DNA from: Octopus bimaculoides
Taxonomy: Eukaryota
Direction of reading: 5' to 3'
Assembly: GCF_001194135.2 (NCBI RefSeq)
Contig: NC_068986.1
Location: 64,611,149-64,669,874 of the forward strand
DNA: 58,726 nucleotides
The translations under genes were made by a program, and so were the position numbers. Below the pieces are notes generated by a model, which saw nothing but the letters and a program-made list of their open reading frames with translations, was not told the DNA's origin and searched no databases. Below are positions 1 to 58,726 of the stretch, piece by piece. How positions within the stretch are numbered: position 1 is the first letter of the stretch; every line of letters begins with the position of its first letter.

Positions 1-65
<65 letters not shown>

Positions 66-100
66 CATACATGTGTGCATAATACATGCATGTATGTATA
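1..100. repeat. Compound (AT)n/(ACAT)n microsatellite
   Basis: Direct reading: (AT)n followed by (ACAT)n. Confidence 0.95.
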
Positions 101-1242
101 TATAAACTCTGTTTTATACATTTTTAATTAGTTATTAAATAGTTGTGTTTCGCCGTATATATTTCTATTTATCTATCAAGCTGTTTCTCTATTTACATTT
201 GTATTTTAATTCCTAAGTTATCTAGTATGTGTGTGCGCGCGCGCGTATGTGTGTGTATGTGTATGTCTAACGACTTCTTCTTATCCTCATGTTATTCCTT
301 AAACTCTCTAATCTCGCATTTTGTGGTATCGTCACAACTTTGTTATTATCTGAAGGCTAAAATACAAACACCTGGTTTATCGTTAGACATGTTTCCAAAA
401 TGGTTTTATGTATGAATAACAGCCTATTAAGGAATATTGGCAGGTGCTTAAGGTTTGATGGAAATATTTTGGTGTCCCCAAAGAAATTTCCTCTAATCCA
501 TTTGTCATTCACAAAGTTAAGCGAAGGACACGAGGCACAATGATAGAGTGCCTTGCACGCTTATGGAGTTATGAAGGTTATCAAGTGAGAAAATGAAACA
601 TCAATGCTTCGAAGAAAGTCTTGAACTTCGTCAGTTCTCATTTCTCTTTAGTCATGACTCAAGTTCATTTTATATTTTGTAAAATGTATCACTATTCGTT
701 TATACTGTCCTGGATAAAAAACGAGAATACAAAGAAACTGGTGATGATCTGCACCTACAAAAATTAATCAATAAAAGAGCTGAATAAATTTAATCCTTGC
801 ATCAATCTTTCCACCTCCTCACCACTTTTAATGCGTCCGCTTCGAGTGCAGTCAATGAGCAATGAGACAACTCTTTCTATCTTCCTTACTATCAAGCGAA
901 GACGTAAAGTAGAAGACGTTACTTTCTGTACTGCTCACAATTAGATTTATTGAATTTTTCTATGAACTCTACTATATAAAAACGTTTGATGATATAACTG
1001 ATAATGCTGAGCTTCTATAGTTGTGCACTTGTATCACGATACATATCCACACCCAGTCAGATAGGGTGGGTGGAGGCTGGCACAGATCTACAATATGCGG
1101 TAACCATTTTTTCCGGGCTAGAAGTAAAGCGAGGCACCTTTATTGGTTAAATGTCGTTCTAGTTCTTTCATTCTGTCCTGTTGTTTATAGGCACATCATG
1201 CGTATGCATAATTTCAACCATATGTAAATCACATGTATTTAA

Positions 1243-1472
1243 CAGGCGTGGTTATGTGGTAAGAAGCTTGCTTCCCAACCACATGGTTCCGGGTTCAGTC
1301 TCACTACGTGACACATTTGGTAAGTGTCTTCTGCTATAGCCTCGGGCCGACCAAATCCTTTTGAGCGGAACTTGGTAGACGGAAACAGAAAGAAGCCCCT
1401 CAAGGCATTGCTCCAGCATGGCCGCAGTCAAATAACTGAAACAAGTAAAAGAACGTAAAAGAACAGAAAGAA
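1243..1472 (+). mobile_element. tRNA-derived SINE, family 1 (CORE-like; octopus OR2-like by inference)
   Basis: Head GGCGTGGTTATGTGGTAAG...GGTTCCGGGTTCAGTC, CORE-like GGTAAGTGTCTTC segment, tail CAGCATGGCCGCAGTC..ACTGAAACAAGTAAAAGA. The same motifs recur at 9540, 17465, 37441, 38095, 46765, 51372 and 55552. Confidence 0.85.
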
Positions 1473-3069
1473 CACTGATTATCAAAATATTTTCTGGGCC
1501 TAGTACTAGTTTGCACGTGTCTATTCATGTCTAAAGAACAATAATTCAACTATTAAATTGACGAAATAATCTTTAACTGATCAGTACTACAGCCTGGAAT
1601 TATACCCAATTATGATACATATTTTATATAGAACTGTAATGAGTTACAGCACTGTTCAGGAAACTAAAATGCAACAATTCATGGTGGTGTATGCCTTTAA
1701 ATATACTGAATGTTCTTATTAAGGCAAGACAGCGTGAAAGAGTGAAGCTTATGTCTATGAAGACTTTCTTTTAAATTAAATATAATTATATTACCAATGT
1801 AGATTGCCAATTTTCATTGAGTCAAGTCTGTTTAATGTGTTCACTTTCTCATCGAGTAATTTGTCTTCAGATAAACATTTAATTGCTATTTTCCGACTAC
1901 TGTCAATAGCCTAGTGATGAATGAGTTCCACCATGTAGAACTAACATTAAATATAACCAAAATAGAAGGAATTTTATTATAAACTTTGTTCAATTCTTGG
2001 AGGAAGATAGTTCATTCTGATAGATTAAGGAAAAGCATAAACATCATAGCGTGTTTAGTAGTAAAATATGTAAAGTAATACTTCATCGTGCTAAAATTTG
2101 ATGAATTATGATTATTATTTTTTTAATCTTCATTAATCCAGCTCAGTAATGTACCAGTAATTAACCCGTCAGCTGTGAACCGTTTATTCCTTTACTTGGT
2201 TCTCTTTTGGTGTTGTGCATGTTGACGCACCACCTTCAAGGGATTTTGTCGACCATATCGGCTCTAGTAATTGTTTCAATCTAATATTTATTTTATTGAT
2301 CCATAATTGTCGAGCTGGTAAGTTACCTTTTGACATAGCATCGGTTTATAACTGGTGGTGTTGTATCATGCACAGACAAACTCACATGCACACATGTCCT
2401 TATACATATACATACACACATATGACAGATTACCGCACTGTTTCCACGAAGCAAATTCAACTCATATGATATTGATGTATTGTAAACGATACTACTTGCC
2501 CACGGTTCTGTGCAATATGATCAAACCTGGAACCCAGTGGTTGCAAAGCAAATTTCTTATCCACACCACCATACCTGCACTAATGTATCTAAAATTAAGG
2601 TACTTAACAATCGTGGCAGGATCTATCTAATTGTAAAGAAGCACCCTTTCTAGATACATCTTACTGCTGTACCAACAAGTGCAAATAGTATACAAAATGA
2701 ATATCCTTCATTAACAAGAAGTGCTAAGATCAAATCCTGCTATGGAACAAAAATCTTGCTAACGAACAAAAATCTCGAATCATCAAGAACATTAGTGGTT
2801 CAAAGTTTCTGCAACATATTCAGCAGTAAATGGCAACATTAAGTAACTACAATCATAGCAATGTTAGGAAAATACTAAGCAAACGAACGACAAAAACACT
2901 CGAGGGACATTCTATGTTGTTACTCGATTTGTGAGAAACAGTTTCTAAACTTCCATCAAATAACGCTCTACTTTCTTAATAGAGTACTGTACCTGCAAAA
3001 AAGATAGGACGGGCACAATTGGAACGTTGTTGATAATAAGTTTGCTCAACAACTTTAACAACCACAAAC

Positions 3070-3170
3070 AGGAGCTGCAAGAAATATCGATCAAATCGTC
3101 CTCAAATCACACCCTACCATCTTAATCAAGAAAAGGACACAATGGACAACATAATTAAAATAAACCCTAA
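3070..3170 (+). mobile_element. Fragment of an old dispersed repeat (retroposon with (CAA)n tail)
   Basis: CAAATCACACCCTACCATCTT..AAGAAAAGGACAC motif shared with 25460, 30510, 33000 and 53625. Confidence 0.55.
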
Positions 3171-3931
3171 CAGGTGTGATGATGACAAGTGGATTGCTTT
3201 TAATCTAGTTGTCATCTGGGGATAACAAACGCTAGACAGCCATAAAAAACAAAAGCAACAATAAACAGAAAATAGCAATTAAATAAAGAAAATAATTTCG
3301 TGCTGTAAACTAATGAAGAAAAGGTTTTTGAACTTACCTCCAGTTAAAAACAACAGTATGTCAGTTGCTATTTAATATTGATGAATATTTGGCAATAAAA
3401 TGTTGACTTTCAAGCAAAATCTAGAAGCTTCAGTCAATCACAGAAATGAAACGTACTATTCCATTCAATTTGTATATTTACGATAGTTTCCGTCGTTTGT
3501 AGATAGAGGAAACTAATTATTTGTTCCTGTTTTACAACTCGTTGTGATTTTACTGAACGAACTAATAAGTGCGTTACTCTGCAAGGGCTTCTCTAGATAG
3601 AATAACGTAGTATACAATCTTCGCATAACTTTTGGATTGAGAACAAATCTGGAGTGGTTCTCTCTTCTCTGTTTTTCAGAATGAGCTACAATCGGCCAAG
3701 TTGCTACTGCCGGTTGACCGCAATCAACAGTAGCAACAACAACGACAATAAAAACAGTAGCAGTATTAACTACAACGACAAGAACAGGATATTCAAGTGT
3801 TTGAAAGTCGAGAGTTTTCCTGTTGAGGTGCTGGTTAGACTATGTTTTTCAGCACATTTACACACACACACACAAACACACGTACACGCATAATCACACA
3901 CACATACACGTGTATATATGTGTACGCATGT

Positions 3932-4015
3932 NNNNNNNNNNNNNNNNNNNNNNNNNNNNNNNNNNNNNNNNNNNNNNNNNNNNNNNNNNNNNNNNNNNNN
4001 NNNNNNNNNNNNNNN
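3932..4015. other. Assembly gap (others: 10176-10734, 12726-12959, 14775-15417, 20326-21129, 25341-25419, 42544-42703, 51869-52539)
   Basis: Runs of N; most are flanked by (CA)n or (AT)n tracts. Confidence 0.99.
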
Positions 4016-4052
<37 letters not shown>

Positions 4053-4809
4053 GCGTGTATATTAATCTTTATGTTTATATTCATATTGTATGTCTATAAA
4101 TGTATGGGTGTATGTGTGTATATTTTTCGTGTACGGTAAGACTGAAACTGGATATTATAAGACCTGGAAGACAGTCCATATCTCCATTATTACTTTTACG
4201 CGGTTTCTTAGAATGGTTTCATATGTTTGTAAATGACTCTGCAAGTCGAAGGAGTTTGTATTCTGAAGGAAACACTGCACTCTCTCTATGGCCAAGCTTC
4301 TTGACTCTTACATGCATAGTTCACCTAAGTTAAGTAGGTTCTGTAATTAGGTGTATGTAACCTACTAACAGCACTGTCAAAGGCACTAGGTATTATGATT
4401 TTTTAACAAATAAAGTGGGGAAATTTAGAAGTTATTATGCTTTTCCGAACGATAAGTAAGAAGAATTTAAGAGCTAATGACTATTTCATTACATTTTATC
4501 ATTTAAATCAGACCGTGAATTAGTAGGGGAAGGGGGTCTTGTAATTTATAAATAATCCAGTACATTGGATAGTACTTATTCTATATTAGCCAAGGAGTAA
4601 GGTGATACAAAAATCGAATCTAGTGGGACGAGAACATAAAGACACTGAACTAAATACTTTTAGGTAAAAAGTCTTTCACCAAGTAATTAGTAATCACTAA
4701 TTACAAAATATGGTTGAGTTGTTGCTGAGTCATAGGTTTGTCTTTCGTGGATTCCAATTATTGATATTTCCTTTTGTTTTTTAAAACAATAAGATGCAAT
4801 TTCAAGAAA

Positions 4810-4960
4810 CTTTGGTTACTATCTACTATGTCTAACAGGTCGAGCGACTACTTAAAGGATCCTTCGTTGACTTATGGAGATGGCGGAATTGTTGTTGCTG
4901 TTGTTATGTAGTTCCAGGTGAACTATGATGGAGTGTCCCAGGCACACCAGTAGCTGACCG
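4810..4960 (-). mobile_element. Degraded copy of the (CAA)n-tailed old retroposon
   Basis: CAGGTCGAGCGACTAC (reverse complement of the 5' part) and TTGTTGTTGCTGTTGTTATGTAGTTCCAGG (reverse complement of the tail). Confidence 0.45.
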
Positions 4961-5470
4961 AACGACGAATCGCAATCCAAACTGCAGTCTAGGCAGAGGG
5001 TGCGTATTTAATATTTTGTGTTTTTGCTTTCCCTTGTGTAAGTTTTGATGGTTGATCTCCGAGAAATGTCTTATAAAAGTGTTGCAGTGTGAATATTTTG
5101 CAACTGTTATTGCGACATGGAATCTGGCGTCCTCGTTGTTGGTATCACTTATGATAATGAAATATTTACGTTGGTGAAAGTAATGGCGAATTCTGAACAG
5201 CTTGATTCTATATTTTGGAGCAATTAATTCCATTGTGCTTTTTCGAAGTTTGTAAAAGTATTTTTCCTTTCTTCATTGATGTACTAGTGTGAAGTGATGA
5301 TTATATTTAAGAGAGTAGGGTAGTATTTCAGGAAGGTTTATCAGCAATATATTACAGGTCGAGTGTTTGCGTGGAGTGAAGGTTTTTCAAATAGCTCCAG
5401 ATAGTAGAATAGTTACAAATGTGAGAAATCCTGAGAAGATATTTTATATTATCTAGATTTGGTGAACTCA
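4960..5470 (-). mobile_element. Non-LTR retrotransposon relic, AP-endonuclease C-terminus and linker (Jockey/I group-like)
   Basis: Minus frame TLLNIIITSH*YINEERKNTFTNFEKAQWN resembles the post-endonuclease SDH.PI...ERRTF.NF.KA.W motif; later PSKLTQGKAK resembles A.K.IP.GK. Many stops. Confidence 0.5.
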
Positions 5471-6059
5471 AAATTCTCTCTGGAGAACTCAGCACCCCTT
5501 CCCCCCAAAAAACTACACATATATCACAAACAGAAGACGAATACGTTGAGGCTCAATATAAATTTTTTTACATAAAATACAGTATAAATTTATAGTAACT
5601 ACAAACAAGACATCGGATTTCGAAAGGAAAGAAAATGATGTGTAGTATTCACATCCTTCTACTTATTTTAGATGAGTAAGTAATTTGGAATATTTTAAAA
5701 TGAGGATCCAAGTAAGGTTGGGAAGTCTCAGTTCCTTGCTGTATGTTGCCGCTAATTCTACAGAGCTCGAAAAATAAACTTTTTAAAAAGATGTGTATAT
5801 AGATATATCAATTAATAGTCTATTTTTCCAAAGTATAATTTTAGGAGGTAACAAAAATTTTGTTTCAAGAGGAACAAAAACGCATTTCTGGGTAATTGTA
5901 GAACTTTAATTTCAAATGAGTTTTTATAATTTTTCTATTACGTCCAGAATTTGTGAAACTAAACTATTTTGTGCTCATAAAGATCAATTCATAGTCTTAC
6001 GTCTTTTCATGTGACAGAGCAGACGTATCATCTGACACATCCTAATTACTTTTTCAGAT

Positions 6060-7090
6060 CTTCTGTGATGATAAAATAGACACACTTGCATACACCAAGC
6101 AGACAAATTTATGTTTGTGGGCAATGTACGCCAATAAAGAAACAGCAACAACTTGATCTGCTACCTTGCAGCAATTTTGTTGAAAAGTATGAGTCCAAAA
6201 ATGGGACATATTTGTTGTGTATTGTGCAATTTCTATTAAAAGCTTTGATAATGATTTAATGTGAACCTACGAATCACTATGGTGATTATTATTTTTATAT
6301 GTCAGAGACAGCTGGTTTCACAAAGAGAAGAAATTAAAGACCAACTGCCTAAACTATCAACCAACCCCACAAACGAGTATCACATGATGAAGCAAACCCA
6401 CCAGTTTCACTAACAACAATCACAGACAGCAGTTATTCTGAAGATTCAGCTTGTGATATGATATAGAAACAGCAGAGACAAGCCCTTGTGTTCAAGTTGC
6501 ATCTAATTCTCAAATCTACTGACTAGAGTTAAATGACTTAGTGAGCGATTTGAAAATAACATTTGAAAAAGTAAAGAGTAACACGATATTTTCCTATTTT
6601 CACCATCGTCCTATGAAGTATTCATCATTTTATTTCCAGGAGAAAGGTATTTAGTTCTGCTGCGATAGCAGTAATCTGATGCGAGATATTGGCTATGACT
6701 ATAATCCCGAAGAAGTTTATAGTTGCCTTTCTACACAATGCTAATAAGAAACTTTCAATAATTTTAATAAAACGCTCCTGGCCTTAATGGGATTACCAAT
6801 GTTCATCAAATGCAAGGAGCACATATAGAATATTGATGGTAACTTTATAGTTATTTTATTACATCTAGAAGTACTCAATGCTAATGTATTTTTCGTATCT
6901 CGAAAATAACAGGAATTATCGGAATAACTATTTAGAGCTGAACATGTTGATAGTAGATATGATGTGGATCACCGCTTAATCCTTTGAAAATATATATTCC
7001 ATCATTTCCCATTAAACGTCATAACCTCATAAAGCGTATGGTTCATCAAGATAGTGTTTTTCGATATTTTAAGGAAAGTGTTATAAAATG
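6060..7090 (+). mobile_element. Chapaev-3-like (CMC) DNA transposase relic
   Basis: Ordered degenerate motifs: IYVCGQCT (FCYVCGQF), EPTNHYGDYYF (WREPTNH..DCYFC), RVSHDE, ELNDLVSDL, FCCDSSNLMRDIGYDYNPEE, MVHQD (ERFHQD). Stops, frameshifts and internal deletions. Family name assigned from my recollection of the motif set. Confidence 0.75.
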
Positions 7091-7981
7091 GCAGAATCAA
7101 TAGAACGTTGGTGTTTATTTATGTGCTTCTACGCTATGAGTTCAATTCCGGCTAATTTCACCTTTCATTCTTCCAAGGACGCTGAAGTGCAAGGAGATAG
7201 AATGGTAGCAATTTCGGTAGAGCGTTGGCATTCGGTTATTTTACATTATGAGTTCAATACCGGCTACATAAAAACGAGTACTAGGATCAATTACAGAGAC
7301 TATGTACCTTCCCTCAAATGTTCGGTTATGTAGCTTCGAAATCATTATTGAAAAAGGAATCATGCCAACAAAATTGCGAGAACACTTGCTCTTCATTAAA
7401 TATGAACTATTTGCAGATGATATTAGAATACTTCAATATATGTTGTGAGGCTTATATACAACCAATTTGTCCTCTATCTTCCAGTTTATTCTAATTATTA
7501 CTGAAAAATTATTTTCGTTTTGACATCTCTTTAAAAAGCTTTCTTAGATATGTCTTAACTTAAGAGAAATTGGAGATTAGCTTGAGACTGGCTTATAAAA
7601 GAAACAACAATAATACTTAGGAGATAAATTTACTGATATAAATTGTTCTAAGTAGATGAAGTGTTCAATATAGTTGTAAATAAGTCCATTGATGTTGAAA
7701 TCTACGTCGGAAGAAGTGAGGCAACGTACTGAAACAACTGAAATGGCTTTCGTTACAATCCCATAACCGACGTTGAAAATAGGACACTTTTTCTAGTTAT
7801 AAATAACTGGTAAATATATTGCTGTTGTTACTTAAACCTACGTTAGCTCTATGGAACACACTTATGGTCAACGCCATTTCAAATCTGTGTATCCCGTCTT
7901 GTTTTTTTTTGGGCGTAATGTGTCTAAGACTACAATGTCCAATACATGATTTTGTCTTCCTAATTAATGGCTTGGTGAACT

Positions 7982-8025
7982 GTGTGTGTGTGCGTGTGTG
8001 TATGTGTATGTGTGTATGTATGTAT

Positions 8026-8103
<78 letters not shown>

Positions 8104-8110
8104 AAGAGAG
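7982..8110. repeat. (GT)n + (GA)n compound microsatellite
   Basis: Direct reading. Confidence 0.95.
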
Positions 8111-8700
8111 AAATATTTGGTTATTTTTGGCAACTTGAAGTCGAATGACCTCAGGAAAGTTCATGAAGCAATATTTCAATGTTATGGTAGTAAGACAGAC
8201 ACTGTATAACTGTATATAACTGCCAAGTGTTACAAGTTATGCTGTGTTTAGGAAGATGTTAAAGGAGTTTTAACGAACAAGGAGAGATACGACAAGCTGA
8301 GAGGGATTTGTTTGAAAATGAAATTGGTCCACTGGGTGAAGAAGTAGAATTTGATGAACTGCTACCAGTTGTGGAATACAAAGAATTAGTACCTTTAATG
8401 ACTTCAATAAAAGTAAGTAAATGTAAAATAATAGAATATAAATATGATGCTAATAGAGAGAAAAAGTGGAAATAAAAAGATCAAAAACTGCATATAAAAA
8501 CATTCAAAACATTTAAAATGGTACTGCTTGAGAGTGGGGCTCAATGCAGCTATTTCATTATCATTAATTTTGTACATTTTATACATTTCATGTCATCCGT
8601 TTTAGGTTTTTGTCCCCACTGTGGTATTGTGTATGTTCTTGTATTGTCCCCTCTGTGTTAGAGCCTAAGTGCCTGTTATAAAGAATAAAATATTATTAAC
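8110..8700 (+). mobile_element. Possible highly decayed L1/Tx1-like LINE 3' end
   Basis: Short coding-like stretch followed by a T-rich segment ending TTGTATTGTCCCCTCTGTG..AAAGAATAAAA, similar in style to the 3' end at ~22600. Confidence 0.3.
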
Positions 8701-9108
8701 ACACGCACTAGTTTCATTTCAATCCTTTATTATTAGTCAGATGGTTAAATATCCAACTAACTAATCGACTGTTGGTTTAATTTGGTTAAACAGTAAGTCT
8801 TTTGATTTGTTTTTGTGTGTCAAAGCTCTTTCGTTGCTGCTTGCAACCTTTTCAATGACTTAGGCTCTGATCTAGAAGATCCTTGGTGAACGACATTCCT
8901 TCTATGAGCTTCACAAAGGATTTTTTTCTCTAACAGAGGGCCAAAATATCCAATATGTCTTTCCACTTTTCAAGCCGATAAGATATATAATATAAGAAGC
9001 TGCTCTTTCTAGCTGGTCAAACGGTCACACAGAAAATGGAGAAATATTGATGAACAACAATTGACTTACATTACCATTTATTAATTAAATACAAATAGAC
9101 TGCACCCC

Positions 9109-9212
9109 ATCTAACAGCTGTTTCTGTTGTATGATATTGCCATTGATATGCTAAAAAATATTTATCATATTTGGTAATAAAACCGATCTGAAACAGAGCT
9201 TCATCAGAGTGA
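9109..9212 (-). ncRNA. Degenerate hammerhead-ribozyme-like motif
   Basis: Minus strand CTGATGA (9207-9201), 76-nt spacer containing a TATGATA/TATCATA pair, then GAAAC-AGCT-GTT-AGA with the ACAGCTGT palindrome. Stem I is imperfect. Confidence 0.45.
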
Positions 9213-9252
9213 AGAATAAATAAAAAGAAGAGCTTAGAGAAAAAGAAGTTGA

Positions 9253-9301
<49 letters not shown>

Positions 9302-9539
9302 CACAGACACACACACATGTATATATATGCACGACATCACCAACGGTGCAAATAACATGAAATACGTAAACAAACGAGTTAAATACGTAAACAACTAGAA
9401 CACAGAGAAAGGACCCTTTGTCACTTGTCGGCTGTCTATCTACTCCTCATTTCAAGCATTCAACAACAATATAAGACTTCAAAGACAGTTGCTCCCATAA
9501 ACCTGTATATCTATGAAAGGCAGGATGTGTGTGTGTGTT

Positions 9540-9590
9540 CTGAGTTCAGTCCCACTGCGTGGCACCTTGGGCAAGTGTCTTCTACTATAA
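9540..9590 (+). mobile_element. SINE family 1 fragment
   Basis: GTTCAGTCCCACTGCGTGGCACCTTGGGCAAGTGTCTTCTACTATA. Confidence 0.8.
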
Positions 9591-9933
9591 CATACATACA
9601 TATATATATGTATGTATGTTTGTATGTATGTATGTATGTCCCTTTCGAAACCACCACCCCATCATCTAAGTCCCCTTAGCCCATGGGTTGGGATCCCTTC
9701 CAGTAAGGAAAAGAGAACGCCCAAAAGGCCTCCCGATCCTCTGTGTCAGAAGAGGCTATGTTCGGATCACAACTAAGCCTTAACCTAAGCCTAAGTTGCT
9801 CCCATAAATTCTAATATAACATTTAGGACTTATGGAGGCTATATACACGTATATTTACTAATCAGTAGTTCATATATCCGACAAAGAAGCACACTCTAAA
9901 ATTAGACCAATAAAATATTTACTCTTAAGGTTG

Positions 9934-10076
9934 TTACGGCTGGTCAGAGAATGACCATTGATGTTATACCTACAAAGCGCTAAGCTGCATAGGCGAATGT
10001 TCAGTCTGAAGAGTCACCTATACAGCTTTACGCTTTGTAGATGCGAAACCAATGGTCACTTTCTGACTAGCCATAA
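9934..10076. repeat. 143-bp foldback palindrome (MITE-like)
   Basis: Left arm TTACGGCTGGTCAGAGAATGACCATTG...CTACAAAGCGCTAAGCTGCATAGG is the imperfect reverse complement of right arm CCTATACAGCTTTACGCTTTGTAG...CAATGGTCACTTTCTGACTAGCCATAA; essentially no loop. Confidence 0.9.
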
Positions 10077-10083
10077 AAACTTT

Positions 10084-10114
<31 letters not shown>

Positions 10115-10120
10115 ACACAT

Positions 10121-10152
<32 letters not shown>

Positions 10153-10734
10153 ACACACACACACACACGCACATGNNNNNNNNNNNNNNNNNNNNNNNNN
10201 NNNNNNNNNNNNNNNNNNNNNNNNNNNNNNNNNNNNNNNNNNNNNNNNNNNNNNNNNNNNNNNNNNNNNNNNNNNNNNNNNNNNNNNNNNNNNNNNNNNN
10301 NNNNNNNNNNNNNNNNNNNNNNNNNNNNNNNNNNNNNNNNNNNNNNNNNNNNNNNNNNNNNNNNNNNNNNNNNNNNNNNNNNNNNNNNNNNNNNNNNNNN
10401 NNNNNNNNNNNNNNNNNNNNNNNNNNNNNNNNNNNNNNNNNNNNNNNNNNNNNNNNNNNNNNNNNNNNNNNNNNNNNNNNNNNNNNNNNNNNNNNNNNNN
10501 NNNNNNNNNNNNNNNNNNNNNNNNNNNNNNNNNNNNNNNNNNNNNNNNNNNNNNNNNNNNNNNNNNNNNNNNNNNNNNNNNNNNNNNNNNNNNNNNNNNN
10601 NNNNNNNNNNNNNNNNNNNNNNNNNNNNNNNNNNNNNNNNNNNNNNNNNNNNNNNNNNNNNNNNNNNNNNNNNNNNNNNNNNNNNNNNNNNNNNNNNNNN
10701 NNNNNNNNNNNNNNNNNNNNNNNNNNNNNNNNNN

Positions 10735-10995
10735 GCAGGGGATGGTGACGAACCCTGCTGTACTCTTTCACCACAACTTTCTCTCACTCTTACTTCCTGT
10801 TTCTGTTGTACCTGTAAGTCAAAGGGCCAACCTTGTCACACTGTGTCACGCTGAATATCTCCGAGAACTACGTTAAGGGTACACGTGTCTGTGGAGTGCT
10901 CAGCCACTTGTACGTTAATTTCACGAGCAGGCTGTTCCGTTGATCAGATCAACTGGAACCCTCGACGTCGTATGCGACGGAGTGCCAACAACAAC
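10735..10995 (+). mobile_element. tRNA-derived SINE family 3, 3' part, with (CAA)n tail
   Basis: GTGCTCAGCCACTTGTACGTTAATTTCACGAGCAGGCTGTTCCGTTGATC is shared with the reverse copy at 18295-18600. The 5' end is lost in the gap. Confidence 0.8.
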
Positions 10996-10999
10996 AATA

Positions 11000-12160
11000 T
11001 GGGTTTCTATATTGTGCTGTTAGTATCTGTTTGTATCTGTATCTCATTCCCCCCCCCCCATTATGTCTTTAGTCATCATGTTGCGTAGTGTGGTGGTAGT
11101 GGGTTGTATTGCTCCATTCATATTTTTTGTTGAGGCTCGGTCTGTCTATTACTATGTGTATGGCCTCTGTGATCTGTCTAAATGACGTGTCTGTTCTATG
11201 CGTCGATAATACCTTAACATCTATCTTATTAACTGAGCCTCTATGTTCTAATTGTGCATGTTGGTAGAGCACTGAAGAAATGTTCTCCCCCTTTAAGCTC
11301 TCGCCAGTGGTCACCTCTCCTCTCCCCTATGCTACGTGCCGCATCACCAATGTAAATTGTCTTGTTTCTGCACCATCCCTCGGTACACCGTATGCCTTAG
11401 ACTACTTTCCTAATCTTACAGTTAATCTGTGGATTCATCCTACATGCTTATACCGTTATTCTCCGTACATGGGTGCCTTTCGAATGGACATGTTCTACAG
11501 ATCAGGGATTTTATGGGGTTCCTGGCCTTTCTACTACTTTGATCCGTAGATTTACCTTATCTAATGCTCTCCGAAAAAGATATGCTAGTTCGCCGCCAGG
11601 GGTAACACTAACGAACATGACACTCTGGTATTTTTGGTTGTCATACCATAAGTTAGCCCTATATATCTTCTTGGTACTTCTATGCTGTTTCAGGATTTAC
11701 TCCTGTATAATGTGCAAATCCCATTTGTATCATTCTCTAAGATGGCCTTGTATTTAGCGGTGGCTCCTTTGTACACTCTAATCCTGTCACTTTGGCTGTA
11801 GCCAGAGAACTGCATGCAGTGGATGAAGTGTTGTATGTGTATTTTCCAAACCCGTTGGGTCGCATATGCGCGACTCATTTCTCATCATTCACATCTAGTC
11901 TGCTATTAGGATATTGAACTTAGCATTGTCCGCAATAGCTACGTACTTGTGAACCAGGTATTTAGAGGCCATGGGTTTGGCATAGTGGGAATGAAGGCTC
12001 TAGATCTTATCATTCTTAGTTTAGAACCAAAGCCTATAGTTTGGGTACTTGCTAGGGTACTTTAATATTCTAGTGGATGGAGTTAGCTATTTGCTGGATG
12101 CCTTGTGGGGGTGCTTTCGCCACTATGTTATCATCCACAAAGCAGGAGTACATGGTTTGA
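11000..12160 (-). mobile_element. Penelope-like element fragment: RT C-terminus/thumb, linker and GIY-YIG endonuclease
   Basis: Minus translation HYAKPMASKYLVH, SGYSQSDR..LYRSK, SVMFVSVTPG..IKVVERPG, C..RKVV*GIRC...IYIGDAARSIGER..DH, SVLYQHA..RQITEAIHI..PSLNKKYEW. Stops and frameshifts. Confidence 0.85.
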
Positions 12161-12669
12161 AAAATAGATAAATAAATAAAATAGATAAATAAGAAAGGGC
12201 ATGGATAAAACAATATAGGAAGCAAATCCAAATATACACACACAAACTACACATACAAAACACACAGAGAAGCGTACACACGCACACACACACACACGCC
12301 CGCACGTGCGCGCGCACGCGCTCACACACACACAAAGGATACACTCCATTGAAAGATAGAATGTACTAAACAGAACAGGAGAAGACACGTAGGATGAGAA
12401 GTCACTGAAGAAGTCAGGTGTGTGACGAAAGATTTCCAGACAATGGACATACAATAAGAACAATAATAAACAAGTGAAGCTCGAATATATAGTGCGTCTG
12501 TTTAATTGGCAAAACAAAAATGATCATCCCGAAACATAACAATATATATATTATATTACATTTATATATAAATCGTTACTAATCTAAACAAGAAACAAAA
12601 GAAATAAATGAAGCTGAAAACGTACAGAGAATATGTAAATACATACATACATGCATACACACACATACA

Positions 12670-12725
<56 letters not shown>

Positions 12726-12984
12726 NNNNNNNNNNNNNNNNNNNNNNNNNNNNNNNNNNNNNNNNNNNNNNNNNNNNNNNNNNNNNNNNNNNNNNNNNNN
12801 NNNNNNNNNNNNNNNNNNNNNNNNNNNNNNNNNNNNNNNNNNNNNNNNNNNNNNNNNNNNNNNNNNNNNNNNNNNNNNNNNNNNNNNNNNNNNNNNNNNN
12901 NNNNNNNNNNNNNNNNNNNNNNNNNNNNNNNNNNNNNNNNNNNNNNNNNNNNNNNNNNNTATATATATATATATATATATGCAT

Positions 12985-14590
12985 CGGCATTGAGGAGGCA
13001 GATGTAACATTGGCTACAGATGAAATGAGCTCAAGCTCAGCATGTAGTCCCGATGACATCCCAGCTATACTCCAAAAGCCATGTAAGGAAGCTTTAGCGA
13101 AACCACTTCAGATATTTTTCCAGGGTTTCCTTGCAAGTGGTAAACGTCCTAAAAAACTAAAAGATGACATTATAGGCACTATCCACAAAGATGGAAGCAG
13201 AGCAGGGGTTCAGAACTACAGGCCTATCTCTCTGATTTTACATTTCAGTAAAATCAGAGAGAAAATGAAAGTGTTTCTGGAAAATGATTTACTGAACAAT
13301 ACACGATATGGTTTCTGTCCAGGAAGAAGCTGCTTCACATAGCTCTAGATCAGTATGACTGGGTTTTGAAGCAACTGCTTAACCATTCAGATGTCAATTA
13401 GATATAGCTTGGCTTCAAAAAGGCTTTTGATAAGATAGATCATGGCATGATATGTCAGAAGCTGCGAGGCCTTGGTAAATTGGGAGAGTGGCTGCATGAC
13501 TTCATTAAAAACAGAAGCCAGGCGGTTGTAACCAATGGTGCCCCCTCTGAGGAGACTCAAATTCTAAGTTACGTCCCCAGGGAACTGTCTTGGGGCCATA
13601 ACTATTTATAATAGCTCTCTTAGACATACCCATGATCACTCAGACAGCCACTGTCACTAGCTACGCTGATGATACAGAAGTAAGCAACCTACGGTTTAAT
13701 GCTGGAAAATTTCAAGCACTGTACTATCAGCTCATAAATGCACTTCAGCCTGCATATACAAGACCCGAAGGCACTGCGATCGCAGAATCACAGGCAGTTA
13801 GAGTGCGTGTAATGATGCATCATTTCATATGCCCGTTACCAAGATGGCAGCAAAGTATAAACAAGTGGCAGGATAGATACCAAGGTTCTTCAAGATAAGA
13901 GACCAAGAAGTTATGTTTACCCTGTGGAGGACTTTGGTGCCTGGACTACTACTCTCAGCTATGGTCACCACAAATACCAAACTACGAGTGGACCTTGAAG
14001 CGGTCCAACGTCACTACACTAAAAATATTGTAACAGTGCAGCAGATGAGCAACAGAGAGAGGCTGAAAAATAATAAGACTTTACTCACTGGAGTGAAGAC
14101 GCGACAGAAAAGTAATAATCTGCATATGGAAAGTACTTGAACGACAAGTACCTAATTTCGGCATTGAGTGTTATACAAATGCCTAAAATGGATCCCGTTG
14201 TATTGTATCAAAGCTACTGTCCACTCCATCTAAATTTAGGACCAGGTACTGCAACAGCTTAGTGTTCAACGGTCCACAATTCTTCAATGTCCTCCCACAA
14301 AAATTTCGAAAGCTACACTGTGTGGACGTAGATGTCTTCAAAAAGGAACTAGACATTCTTATCTCCACAATATCGAATGAATCTACGGCGGCAATGAGAT
14401 ACAGATGAGGGCAGCGGTGTCAAACTCCTTCACTTACCAAATGGACCAGCAACCAGGGTAAAAGCACATCCAGAAGTGGCAATGTGAAACCCCACCAGCC
14501 TGAAGAAATCAGCCAAGGCAGAATCACACGTATAAGTGTAAAATCAGGGTGGTGCTACAGCTTGACTGCAGCTGTATGGCTGAAATTATT
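12985..14590 (+). mobile_element. CR1/L2-group LINE, 5'-truncated RT pseudogene plus 3' end
   Basis: SPDDIP..NYRPISL..YGFCPGRSC; YLGFKKAFDKIDHG; PQGTVLGP-like; SYADDT at ~13660; LEAVQRHYTK; FNGPQFFNVLP. Internal deletions. Confidence 0.9.
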
Positions 14591-14601
14591 AAAAGGGTAT
14601 A

Positions 14602-14664
<63 letters not shown>

Positions 14665-16086
14665 TATATATGTGAGTGCATATATATATATATACGTGCG
14701 TGTCTGTGTATGAACTGAAGGAAATGAATTCTATAGGGAAGACGGACAGTTTTCTTTATAATTGGGAAACGCATNNNNNNNNNNNNNNNNNNNNNNNNNN
14801 NNNNNNNNNNNNNNNNNNNNNNNNNNNNNNNNNNNNNNNNNNNNNNNNNNNNNNNNNNNNNNNNNNNNNNNNNNNNNNNNNNNNNNNNNNNNNNNNNNNN
14901 NNNNNNNNNNNNNNNNNNNNNNNNNNNNNNNNNNNNNNNNNNNNNNNNNNNNNNNNNNNNNNNNNNNNNNNNNNNNNNNNNNNNNNNNNNNNNNNNNNNN
15001 NNNNNNNNNNNNNNNNNNNNNNNNNNNNNNNNNNNNNNNNNNNNNNNNNNNNNNNNNNNNNNNNNNNNNNNNNNNNNNNNNNNNNNNNNNNNNNNNNNNN
15101 NNNNNNNNNNNNNNNNNNNNNNNNNNNNNNNNNNNNNNNNNNNNNNNNNNNNNNNNNNNNNNNNNNNNNNNNNNNNNNNNNNNNNNNNNNNNNNNNNNNN
15201 NNNNNNNNNNNNNNNNNNNNNNNNNNNNNNNNNNNNNNNNNNNNNNNNNNNNNNNNNNNNNNNNNNNNNNNNNNNNNNNNNNNNNNNNNNNNNNNNNNNN
15301 NNNNNNNNNNNNNNNNNNNNNNNNNNNNNNNNNNNNNNNNNNNNNNNNNNNNNNNNNNNNNNNNNNNNNNNNNNNNNNNNNNNNNNNNNNNNNNNNNNNN
15401 NNNNNNNNNNNNNNNNNATATATATATATATATATATACATGAAGTTAGGTATATATGCGTGTGCATCTTTGGTTATCTTTCGTTGATGTATATCATTGA
15501 AATATGTCAACATAATAGAGAAAACCAATAAACCGGTGTTTTCAAATCATAACCCCTTGTAACGTTTCTTCCGACAGAGTTGTCACTATTGCCATGTCAA
15601 AACCTAATATTTATGATTTCTATTACCTATACTAAATTGTACAGAAAATTTAAATTCGATATAAAAGTAATTTTAAATATAACCAACCGCGACCACAACC
15701 ACTGGCTGAAACCAGTAAAAGAGTCCAAATTTAACGAATTAACATAGTTTTTATGATTTAAACTATGTATCTCATTTCCATTTATTTTTTTTCAAAAAAA
15801 TGATATTTTACACAGTTGTTTTCATAACACTGCATATTCTTTAACTATATCTGGATGAAATATTTACTTAGTACTTGAGAGATATATTTTAGTGAAAAGC
15901 CAACGTTGCCTTTAACATTTGGGCAATATGAAGTTGTTAATTTCAATTAACTTATTTAGGTTACGAGGCGACGGATGTTTACTTAACTCTGATAGCTTTA
16001 ACAGCAATGTACTATACATAAATGCTGTTTGAATATATTTTCATGACAAATTGAGTAAGATTTACATAATAACAGTTGATATAGCT

Positions 16087-16125
<39 letters not shown>

Positions 16126-16466
16126 CACACATATATATATATATATACATATATATACACACAAACACACACATATATACTATATTATGCATGTATGTGT
16201 ATGTATGTATGTATGTATGTATGTATGTATGTATGTATGCGCGTGTTTATGTATATAGGTATGTATGTGCGTACGTACGTACGCATGCGTGTATGTATAT
16301 ATAACATGCAAATGAAAAAAATGCTAGATTCGTATATTACGCTTTTCTCGTCTTTATACTTAGTTTCTTACAATGTTTCTTTTCGCATGTAATTTTCTAT
16401 CTGCAGGCTAGCGTAATGTTTGTAACATGTTCTGTGTAATACATATACATACATACATGCATGCAT

Positions 16467-16520
<54 letters not shown>

Positions 16521-16703
16521 GTATATGTATATGTATATATATGTATCTTGCTAAAATAATGACTGGTTGTTTTTGTACATGCACACACACACAGACATAT
16601 ATATATATATTGTGTGTGTGTGTGTGTATGTGTATGTATGTATATACATATATCTATTAAGCGCGCTTAAGAAAGCAATAAGCACAAAAAGAGGATAACG
16701 CAA

Positions 16704-16851
16704 AAGATACACGTTTTTAGAAATGTTATATTAGTTAACGTTTGAAACAGGTGTCTTGACATTCCGGAGGCTAGACGAAGATACACGTTTTAAGAAATGT
16801 TATATTAGTTGACGTTTGAAAAGGGAGTCTTGACGTTTCGGAGGCGAGCCA
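16704..16851. repeat. Two-copy 74-bp tandem duplication
   Basis: AAGATACACGTTTT.AGAAATGTTATATTAGTT.ACGTTTGAAA at 16704 and 16778. Confidence 0.9.
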
Positions 16852-16935
16852 TTTTCTTTTTTATCGTTTTTCCTTCTTATCTTTGTTCTGATGAAGGGTG
16901 TTTGGAGAAAAGAAGGGAAAAGGCAAAAACGTTCG
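16832..16935. mobile_element. Probable PLE terminal-repeat remnant with two opposed, broken HHR motifs
   Basis: GACGTTTCGG (minus CCGAAACGTC) and plus CTGATGAAGG (16888)...CAAAAACGTT. One core half is mutated in each. Confidence 0.35.
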
Positions 16936-17464
16936 AGGTCTGATATAAATGCATTTTTCTTCAAAGGGGACGAGTAGGACAGTGTGTGAACTATAGGATG
17001 GTATCCGTGCATTGAGATGGGCATAAGGGTGTGTGTGTGTATGTATGTGTGGATTTCGGGGCTTTAGTGTCTCCCAGGAGTGTCTTTAGGTGTGCATGTA
17101 TGGAGTATAGTAGTGTGGGACTGTAGATGCGTGAGAGGATGGTGTGTAGGTGTAATCGTATTGTGAGGAAAAGACGGGGAAAGGTGGATGAGGTGGCAGG
17201 TACGAGTTTGAGTTGAAAAGAAAGTCATGAGAAATGTAGTGTCAAGAGAAAACACTAATGAAATGTTTATAAAAAGCAATTTTATAATGCAAAATGACAA
17301 CGCTGGTGAAAGGCTTGTGGAGGTTAAGTAACTAGTGCGATGTCAGGAGAAAGAAAAACTGATCAAAGCTTATAAAAGAAGGCAGTCGAAATGGATACAG
17401 AGAGCAAAACAAGGGGGAAACAATTTATTGGTAAACGTCAAAGAAATTCATGTCCTTATTTTCT

Positions 17465-17760
17465 TTTTTTCTTTTTGTCTTTCACTGGTTTCAGTCATTG
17501 GACTGCGGCTATGCTTTGTTATCATCTTAAAGATTTTAGTCGAATAAATCAACCGCAGTATTTCTTTTTAAAATTGTATACTTATCCTCTTTCGCGGGGA
17601 CGTAAACAAGCCAACACCGGTTGCCAAACTGTATGTGTGTGTGTATATGTGTGGGTGGGAGGGGGTTAAACACCGACACAAAGACACACACACATACATA
17701 TATAAGGCAACTTCCATACAGTTTCCATCTCCCAAATTCACTCACAAGACTGAACCAGTG
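17465..17760 (-). mobile_element. SINE family 1, degraded
   Basis: GTTTCAGTCATTGGACTGCGGC tail, AACACCGGTTG, CAGTTTCCATCTCCCAAATTCACTCACAAG. Confidence 0.7.
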
Positions 17761-18294
17761 AACCATGTAAAGAGAAGGTAATAGCAAACGATAAAAGAAG
17801 CATAGTGAACATCTATGTAGGTTAAATGACAAGTGCAATGTTTTGGAAGTAAACCCGAAGAGGAAAGCACGGTCGAAGCAGATGTAGACAGTTAAATCGA
17901 AGAAAAAGATCTTTTCTTAAAAAACAGTTGAATTTTTTTTACATAAGAAAGAATCCTAAAATGCTGAATTGGTAAAAAGTCAATGGTAAACTGCAGAGGC
18001 AAAAAAGACTGTGAAGAAAAGTCCGGGAAAATACAGTCGAACACATATTGTGAAACGCCACGTGGTAGAGAAATAAGAAGAGATAATATGGAGGGACAGT
18101 TAAAAGTGTGTGTATGAATATATATATATATTAGTGCGTGTGTGCATATGTGTATCTTAGCAAGCAAAAGAGTCGGTTGCAGGGTAATAGAATAGTATGA
18201 CCTAAGTGGCCAATAGCATGTATTGGAAGAACTTAGACATATTAAATACCAAACAATCTATCAAATCTTCGCCTTTAGAGGACGTATCATAAAA

Positions 18295-18600
18295 CTGACA
18301 GTCCGTTCCATTTGATCCGATCAACGGAACAGCCTGCTCGTGAAATTAATGTACAAGTGGCTGAGCACTTCACAGACACGCATCCTCTTAACGTAGTCCT
18401 CAGGGAGACTCAGTGCGACACAGATCATGATAAGGCTAGCCCTTTGGATTTCAGGTACTACTCATTTTTGCCAGCTGAGTGAACTGGAGTAACGCGAAAG
18501 AAAGTGTCTTGCCGAAAGGACACAACGTGCCGCCAAGAATCGAACTCATGATCTTACGATCGGGATCCGAATATCCTAATCACTAAGCCAAGCGCTTTCA
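18295..18600 (-). mobile_element. tRNA-derived SINE family 3, near full length
   Basis: Minus head TGGCTTAGTGATTAGG (A box)...GAGTTCGATTC (B box), GTTGTGTCC..GCAAGACACTT, then body shared with 10735. Confidence 0.85.
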
Positions 18601-19119
18601 TAGTGGTATCATGATTACCACATAACAATTAAGTTCAGCTCCACTTTAGAAGGGAAGCAAATCTCAAGATTCAAACTTTGTCCAAATTTGACTAGCCTTT
18701 AAGGAAGAGGACAGGCTTATTGTCTGGAGATAAGAGAACAGATGAGGAAACGTATTTCTGGCTCAATAACCGTTATCAGCACAATTATCACACCTTAACT
18801 TCAGTAGCAAATTGACTTAAGACTTATACCTAATTTTAGTAAGCTAAACAAAAGTACGTTGAGAAAAACAACTAAAACTATCCAATGGTATGTTGACATG
18901 TCATGCATGAAGATATTAAGTACAGTTGTCACGTAAGTTAGGAACAGGAGAGTGTGTGCACGAGAGTAAGTGTAAATCTATGTGTGGGTGTGTCATATAT
19001 ATTTATGTATATGTGTGTGCGCACGTGTGTATACATCTAGCGCATTCCTTTCTTTTCTTGCTTTCTCCTCTCTCTTCTATTCACTCACTCACAGCCCATA
19101 TGTGTCTATCATGATGTCT

Positions 19120-19460
19120 GTCTTTCTCACTCTGTATACTCACGTGGACCATTTTCATACTAACCACTAAATTCTATTCCTTCAACATGAACATAACATG
19201 CCTGGATTTACCTGGCAATACAGATCAACCTCCATCCCTCTGGAAGAAGATGAGATTTGAACTTTGTTCTCCTGTCTGCATTCTATCTGCTGTCTTACTC
19301 TTTATTCTCTTATCTGCTATTTTTATTCCTTATAAACTGTGAATTTCCTTGTCTAAGTCTTTCATACCTACTCACCTTGTCTCTGATGACGGTATACTCA
19401 GTGTACGGACATACTAGCCTATCACTTGGGATATCCCAGAAACAGCTGTAAGACTTCAAA
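19120..19460 (+). mobile_element. PLE 3' end (GIY-YIG C-terminal remnant plus terminal repeat)
   Basis: Degenerate DHF..NH..NMNITCLDLPGNTD, then the HHR motif about 130 nt downstream. Confidence 0.5.
19379..19454 (+). ncRNA. Minimal hammerhead ribozyme motif (PLE type)
   Basis: GTCT-CTGATGA(19383-89)...GAAAC-AGCT-GTA-AGAC: 4-bp stem I (GTCT/AGAC), palindromic ACAGCTGT helix III, GUA triplet. Stem II is irregular. Confidence 0.65.
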
Positions 19461-19623
19461 TTCACCTTACCCTAATTAAATATTCTAAATGACTTGAGAT
19501 ATCTGCCCTACCTTGGTTTTTGTTGTTCTTTTTTCTCTAATATAATATACATGCAGCTTAATACTAGCTTAATACCTAGCTCCAGCCTCAGCTGTGAACT
19601 TGGAACCTAACAGTTATAGCTAT

Positions 19624-19659
19624 AGTAGGTGCTATAATCTAATGGTTATAGCACCTACT
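19624..19659. repeat. Perfect 14-bp hairpin with 8-nt loop
   Basis: AGTAGGTGCTATAA-tctaatgg-TTATAGCACCTACT. Confidence 0.95.
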
Positions 19660-19917
19660 CAGCGTACCTATTCGTTTAGATCATCAGTGAACTAAACCCC
19701 TCATACTCTTTATATATATATACATACATAAAATAAATGAAAACATGTACTGTAAATATACAAACGACAAATAAAAAACGTATAACATATTGATACGGAC
19801 GCCGATAAACAAACAAAATAACGTTAGGTCCTTATTCCCCGAGCTGGGTTTGAAACCGTATTCTGGTTGTTGAGGATAATGGTATTTCCTTTGTCCTGTG
19901 AACAAGCACAGTTATTT

Positions 19918-20325
19918 TTAGCGTAGGAGTGATCGCTGACCCTTTCCGGTCACCAAAAGTTCAGAAAAACAAGTTAGGAATTGTACTAAACTGACCCAGC
20001 TCTGGAGGGGAGTAAAGTAGCACTGTTGAGCTACGGCATTTGTGATAAATACGACAGCGAGATTTGGGGGACGGGAGTTGGCGCGAGCAGTTGGCGTGAG
20101 CAGTTCGCATCGAGCAGTTGGCGTACAGCAGTTGGTGGAAGCGGTCAGCGAGTGAAGATGGATCGCAGTTGCTGTAAACGGAGTTGATGTAAACACAACA
20201 GCCAGATGGAATGGCAGTCGATGTAGTGAAGAACGAGTATGTGACAGCAGCGGTCAGCAAGATGAACAGAGAGACTGACAGAAAGAGTCTGAGAGAGAGA
20301 GGCTATGGTCTGAAGGTACCAGTCA
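19918..20325. repeat. Unclassified GC-richer repeat with a ~14-bp internal tandem (GAGCAGTTGGCG); possibly LTR-like
   Basis: About five degenerate units at 20065-20140; minus-strand TTTTGGTGACC resembles a gypsy primer-binding site. Runs into the gap. Confidence 0.3.
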
Positions 20326-21623
20326 NNNNNNNNNNNNNNNNNNNNNNNNNNNNNNNNNNNNNNNNNNNNNNNNNNNNNNNNNNNNNNNNNNNNNNNNNNN
20401 NNNNNNNNNNNNNNNNNNNNNNNNNNNNNNNNNNNNNNNNNNNNNNNNNNNNNNNNNNNNNNNNNNNNNNNNNNNNNNNNNNNNNNNNNNNNNNNNNNNN
20501 NNNNNNNNNNNNNNNNNNNNNNNNNNNNNNNNNNNNNNNNNNNNNNNNNNNNNNNNNNNNNNNNNNNNNNNNNNNNNNNNNNNNNNNNNNNNNNNNNNNN
20601 NNNNNNNNNNNNNNNNNNNNNNNNNNNNNNNNNNNNNNNNNNNNNNNNNNNNNNNNNNNNNNNNNNNNNNNNNNNNNNNNNNNNNNNNNNNNNNNNNNNN
20701 NNNNNNNNNNNNNNNNNNNNNNNNNNNNNNNNNNNNNNNNNNNNNNNNNNNNNNNNNNNNNNNNNNNNNNNNNNNNNNNNNNNNNNNNNNNNNNNNNNNN
20801 NNNNNNNNNNNNNNNNNNNNNNNNNNNNNNNNNNNNNNNNNNNNNNNNNNNNNNNNNNNNNNNNNNNNNNNNNNNNNNNNNNNNNNNNNNNNNNNNNNNN
20901 NNNNNNNNNNNNNNNNNNNNNNNNNNNNNNNNNNNNNNNNNNNNNNNNNNNNNNNNNNNNNNNNNNNNNNNNNNNNNNNNNNNNNNNNNNNNNNNNNNNN
21001 NNNNNNNNNNNNNNNNNNNNNNNNNNNNNNNNNNNNNNNNNNNNNNNNNNNNNNNNNNNNNNNNNNNNNNNNNNNNNNNNNNNNNNNNNNNNNNNNNNNN
21101 NNNNNNNNNNNNNNNNNNNNNNNNNNNNNTATGTATATATATATTTGTGTGTGTATGTATGTGTGTATGTGTGGGCGCGTAGATATTGTAGGGCACCATC
21201 TTGAAGAGTATTTAGTTGATCATATCGAAGCAATAGCTATTTTAAAACCGAATGCTTATTTTAGAAACCATATTTTACTGTACTGCTATACTAATTATTA
21301 TAAACGCATACATTTTTCCTCGGTGTTAACAGCAAAGAGGGACATAAAGGTTGACATACAAATAGATACATGTGCGTGGACACACTCAAACACATACATA
21401 TACACACAAACAAATGTGTATATACGGGACTTCCGCATAGTTTCCTTCTACCAGCCTCACAACACAGTGGTCAACCTGCGGTTATAATACAATAGTATAT
21501 GCCAAAAATGCCGCATAGAGTGATGGAACTCTAGAATATGTGGTTGTTCTTTGAAATAAGATCACGATCTAATTTTGAGAAATCTATATTTTTACTTAAC
21601 TATACATTACCATGTATGTACGC

Positions 21624-21624
<1 letters not shown>

Positions 21625-21675
<51 letters not shown>

Positions 21676-21689
21676 GATCCCCCACACAA

Positions 21690-21740
<51 letters not shown>
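21625..21740. repeat. Opposed (CA)n and (TG)n tracts
   Basis: Direct reading: (CA)n, a short spacer, then (TG)n. Confidence 0.9.
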
Positions 21741-21741
<1 letters not shown>

Positions 21742-22029
21742 ACTGATCACGCACACGCACACGCAAACATTTGTAGCTATAAATTTATGTAGTGGTACGC
21801 AGATTTATAATGTATCGCTTATATACATTAAGAATAAATTACTTTTCTGCCGTCAATAATTGGATTAATAAATTACGCTACTTAATATTCACACATTAAA
21901 TGGACATCAAATCGCTAATTAGAAATAATTATGTTGCGAGCAAAAGAACTCTATTAGTCATTGACTAATATAGTTTACTTATTCCAGAAAGTGTAGGTGA
22001 CAATTTTAGAGATGTTTCAGTTCGGATAA

Positions 22030-22625
22030 GGATAAAGGAGTCTGGAAACGGTGTATGGGCGAATTGTTAAAGCAGAAATGAGAAGTAACATATAGTCCGG
22101 GGAGGTCGAAATAAATTTGCATGTCCTAATGACCCCAACCACCAAAAAAAAAACAAAAAAAAATACAAGTCTATCTCGGAGACGTGTTCACTTGAGGGCG
22201 TCGAGACAAAGGTCATGGTGCAGGGCAAAAGAACAAGTTGCTACACGTCTAGTTGTGAGAACCACTTGACTTTTTTTTTATCGTGAAGAACCAGAAAAGC
22301 TAGCAAAGAAAATAAAAAGGAACAATAAGGTCAAACGGTGGCGAGCCGTTTGGGAACGAGAACCAAATTTTTTTACGTTTCATCTTCTTTCAATTATATC
22401 TCGCTTTTTTGCGTTTTTATTTTTCATTTATTTCATTTATTCCATTTATTTATAAAATTATTTCTTACTTTGTGAAGTTTTATTTGGTTACCATTTTAAT
22501 TATATGATTATTGTCCAGATCCATTCGTGTTTGCGAAACCTTTTTAAAGCAATTTTTAACCATGTTTAACGTTCGTCGCATTTTTGTATTTTTTAAAAAC
22601 CTTTGTGGCTAATAAAGAAAAGATT
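22030..22625 (+). mobile_element. Possible internally deleted Tx1-like LINE (ORF1 zinc-knuckle remnant plus T-rich 3' end)
   Basis: EGVETKVMVQGKRTSCY...NH resembles V.VEGR..TC..C..GH; the segment ends TGTGGCTAATAAAGAAA. Confidence 0.4.
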
Positions 22626-23639
22626 GTTGTTCTTTGTATGACCAGTGAAATAAGGCGATTTTCTTTCTGCTTCTGGATTTTATGTAAAGAGGCTATTTTT
22701 CTCTTTTTATTTCACCTCAAACTGTTTTAAACGGTATTTGTGTTTAATTTCGTATTTGTTTTGCTCTATTTAAGGTGGATTAAGTTGTATTTGTTTAATT
22801 TTGATTGTATTTGAATTTTCATTTGATATTTTTCTATTTTCTTGTTGGAATAGAATTAAAAATATATAAAATCGTAGAATCTTCGAAGTACGAGTTGGCC
22901 ATGAGTCTCACAATGGTAGTGGCAGCCTTGTTTATATTGGAGGAATGTAAATAACGCTACCCGTCATTGAAAAAAAAAATTATTAAAAAATAAACAAAAA
23001 GGGAAACAGAAAAGAAAGTTATTGGTTTGAAAAATATTGTGACAAAATTAACAGCAATTAATGGCAATAATAGCAGAGTAAGTCAGTGTTAAAATTCATA
23101 ACACAAGTGGCTGCTATCATAATGGTATTTGACAAATTCTTCGACGCTAAATACGAAAGCTGCGTTCAATGAAATAATGCGTGAAATTTAAAATACTATG
23201 TTACTTACTGCCTTTTGTCTGAGCTATGATATGATCTGTGACGATTCGTGATGAGCATGTGATATCTCATTCCGTGTAGTTATGCACAACTTTTCAGCAA
23301 AACTTTGCAGAAATTCTAGGAGTCACAGACGGTAACGGTGGGTTTTGATGCCTATCTCAATGTTCTGTGAATTTCGAGAATACGATTACGTATACTGGAA
23401 TAGGGGATGTTATGTATGGCTGTGCCAAAGTTATGGTGCCATGATTGGATAGCCTTGCCTGTGAACCTTATTGTAGTATTCTGGACTTGTTAGCTCTTAT
23501 CTTGGTAAGGTGTATAGGAACCGGCAAAAGACTAGGGTAATTTCCAGTTATATAAGACGGAGTGTGGTGCTGCAGTTGAAGAACTCTAACAAAATTATCA
23601 TTATAGAAAATTTAAGCCTATAACTTTGCTCAACACTAA

Positions 23640-25340
23640 GTTAAAATTTCTAAACCAAAATTTCTGCAGGTGCTGATGCTTGTTACAAATTGTGTTGTCG
23701 AGTTCACACACACTTGCAAGATCACGGGCATATCTATCCAAATCAGCCGCCTCCTTGTTGAGATGTATCGTAGAAAGTGTTTAGTTTTGTTTTAGCTTCG
23801 GTGGGATGCTGATCAACTTGAATCCATATAAACCTTCGATAGAGTTGATCATCGATGTCTAGCAGCTGGGAAGCTCGCAACCAGTTTCGGTCCGGTGTCA
23901 AGAAGTTTTATTATTGCTATGTACAGCAGTATATTATGGTGTTAGTGGTAAATGGCTACGATTTTGAACCGTTCAGTACCACGCACTGGATCCATCAAAA
24001 GTATTCCCTCTCGTAGTTCCTGTACATTCTTGAGCGACTACTACAGAAGATGGAGATGCTAAGAGTAATCTCACTCAAGCTGGGATGCAGGAGAGCTTTC
24101 TCCTACGGTTCTCCAAATGTCTGCCATTTGGAAATCGAGGTGGTTGACACCATGCCGAAGGAATATGCAGTCGTAACAGAAGCGCTCATTAACCAGGATG
24201 TCAGTGGGTTTGTAATTCGGACTTAGAGAAGCGAGTCTGTGTCAGCTATCGGTATTTCTATGTGTGAATGAACTGACAGCCTTGTTAAAATGCTTCGAGT
24301 GTCTGGTTCGGTCTCAATCTACAGGTGAATAGGATATGAGGCATAGGTTACAAGCAGGACGACCACTCTCATACAACAATGGATACACAGGGATGTATTT
24401 TTGAAAAATAGATCAGGATTACGACTACACGTACATAATATTTTAATGCCTTACCATCATGCCTTGTCCCAGGTTGCATCTGACCAGGTTAGAACGTCTA
24501 CTTTTCTTCTTGTACTGATAGCGCTAAAGCTCGGTATGCCAAAGCTAATGAGGCTCTAGCATGCACTGAGATCGTAAAATCTCTGGAGATTCTTAGTTTA
24601 CGAGACAAAATAGTTATTGCTTGTAAAGTACGATCTTCCATAGCACTTTTATTTAACACATCTGCAGTCATCGACCAAGTGTAGACCAAAATTATTGTCT
24701 GATATCTAGAAAGTATCGGGCGTTCTCGGTTCTATATCACTCTAGCAATGTGTACAATAGAACGTCAATGTTATCATTCTATAGAGTGGTACAGGAGAAC
24801 AATGATGTTCTTGGAGAGATTCTAAGCGTCGACGAAGATCAACTCATTTATTTGATACGGAACACTCTCAGCCCAGAGGTCTGAACATCTAGAAATTCCT
24901 GCCTTGGCAGTGTTGCTCGCGCTTTATCATTTCCATGATATACATCTCTCAGACACAGATGTAACGTCAGTAAGACCTGTCTGAGAGGCGCATACAATGA
25001 CAAAATTGTTCTCCACGCACTTGTGTAGTGTACGATATTTGCTGACATTTAGACCTATGTTGAATGGCTGGTTATTGTAGACGGGAGGGAAAGTGGGCGA
25101 ATCCTGGCGTATGTGAATCTTCCATAAGTAACAGTCTTTTCTGGATTCTTTATATTGTTAAAAAAATTATCTGTTTTTCATGTTGAGCTGCGCTTTTGCC
25201 GCTTCCCTGTACTATTGTATATGTACATCCAACATGCAATTATTTTCTATAAAATGCTTCGTGAAAACAAAGAAACAATGTTATGATTATAATTAAGTAA
25301 CGCTGTTCTCCTTATCTTTAAATCGTACATTTACAATATA
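23640..25340 (-). mobile_element. Old CR1/L2-group LINE relic
   Basis: Minus strand, in order: LLMEDSHTPG (LLMGDFN.PG), W.MT..VL linker, NYKP, HLDFQMA (YLDF.KAFD), IQCVVLNGSKS, then a deletion, DI..RRF, RRRL..D. Confidence 0.65.
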
Positions 25341-25459
25341 NNNNNNNNNNNNNNNNNNNNNNNNNNNNNNNNNNNNNNNNNNNNNNNNNNNNNNNNNNNN
25401 NNNNNNNNNNNNNNNNNNNCCACCACCACCAAAAACAATACCGACGTGACAACAAAGAA

Positions 25460-25670
25460 GCCTGTATGAGATCGCTCAAGATCGCTCAAGATGTTGGAAA
25501 TAAGTCAAAATTTCCTCAGATTACACTCTAGAGTGTTTTCTGAAAAGTTCACATTAACTAATGTAGACCGAGATACACTGTGTCTAAATAAAAGACGGCT
25601 GAAGTGTCTTTGATCATGAGTTTACTTAGGGATGCCATGGGGTTAAACAACAGCAACAACAACACCAACA
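25460..25670 (+). mobile_element. Old (CAA)n-tailed retroposon copy
   Basis: GATACACTGTGTCTAAATAAAAGAC..CTTTGATCAT..GGGGTTAAACAACAGCAACAACAAC. Confidence 0.6.
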
Positions 25671-26489
25671 AGAGAAAGTTAAAGAAGAAGCCTTTATGGG
25701 GTGGCATGACATACTAGAAAAACTGTCAAATCTCCCTCAGGTTATACTTCAGATAATGGACACATTAGATAATGCAATTTTAGATACATCATGTCTGAAA
25801 ATAACATGGATATGTCATAGCTGGAATTCTTTTGCTTTTAAATCTGCTGGATCAGGAATGACCTGGGACGAAACATAACATCTACAGTCACGACGACATT
25901 GTATTACGCTCTACTAAGCTTCTACACTGCTGCACTCTTGTACACATCAATTGAAACACAGAACGGACAAAATAGAAAAAAAAATCTCACTGTACATTAG
26001 AAGGTACAGTAAATAACTTACTAACATTCAACGTACAAGCACCATATCTGACAAACAGAAAGACGCAGCAACAGTGATATACAACCAATTCATTAGACCC
26101 TTGCGAAACACAAATTAGCACACATATATTACCTGCACAACAAAAATGCTAAAAATGAAAAACCGCCTGTACTCTTTGTTAGTGCAGTAATCTCAGACCA
26201 TCACACCTTTGTTACTATACGCACAATGTATAGACACTTCTCCAGCATCATTAAATACTATCACTCCTATTCAGTATAGAAGAACTTTATATATACGTAC
26301 ACAGAAGTAATTTCAGCATAAATAACCTCATTAAATCAATATAGCGTTCCATGATACACGCCACCAATGATGAATACAAATAGGCATAAAGTGTCGCACT
26401 TTTACCACCTCTGATCTATTGTTCACATCTAGTTGTTCGGACTCCTACTTGCGTGACACACAGACTGTTCAGTCAAGGCTTACCTGAAC

Positions 26490-26627
26490 AACACAACATA
26501 CAAACATACATACATACATACATACATACATACATACATACATGCATGCATGCATGCATACATACATACATACATACATACATACATACATACATACATA
26601 CATACATGCATGCATGCATACATACAT
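26490..26627. repeat. (ACAT)n/(GCAT)n microsatellite
   Basis: Direct reading. Confidence 0.95.
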
Positions 26628-27701
26628 CACAATATTTCAATTCTGACACAACTCAACATTCCATATATATGGCTAATGAGCTTCGTAAATCATTGAGTTT
26701 GTAAACAAAGCCTTACAAGATGTTTTTGATCTGTGACAAAGTCACTCGTTTTTTTAGCCACTTTTATCAAGGAGAAAGGCGATAATACAACTTTCAATTT
26801 AGAAGCAATATTCCACTTGTATACATTCCATGAATTTGCTTACGATGGCCACAACAACAATAACAGCAATAATAACACCATCATGTAATCACATGTTATG
26901 GCCAATGACATTGAAATGATGCTATATATAGACGTTTATATGTAAACAGTCTTATGCAGTATTAAACAGTAGCTAGTCAACCTGTTTTAAAGCACTGAGA
27001 CAGACACTCAGTACATTTCTCTCGTCCAGATGGCAAACGTTTCATGATGGTTATGATGATGACGACGATGATGATGATGATGACAGGAGGATAGTCTGGG
27101 AAATATATTGGTGTCATATTATCGTTAAATGTCTGGGTCTTTCGTCACACCAAGCTATTTGGAGATTTCGTTGCTGTGGATTTAAAATGAAATATTAAGT
27201 TTCATTTTTCACTTAAACGAAACCAGTGTAGTTGGCAATGTACCGTTGAATGATTATTTTCCTTCGAAGTTAATGTCTTCGTTATATCTAAAGCTACACA
27301 GCATAACGAATTTAATGAGTTTTGCTACTTTTTATTCTATACACAGAATGTACCGCTAATAGTAGAACCACCAACCTCACAATCAGTCTGCATTTATTTA
27401 GTAGTCTACACAAGCATTTTTTAAAAAACCTTTCTTCAATTTGACACCAAAAGCACTAGAAAGAAATCACATCGTTTCTATGTGACTCAGCCAGCTACAC
27501 AATAATGTGTTTACATTTAGCAACCGGATTGCTCCGGATCGTGCTAGTTTCGAGGCTATAGACTGTCACTGGCGAAACACCAACACTTACACTCGTTCAA
27601 TGACTGGCGTCCGCGTACGCTTACTATTAGTAGCTGACAACTGACATGACCAAACAAGAAGCCTTCTGGATTGCCTGCGTTACTTTAAATGGAATGTATA
27701 A

Positions 27702-27734
<33 letters not shown>

Positions 27735-27913
27735 TGTATGTGTGTGTGTGTGTGCGCGCGTGTGTGTGCGTGTGTACGTTTACAAATCAGATACATAGAT
27801 AGATATGCATACATATGTGTTTTGGTTTGCTTATGACTATAAATCGTTGCATTTACCATGTGATACACACCACACATATATACAGACACAAGCGCATATG
27901 TGTGTGTGTGTAT

Positions 27914-28836
27914 AGTAAGGTTTATTTGCCAACAGAAAGTGGAAGTCCTACACAGGACGATGTTACTACTGTTTAGCCCCAAGAAAACATCTATTTCCAG
28001 GTGGCTACTGACACACAGTTTGTGTCCGTATAGTATAAGCAAGAGAGGTTATCGCTCCCATCTCTAGCCTTTGTGATACTCACAGACCTGTGTTGTTTCC
28101 CGTCTTCGGTATGAAACAATCACAGTGATTAGGGGTAATTCGACTTGTTCATACTATATTCTTTTTAAAGCGACACACAGTCGCTGGTCTTGTAAAGGGA
28201 AAAACAGCTAGTTCTAAATCTCTGAGCGAGAGATATGCAGTAACACTACCGAACAGTAAAGTTTATTTGCCAACAGAATGTGGCAGTCCTACACAGGACG
28301 ATGTTATTACTGTTTAGCCGCAGGAAAACATCTTTTCTAGTTGGCTACACAGTCTGTGTCTGTTGTGTTTGTAGAGATGGGAGTAATAACTTTCCTTGGT
28401 CATACTATACACACATTGTATGTCGGTAGCCAACTGAAAAAGATGTTTTCCTGGGGCTAAACATTAGTAACATCGTCCTGTGTAAGACAGCCACATTATG
28501 TTGGCAAATAAACTTTACTGGTTGGTACTGTTACTGCATATCTCTCGCTCAGAGATTTAAAACTAATTGTTTTTCTCTTTACGAGATCAGCGACTGTGAG
28601 TCGCTTTAAAAAGTATATAGTATGAGCAAGTCAAATAAGCCCTGATTACTTGCTGTGATTGTTTCAAACTGAAGACCGGAAACAACCAGTTGGAAAACAT
28701 GTTTTCTTGGGTCTAAATAGTAGCAACATCGTCCTGTGTAGAACTGCCCCATTCTGTTGGCAAATAAACTTTACTGTTCGGTACTGTTACTGCATATTTC
28801 TCGCTCAGAGATTTAAAACTAGTTGTTTTTTCTTTA
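27914..28836. repeat. ~920-bp inverted array of a ~340-bp unit
   Basis: Module A (GTTTATTTGCCAACAG...CTACACAGGACGATGTT...AAAACATC) is forward at 27914 and 28257 and reversed at ~28426 and ~28690. Modules B and C also occur in both orientations. Confidence 0.9.
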
Positions 28837-28869
28837 TATATATACATACATACACAAATACAGATTTAT

Positions 28870-29900
28870 ATACGCACACAAAGTGTGTCGGGTTTGTGAT
28901 CGCATTGTTCACGCCCGACCTGCGTATCCCTTATTTTCAGGATCACCCTACAGAGCGTCTACAGGAAAAGGATCATTCAAAGAGGATACGATACTCAAAA
29001 TTGGGCCTGTATCTGTTCCTGGCAATAGCCCTCTCGTGCCTTTTACATACGCCAAGGATGAGTGTGGGGAGAGAACAGAGAAAACTGAAAGCTCAGCCCT
29101 TTCATTCACATCAAATTCTTTAACACACCCATCTTTAATGTAACTTACTAAATATCCATACTTTACACTTAACATTCAGTTTTGGCTTCAAGTGATTCTT
29201 AAAGACGTTGGAGTTGAAAGCAAACAGGTAAAGTCCTTTCCTCAGCCTCATTTGGCCTTCATCATTTACTGTCAACACTAAGCACAATACAACTCACCTT
29301 TCCTTGTCAAGCTTATGCAGGGAGGCGATCTTTATAATAGGTTGAGATGATAGTGACACCTCAGCAATCCATAAGTAATAAACTAGTGTGTTGACGGCGG
29401 CTTTATAGCTATCCTTGCTTTTTGAATACGCCCAGCAGAGAACACAGCCGTTCCCGTAGAGCTTGTATGATATCCTACCCCTACTAGCGCTACCAAGTCA
29501 AGGACTTTTGGAAATTATCAGCATTCTCGTCGTGAAAATCATCCAAAGGAAAGCAATTCTTTAAGCTTTATTTATGTATACTCAGACTATCTCAAAAGAC
29601 TTCACCTTCGTGCTGCAATCAACTCTCAATAATATTTCAAGATTTACGGCGGTATTGCTCAAACTAACTGTCAGCTGTGCTTATAAAAAAAAAACATTTC
29701 AAAGCCAAGCATCCCTTCTGGGTCTATCTTTGACCCAGAACTGTATCTCAGTTAAAGAGATAAGCTGTAGGAATGCGTGTCTAAGACCTCCACTTTTTAA
29801 TTGCTCAAGAGTTTATGCAAATATTGCAATCCCAGCACATAGCTACGCATCATCATTCATAACATCCTGAGGCTATCCCTACTGGATTGGGTATTACCAG
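28870..29900 (-). mobile_element. Tx1/L1-clade LINE 3' end (ORF2 C-terminus plus 3' UTR)
   Basis: Minus frame YKLYGNGC...LDKER*VVLCLV...RLRKGL...FKNHLKPKLNVKCKV...RWV resembles the Tx1 ORF2 C-terminus. Confidence 0.6.
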
Positions 29901-30509
29901 CAAATCTACATTTCTAACAAAAGAAACTACCCCCCCCCCACAAAAAAAGCAAAAGTATAGGCATTCCAATTCTGTCAGTAACACACAGTGGTCATTCACT
30001 AAAATATCACAAAAGTTATGTAAACTTACACCATATCCTGGATCCTTCCTGTTATTCTCATCCTAATTTTTAACCACCTGGATCTTTGAACTTTGCCAGA
30101 CTCCGAGCAATATAAAAGGAATTGAACTTTTAGTTGCCAGGAACACAATACTGCTTTTGTGGCAGGATAGGAATTGATAACAACCTTCCAACCAAGTCGA
30201 TACGCTAACAAATTATTTGACCTTGAATTTATTTGACTATTGTAAACTTGTTAAAATGATTTACAGAGTGATATCTAGATTAATTCCCCGGCTAGAAGAC
30301 CATAAATTTATAGAGGAGAATGAGATTGTGTAGCGTTCACTTTTTCTCAAGGGGGTTGAAAGCGTACGGGAAGTTAAGTAACTTCAACTGAGAGCCGAAA
30401 CAGGAACGCGAACGTGACTCATTCGGTGTTTACCTCTGGTTTTACAGTACGATTTGTAATTTAATCTATCTGTTTAAGTTGTTGTTTACATGCATGTCAA
30501 TACTGACAG

Positions 30510-30660
30510 TCCTATGGTCAAAGACATTCCAGCCGTGATCATGCCATCTTTTGTCGAGCAATTGTATATTTAGGACTACTATTTCATGAGGGTAGGGCGT
30601 AATTTTAGATGCAATTTGGTTGTATTTCTAGTTGATCGAGTAACCATGTAGAGACTTCCT
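30510..30660 (-). mobile_element. Old (CAA)n-tailed retroposon copy
   Basis: CCTATGGTCAAAGACATTCCAGCC...GGTAGGGCGTAATT...TATTTCTAG. Confidence 0.6.
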
Positions 30661-30904
30661 CAGTAACTCATTCTGTTTGAATAGTTTGTGGTATCGCAAT
30701 GCAACAATTTTGAATATATTGCGTAGAAGATATTATTACGTATTTAGAATATATGGTAATTCAAGAATAGCAAACATATTATGTAAAATAAAGACGGAAG
30801 AATCGTAAATTGAAGAGCTCTCTAATCTGTTAAATGTTATGTTTTAAAAGCCTTTTTTATATAATGATTACTTACAGATGGAACTTCTTATAGTAATATT
30901 AATT

Positions 30905-31030
30905 GTTTCTAATTTAGGCGCAAGGCCAGCAATTTTACTTACATCGCCCCCAATACTAGTCACTTGATCAACCCCAGAGTTATAAAATGTAAAGCAGACC
31001 TCAGCGAAAATTTAACGCAGAATGCAAAGT
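30905..31030 (-). mobile_element. SINE family 2, degraded
   Basis: AGGCGCAAGGCCAGCAATTTT...GACCTCAGCG. Confidence 0.6.
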
Positions 31031-31666
31031 GCCATTATCATCACCGCAGTAACTTTGTGCCAACTGTATACATTCATACACACACACACACGATAATTGT
31101 ATTTATACTTTTCTTCGTGTATAAGATGTTTAGTACATACAATGACCCTGTAACGTAATAGCGATTTTATGGCCGTGTCTTATATCAAACGGTGTTTTAT
31201 AGATGTAATGACTCAGTAACGTAACAATTGTTTTATAGTTATATGTAGCCATATGTAACAACCTTCATGATCAAATATTCATTTATTTATCTCACATTTT
31301 AGCTCAGTAAATGGGGCTAGTTCTTTAGTCTTTGTAACCAGATACATTCACGGCGGATAGGATTTGTAACGTTAATCTAATTTTCTCAAGAAAATTGGAT
31401 TTGAAAAAGATAATCACAATTGAACTCGAGTCGCAGATTTTGTTCATTACATACTATCTGCCACACAGCAATCTTCCAAATTTTATTTGCATTTAAATTT
31501 ATAAGATACAATATAACGACTTTTAGTGAAAGTGGGGGGCAGTGTCACTGACATTTCAAATTCTCTTGCACTATTGATGCAGCAGATATCCAAGTTGAAT
31601 ATTTATAGCTCAATGTCTGCAGGAAAAACGCGGACGAGGCGCTAGTCAAGGATCTGATGATCTAAT

Positions 31667-31884
31667 ATTCTTTTCTACTCTAGGCACAAGGCCTGAAACT
31701 TTTGGGGGAGGGTGCCAGTCGGTTAGATCGACCCCAGTGTGCAACTGATACTTAATTTATCGACTCCGAAAGAATGAAAGGCAAAGTCGACCTCGGTGGA
31801 ATTTGAACTCAGAACGTAAAGACAAACGAAATACCGCTAAGTATTTCGCCTAGCGTGCTAACTTTTCTGCCAGCTAGCCGCCTT
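31667..31884 (-). mobile_element. tRNA-derived SINE family 2 (Meta-domain-like core), full length
   Basis: Minus AAGGCGGCTAGCTGGCAGAA..GTTCTGAGTTCAAATTCCACCGAGGTCGACTTTGCCTTTCATTC..GTCGATAAATTAAGTATCAG. Confidence 0.9.
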
Positions 31885-32331
31885 TCTGATCTAACATTTG
31901 CAACAGATTGAACTTCACTTAAGACATCTAATGACTATGCAGTAGTTTTAAGCTGAGCCACATATTAAATATTCGGTTATATGATTTTAAATGAGTTTTA
32001 GAAGTTATTAGTTGAGGGGTTCATCTGAGCAGAGAAAGAATACTTACTTAACGATGTCCACATACTTATATTTACATAAGTCTAAGAATGAAACACAGAA
32101 TACCTAACAATATCAGTGTTTATTTTAATTTTACAAGATCATCAGAAGTTAAAACCTGGTATTATAGCCGTGCAAACAACTATGGCTTAGGCAAACAACC
32201 ATGTGTATAAAATGACAATTTGCAAATTAGAGACAGCAGTATTGTTATTAGTATGACTATTTTAAGACTATTTCCCGGCATCTGCAGGAACTTCTGGAAG
32301 TATCTCAGTTATCGATATTAGTAAACTAATT

Positions 32332-32444
32332 AAGGCGGCGATCTGGCAGAATCGTTAGCACATCGGGCAAAAAGCTTAGCGGCATTTCGCCTATCTTTAC
32401 GTTCTGTATTCGAATGACACCGGGGCAGACTTTGTCTTTCATCA
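32332..32444 (+). mobile_element. SINE family 2, 5' half
   Basis: AAGGCGGCGATCTGGCAGAATCGTTAGCAC...GACTTTGTCTTTCATC. Confidence 0.85.
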
Positions 32445-32999
32445 TGACAAAAGATGTTCTTCACGATATGGCGAGCAACTGCATAGCGCCAGTTGCATAT
32501 TATCACCTGATCCACGTACGTAAAAGAGTGAACATACACGCACATTGACCGCATATCTCTGTAAATGTCGCAGCCTCAATGTCTGTCTCCACATCATCAG
32601 TCACAGTATACCGAGCCTTCCACATAGAATGCTTTGACAGCAGGAGAACCTCTTGATGATTGTGGCTCATTTCTTCCACTATAAACACACTAATAGCACA
32701 CGCTCCAATCAGGTCAGGCACAAACCAGAGCAAGACAGCAGAGTCAAATGGAAGCGATGAAAGCGTTCGCCGTCTTTCTTCGAGCTTTCAAGCTCAGATT
32801 CCTCTCAGTCTATTTCTGGATGAAACTGGCCACACTGCTCGTACAATATCTTATCTAGGAAGCCTGGAACGAATCAGGTCCCTTTCTCTATTGACATGTC
32901 ACCATACGCATGCTCAAGCGGTTATTTCTATCACTCCATTCAACAGAAAACATGTTCAATTAAATCATCTGTAATTAGTTTAGGACGCGCCAACGATGG

Positions 33000-33100
33000 A
33001 TCCTCTCTGTAGTCGTTCGAACTGTTAGAAATAACAGCCAAATTCCCATCAAATCACATCCTACAGTCTTCAAAAATGAATATAATGGATGATGTAGCAC
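33000..33100 (+). mobile_element. Old retroposon fragment
   Basis: TTCGAACTGTTAGAAATAACAGCCAAATTCCCATCAAATCACATCC. Confidence 0.6.
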
Positions 33101-33189
33101 TGATAATAATAGTTGAAAATAAAATACGGTAGTCATTATTTGAACGAATTGAATTTGAAGTCTCCTGAATCAGTAATTGGAGGCAAAAA

Positions 33190-33312
33190 GAATAACGACG
33201 ACGGCGGCGGCGGAGGTGGCGATGGCAACAACAGTAACATCAGAAGCTACAACAACAGCAGCAGCAACAATAACAACAATAACAACAATAAAAACAACAA
33301 CAACAACAACAG
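33190..33312. repeat. Compound trinucleotide microsatellite (GAC/GGC/CAA)
   Basis: Direct reading. Confidence 0.9.
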
Positions 33313-33444
33313 ATTGTATTTAGTCATAGACACTGTTGCATATCAATTGCTAAGATGTTGAAAGCTCACTGGGTCAATGCACATTGGTGTAAATATCATG
33401 CTGGTTATGACATACCAGTTTTTAGCATTACAATACTCAAAAAA

Positions 33445-33489
<45 letters not shown>

Positions 33490-34549
33490 TGTCTGTCTCT
33501 CACTCACTTGCTAAGGTGTATCGCATCTGAAATAATAGCAATCCAACATTTGGTTGTCAGATATGCCAAGAATAGCCAAATTCCTGTAAAACCATATCCC
33601 AAAGAAGGACAGTTGTTATCACTAGAACACCTCTGACTATATGTCTGCTTGATTAGGGTGGACATGAACCACCACAGCTACCACCGCCGCCGCCGCCGGC
33701 ACTACTGCTACTTACTACAACAGAATTCGGCGGGTTTTGTGAACGAATGAAATCTTAACAAAGTGTTGATTGAAGTCTTTCTGAGACATGCACATAAAGA
33801 AATTTTTTTTGAAGGTTTTGGTGAATGGAAAAATTAATGTAAAAACAAACAAACCAAAAATCAGGTAAAGCAATTAATTCAACAGGATGTTGGGCGAACG
33901 GATGTCAATAGTCAAACAAATTATGATATAATGATGTTTAAATATACATAACGTCGCAGTCGCATAAACGTACAAGTACACACACACACATACACGTGCA
34001 CACGCACACACACACATACGCATTCACACACATCTGCACACACATCTGCACACACATGCAGGGTAAAATTTATAAAGGAAACATGTTTCAGAACAATTAA
34101 CTACAGCACTTTATAAGATAGGTAAATATACCAAGATGTATCGGCAACAAAGGAATTCTAGCCTTGATCTGAATTTTTACGCGCGAAAATGTGTTCCAGC
34201 CATCTTTACCACAATCAACTAGTTTATCGAGGGAACTTGAACCAATTTTGTCAGCGGAGAAGTCCCCTCTTGCATACACACACACATGCACACACACACA
34301 TACACACATCGAACTGCTGAACCTTTAAAAAAGATAAGATTTCTATTGTGACGAAATCTAATATTTTGATAAACTTGCCTGCTTTTTTGGTTAGAGAGAA
34401 AATAAATTCAATAGTGGGCTATTTCAGCAATCTGTCAGTTTAAATTGAAGCAAATACTTACGTTTTGGGATCACATTCAACGTAAGGAGTTAAATTACAA
34501 TGTCATGCTCAATGACGAACCCAAAAGATGGGTGTCATGAGTTCATATT

Positions 34550-36130
34550 TTTGAGAAAAGTAACAATATGTAAAACAACTCTAACGTTTGAGTTGATGAG
34601 TAAAATTGTATAATTGCATTCTTTCCATTGGTGTATTCAATAACAATAGTAGTCTCGATGATACGTTGTATAAGCTTCGTAGCAATTAGTCTTATCTTAC
34701 TGCATAGCCGTAGATGATCTAAATTACACACCAGCATTATTTGGATCCTTTTAAAGTTTAGCTGTATAACGATAGACCATTACAACATTACATTATTTTT
34801 ACAATGAGATCATACCAACACAATTTTAAAAGTCTTAAATTCCTTGAATGTTGTGCTTACTGTGAAACAGTTTCTAGGATGAAGCAAACTGATTGGCATA
34901 TTCCTAGTGAACAACAAATTTTTTACTTCTGGAATATCGTTCATGAATGGGGAAAACAAGACGTGCCAAAAAGCCTTATTGTTGTTGATGGAATTAGGTA
35001 ACTTTACATTTATTTTGCTTCGTCAGAGCAAAAGTTTGTAGCGCAAGTAATTCAATAGAGTTTATTAATGTGACCAATAAATTTCTTGGTCAGGTGTGGA
35101 TAGTAGAGAACTACTTATCTCTTGACAATTTTGTACTAACAACCAAAACTCAGAAGTCCCCATCTTATACTACTCTTCTTTGTAAGGGGAATGGACATCT
35201 TCAACTACTTGAATCTCCTTCATGAATGATGCAAAGAGAATTCCTGTTGAGGGCATCACAAAAATCATAAACCACTGAAGTTTTAATTATATTGCAGAGT
35301 ACTTAGTGTCTGTCAAGGTCTGACAGGTTTACCGATAGGATAGAACCAATTTGATTGCACATGTGGCCAACGCCCATTCTGCCACTTTATTTTGTGCACC
35401 TGAAACGTTACCCGTTCAAACATTTGACAAATGTACATTCTTTATCAGCTTAAGTGGAAAATCCTGTCTATGAGGTCAGGCCTGTAAATGTATGTTTAGT
35501 CTGGAAGGATTACTTTCTGATTTTTTTTTCCATTTAGATTTGCTAAAACATTTCGGGTGAGTAAAATGGAGCACATATGTCGTTGTATCCTATGTTCGCT
35601 CATACATGCACTGGGTGGGGGATTGGTAAACTTCAAAGAAGAATGCAAAGCTAACCAAGCTCTCTCTGGCAACATCATTACTGAATGCGTCTCATAAATG
35701 TATATACGGGTCTAACCTTGGCTCTGTTTTATGTTGTATCGTAGCCCAGTAGAAGAAGAGGGATTGACATCGAAATAAGTAGTTGAATTAATTGTCTCTA
35801 AGCATGAAGTGGTAGGATTAGAAGTTTACGAACATATTGAGGAAATTGTCTGTGACATTCCAATGTAATATCCAACTATGCCATTCACATAATGAATGTA
35901 ATACTGCATTGCAAGATAAGATCTATGAGACTCATCTATATTGTTGACAGTGTTGCCTTTACACCTCAGGTTGTTCTCTTTTGCAATAGTGATCTCCACA
36001 CATGAGGATTAGCAACTTTATAACAGTCATATGCAATAAAATAGTGTGTAAGTCTCCAGAGGGTCTTTTCTTTCCATTAATGGCAACTCGAATCTCCAAG
36101 AGGAACTTAGACTCCAACAACTACTTGAGA
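34550..36130 (-). mobile_element. Helitron Rep/helicase relic with large internal deletion
   Basis: Minus strand, in correct order: INGKKRPSGD, IDESHRSYLAMQY, YIHL*DA, RPDLIDRIF, IKWQNGRWPH (IEWQKRGLPH), CDALNRNSLC (CG.LN..SPC), GHIN, FPIHER...VVH*E, then PIF1 C-terminus MLVCNLD..LC...RL...IETTI. Confidence 0.85.
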
Positions 36131-36489
36131 CTTCTGGAATGCTTGTTCTTTGTATGGCCTGTTTGTTTCTATCTATTCCATTCTTACTATACGTTGTTCT
36201 ATCAGTTTCCTTTTTTCTTATGCTTTCTTTTTTCTGTTTATATTTTCTTACCTTGCATTCGAATTGTGTTCATATTTGGAAACCGCTTGAGTTTTTCATT
36301 TACCCACTTACGTTTAAAACCGCATTTCTTCGATCTCTTTAATCTGCAATTCAGTTTTTATTCACGTGCAGGGAATTGGTGATAAAAGCGAAAGTTACAT
36401 ATGGTCCTAAGAGTAGTTTGATCTCATTTCCACAAACACTGACTTGAATTAAAGTTAATTTTTAAAATGGTTGTGAAAAAATGGAAGAA

Positions 36490-36590
36490 AAGCAAAGTCG
36501 GCCTCGGCGCGATTTCAACTCAGAACGTCAAAATGTCGCTAAACATTTTAGCCGGCGTGCTAATGATTCCGTCAGCTCATCGCCTTAATA
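36490..36590 (-). mobile_element. SINE family 2, 5' half
   Basis: GCAAAGTCGGCCTCGGCG..AACTCAGAACGT..GGCGTGCTAATGATTCCGTCAGCTCATCGCCTT. Confidence 0.85.
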
Positions 36591-36976
36591 AGAATAGACA
36601 TTAAAAAGGAAAAAAGCTTCAAGAGATGAAGAGGAAAGATTAGAAAAGAGTTGAAAGAAATGTTGGTAGATAAAATGAAACAAAAAGGGAAGAGAAAAAA
36701 GAGTAAGAAAGCAAAGAATAGTGTATATAATAAATGGCAGGTTAAAGACGAGCAGTAACAGGCAGAAAAGTTTTTAAAAGCACGGGAATGCAGCACTGCG
36801 GTAACGATGGGAAATATCGTTAGTTACAAAAGACAAGAAAGAGGTGGAACACACACACACACACACAAGAGTAAGCACATAAATGCAAAACAAGGTGGGA
36901 AAAATAGTACTCGACTACCAAAGGTAGAGTAATATAGCATTCATTAAGGCCAAAAATAATCTTCACAAACTGTTAC

Positions 36977-37053
36977 AGTTTCACGTGACTATTCGTCGGA
37001 CATTAACGATAATATTATCGCAACTGTCCGGTGATGAACGGTCATGTGAAACT
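36977..37053. repeat. Imperfect ~77-bp palindrome
   Basis: AGTTTCACGTGACTATTCGTCGGACA / TGTCCGGTGATGAACGGTCATGTGAAACT around a central CGATAATATTATCG. Confidence 0.8.
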
Positions 37054-37440
37054 CTGAGAAACAGTCTGTACAGAGTTTTTTCGGCCTTAGTAAATAACAC
37101 ACACACACACACACGTAAACCTTAACTTAACATTACGAGAGACATTTATACACATAAATACATCATCTATTATTGAAAATACCTTCTTCCTTTATTGTCT
37201 CCTTATAGCAAAGACTCCATCGTCAAGAAGCAAAGTAGTATGTCAAGTAGAGTGTCAACCTAAAGAAGCCCATCCCTCCTAGAGACTATTAACTGTGCCT
37301 GGGAATTGTCGTAGGCCAGAGGCATAAATGAAAATATGTGGCTGAAATTAGATTTGAAATTGGAGGGCAGTTACATCATAATTATTGTTTCATTAAAATA
37401 GCCTAACTTTAATAGTTCTTCCTTTATTCTTGGAAATTCA

Positions 37441-37870
37441 GGCGGAGGCACGGCGTTAAGGAGTTTGCTTCCCAACCATGTGACCTTGGGTTCAGTCCTA
37501 CTGTGTGGATCTTTGAGCAAGGGCCCTCTACTATAGCCCCAGGACGACTTGTAAATGGATTTAGTAGATGGAAACTAAAAGAAGCCCGTCGTATGTGTGT
37601 GTGTGTGTGTGTGTGTGTCTCTGTGTGTATGCATATTTCTATTTGTGTATTTCTTTGTGTTTATGTTTGTCACCCACCACTGATTGACAACCGGTGTTAG
37701 TTTTTTTACATCCCCACAACATAGCGGTTCAGTAAAATACCGACAGAATGAAGACCAGCCTTAAAAGAAAGTACTTGAGTCGATTTGGTGGAGTGAACTC
37801 TTTAAGATACTCCAGTATGGCCGGAATCCAATAACTGAAACAAGTAAAAGCTAAAGGTAAAAGATATATC
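37441..37870 (+). mobile_element. SINE family 1, full length with internal (GT)n
   Basis: Head, core, internal microsatellite and ACTGAAACAAGTAAAAG tail. Confidence 0.85.
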
Positions 37871-38094
37871 TTTCGTTTTAGCAAACGAATATTTCTGTTA
37901 AATAGATATTTACAGTACATTAATTAAAGCTAGTCTATTGATGTTTCTCACTAAGCACACAAAAGTTACAAAAAGTCTTACTAAAGATAGATGCAGGCTT
38001 ATGTATATATGTATGTGTGTGTGCGTGTATGTAAACACATATACACACATATATATATACATATATATATATATATGTATGTGCATGTGTGTGT

Positions 38095-38325
38095 GTATGT
38101 GTCTTTGTGTCAGTGTTTGTCCCCCACCACCACTTGACACCCGGTGTTGGTGTGTTTACATTCCCGTAACTTAGCGGTTCAGCAAAAGAGAACGGCAGAA
38201 TAAGTGTCAAGCTTTACAAAAAAAAAAAAAAATAACGGGGTCTATTCGTTCAATTAAAATGCATCAGGGCAGTACCTCAGCATGGCTGCAGTCTAATGAC
38301 TGAAACAAGTAAAAGATAGAAGCTA
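38095..38325 (+). mobile_element. SINE family 1, 3' half
   Basis: GTTTGTCCCCCACCACCACTTGACACCCGGTGTTGG...CATGGCTGCAGTC..GACTGAAACAAGTAAAAGA. Confidence 0.85.
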
Positions 38326-38586
38326 TCCTCAAACATCTTGGATGCAATACCACATCCAGCCTCTGTCACCTACGTCCATCGAATATTTTAGCACGTCTCT
38401 CTCAATCTTAAACAATGTGCCTTGTCTTGAGCAAAATGACAAATTAACCTCAAGGATTTAATAAAACATGTCAAACAATAAAAAATTGTCAAGTACTATT
38501 TTTTTCTCTATTATGTCAACTACTACATCTTTGCTACAAGTCACTTCTAGTCTATGAACTAATTTTTCCATATAGTAGTAGCAGTA

Positions 38587-38760
38587 ATGGCGGTAAGCTG
38601 GCAGAATCATTAGCATGGTGGGTAGAATGCTTAGCGGCATTTCGTCCGCCTTTACGTTCTGTGTTAAAATTCAACCAAGGGTCGAAACACTGGGGTCAAT
38701 ACAATCGACCTATCCCTCCACCGAAAGTGCTGGCCTTGTGCCGAATGCTGAAAGCAATAT
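38587..38760 (+). mobile_element. SINE family 2, internally deleted
   Basis: GGCGGTAAGCTGGCAGAATCATTAGCA...GCTGGCCTTGTGCC. Confidence 0.85.
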
Positions 38761-39289
38761 AATAGTAGTAGTAGTAGTTGTTGATATTCTTTTCGCCGAA
38801 GATCGGCGTTGCGCCAGCAGCCTTATGATGAAAGATGTTTCAGATATAGCGTATCTAGGACTACATTATCTAATGTTTCTTTTCTTTTTCTTTTAAGAGG
38901 CTAGGATGTAATTCCTACTTGCACGTTCGTTATTCAATAAAATCAATTCAGTACAATATATCTCATCAATCCTAGTCTACCGAGTTTGCTAATTTAATCG
39001 CGGGAGAATCTCCGTATTGGAAGTGGCGGGTCAGCGTCCAGTAACCTCTTGCTTGTAGGGTGGTCTAATCTCGATACTATCACACATCCAACTATTTCTG
39101 AAGCCATTTCTAGAAAAGTGTTATTTGCCTGGCACGCAAATAATAAATAAAGTTCAGATATCGTCTTCTACAGAGGAGATATTTCACGAACATTCATTAT
39201 CTCAATTTATTTAATATGTTAGAAATTTAGGAAAACAAGTGAATTAGTTCTACTGGAAGTAAAAACAAACATTTTCTTCCGAATATTCA

Positions 39290-39313
39290 TTGATGATGAT
39301 GATGGTGGTGGTG

Positions 39314-39366
<53 letters not shown>
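39290..39366. repeat. (GAT)/(GGT)/(AAT)n compound microsatellite; further (AAT)n tracts at 39942-40021, 40415-40460, 40998-41068
   Basis: Direct reading. Confidence 0.95.
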
Positions 39367-39368
<2 letters not shown>

Positions 39369-39941
39369 GGAATATAAGAGACGCCACGACAATATAGCCA
39401 AGCTTGTCCATTGGACACTTTGCGACAAGTATGGACTCGACAGAGCAAAAAATTGGTACGACCACAAACCCGAAAGCATCGTCGAAAATAAAAATGCAAA
39501 GATCCTATGTGATTTTATGATTCAGTGCGACCATGAGATAGAGAATAAGAAGACAGACATAGTCTTAATTGAGAAAGAAAACAAACTATGCCGGATCATA
39601 GATATAGCGTGTCCAGCTGACAACAAGGCATGCGATAAGGAAGAAAGAAAAGTTAAGAGATATGACAGGTTAGTTGAGGAAGTTAAGCAGTTGTGGTCGA
39701 TGAAAAAGGTAGCAGTAGTATCAATAATTGTCGGAGCCCTGGGAACAGTGAGCAAAAATCTCGAGAAGTACGTGGAACAAATAGGGGCTGCAATAAGGGT
39801 GGAGCACTTGCAGAAAACAGCACTGCTTGGACCCGCTCGAATACTCCGGTAGGTGCTCGAAAAATAAGAGGTGTTACTTTAGTTCACTGGTAGTGAACAG
39901 CTGACACCGCAGTACATCTCCAGTGTTAGCTGTGCAAAGGC
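39367..39941 (+). mobile_element. R4/Dong-type non-LTR retrotransposon 3' fragment (restriction-like endonuclease)
   Basis: EYKRRHDNIAKLVHW..WYDHKP..ILCDFMIQCDH..KTDIVLI..CRIIDIACP..K..RYDRL..IVGALG..LQKTALLG.ARILR; ends in (AAT)n. Confidence 0.92.
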
Positions 39942-40020
<79 letters not shown>

Positions 40021-40024
<4 letters not shown>

Positions 40025-40414
40025 ACCGACAAAAATATATCTGTCAAAGAATTTGTCAAACTAAGTAAATATAAGGACCTGGAAATTGAAATACAAAAGA
40101 CGTGGCATGTTAAAACTAGAACTGCTCCTGTTATTGCAGGTGCCCTAAATATAACAAAGAAAGGGGTGTCAGAAACATCTAGATGAGATCCCAGGAGAAC
40201 CATGTCTCAGAGAAATCCAAAATATTGTATTGACAAGTACTGCCCACATCCTTAGAAAAAACCTTGTCTTGTATTACATGAAGATATTTCACTACCTTCC
40301 CTCCCCAAGCTTTCAATCATATTGTAACATCTCTTATCCTTCACTCGCCTCAAGACGCTGGGTGTGCCTCGGCAATTGACTGTAACAAACATGCATATTA
40401 AAAGTAAAAGTGAC
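40021..40414 (+). mobile_element. Second R4/Dong-type family, 3' fragment
   Basis: PTDKNISVKEFVKLSKYKDLEIEIQKTW..PVIAGAL..STAHILRK; different 3' UTR from 39367; ends in (AAT)n. Confidence 0.88.
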
Positions 40415-40460
<46 letters not shown>

Positions 40461-40463
<3 letters not shown>

Positions 40464-40965
40464 GTCCTGACGCAGTACTAGACAGTGGCTCTCATGGCTT
40501 CTGATCTTAACTTACTGGAAGTGTTATCATGTACATTGTTTTGTCATGGTACAAAAGATGGGCTTCAGCAAATGTTCTGCTCAATACCACAAATTTGCTT
40601 GTCAGTTGTTTGACCTTAACCAGTTGAGCATGTCCCTTGTTGGCTGATGATATGTGTATCCCTGATCACGAGCAGAAGAGGTGGGGGAAACATCATAGCC
40701 ATGTGTTGAGAGGAATTCTTTGGGGTTTGGATAATTCACCTCTGGAAACATGGGTGTTTCTTTCAACATGCTTAAACAAACCTTATTCAGGGACCTTTTG
40801 AGTGAGATGGGCTACTCGACCTGAAGAAAATAATAACTGGTTCCACCTGCAAGGTCATGCGCTGTTTATCTTGCATGTTGCGCACATGTTGCGCACATAC
40901 GGTTGTGAAGCATGTGCCTGGTGTATCTTATCAGACAGGTAGTCATGATAGGTATATTGGGCTTC
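40461..40965 (-). mobile_element. Unclassified non-coding retroposon-like repeat with (ATT)n tail
   Basis: No ORF. The minus strand ends GATCAGAAGCCATGAGAGCCACTG..CAGGACATTT(ATT)n. I recognise it as a recurrent octopus repeat but have not verified this. Confidence 0.5.
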
Positions 40966-40998
40966 GTCATTTTGAGGGCATGCGCCGCTCTCTCACTC

Positions 40999-41068
<70 letters not shown>

Positions 41069-41071
<3 letters not shown>

Positions 41072-41730
41072 TGACAACAAAGCAGATCACAAACCAGATT
41101 GGTCGTCGACCGAATCACAAAGGGCCACTTACTCGATATAGATCTGCTAGCCTTAAGAAGCTACGTCACGAGAGCTCGGAGACGGTGTTGTCTCAAAAAA
41201 TTTACCCTAAACAGACAGATCCGTCCCTAGCGTCAACGTCGAAGCTTGTAATGCCTCACTGTTAATAAAACAAAATACAAACCGGAATGGTCATCGACCG
41301 TATTATAAAGGACCACTTACTCGGATAATGAATCAGATCCGAGACGAGAAATATGCTACTGGTTCAAATCTTCCCGACACACAGGAGCTGGAAGTACCCC
41401 ACAACCGGAATATTCCAACAGATGGCCATCCATGCTCGTCATCAAATAACCAAAAGAAAAAGAATGAAAAATGGTCTAGGGAAGATAATAAAGAAGTTCT
41501 TACAGCCTTCTACCATGCCATATATTTCCCTACAGATAAATCTAATACTGTACAAACCTACTTATGGTTTCTTACACATTCACTAGAACAAAACTTACAA
41601 ATCCAAATATATGGTACCCTAGGCATAACACCTACATGAACTTCTAACTTGTTGTCTCTTGAGGTCTCTAGGTGAGACTTGGATCCAACTTGTACAAATG
41701 CAAAACAAAAGTCAAACATAAAAAAAAATA
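41069..41730 (+). mobile_element. R4/Dong-type element: 5' ORF start fused to a probable 3' UTR (large internal deletion)
   Basis: KKNEKWSREDNKEVLTAFYHA resembles the N-terminal KW..E.N motif; switches near 41560 to non-coding sequence ending CAAACAT-A-run-(AAT)n. Confidence 0.6.
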
Positions 41731-41738
41731 ATAATAAT

Positions 41739-41995
41739 GAAAAGTGGGGGCTAGAGAGGGGCAAGGCGTGGTATGAGCACAAACCGCAGAGAGTGGCGGG
41801 GTCGGAGACTAGCAAAATCCTATGGGATTTCCCAATATAAACAGATTAGGCGCTAGAGCATAACATACCGGACCTAGTGGTGGTGAACAAGCTGCACTAA
41901 TAAGCTGAAAAGAACGAATAGCACGGTACCATAGACTGCAAGTTGTAAGCCCGCCACGCATACAGGACTCCAGGAGCTCCAACAAATCCTGTGAT
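41739..41995 (+). mobile_element. Third RLE-domain fragment
   Basis: KWGLERGKAWYEHKPQRV..KILWDFPI*TD..HNIPDLVVVNK. Confidence 0.85.
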
Positions 41996-42074
41996 AAAGA
42001 GAAAATAACAACACCAACAACAACAGCAACAACAACAGCAACAACAACAACAATAATAATAATGATAATAACAA

Positions 42075-42235
42075 TTCTTTCTACTGGAAGTACAAAGCCT
42101 TAAATTTGGGGAAGGGATTAAGTCGATTACATGAACCCCAGTGCGTAACTGGTACTTATTTAATCGACCTCGAAAAGATGAAAGGCAAAGTCGACCTCGG
42201 CAGTATTTGAACTCAGAACATAGCGGCAGACGAGT
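42075..42235 (-). mobile_element. SINE family 2
   Basis: GGTACTTATTTAATCGACCTCGAAAAGATGAAAGGCAAAGTCGACCTCGGCAG. Confidence 0.88.
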
Positions 42236-42312
42236 TCTAATTAGCAACTGTTAGGTGGCAATGTGTCGAGTGTGATGGAAGAAATTTCAAACTTCATGAA
42301 AGAGAGAGTAAA

Positions 42313-42504
42313 ATATGTTTATTTGTTACTGATTATACATAATATCGAAGTACATGTGTGTATATTCTTCAATAGCATTAGTCACAGTGCGTTCTAATGA
42401 AGGTGGTATACATATACACATACATGCATACATACATGCATACATGCATACATGCATACATACATACATACATACACATATATGTATAGATATGTACATG
42501 TTTC

Positions 42505-42536
<32 letters not shown>

Positions 42537-42703
42537 TGTGTATNNNNNNNNNNNNNNNNNNNNNNNNNNNNNNNNNNNNNNNNNNNNNNNNNNNNNNNNN
42601 NNNNNNNNNNNNNNNNNNNNNNNNNNNNNNNNNNNNNNNNNNNNNNNNNNNNNNNNNNNNNNNNNNNNNNNNNNNNNNNNNNNNNNNNNNNNNNNNNNNN
42701 NNN

Positions 42704-42758
<55 letters not shown>

Positions 42759-43853
42759 TGTGTTTATGTTTGTATCTGTGTGTGTTTTGGTGGGCGTGTA
42801 TTTTTCGACTTCCTTCTTCAGAATTATTTTTATATCAGACACCTCCCCCGCCAAAGTTCTTCAATAATTTCTTCTCTACATTTCTCGTAAATCAAGAAAC
42901 AGTTCAAGTGTTAAGTTGTTTCCTAATGGCAATATCATTATTTAGGATTGCTGAGCAGTTTTACTCTCACAATCATTTGGTCTGGTACTGTGCCAAAGAT
43001 TACACCACATGGTAATGGTATAACGGTGCAAGGGAAGAAGTTATACCCACCTAAAGTTACGGCTGGATAAAAACAAACGATACTACACTCCACGTTCATG
43101 AAAATGATTTCTCTAGTTTGCTTGGTTAAAATTGATACTTTCTTTGACACAAAGCTAGTATTTCATAAGATAGGATAACAGTTGATTAGCCCGACCTCAA
43201 TATGTAACTGATACTTACTTTATCGACCATAGATGAATAAATTTAAAACCTATCCGGAGGTTTGAGTTTTGAATTCAGAAATACGAAATCATGTTCTGTA
43301 AGACCTCTAGTCAGAGGTTGTCGCTATTTTTCTCAACTTAGTTCTGCTACCAGTAGCACAGTATAATTAACGAGTGTCGCGTTAGCTTGCAATTATAAGT
43401 CCAAATCCTTCCACATATTCAACTTTGAAGAAGGATGAATTCCATGAAACTAACTTACGAGGAATAGCAGACCTTGGGAGGATAAAATCAAAATATTGTA
43501 AAGTATTTGATCCAGCACATTTGACTTACTACCACTCTGTCACCTCACCGTATATGTTTATTTGTTACTGATTATACATAAGATCGAAGTACATGTGTGT
43601 ATATTCTTCAATAGCATTAGTCACAGTGCGTTCTAATGAAGGTGGTATACATACATATACACATACATGCATACATACATGCATACATGCATACGTACAT
43701 ACATACATACATACATACACATATATGTATAGATATGTACATGTTTCTCTGTGTGTGTGTGTATGTGTGTGTGTGTGTGTGTGCGCGTGTGCGTGTGTTT
43801 ATGTGTGTATCTGTGTGTGTTTTGGTGGGCGTGTATTTTTCGACTTCCTTCTT
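42313..43853. repeat. Direct duplication: 42313-42818 and 43552-43853
   Basis: About 100 bp of unique sequence (ATATGTTTATTTGTTACTG...TGAAGGTGGTATAC) plus microsatellites and the tail GGTGGGCGTGTATTTTTCGACTTCCTTCTT are near-identical in both copies. Confidence 0.92.
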
Positions 43854-45464
43854 TGAAACTAAACTGCAAACGTGATCCCGTAAGCTCAAAAGTAATTTCC
43901 TATCTAGACATGTCAATGAACTAATATCGATTTCACTTCATTTCATTTGCACCATTAACATGCAAAGTAGGCTAAAAGCGTATATATTGAGGAGAGAGCA
44001 AGAAAATAAGTCCCGACATGGCTCACTGCGTTGTCATCCACGCGGCCTTTCAAAATTACTTGAGACATTGAATGCTTTGTGAATCTCTAACACGATCAAG
44101 TTGTTACAATCCAACGTAATCATTCCGCAACACCAGTCATGTTTTAAGAATGCTTTAAACAATATACTTTCACATACTGAACTTTGGAGGTGAGATTTCG
44201 GTGATAAAAAACAAACAAACAAAAAATAAACAGAGTGAAAATATAAATTAGTAAATTGACTTGTTTGTACCTTCCCGAGAATATGATATCTATCCATTGA
44301 ATTACCGACCTATTCGAAACTAGCAAAAGGTAGCGGGAAAATAGCACATACATTAAAACCTGATTGACAAAGTGATAAAATTACGTTTTCCATGAATAAT
44401 CGGATAGCGTTGTTAGTTGTATGACTACGACAGCAAGAATTATAGTCCTGTTGAATCAACACGACTTAAATTTAATTTGCTGTTCTTTATCCAGTACTTT
44501 TTAAAAGCTTTTTACTCGTTTATAAAGTATTTTTGTAACATGTCGTCAGATACATCTTGTGTTTTAGTAGATGTCTTCTCTGAATGTCATGGTATTTAGT
44601 GCGTAATTGGTATGGTGTTGATTTTCCTGATAAAAGACGAGAGACAAGCGTAGATTTGAGTAATAGCTCCCGCTGTTCGTAATGTATTTGGTTTGGACAC
44701 TGTTTTCAGTAAAATACCATATAATGAATAACTAAGATCTTGAATGTTGACAGCTCACATTTCTGTTTTTACTAAGTGAATATAAAATGAGAAAGAAAAT
44801 AAATACAACTGGAAATTTCAAATTTGAATGGCTAACATAACAATCCTCCTACGAATGAATACGGTACAGATTTGGATCTTGTTTGAGCAGAAAACAACAT
44901 AATGAATTACTATTTATCTAATAAACTGTCATCACTTCTTTATTTTCTTTCTACATTTGGAAAATTTTTAATTAAATCGCAGATGACATTAAAAAAAATT
45001 AGCAATTTCTAGTTTTTATGTTCAATGGCTTTACTAATGGAGATTTTATTTTGTTTTTATTAGCTATTCTTACATAAAAATCTTACCATTTCGCACTTTC
45101 GTGCAATTTATCAGCTAAACCTGAATCTGTGAGATAGAATTGTCGTGTAAACGAATTTTCTGAAGTTCATTTTAAAAATCGGATTAGCTCTTGGTTGAGT
45201 AATTAAATCGGTTCCAAGCTTTATTATAGATATAATTTCATACTGAAATTAATTATACTGAAATTAATCGCAAATGAATCAGTAGTTAAGACTTTCTTAA
45301 TAACTTGCTTTTTCAAGTAATCACATACTTGTATTTCTTGCTGTCAATATCAACTTCATCTTTATACTTCATCACAATATTACTGAAAACGAAGACAAGA
45401 ACCAAAAGCCAGATAACTTAACATGTTCTGTTAAACATATTTCCATTCATTCATTGCATCCATT

Positions 45465-45490
45465 CTGCCAGCCAGCCAGCCAACCCACCA

Positions 45491-45534
<44 letters not shown>

Positions 45535-45583
45535 ACCAGCCAGCCAGCCAGCCAGCTAGCCAGCCAGCTAGCCATCCATCCAT
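45465..45583. repeat. (GCCA)n tetranucleotide microsatellite
   Basis: Direct reading. Confidence 0.95.
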
Positions 45584-45704
45584 TGTATCCGCATCTATAT
45601 TAATACACATATTAATAGAAATATAGATTCATAGATAACTGTGTTTTTGTCTTCCTTTGTTTGTCTGATCGTTTGTTTATTTGTTTCTTTCTTTCTCCCC
45701 CTCC

Positions 45705-46300
45705 CCCAGAAGGTGCATTACAGAAGAAGTTTTGACAGTTTTTCAGGAGACGTTTATTAATTTGAAACAAGTACAAAATTAATCTCTTTCAAAGTAGAAC
45801 CCTCCAACTTCAATGTGGTTGTTGTAGTGTTCGAGTCACTTTGTCGAGGTCATATGAAACTTTCAAAGTGAAGGTGTGCAAGACACATGTCATAGCCTCT
45901 TTTATCTTCTCCTCCTGCTTGGGGAACAACCAAAACTCACAAGGAACAAGGTTTGGATAGTTGGGAGGGCCAAAGACAGTTTTGATGTCCATCTCTGTCA
46001 AGTAGTTGGTTACCAGGATATGGAATTGTGGACTGGAGCATTGGCCCAGTACAAGTGTGCTGGCATTTTGTAAGGAAGTCTTTTCCTAAACTTCCTCAAA
46101 ACCTCCACAAAGTACTATTTTTGACCGTCGGGCCAGAAGAAACCCAGTGGATTTAGATGATACCCTTACTCTCAGAAAAGGGGGTCATGTGTTTCCCGGA
46201 GAAATTACTTTGTCTGGACTATTGTGCCAGTGAAAAACATGTTTGGCTCATACAAGTTAATCCATAAGCGGTCTGGAACATTTCACAAGTTTCTATTGCG
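45705..46300 (-). mobile_element. mariner-type transposon relic, internally deleted
   Basis: Minus IKTVFGPPNYPNLVPCEFWLFPK (HPPYSPDLAPCDFWLFPK) and KEAMT.VL.T. Confidence 0.75.
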
Positions 46301-46634
46301 CTTTTGCCCAGTTTAACAAAAAACTTTATTTCATAGCGAGCTTCTAAACATCTCGTCTGCATTCTACAAACTAATCAGCTGTGACAAGAAGTGTCTTAGC
46401 AGGGAGTATTCAATGTGCTGTTTCAGTCGTTTCCTTCAATATGGAGTAACAAAAGTTGGTGGGAGCGTTTTTAGATGTATATTGTATCGTAATAATATAC
46501 TAAAATTTCAGTAATCTAGAACACTTATAACTATCTCTCCTAAAAAGACTCAAAACCTTTGGAATGCCCCTAGTGTGTATGTGTGTGTGGTATACATACA
46601 TACATACATACATACATACATACATACATACAAA

Positions 46635-46752
46635 CAAAAATAAATACCCTGTTGTTGATGTTGAAATTCCAATAAAGGGGCCTTGAATCTAGGTTAGAAA
46701 CCGGTTCTTTCACTATTGGCAAGAAATCTTGAAATAAACTGAATTATGGCGT
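46635..46752 (+). mobile_element. Short retroposon 3' remnant next to (TACA)n
   Basis: CCCTGTTGTTG..GAAATTCC...GTTAGAAACCGG..GGCAAGAAATCTTGAAATAAACTG. Recognised from memory as a recurrent repeat end; unverified. Confidence 0.35.
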
Positions 46753-46764
46753 ACATACTATAAG

Positions 46765-46830
46765 TAGAAGACACTTGCCCAAAGTGCAACGCAGTGGGAC
46801 TGAATCTGGAACCACACAGCCACGCCTGCA
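46765..46830 (-). mobile_element. SINE family 1 head fragment
   Basis: AGAAGACACTTGCCCAAAGTGCAACGCAGTGGGACTGAA. Confidence 0.8.
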
Positions 46831-46994
46831 CTTATGCATGTGTATATTTTTTTTGAAGCAGCTTAAATAATGTAAACATTATCATTATGCAACACTTAAT
46901 GAATGTGTTTTAAATTTAGCGTTAATTGTTGACTCACTTAATCATGATAAAAGTATCCCGAAAGAATATTTCGAAAGTAATACAGTACATCTAC

Positions 46995-47145
46995 ACGTTC
47001 TGAGTTCAAATTTTGCCGAGGTTGACTTTGTCTCTTATACTTTCGGGTCGATAAAATAAGTATCAGTGGAACCCCGGGGTCGATGTAATCGACTTACCCC
47101 TCTCCTAAAATTGCTGCCCTTGTACCAAAACTTGAAACCAATATT
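46995..47145 (+). mobile_element. SINE family 2, 3' part
   Basis: CGTTCTGAGTTCAAATTTTGCCGAGGTTGACTTTG...GGTCGATGTAATCGACTTACCCC...TTGAAACCAATATT. Confidence 0.88.
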
Positions 47146-48330
47146 ATACTTTATTATGATGCAATCATAATAGGAACCGATCTTTAATCTACTACTGTAT
47201 ACAATTTAGTGAGTATATGCAGTATACAATGGAAGATAATAGGAAAAGTTAAAAGTGAAGACATAATTAGAAGAGAAGGATTCTAAATAAAACAAATGCT
47301 AAGTCCTTAGCTTAAACTATTTTCCAAAACGTTACTGATAACCCCCCCCCCCACCAAAAAAAAAACAGGTAAAGATATGGTAGAAAGAAAATAAGAAAAA
47401 ATTCACTCTTTGAAGAAAGAAAAAAATATATAAAAGTTTATCTAAATCTTCAAAACATACCCTATGATTCGATTTCAAGTACTTATCTACAGTGCTGTAT
47501 CTTTTTATCTCGTTTTCAAATGCGTTTTAAGAATTGTTTCACAACAGTTTAAGACAGATAATCCCGAAAGATAAGCTGAAACTAAAACTACTTTATAATC
47601 AGTGGAAAGAACATTCAGACCTTCGAAGCGAGAAATATTGGAATGAAATCAAGTTAAAATTCAGATCTGAAGTCTATCAGAGGAAAAAAAAACAAAAAAA
47701 AAAACTCAGTAACACAGTTTGTTTTTAATCTCTCCCAATCAATCCCAACATAAAATATTTTTTCATCTAAAATCCACTCTTAAGACTTTTACTTCAGTAA
47801 ACAAAGAAATGGCTACAGCCTGGGTTTTTCTGTTTCGCTACTTATAACAGAACATTATCAGCTGGTATTCATTATAATCCCCCATTACTTACCACCAGAT
47901 TCTCTCTATTCTTTTCGATATGACCTAGTATCCTAAATTCTAAAATAATGAGGTCAATCGTCAGAAGTGTATGTATATATATACATATATATGTATGTGT
48001 GCGAGCGCGTGTGTGTGTATACATACATGAATGTACACACATATATACATATTTATATACACACACACTCACAGACGCACGCATTCAGACACACACACAT
48101 TCACACGCGTGCGCGCACACACACATCCACACACACACATATATGTGAATTGGCAGAGACAAAAAAATTAATGGTGGATAGAAATACCTTACGATATTTA
48201 TTGAAGTTCTCTGCGTTCAAATTCCGCACATATTAAATTTACCTTTTATTCTTCTTTACTCGATAAATAAAGTATCAGTCAAGTACTGGATTTGATTCTT
48301 CCTCCTCTTTCTTTTTTTCTTTCTTCCTTC

Positions 48331-48365
<35 letters not shown>

Positions 48366-48634
48366 TCACTCCCTTAATCAGCAATGATGTACTGTGAGAA
48401 GAGTCGAAATGGAGAAGGGTAGAACTTGGATCCATCCAGGGATGGCCGAATAAATCGTATAACATAAAACAGCAGTATACATGTATATGAGTGTGTGTTC
48501 ATGCATTATATATATATATATGCATGTATATGTGGATGTGTGTGTGTGTGTGTACACACAAACACACACACACTCACACACAAGCACACACACATAATTA
48601 ATACGGTTCTATATTTAAGAGATGAGGAAGTATG

Positions 48635-48856
48635 TACATTATTTACATTTGACAGATATTTGCCCTCATCTTGTTTGTTGTTAACACAACGTTTCGGCTG
48701 ATATACCCTCCAGCCCTCATCAGGTGTCTTGGGGAAATTTCGTTCTCATTCCTAAGGTATATTATTATTATTATTATTATTCAGGCCACTGCCTGGAATC
48801 GAATTTGGAATCTTGGAGTTAGTAACCCGCGCTCTTAGCCACTACGCTATATGCCC
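48635..48856 (-). mobile_element. tRNA-headed SINE-like element carrying a hammerhead ribozyme
   Basis: Minus: GGGCATA-TAGCGTAGTGG (A box, 48849-39)...AATTCGATTCC (B-box-like, 48805-795), (AAT)n, HHR, then a ~52-nt tail. Confidence 0.8.
48683..48728 (-). ncRNA. Minimal type I hammerhead ribozyme
   Basis: GACAC-CUGAUGA-G-GGCUG-(10 nt)-CAGCC-GAAAC-GUU-GUGUU: intact core, 5-bp stem II, 5-bp stem I, and helix III replaced by the AACGUU palindrome. Confidence 0.8.
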
Positions 48857-48858
48857 GT

Positions 48859-48925
48859 GGGCATACAGCGTTGTGTTAACAACAAACAAAATGAGGACAA
48901 ATATCCGTCAAATGTAAATAATGTA
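48859..48925 (+). repeat. Inverted partial copy of the HHR element (57-bp inverted repeat with 48635-48691)
   Basis: 48869-48925 is the reverse complement of 48635-48691 with 3 mismatches, and is preceded by GGGCATA. Confidence 0.92.
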
Positions 48926-48959
48926 ATTAATCTATTTATTAATTGTTATAATGTGGATA

Positions 48960-50085
48960 TTTAATATTTAGCAGACATACCCTTTGCACTTTTCAATGCA
49001 AGGACCCTATTAGGCATGTTACTGATCAGATGACGAATATTTTCTTGCGGAATTTCTTGCCAAGTTTTATGCAGTAATCTCAAAAGATTTGACTTTGAAG
49101 ATGCTTTCTGGTTCTTTTCATGACGTCCTGTCCATTATGTCCCAGAGGTGTTCAATAGGTTTCATATCTGGTGACTGGCTTGACCATGGAAGCTTTTTAA
49201 TGCCATTCTCATCTAACAAATCTTGGGTAATGTTGGCCATGTAACAAGGAGCCCAATCTTCCACAAATAAATAGTCTTCTTTAATCATTTCTCCACTTGA
49301 GAAGATTGGGAGATCTTTCTGCAATATGGACGCATATTTATCTAAGTTTCCTTCACACTCCACCTGCTCTGATCAACCATTACTCCAAATTGATCCCCAG
49401 ACCATCACAGAATAGCTGCCGTGTTTCACTTTTGGCAGTAATCTTTTCATATAAAATTCTTGATCAGAGTCTCCAGACCGACACTCGACCACTGTCAGGA
49501 AATACGACAAATCTGGACTCATCAGAGAGTACGACAATGTCCCAAAATTCTAGTGGCCTCTCCACCATCTCACTGACCCAATTCTTTCTCCGCTTGATGT
49601 TGGCTGGTCGAAGTGGCTTCCTTCTTGCTGCTCTGCCATAGTAATCAAGTTTGTGGAGATAATTGACAGCTGTTCTAGGACTGACATCAACTGGTTCTGC
49701 TATGTCAGAGGCCTTGCAATGATGATTATCCTCCATACTTCTTTTAACAAAGAGAAGGGTCCTGTTAGAGAGCATTGGTTGATCTGGACGAAGTGATGTG
49801 GACTTCTTTCTCTCTCTCTAGTGAATTGCACAATCACTCTATTAACTGTAGAAAGCAGGATCCCAAGGTTTTCTGTGATTTTACGCCATGTCCACCTTCA
49901 GAATGACTCACAATAGGCCTCTTTGAGATTCAGACAGATCCAAGTCTTTTGTACATGGCATGATTAAACAGTCACATATAGAGCCTAAAGCATAAAAATT
50001 AATAGAAATTATAAACCTTTACAAGTTAGAATTAACATAAAACAACGTTTTATCTGGTATCTATTTACTTCTGTCATGTCTATGT
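48960..50085 (-). mobile_element. Tc1 (DD34E) transposon pseudogene
   Basis: SDESRF; second D in VEDWAPC followed by 34 residues to the E of SPDMKPIE; C-terminal MPNRV.AL..AKG. Frameshifted; no left TIR seen. Confidence 0.92.
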
Positions 50086-50100
50086 ATATATATATATATA

Positions 50101-51326
50101 CAAGGGGTGATGGGTAAATTATCGCCATTTCATATTTTTAATTTCGCGCAGTTTGATTTTGATTTTGCACAGTATAGCAGGTTCAGTTGGGTACCGTCTG
50201 GGAGAAAAACAGCACCATGACGTAATTCACTTTGCCAGAAATTTTGAAACATGCTGTACTGCTTGGCATTCGCACTGGAAGCTCCAATACGAACATTTTA
50301 GAGTGTTTGAGTGTCAACCCGAGGACAGTGCAGAGGATTCGGAAAGAGTTGGATGAGTCTAATGGTGATTACGGAGGTACGGCAACTCGGAAAACTCTCT
50401 CTGATCGTTCTGATAAGAAAAGGACTCCTGAATTTGTTGGTGAGATTCAGGCCATGATTGACAACGATCCCTCCAATTCAATCAGGTCAGGGACATGGGA
50501 GTCTCTGAATTTCTTATCAGGTACGTAGTGCATGAAGACATTTGATATTCCTCATACAAGATGAGAAAGGGTAAATTTTTATCCGAAGCCATCAAGGACA
50601 AGAAGAAAGACCGCGCTACGAGGCTTTTGAATAAACTCAAGCATCCCCTCCAACCGAACATGCTTTTGTTTTTCACAGACAAGAAAAATTTCTGCCAGGA
50701 TGAACACACAAATCAGTCGTTGGCCTGCCGTGTCCCCAAAACATATACCGAGAGTGATAAAATTCAAACATCCAATCAACCTCATGGTATTTGGAGGGAT
50801 CACTTGTGATGGCGTCATTGTGCCTCCATTCATCTTCTCACACGGCCTCGGACTCAACACGGAGGCCTACATCAAGTTCCCGGAGGTGGTAGTGCTGCGC
50901 TGGTCGAGGGTGGCTACTGGAAGACCCTATGTCTGGCAACAGGACTCTACACCATGCTATACAAGCAGGAGAACTCAGTCATGGCTGTCAGACAATTTCT
51001 GTGACTACATCACCCCTAACATCTGGCCACCTAACTCTCCAGACTGCAACCCCCTTGATAATAATCTGTTGGGCGCGGTTGAGTGAGAGACCAACAAAAC
51101 TGCTTGTAACATCAAGATGAACTGGAGTCAAGGATTATAGCAGCATTCACCAACTTAAACAAGAAGACCGTCCAGAAGAGTTGCAGGAGATTCCAAAGTC
51201 ATCTGGAGGCTGTGGTTGAAACCAATGGCGATTTTTTTGAATAAATTTACTCTTCAAGTATTTCAAGATATCTTTATGTAATTTTGGTAAACATATAATT
51301 TAGACGACAATGTATTCATCGCACCC
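50101..51326 (+). mobile_element. maT-family (DD37D) Tc1/mariner element with both TIRs, frameshifted
   Basis: TA-CAAGGGGTGATGGGTAAATTATCGCC ... GACGACAATGTATTCATCGCACCCTG-TA; FFTDKK; QQD followed by 37 residues to the D of WPPNSPDCNPLD. Confidence 0.9.
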
Positions 51327-51327
51327 T

Positions 51328-51371
<44 letters not shown>

Positions 51372-51450
51372 TCTTTAATTCGTTCACTTGTTTCAGTCAT
51401 ATGACTGCGGCCATGTGGAAACTGCCTTTAGTCGAACAAATCGATCCTTT
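51372..51450 (-). mobile_element. SINE family 1 tail fragment
   Basis: CACTTGTTTCAGTCATATGACTGCGGCCATG. Confidence 0.75.
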
Positions 51451-52539
51451 TCACTCTTACATGTAATGATGTTTTTCCAATATTTTTCTCCCATTAAACA
51501 CAATTTATGGAATGATGATGCCGAAGTAACACACACGTGGTCCATTGGTGGAAGAAAAACAACAAAATAAATTGTAATCTAATTTTTAATCCCCACCGTT
51601 GCTTTGAAACCTCGACCTGTTCACTGACAAAACTTCGTGCTGCATCACTTATGTGAAGTTTTGCCAGTTTCAAAGCGACGAAAATATTTTGACAAAAATT
51701 TAAATGTTGAAGTGAAATGAACAGTTTTTGTGTGTTCTTAAGTGGCTTACAAACATCTTCTGACTTTCTTAAAATATATGTTTGTATTGGCGATATATTG
51801 TTGTGCAACAGAAAATATTGTCAAGTGGGTTCGAATTTGAATCGTCTCATGAAAGTTGAATAGTATCTNNNNNNNNNNNNNNNNNNNNNNNNNNNNNNNN
51901 NNNNNNNNNNNNNNNNNNNNNNNNNNNNNNNNNNNNNNNNNNNNNNNNNNNNNNNNNNNNNNNNNNNNNNNNNNNNNNNNNNNNNNNNNNNNNNNNNNNN
52001 NNNNNNNNNNNNNNNNNNNNNNNNNNNNNNNNNNNNNNNNNNNNNNNNNNNNNNNNNNNNNNNNNNNNNNNNNNNNNNNNNNNNNNNNNNNNNNNNNNNN
52101 NNNNNNNNNNNNNNNNNNNNNNNNNNNNNNNNNNNNNNNNNNNNNNNNNNNNNNNNNNNNNNNNNNNNNNNNNNNNNNNNNNNNNNNNNNNNNNNNNNNN
52201 NNNNNNNNNNNNNNNNNNNNNNNNNNNNNNNNNNNNNNNNNNNNNNNNNNNNNNNNNNNNNNNNNNNNNNNNNNNNNNNNNNNNNNNNNNNNNNNNNNNN
52301 NNNNNNNNNNNNNNNNNNNNNNNNNNNNNNNNNNNNNNNNNNNNNNNNNNNNNNNNNNNNNNNNNNNNNNNNNNNNNNNNNNNNNNNNNNNNNNNNNNNN
52401 NNNNNNNNNNNNNNNNNNNNNNNNNNNNNNNNNNNNNNNNNNNNNNNNNNNNNNNNNNNNNNNNNNNNNNNNNNNNNNNNNNNNNNNNNNNNNNNNNNNN
52501 NNNNNNNNNNNNNNNNNNNNNNNNNNNNNNNNNNNNNNN

Positions 52540-52650
52540 AGATCAAGATGGGAGGATGACTTCCCTTTGCAAATACAGCCAGGACACAGATGTGTGTCAA
52601 TAACCAGCTGGAGGAGATGTTCTCCTGGGGCTAAAAGCAACAGTAACATC
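52540..52650. repeat. Diverged single copy of modules A/B of the 27.9-28.8 kb array
   Basis: AGATGGGAGGATGAC...GGACACAGATGTGTGTCA..GATGTT.TCCTGGGGCTAAA..CAGTAACATC. Confidence 0.6.
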
Positions 52651-52692
52651 CACCCTTAGGGTTCAGCCGCATTTATGTGGCAAATATACTTC

Positions 52693-52734
<42 letters not shown>

Positions 52735-53186
52735 TATATGTGTATTTTTTCAATGTCTACAAATAACACGGAAAAAATAAATAAATAGTTACCAGGGTAG
52801 CAAAAGCTCATACAATTACCAAGGATGTAACAGCCTCCTTGTAAAGGTAGAAATTCCAGGTTTTTATGCATTTCTTTTGTAAGATTTTTGATGTGAAATC
52901 GTTTGTTGAAACAGATATTGTAATATTTCGGGATGGTCATTTATTCTTTTTGCCAAATAAGTACACTCACTATATATTCTTTCTTCACTTTTTGATATTG
53001 TTCTTATTTTATGTCCATTGTCTGAAATCTTACGTTACACAGGTGTGACCTCTTCAGCGACCCGCCATCCCACTTGTCCCTTCCTGTTCTGTTTGGTCCA
53101 TTCTGTCTTTCTAGAAAGACACAACGAATATATAGTTCATGTGTTTATTTAGCAATAAAAAATGACGAACCCAAAATATAATAATG

Positions 53187-53239
<53 letters not shown>

Positions 53240-53624
53240 AATATATGTGTGTATATATATATATATGTGTGTGCGTGCGTGTGTGTGTGTGTACGTGTAT
53301 GTGAATACATGTATGTATGTATAAGCGCGCATGTACACATTGTCTACACGTAACTTAGGTTTTGGTTAATTGACATGTTATTTTATAGACCATCTTACAT
53401 GTTTTAGTGACTTTATGACTGAGAATCGTAAGTCTTTGAAAGCAACATGGTTTTTATGATAGTTTCAAGGTGACATTTTCCCCGTCATTTTAAGATGAGG
53501 TATTTTTTCAAGTATTTATGATGCAAAATTTCCGCAACAATTTTATTTGGGATCTCACCCCGGCTTAACAGAAGAGGACGTACATGTAGATTTTTTCAAG
53601 TTAGCCAAAGAGTTTTTGTACATG

Positions 53625-53825
53625 GTCACACAATGTTAAGAGTAGCAGCCAAATCTCTCTTAAGTCACTCCCAGCTATCTATGAAAATAAGAAAGGACAT
53701 TATGGATATTGAGGTTCTAGGTATAGTCTGCTAATAAAACAAGAAGAAAATTCATCAGTGGGGCGTCTTTAGCCAAAGTTCTTTTGATCAGATTTAACGG
53801 AGGTTAAAAGGACAAGAACACAACA
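53625..53825 (+). mobile_element. Old (CAA)n-tailed retroposon copy
   Basis: GTAGCAGCCAAATCTCTCTTAAGTCAC..AAGAAAGGACATTATGGAT. Confidence 0.55.
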
Positions 53826-54245
53826 CTGCATTACATCATTTTAGTGTGAAACAATATTTATAAATAAAATTTTATGCTTATAATAAATTATAATAATTAT
53901 AACAACTATATTCGTAATAATCAATTATACCTATAATATAATTATAATAAATTAATATGATAAATAATTATATGTTTAAATGAAATAAGTGGAAGAACGT
54001 TGAGGCAGCAAAACAGGCTTCAATATTGTTTTGATGCCTATTTTTATCGATTTGAAGGTTGAAAGTAAGACGGTGAGGAAGCGAATTGTGCATCGGGTAA
54101 AGTAACTTCGAAATAATTTGAATAGTATTTATTAGCATATGTGACCAATATATGTGTATCTTCCTTATTTATAGTTAGTTTTTTTTATCGCTTCCTGCAT
54201 CAAATGTGTTAGCTCTAGATTAACTATTGTTACACACACACACGC

Positions 54246-54345
54246 ACACACACGCACCATATACAAATACACACACACGCACCATATACAAATACACACA
54301 CACGCACCATATACAAATACACACACACGCACCATATACAAATAC
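54246..54345. repeat. 25-bp minisatellite, 4 copies
   Basis: GCACCATATACAAATAC at 54254, 54279, 54304 and 54329. Confidence 0.95.
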
Positions 54346-55551
54346 ACACACACACACACACACACACGCCCACATTTGCATATGTACTCGACCATCACTA
54401 ATTTGGCAATCAGTTGTCTAGTTCACTGTTAAACGGAAATGATTTCCACTTCAGTCCACCAACTTTTAAGGCAAATTCGTTAACACGAGCAAGCTATTCC
54501 TACTAGTCTTTCAACATTCATTATATAACCTGCTCATACTTAGCTCCAGCTGTGGTTACAATATGTAAAGGGAGTATTTCTTTTTGTGTAAAGGCACAAA
54601 TACAGTACACTGTCCAATAATAGATTAATCTGAACTTCTGAAAAACAAATCGACTGCGGTGTGTTTGTGAGAAGCTAACGTGAATTATATGCATTGACCT
54701 TTCAACATTGTGGATCAAAGAAAAGAAAAGAAAAAGACGGCCATAAAGAAAATGTAAGCCAGATGAGTTCAGAATTTGATGAAAATCTGATAACATGGTT
54801 TAAGCTTTGCGTAAGTGACCTTGTTGAGGTCTTGTGTATCTGCTGGAAGAACAAGCAAAATTTTTTCCTGCAGAGCTAAGACCAAATTATGAGTATAATA
54901 ATAAGGAAGATTGACTTCATTGTTTCAAGTAGCTTAAAGTATCGACCGATTCTGGAGTTTTTGAAGACATTTCATGCATGAGACATAGTTTACTCTGTGC
55001 GTACCAATACTTAGACGTCTATAGAAGTATCGACATTGTAAAATGGATGACATAAATTATGGCAAGGTTTAATTTTTAGAATCTGTTTGTATCATATAAA
55101 GGCGCTGCAAGTGACTGATTAAGAGTTTCAAAGGTAAAGTAGATTACAGTTTCAACCTACTTTCTTTAATTCATAGTCATGCTGCCAAGGATCTCAAGTC
55201 TTAGATAAATGAAGATAATATTGAGGAAGAGATGAAAGCAGATGTTTATCGTTATAGTTATTGAGAATTTGTATAGGAACTTGCAAGTTCGAAGAAAGAA
55301 GATGAAGAAAAACCCGTTGTTGAAAGTGAAACATTTCTTGTAGAAAGAATATCTATTGTTAAATTAACCAAATAAACAAATGCGCAAATAACTATAGCAG
55401 CTGTTTTGAAGTGGTACATCTCAAAGCATATCTAGGTGTGGTGCGGATGCTTGTATTTATAATCTCACAATAGAAAATCTCCACTGATGCTTTAGTGTCC
55501 CGCAAAACACATTCTATTTAAGATTTTGTTACACACAAGTATGTGTATAGA

Positions 55552-55680
55552 TGCAGGTGTGGTAAAAAGCTTGCTTCCTAACCACATGGTTCCGGGTTCA
55601 GTGTCTCCTACTATTGCCTCGAGTCGACCTAAGCCGTCTGAGTGGATTTGGTAGACGGAAACTGAAAGAAGTCCATTGTA
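55552..55680 (+). mobile_element. SINE family 1, 5' part
   Basis: GTGGTAAAAAGCTTGCTTCCTAACCACATGGTTCCGGGTTCAG...GGTAGACGGAAACTGAAAGAAG. Confidence 0.85.
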
Positions 55681-55694
55681 TGTATGTTTGTATG

Positions 55695-55771
<77 letters not shown>

Positions 55772-55796
55772 GTATGTATATATAAATATATTTATG

Positions 55797-56520
55797 CAGG
55801 GGTTGGACAAAATAATGGAAACACCTAACATCATAGCATCATAATTTTGAAATATCTATAAAACCGTCAAAAGCTTGTTTTTTAATGGTTTTTGATTTAT
55901 TATTAGTGTTGCTTAATATATTTTGCTAAAATTGCTGTTTCTTTTCAGATATCATAGGAAAAAGGTAATTAAAATTGATTAAAATGACAGATCTATCGGA
56001 CTTTCAAAGAGGTCAAATTGTTAGTGCTCGTATGGTCGGCACTAGCGTAACAAAAAACAGCCGAAATTTTTGGTGTATCAAGAAGTACTGTCCCGAAAGT
56101 AATGACAGCCTTTGAGAAAGAGGGAAAGAAACATCCTCGTAGAAACAAAACTCCGGAAGAAAACCAAAACTTTCAGATAGGGACAGTCGAACTCTTACGC
56201 GAATTGTTAGAAAGGATCACAAAATTACAGCTCCCAAAATTACTGCAGAGCTTCATGACCTCGAGAACCCAGTTTCCACAAAAACTGTTCGCCGGGAGCT
56301 GCACAAAGCCAGATTTCAAGTTGTAAAGCATTTAGAGTGGAGTAAAAACCTACAGAATTGGTCCCTAGATCAGTGGAAGAATGTTATTTTCTCGGACGAG
56401 TCATCCTTTACCTTATTTCCGACCACCGGCCGAGCATACATGTGGAGACAGCCAAAAGAAGCATTTGACCTAGACTGCCTTCTTCCAACTGTTAAACAAG
56501 TAGGAGGATCTGTGATGAAC
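55797..56520 (+). mobile_element. Tc1-like transposon, 5' TIR plus N-terminal half
   Basis: CAGGGGTTGGACAAAATAATGGAAACACC; ATG at 55984, MTDLSDFQRGQIV..GVSRSTV; GRKPKLSDRD; FSDESSF; TVKQVGGSVM; then truncated. Confidence 0.9.
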
Positions 56521-56882
56521 TGGTGGGGGGGGGGGGTTGTACCATCATCGCCGCAGTTAAATGACTGAAACATGTTAAAGAATAAAAGAATAAGTATGTT
56601 TAATAAAACAAAGTAAACAATAGTTTCCTCTATGTTTTTCCAATTTTTCAACTTTAAAACTTTTGCAAAATTTTCCATGGGATGTGCCAGCAGTGATTCT
56701 TTCATTTTATCTCCTGCAGACCACAAAGTGAAATACATCGGCAACCATTGTCGGAGAGCAATATTTCTTAAATAAGAGACACTTGGGACCACAACAGGAA
56801 GAATTTTATCAAAGTAGGAAATCCCAAATGGAAAAGAATGTACTTTGTACACTATACATACATACATACAAGCATACACGCA

Positions 56883-56930
<48 letters not shown>

Positions 56931-56982
56931 CACACACTTATACAAGTATGTGCACATATATCTGTATACATACATACATACA

Positions 56983-57014
<32 letters not shown>

Positions 57015-57704
57015 CATATGCATAAATACATACATACACATATGCGCGCTCGCACGCACACACACATATACACACACAACTATACAACCGTTCGTAAATT
57101 AATTAATAAAAAGAGAATAACTCAAAAGCTACTTCAGGCTTCATCCTGCTTGAGTTTATCCAGTTATTTGAAAATCGTGCTAATGTTAATATTATTCTCA
57201 ATAGCATTTGCTAACCGTGGCTGTTATATGTTAACAGCGACTAATGGTCTGAACAGGTGGACATAAAGCCAGCTTTACCATTGGCCGAGAGCACGAAACC
57301 GGAACTGGAATTATTTGTGGAGAATATATTTTGAGATGTCACTGGGAAACAAGCTAAAGGATGTTCTTCATCCTTTCTGTTTTTCTCTCCCAACCCTTCC
57401 CTATTCTTCTCTTCTCATATATATATATGAAAGATTTCCTCCAAAGCATAAACTTCACTTAGAAATGGTCCAGATATTCAAACCTGAGGCGTTAGAATAA
57501 TGTAGAAGTAAGAATCAAATTTAGGCAAATCAAATTCACATATATATTTATAGTCATTCAGTCCTAGACCCAACATGCATGAATTTCTCCAAAAGTTTAT
57601 TCAATATATCAAACATATTAAAAATAAATAGATATATAAAGATATATAGAGTAATCAATACCTTCAAAATATACATATAAAAATATCTAAGTATATACCT
57701 AATG

Positions 57705-58110
57705 CATGCTCACTTGGGGGTTTATGTCTGCGTAAAATGTAATTTATAAATGTCATGTAGAAATACTAGGTAAACACCAGGCAAAGATCTACATAGGTAG
57801 TACCATAGATTTTAAACGACGATATAAGATCACTTAAATTCTTTCACTAACATAAAATACATATTCTCGACGTCATTAGCCACACATGATCTTAAATCAC
57901 AAAACATACAATATACACTTGCTTGGTCCATAATAAAAGAAGCTCCCCTTTATAACAGAAAGATAGGAAAATGCAAGCTATGCTTAAATAAGTAATTAAT
58001 TATTCTCCGTCTACACAACTCCTCGATATTGAATAAGTTCTCCGATGCTGTCATCTCTTGCAAACATAGGTTTTACTCAAAATGTTTGCATTACGATTCT
58101 GGAAAGAGTT
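57705..58110 (+). mobile_element. PLE GIY-YIG endonuclease fragment
   Basis: CSLGGLCL.KNVIYKC...IYIGSTIDFKRRY..H.NSF...STSLA.H...W.I..A..Y...CKLCL..LNK...CKH, with frameshifts. Confidence 0.85.
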
Positions 58111-58340
58111 AAGAAACAGCCTCCACACCAATTAAAACTTTTTCTGAAAAATAAAACGACACTCCCCTCCTCTTATCCTCTACCTATGCATCCATGAGTA
58201 GCTTTATCTTATCTTGCATTGTATCTCCTCCTCCAACCACCCAAAAACACTTCCTTTCCCTAGTCTTTTTCATATAGCTCTATAAAAATACTCAGCAGGT
58301 ATTTCTCGCAGTACATGTGAAGCTTTTTAGAATTTTATTT

Positions 58341-58432
58341 TCCCTGACGAAGGAAGTGGTGTCCAACAATGGATGTATATACCTCTTTTTTTTATTACTG
58401 GACAACCGTAACCCCCAGAAACGGTTGTAGGA
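58341..58432 (+). ncRNA. Hammerhead-like motif downstream of the PLE ORF
   Basis: TCC-CTGACGA(58344-50)...TGTCCA/TGGACA stem...GAAAC-GGTT-GTA-GGA: 3-bp stem I, GUA triplet, helix III palindrome broken. Confidence 0.6.
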
Positions 58433-58726
58433 TTATTAACTGGATTAGTAATACCCAAACTTTTTGTCTTATAGACTCTTAACTCTTTATGATTTCATTT
58501 TATAATCTGCAACTCGTCATATTTATTGTTTCAATATATTTTTAATGTGTATATCAATATATTTATATATGTATATTTTTAATATATTGATTACTCTATA
58601 TATTTTTAATATGTTTGATGTATTGAGTATACTTTTGGAGAGATTCATATATGTTGGGTCTAGGGCTGAATAAATATAAATGTATACGTAAATTTTATTT
58701 GCCTCAATTTCATTCTTATATATATA

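Follow-up and report, generated by a model that had tools for sequence, protein, structure and literature searches.

A high-copy octopod retroposon that probably joins a tRNA-like head to a PLE-type minimal hammerhead motif

Described relatives of the octopus element

Minimal hammerhead ribozymes (min-HHRs) of Penelope-like elements (PLEs) were described by Cervera & de la Pena (2014; PMC4209133), in work that does not mention cephalopods, and have since been reviewed (PMC7761336, PMC6765202). The motif analysed here, from one locus in a 58,726-nt stretch of Octopus bimaculoides DNA (the window), shares with them the lack of a helix III beyond the A15.1-U16.1 pair with palindromic positions 15.2-16.2, an unpaired nucleotide between A9 and position 10.1 next to a G10.1-C11.1 pair, and a helix I of 4-5 bp with no defined loop 1. 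It is likewise present in thousands of dispersed copies per metazoan genome and would be expected to act only as a dimer. The octopus motif, however, lies 3' of a tRNA-like head in a SINE-sized unit, whereas PLE min-HHRs lie in the pseudo-LTR of an element that encodes a reverse transcriptase (RT); its helix II has 5-6 bp rather than 7-8, and its family is nearly invariant where theirs are ‘full of covariations’. No PLE open reading frame (ORF) associated with the octopus element was found.

The SINE-like retroposons Sm-alpha and Sj-alpha of Schistosoma (Ferbeyre 1998; Laha 2000), as portrayed in PMC2770079 and PMC6765202, resemble the octopus element in having a tRNA-derived head, an apparently Pol III-driven, high-copy SINE-like character and a type I hammerhead. 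In those accounts the Sm-alpha hammerhead is canonical and efficient, possesses a helix III and is detectable with Rfam, whereas the octopus motif is of the minimal PLE type and invisible to Rfam; the Sm-alpha head is tRNA-Gln-like, whereas the octopus head looks tRNA-Arg-like against an approximate reference. Sm-alpha often occurs in tandem arrays while the octopus copy is solitary, as far as published descriptions allow the two to be compared.

Metazoan non-LTR retrozymes (Cervera & de la Pena 2020, PMC7229834; Li, Clavereau & Pollet 2026 preprint, 10.64898/2026.07.22.740005) are a further group of small, non-coding, non-autonomous elements bearing hammerheads, with a unit of ~170-400 nt, for which an origin from PLE pseudo-LTRs and the use of PLE machinery have been argued, as they are here. 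Retrozymes differ in consisting of tandem units that each carry a hammerhead, in giving rise to circRNAs and in having no tRNA-like head; at the octopus locus only one motif was found, and it is not part of a tandem array. MRC1 of Chlamydomonas (Craig et al. 2021, PMC8557442) is a non-autonomous PLE derivative, comparable in being non-coding, in sharing its 3' end with an autonomous PLE and in showing PLE-type insertion structures (pseudo-LTRs or inverted copies). Unlike the octopus element, MRC1 has no tRNA-like Pol III head, and the Chlamys and Naiad PLEs have no canonical hammerheads.

Three tRNA-derived SINEs, OK, OR1 and OR2, were described from octopus by Ohshima & Okada (1994), as cited in PMC10886601, PMC4758252 and PMC4824008. 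They share with the present element an octopod host, high copy number and a tRNA-derived head (OR being arginine-tRNA-derived, and the octopus head being nearest to an approximate tRNA-Arg-ACG sequence). Judged by these descriptions, the element could be OR1 or OR2 or a separate family. One of OR1 and OR2 is a CORE-SINE, although the two sources for this disagree as to which. A hammerhead in OK, OR1 or OR2 is not mentioned in the literature searched. An initial reading of the DNA from sequence alone (the sequence-only reading) had known of no such family in cephalopods; octopus tRNA-derived SINEs have in fact been on record since 1994, but no paper was found that links a hammerhead to an octopus SINE.

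Anatomy of the locus and its motif

We regard the interval 48603-48931 as probably a single insertion of a very abundant octopod non-autonomous retroposon that has a tRNA-like head and a PLE-type hammerhead and was inserted in the PLE manner. Its parts and surroundings, with the evidence for each, are as follows.

~48865 to ~48603, minus strand: full copy, consisting of head, (AAT)n linker, hammerhead module and 3' tail.
48783-48865, minus strand: tRNA-related head (sequence, family consensus).
48761-48781, minus strand: (AAT)7 linker between head and hammerhead module (TRF).
48729-48760, minus strand: 5' segment of the hammerhead module, ATACCTTAGGAATGAGAAC^GAAATTTCCCCAA (insertions and loose ends of family reads).
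48683-48728, minus strand: minimal type I hammerhead motif (descriptor match, minimum-free-energy fold, conservation in organism G).
48635-48682, minus strand: 3' tail (inverted-repeat search, depth profiles).
48603-48634, minus strand: 32-nt tail extension, CATACTTCCTCATCTCTTAAATATAGAACCGT (at this end only; in part of the family copies).
48866-48868, minus strand: 3-nt junction where the inverted partial copy meets the full copy at its 5' end (depth).
48869-48931, plus strand: partial copy of the element, inverted and 5'-truncated, that holds its 3' end (inverted-repeat search, contigs on both arms).
48537-48602, unstranded: (TG)n/(CA)n microsatellite with A/T-rich sequence, directly next to the 3' end (sequence, TRF), probably the context of the insertion site.

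The sequence-only reading had drawn a unit of ~220 nt (48856-48635); family similarity instead spans ~48865 to ~48603. All of the motifs that it listed were found where it had placed them, but it overlooked a 57-nt inverted repeat involving the tail and left G48716 unmentioned.

Within the head, an A box (TAGCGTAGTGG, 48849-48839) and a B-box-like sequence (AATTCGATTCC, 48805-48795) occupy head positions 8-18 and 52-62, counting G48856 as 1. Internal boxes at tRNA-like positions are characteristic of tRNA-derived SINEs, and these would presumably constitute an internal Pol III promoter. The boxes of the family consensus are canonical and read TGGCGTAGTGG (A) and GAGTTCGATTCC (B); the latter is intact, in agreement with the earlier view that the B box of this copy is mutated. 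The head of this copy is ~10% from the consensus, which differs from it at 48848, 48838, 48825, 48817, 48806, 48804 and 48786. A leader palindrome, ATGCCC-AC-GGGCAT, is present at 48864-48851, family similarity of the head stops at 48860-48865, and depth across 48866-48867 is only ~3,300 words. The sense strand of the unit contains no TTTT run.

Detection of the head as a tRNA gene, a check suggested at the outset, gave nothing: ARAGORN found no tRNA in the window or in the consensus head, and the Rfam tRNA covariance model was silent at its gathering score and at E<=10 on slices of 901, 81 and 96 nt. The head does have significant similarity to tRNA-Arg-ACG (the best match) and to the MIR head, both reference sequences being approximate. 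A 17-nt match (TTCCTCATCTCTTAAAT) to the CORE region, the ~60-bp conserved central domain of CORE-SINEs, in a likewise approximate MIR consensus was equalled in score by 9 of 500 shuffles; the 3' module thus has no significant similarity to CORE.

Downstream of the head, the (AAT)n linker also occurs in other copies, with varying length, and an ~11-nt segment beside it, CAACATCGAAA, is missing from this copy. A further 8 nt are deleted at 48742, where the consensus reads GAGAACCCAGGTTCGAAATTT and family reads and contigs insert AACCTGGG / GAACCTGG at 48741-48742; with the missing 8 nt restored, a second B-box-like sequence, GGTTCGAAA, is complete. This particular locus is an ordinary, decayed copy of its family. 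Neither a pattern search that allowed 3 mismatches nor BLASTN with a word size of 7 detected further copies within the window.

The hammerhead motif has the core CUGAUGA (48723-48717) and GAAA (48695-48692), with the cleavage triplet G-U-U at 48690-48688. Helix I pairs 48728-48724 with 48687-48683 (5 bp, one G.U) and helix II pairs 48715-48710 with 48701-48696 (6 bp, one G.U), closed by loop 2 at 48709-48702; both helices are retained in the minimum-free-energy fold. In place of a helix III there is an ACGU palindrome (48692-48689) and no loop, C15.2-G16.2-U16.1 being 48691-48689 and U17 being 48688, so that the predicted cut falls after U48688 (48688|48687). An extra nucleotide, G48716 (A in the family consensus), is bulged between A9 and helix II, and G48715 pairs with C48696 (G10.1-C11.1). 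The motif therefore has the CUGANGA...GAAA core and the N-U-H triplet of a PLE min-HHR and, counting the palindromic 15.2-16.2 and the missing helix III, shows all four idiosyncrasies of these minimal hammerheads.

A min-HHR descriptor run on both strands of the window matched this site alone, and it matched nothing in 400 first-order Markov simulated windows (chance expectation <0.0025 per window). Neither the descriptor nor TRF revealed a second min-HHR or a tandem partner motif at the locus or elsewhere in the window. The proposed check with Infernal came out negative: no Rfam hammerhead model recognised the motif, either at gathering score or at E<=10 on 901, 81 and 96 nt. Rfam matches to mir-297 and mir-466 were discarded as artefacts of the (TG)n/(CA)n microsatellite.

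Selective conservation of the hammerhead block

The family proved to be dispersed and of high copy number in organisms A-F. In these, 12,000-57,000 contigs were matched per genome run with one consensus, and at least six organisms contain >=10^4 distinct contig variants per genome, copy numbers here being contig word depths, which are biased. The raw whole-genome runs of organism B, with only 3 and 73 matching reads, were left out of the copy number. Consensus and linkage were inferred from summaries of mapped reads and contigs. The 3' tail is the most abundant part of the family, the block 48610-48649 being the most abundant in organism G, and depth climbs toward the 3' end, as 5' truncation would give. 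A mariner fragment led to a single locus in O. bimaculoides, half of which is N, and to one unrelated ENA contig; the family is absent from both. An exact search for the hammerhead block in viral, metagenome and prokaryotic genome collections returned 0 matches, as expected for an animal repeat, and a query with the translated SINE likewise returned nothing.

The core, whose loss from the consensus would have counted against a functional motif, is present there and is almost invariant in the family of the distant organism G. In that organism the block 48685-48727 is identical at 42 of 43 positions, the sole difference lying at N7, while the adjacent tail matches at only 24 of 39 positions (Fisher p=3e-5) and the upstream flank at 6 of 30; the conserved block ends 1-2 nt or less from both strands of helix I. 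The 43-nt hammerhead block is thus selectively conserved. Among DNA contigs, non-CpG polymorphisms of >=10% within the block occur only at the bulge (48716) and at N7 (48719). No compensatory change in helix I or II was seen in the contigs of organisms A-F or in organism G; a possible change of G.U to U-A at the outer pair of helix I appears in a loose-end consensus with an agreement of only 0.51. What is conserved is the sequence itself, with loop 2 kept as well, and selection may thus have acted on something besides catalysis.

RNA data were obtained from three raw RNA-seq runs. The sequence-only reading had supposed a self-processing RNA, but neither an excess of RNA ends nor a step in coverage was found at 48687/48688 in these runs, whose libraries are not end-specific and in which passenger transcripts dominate. 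The circular RNA that had been suggested as a second sign was not seen either, in that no unit-length back-joined reads were present in the runs. Reads were equal on both strands and ~90% extended into unrelated flanks, indicating passenger transcripts rather than unit-length Pol III RNA. Moreover, a deletion of 3 nt, by which GAAACGUU|G becomes GAAACGUG and the UH cleavage site is lost, was found in ~10% of the RNA reads and in 11 DNA contigs, which suggests that copies lacking a cleavable site also spread. By analogy with published PLE min-HHRs, we infer that the hammerhead would act only as a dimer, two motifs sharing the ACGU helix III and cutting after U48688. Such a helix III would be only 4 bp here, and the PLE min-HHRs in the literature are inefficient cutters even in dimeric form. 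Taken together, the data support a SINE with a PLE-type hammerhead motif; the RNA runs hold no sign of its putative self-cutting.

Under one alternative, the element would be an ordinary SINE of tRNA origin, perhaps belonging to one of the OR families of 1994, in which the hammerhead-like block is catalytically irrelevant. The block would then be a relic that came with the 3' end of a partner, or a binding site for a protein or for the RT, and its conservation would reflect template recognition or recent shared ancestry instead of self-cleavage. The stems without covariation and the equally conserved loop 2, the lack of RNA ends at the predicted site, the 3-nt-deletion subfamily and the silence of the Rfam models all speak for this explanation, as do the weakness of PLE min-HHRs in vitro, the vigorous proliferation of Naiads that lack hammerheads and the suggestion that hammerheads may ‘simply parasitize PLEs’. 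In organism G, however, conservation stops within 1-2 nt of the helix I strands and the one change lies at N7; common non-CpG polymorphisms of the block are confined to the two positions that a hammerhead leaves free; and every hallmark of a PLE min-HHR is present in a motif so rarely matched by chance. We therefore consider this alternative possible but rather doubtful.

Linkage, insertion architecture and significance

Linkage of head and hammerhead in other copies, on which the sequence-only reading had made its interpretation depend, was borne out. Among raw RNA reads anchored in the head, the largest loose-end class beyond (AAT)n consists of the 5' end of the hammerhead module (92-105 reads per run, agreement up to 0.82), and contigs spanning head and module were recovered from organisms A, B, C and F. 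It is accordingly improbable that two independent repeats, a SINE ending in an (AAT)n tail (48865-48761) and a hammerhead-bearing fragment (48760-48603), were merely brought together by chance or by a common target, the latter being a 5'-truncated PLE fragment or a retrozyme monomer that landed beside a microsatellite. Such a juxtaposition would fit with the word depth of the A-box part of the head, 10-50 times lower than that of the tail, with the many contigs that hold only the 48760-48865 module, with the different upstream context of the hammerhead block in organism G and with a few contigs that join ...(ATT)nC straight to another tail end (48782->48606), which would be headless tandem hammerhead modules. 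The depth gap, however, arises largely from 5' truncation, from the CpG-rich and hypervariable nature of the head and from the ~10% divergence of this head from the consensus, and the hammerhead module is the dominant continuation after (AAT)n.

The full copy is joined head-to-head, at its 5' end, to an inverted portion of itself. An inverted repeat of 57 nt (48635-48691 / 48869-48925; 95% complementary, 177 nt between the arms) comprises the tail with the 3' third of the hammerhead (CGUU|GUGUU) as arm 1 and an inverted, 5'-truncated copy of the element as arm 2. This partial copy starts 4 nt before the position of the predicted cut (CGTT|GTGTT...) and is without the 32-nt tail extension; arm 2 ends at 48925, although family similarity goes on to 48931, and the ‘48925 behind’ loose-end class reads CATAATTCCTCAT.... 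The same contigs map to both arms, at a depth of ~10^7 words. Inverted partial copies recur in the family: at least 14 junction types, in four runs from organisms A, B, C and E, connect the 5' end of the head to an inverted tail with varying truncation points. At the tail extension, depth below 48635 is about half of that above it, and loose ends occur at 48635/48631 and 48606/48602.

Published PLE insertions are known for an inverted, 5'-truncated copy at the 5' end, a one-sided tail of 30-40 bp and a bias toward microsatellites. The octopus locus has an inverted copy abutting its 5' end, a 32-nt extension on one side and an adjacent (TG)n/(CA)n microsatellite, and it seems, to judge by this arrangement, to have been inserted by a PLE-like route. 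The initial guess of mobilisation by PLE machinery gains support both from this architecture and from the PLE-specific hallmarks of the motif. L1-type twin priming was rejected, as the inverted segment duplicates the 3' end and does not continue the upstream sequence; likewise, ATTAAT (48597-48602 and 48926-48931) was rejected as a target-site duplication, as the family sequence runs on into ...GTAATTAAT in many other copies too.

A Tc1/mariner-type MITE or foldback DNA transposon with 57-bp terminal inverted repeats beside a degenerate transposase gene is very improbable: the arms are perfectly placed, with TA on each outer side, and degenerate Tc1/mariner ORF fragments lie directly upstream (49817-48961, minus strand), but they represent the 3' end of a retroposon, and the great majority of its family copies have one arm, contigs of arm 2 run inward into the hammerhead core (‘48869 before’ = GATGAAGGCTGGAGGGTATATCAGCCGAAA) and not into the interior of this locus, inverted arm lengths differ between loci, the far end of the mariner has no third arm copy and the 32-nt extension occurs on one arm only. 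This identity was rejected on the family evidence of one-armed copies and variable arm length.

In the window and in the DNA reached through protein queries, no PLE was found whose 3' end matches the element, and the other repeats of the window do not match the tail. The sequence-only reading had counted at least three PLE fragments in the window, but the other repeat fragments found here were only of Tc1/mariner and LINE-like types; Pfam gave weak matches to a Tc1-type HTH on neighbouring ORFs, and a query with the C-terminal ORF of the LINE retrieved only non-octopod relatives.

Returning to a PLE-type retroposon, we infer that the 3' module (hammerhead and tail) derives from a PLE pseudo-LTR or 3' end. 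Copying and insertion of the SINE would be the work of that PLE's RT and GIY-YIG endonuclease, and both DNA ends would prime on the element RNA. Such a mechanism would explain the inverted partial copy, the 32-nt extension on one side and the insertion at a microsatellite. A more specific scenario, put forward tentatively as one possibility, is that a tRNA-headed, Pol III-driven SINE captured a hammerhead-bearing PLE 3' end and was spread by the RT and endonuclease of PLEs; its hammerhead would be active only upon pairing through the ACGU palindrome, be it between two transcripts or between tandem or inverted copies.

SINEs make up ~12% of the Octopus vulgaris genome, and most of their families are unclassified (PMC13282606). 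If a conserved PLE-type hammerhead and insertion by the PLE route hold true for this family, a partner class would be named for part of this ‘unclassified SINE’ mass, and the known association of hammerheads with non-autonomous derivatives of PLEs (retrozymes, Sm-alpha) would come to include cephalopods. The family would further demonstrate that a PLE tail can be fitted to a Pol III head, and would provide an abundant, nearly invariant min-HHR with which the long-open role of PLE hammerheads could be tested. Heavy A-to-I editing is a known feature of cephalopods; as copies of the family form inverted repeats, they are candidate dsRNA substrates for this editing. Should the capture of a PLE 3' end prove true, the element would be the first clear SINE/PLE partnership in animals and among the commonest octopod repeats, its processing would be tied to transcript abundance, and defined 5'-OH ends would lie at G48687.

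The octopus copy and its family

The letters quoted for 48635-48856 in the sequence-only reading were all found at the minus-strand coordinates, and the copy is laid out as follows.

48856, minus strand: start of the tRNA-like head, GGGCATATAGCGTAGTGG (sequence)
48849-48839, minus strand: A-box-like TAGCGTAGTGG, head positions 8-18 if G48856 is numbered 1
48805-48795, minus strand: B-box-like AATTCGATTCC, head positions 52-62 on the same numbering
48781-48761, minus strand: (AAT)7 (sequence and TRF)
48728-48683, minus strand: hammerhead motif, GACAC-CUGAUGA-G-GGCUGG-AGGGUAUA-UCAGCC-GAAA-CGUU/GUGUU (sequence)

Both boxes occupy canonical tRNA positions. The hammerhead core described earlier stands in its letters, with an extra G (48716) between A9 and helix II that had gone unmentioned; the ‘tail’ likewise stands as sequence, and proved to belong to an unmentioned inverted repeat of 57 nt, which a repeat search placed at 48635-48691 (arm 1) and 48869-48925 (arm 2) with 95% complementarity. 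Arm 1 is made up of this tail, CGUU and the helix I 3' strand, so that about one third of the proposed ribozyme falls within a repeat arm. Arm 2 is found just upstream of the head, with 3 nt between it and the 5' end of the family (~48865), and a degenerate Tc1/mariner transposase, its stop at 48961, follows immediately upstream on the minus strand. Elsewhere in the window no second copy of head, ribozyme or arm was found, nor any other repeat matching the element.

A palindrome, ATGCCC-AC-GGGCAT, precedes the head (48851-48864). The (TA)n-(TG)n-(CA)n microsatellite at 48505-48602 forms a near-palindrome, of which the mir-297, mir-466 and other sub-threshold Rfam matches there are artefacts. 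Long (AAT)n/(ATT)n arrays are present at 39314-39368, 39942-40027, 40415-40461 and 40996-41072, interleaved with an intact-looking 209-aa ORF (39223-39849, plus strand) related to the C-terminal domains of retroelement proteins from numerous marine invertebrates. The window derives from a gapped short-read scaffold and contains 3,234 N in several, often microsatellite-flanked gaps (for example 10173-10748, 12700-12950, 14780-15400, 20300-21180 and 51860-52600).

The sequence occurs in public runs of at least six organisms (A-F). Logan contigs were aligned to the stretch at ≥80% likeness; 12,000-57,000 aligned per genome run, indicating that each genome has 10^4 or more different sequence variants of the family. 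Word depth over the tail was up to 10^6-10^7, a measure that favours collapsed consensus contigs and is not trusted for exact copy numbers. Two raw runs from 2026 labelled as organism B whole-genome shotgun (X58 and X59) held 3 and 73 family reads among 12.9 million, unlike the organism B contig runs with their tens of thousands of family-matching contigs, and their label or library type looks inconsistent.

Consensus, linkage and conservation were taken from summaries of aligned contigs and reads rather than from a multiple alignment. The consensus is identical across organisms A-F. In the head, the changes from copy to consensus on the minus strand are 48848 A>G, 48838 C>T, 48825 T>C, 48817 T>C, 48806 A>G, 48804 A>G and 48786 G>A; outside it they are 48716 G>A, 48663 G>A, 48630 C>A and, in only part of the family copies, 48654 T>C. 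In the consensus, the A box reads TGGCGTAGTGG and the B box GAGTTCGATTCC; the latter is intact, and the earlier caveat that the B box of the octopus copy is mutated was right. Also missing from this copy are 8 nt at 48742, where the consensus reads GAGAACCCAGGTTCGAAATTT, and the ~11-nt CAACATCGAAA beside (AAT)n.

The hammerhead motif

A minimal hammerhead descriptor matched only the 48728-48683 site when applied to both strands of the 58.7-kb window, and 400 first-order Markov simulations of the window gave 0 matches. The descriptor required CTGANGA, a bulge of 0-1 nt, at least 4 bp in helix II, GAAA, Watson-Crick pairing of 15.2 with 16.2, U16.1, H17 and at least 4 bp in helix I. For the 52-nt region, the predicted fold of minimum free energy retained helices I and II, at -13.6 kcal/mol against -8.5 ± 2.5 in shuffles. 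Uniqueness and fold therefore indicate a real motif and no window-level accident. Rfam hammerhead models gave no match at the gathering score, nor at E≤10 on 901 nt and 81 nt. The minimal class lacks helix III and was found via a purpose-built RNAmotif descriptor; in the hammerheads of Penelope-like elements (PLEs), four recurrent features lay outside the descriptor, namely covarying consensus families, an unpaired nucleotide between A9 and 10.1, a conserved G10.1-C11.1 and a palindromic 15.2-16.2, and helix I was short, at 4-5 bp (Cervera & de la Pena, 2014, PMC4209133). The A9/10.1 bulge, G10.1-C11.1, palindromic 15.2-16.2 and short helix I were all found in the octopus motif, which by its sequence is of the kind those authors defined.

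Among DNA contigs, the 46-nt motif carries non-CpG polymorphisms at ≥10% only at the bulge (48716 G/A) and at N7 (48719 U>A/C), and the bulge and N7 of CUGANGA are exactly the two positions that hammerheads leave free. In the more distant organism G (run X24), only two blocks were alignable, 48610-48649 at the tail end and 48685-48727, the latter spanning the 5' strand of helix I through its 3' strand. This second block matches the A-F consensus at 42 of 43 positions, N7 being the sole change, whereas the adjoining tail, rebuilt from loose ends, matches at 24 of 39 (Fisher p = 3e-5) and the sequence upstream of the motif at 6 of 30. The hammerhead block is thus far more constrained than its flanks, and the edges of the constrained block coincide with those of the predicted ribozyme.

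A serious rival, in our judgement rather unlikely, is that this constrained block is a relic or a binding site and not a ribozyme. No compensatory change was seen in the motif stems in the contig and read summaries, and loop 2 is conserved as well. The common helix III predicted for a dimer is just 4 bp, and published PLE minimal hammerheads cleave poorly in vitro, dimers included (Cervera & de la Pena, 2014, PMC4209133). A 3-nt deletion at 48689-48691 (GAAACGUU/G to GAAACGUG, also GAAACGUUGUG to GAAACGUG) removes H17 and abolishes the predicted cleavable UH site; as it is present in ~10% of RNA reads and in 11 DNA contigs, copies lacking a cleavable site have apparently spread, provided that the deletion does not arise repeatedly by slippage in GTTGTGTT.

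For organism A, three raw paired-end RNA-seq runs (X40-X42) gave thousands of reads on the element, with both strands equal and ~90% of reads running on into unrelated sequence; they derive from passenger transcripts, the libraries being ordinary cDNA ones. In the three runs no place on the element was reported at which molecules start or end, and there were no unit-length back-joined reads. X40 showed no coverage step at the predicted cut, with depths of 4122 (48680-86), 3594 (48687-93) and 3639 (48694-700). The RNA ends at 48687/48688 and the circular RNA suggested earlier were therefore not seen in these runs, a weak negative for cleavage; such libraries are poor for Pol III transcripts and blind to cleavage needing two motifs. 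Many plus-strand T>C and A>G differences over 48603-48792 (for example at 48658, 48674, 48699, 48722, 48729 and 48737) reached 7-24% in raw RNA reads versus ≤1% in DNA contigs, with 10 T>C and 5 A>G sites in X40-X42 versus 0 and 1 in the DNA run X1. The pattern resembles A-to-I editing in transcripts that contain the SINE, bearing in mind that contigs under-report rare variants, and editing would fit a family that often forms inverted repeats.

Linkage and identity of the head

Contigs covering both head and hammerhead parts were found in organisms A, B, C and F (for example 48659-48803, 48686-48803 and 48718-48829). Among raw RNA reads aligned to the head alone, the main class of loose ends past (AAT)n was GTTCTCATTCC-TAAG-TATTTTCGATGTTG, with which the hammerhead module begins at its 5' end (92-105 reads per run, agreement up to 0.82). 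Chance juxtaposition of two separate repeats, named beforehand as the reading that other copies could favour, is disfavoured by these joint copies, and the composite of head, (AAT)n, hammerhead module and tail is accordingly the family norm. Sequencing depth declines toward the head, which we attribute to 5' truncation, a CpG-rich hypervariable head and the ~10% divergence of this copy's head from consensus.

Tail-only copies, a few module-to-module junctions (48782 to 48606) and the differing upstream context in organism G show that a hammerhead-plus-tail module occurs without the head too. In X24 the tail-end block (48610-48649) is ~5 times commoner than the hammerhead block (48685-48727). 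The different, poorly conserved upstream sequence and the unequal abundance of the blocks suggest that the module moves between different carriers.

Neither ARAGORN nor the Rfam tRNA model called a tRNA in the head of the octopus copy or of the consensus. The head aligned significantly to human tRNA-Arg-ACG (score 31, shuffle maximum 25) and to the MIR head (score 39, shuffle maximum 23), similarities that are a lead rather than a test, both comparison sequences being approximate. The octopus SINEs OR1 and OR2, known here by description only, were named in 1994 as arginine-tRNA-derived, according to citing passages in PMC10886601, PMC4758252 and PMC4824008, which fits the tRNA-Arg likeness of the head; the passages of two citing papers disagree over OR1 versus OR2 as the CORE-SINE. 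CORE similarity of the 3' module was not significant.

Insertion architecture and related elements

PLE insertions are highly 5'-truncated, with an inverted 5'-truncated copy directly at the 5' end, a 30-40-bp ‘tail’ extension at either end and a strong microsatellite bias (Craig et al., 2021, PMC8557442). The octopus locus has an inverted partial copy of the element (57-63 nt, 48869-48931), an extension of 32 nt (48634-48603) confined to one end, with arm 2 passing from ...AATAATGTA straight into ATTAAT, and a (TG)n/(CA)n microsatellite adjoining the element's 3' end; judged on these letters, it shows all the features listed by Craig et al. In contigs of other loci, the 5' end of the head (48844-48865) is joined to inverted tail at varied points (48885-48911), with at least 14 junction types in four runs from organisms A, B, C and E, and the octopus locus's own junction has ~70 copies' worth of depth. 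In many family copies the first ~25 nt of the head are duplicated in inverted orientation around ATGCCC-AC-GGGCAT. Since varied junctions and inverted head duplications recur, frequent inverted structures are a property of the family. The largest class 5' of 48865 in other copies is an inverted A-box region, TGGCATAGTAGTTAA... (140-192 RNA reads per run, agreement 0.77), giving many members a hairpin-like 5' end.

Because of this architecture, at the octopus locus and across the family, we prefer a PLE as partner and infer that it is one; the PLE mobilisation proposed earlier gains support from the architecture, and no PLE carrying the tail or motif was found. None of the PLE fragments reported earlier for the window was confirmed, those recovered being Tc1/mariner and LINE-like. 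As Tc1/mariner sequence adjoins the inverted repeat, a MITE or foldback element was considered, and was rejected: arm 2 contigs continue inward into the hammerhead core, not the octopus locus's interior, arm length differs between loci, and family copies bear one arm. Degenerate, frameshifted Tc1/mariner transposase fragments lie at 48961-49817 (minus), 50226-51083 (plus) and 56051-56565 (plus), with weak Pfam HTH_Tnp_Tc3_2 matches at 49467-49817 and 56143-56565; for the fragment 50700-51083, an O. bimaculoides protein is the closest named homologue from a cephalopod.

The schistosome elements Sm-alpha and Sj-alpha are likewise tRNA-derived, apparently Pol III-driven and SINE-like, with a hammerhead (PMC2770079, PMC6765202); theirs is canonical and Rfam-detectable, whereas that of the octopus element is of the minimal PLE type. 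The element also resembles animal non-LTR retrozymes, argued to be non-autonomous PLE derivatives (2026 preprint, 10.64898/2026.07.22.740005), but differs from them in being solitary, in its tRNA-like head and in giving no sign of circular RNA. Many metazoans are already known to have minimal hammerheads dispersed in thousands of copies (PMC4209133). A recent octopus repeat annotation lists 893 ‘unclassified SINE’ families and leaves ribozymes unmentioned (PMC13282606), and full-text literature searches found no papers connecting hammerheads with octopus or cephalopod SINEs. The octopus element is of interest to transposon and ribozyme specialists alike.
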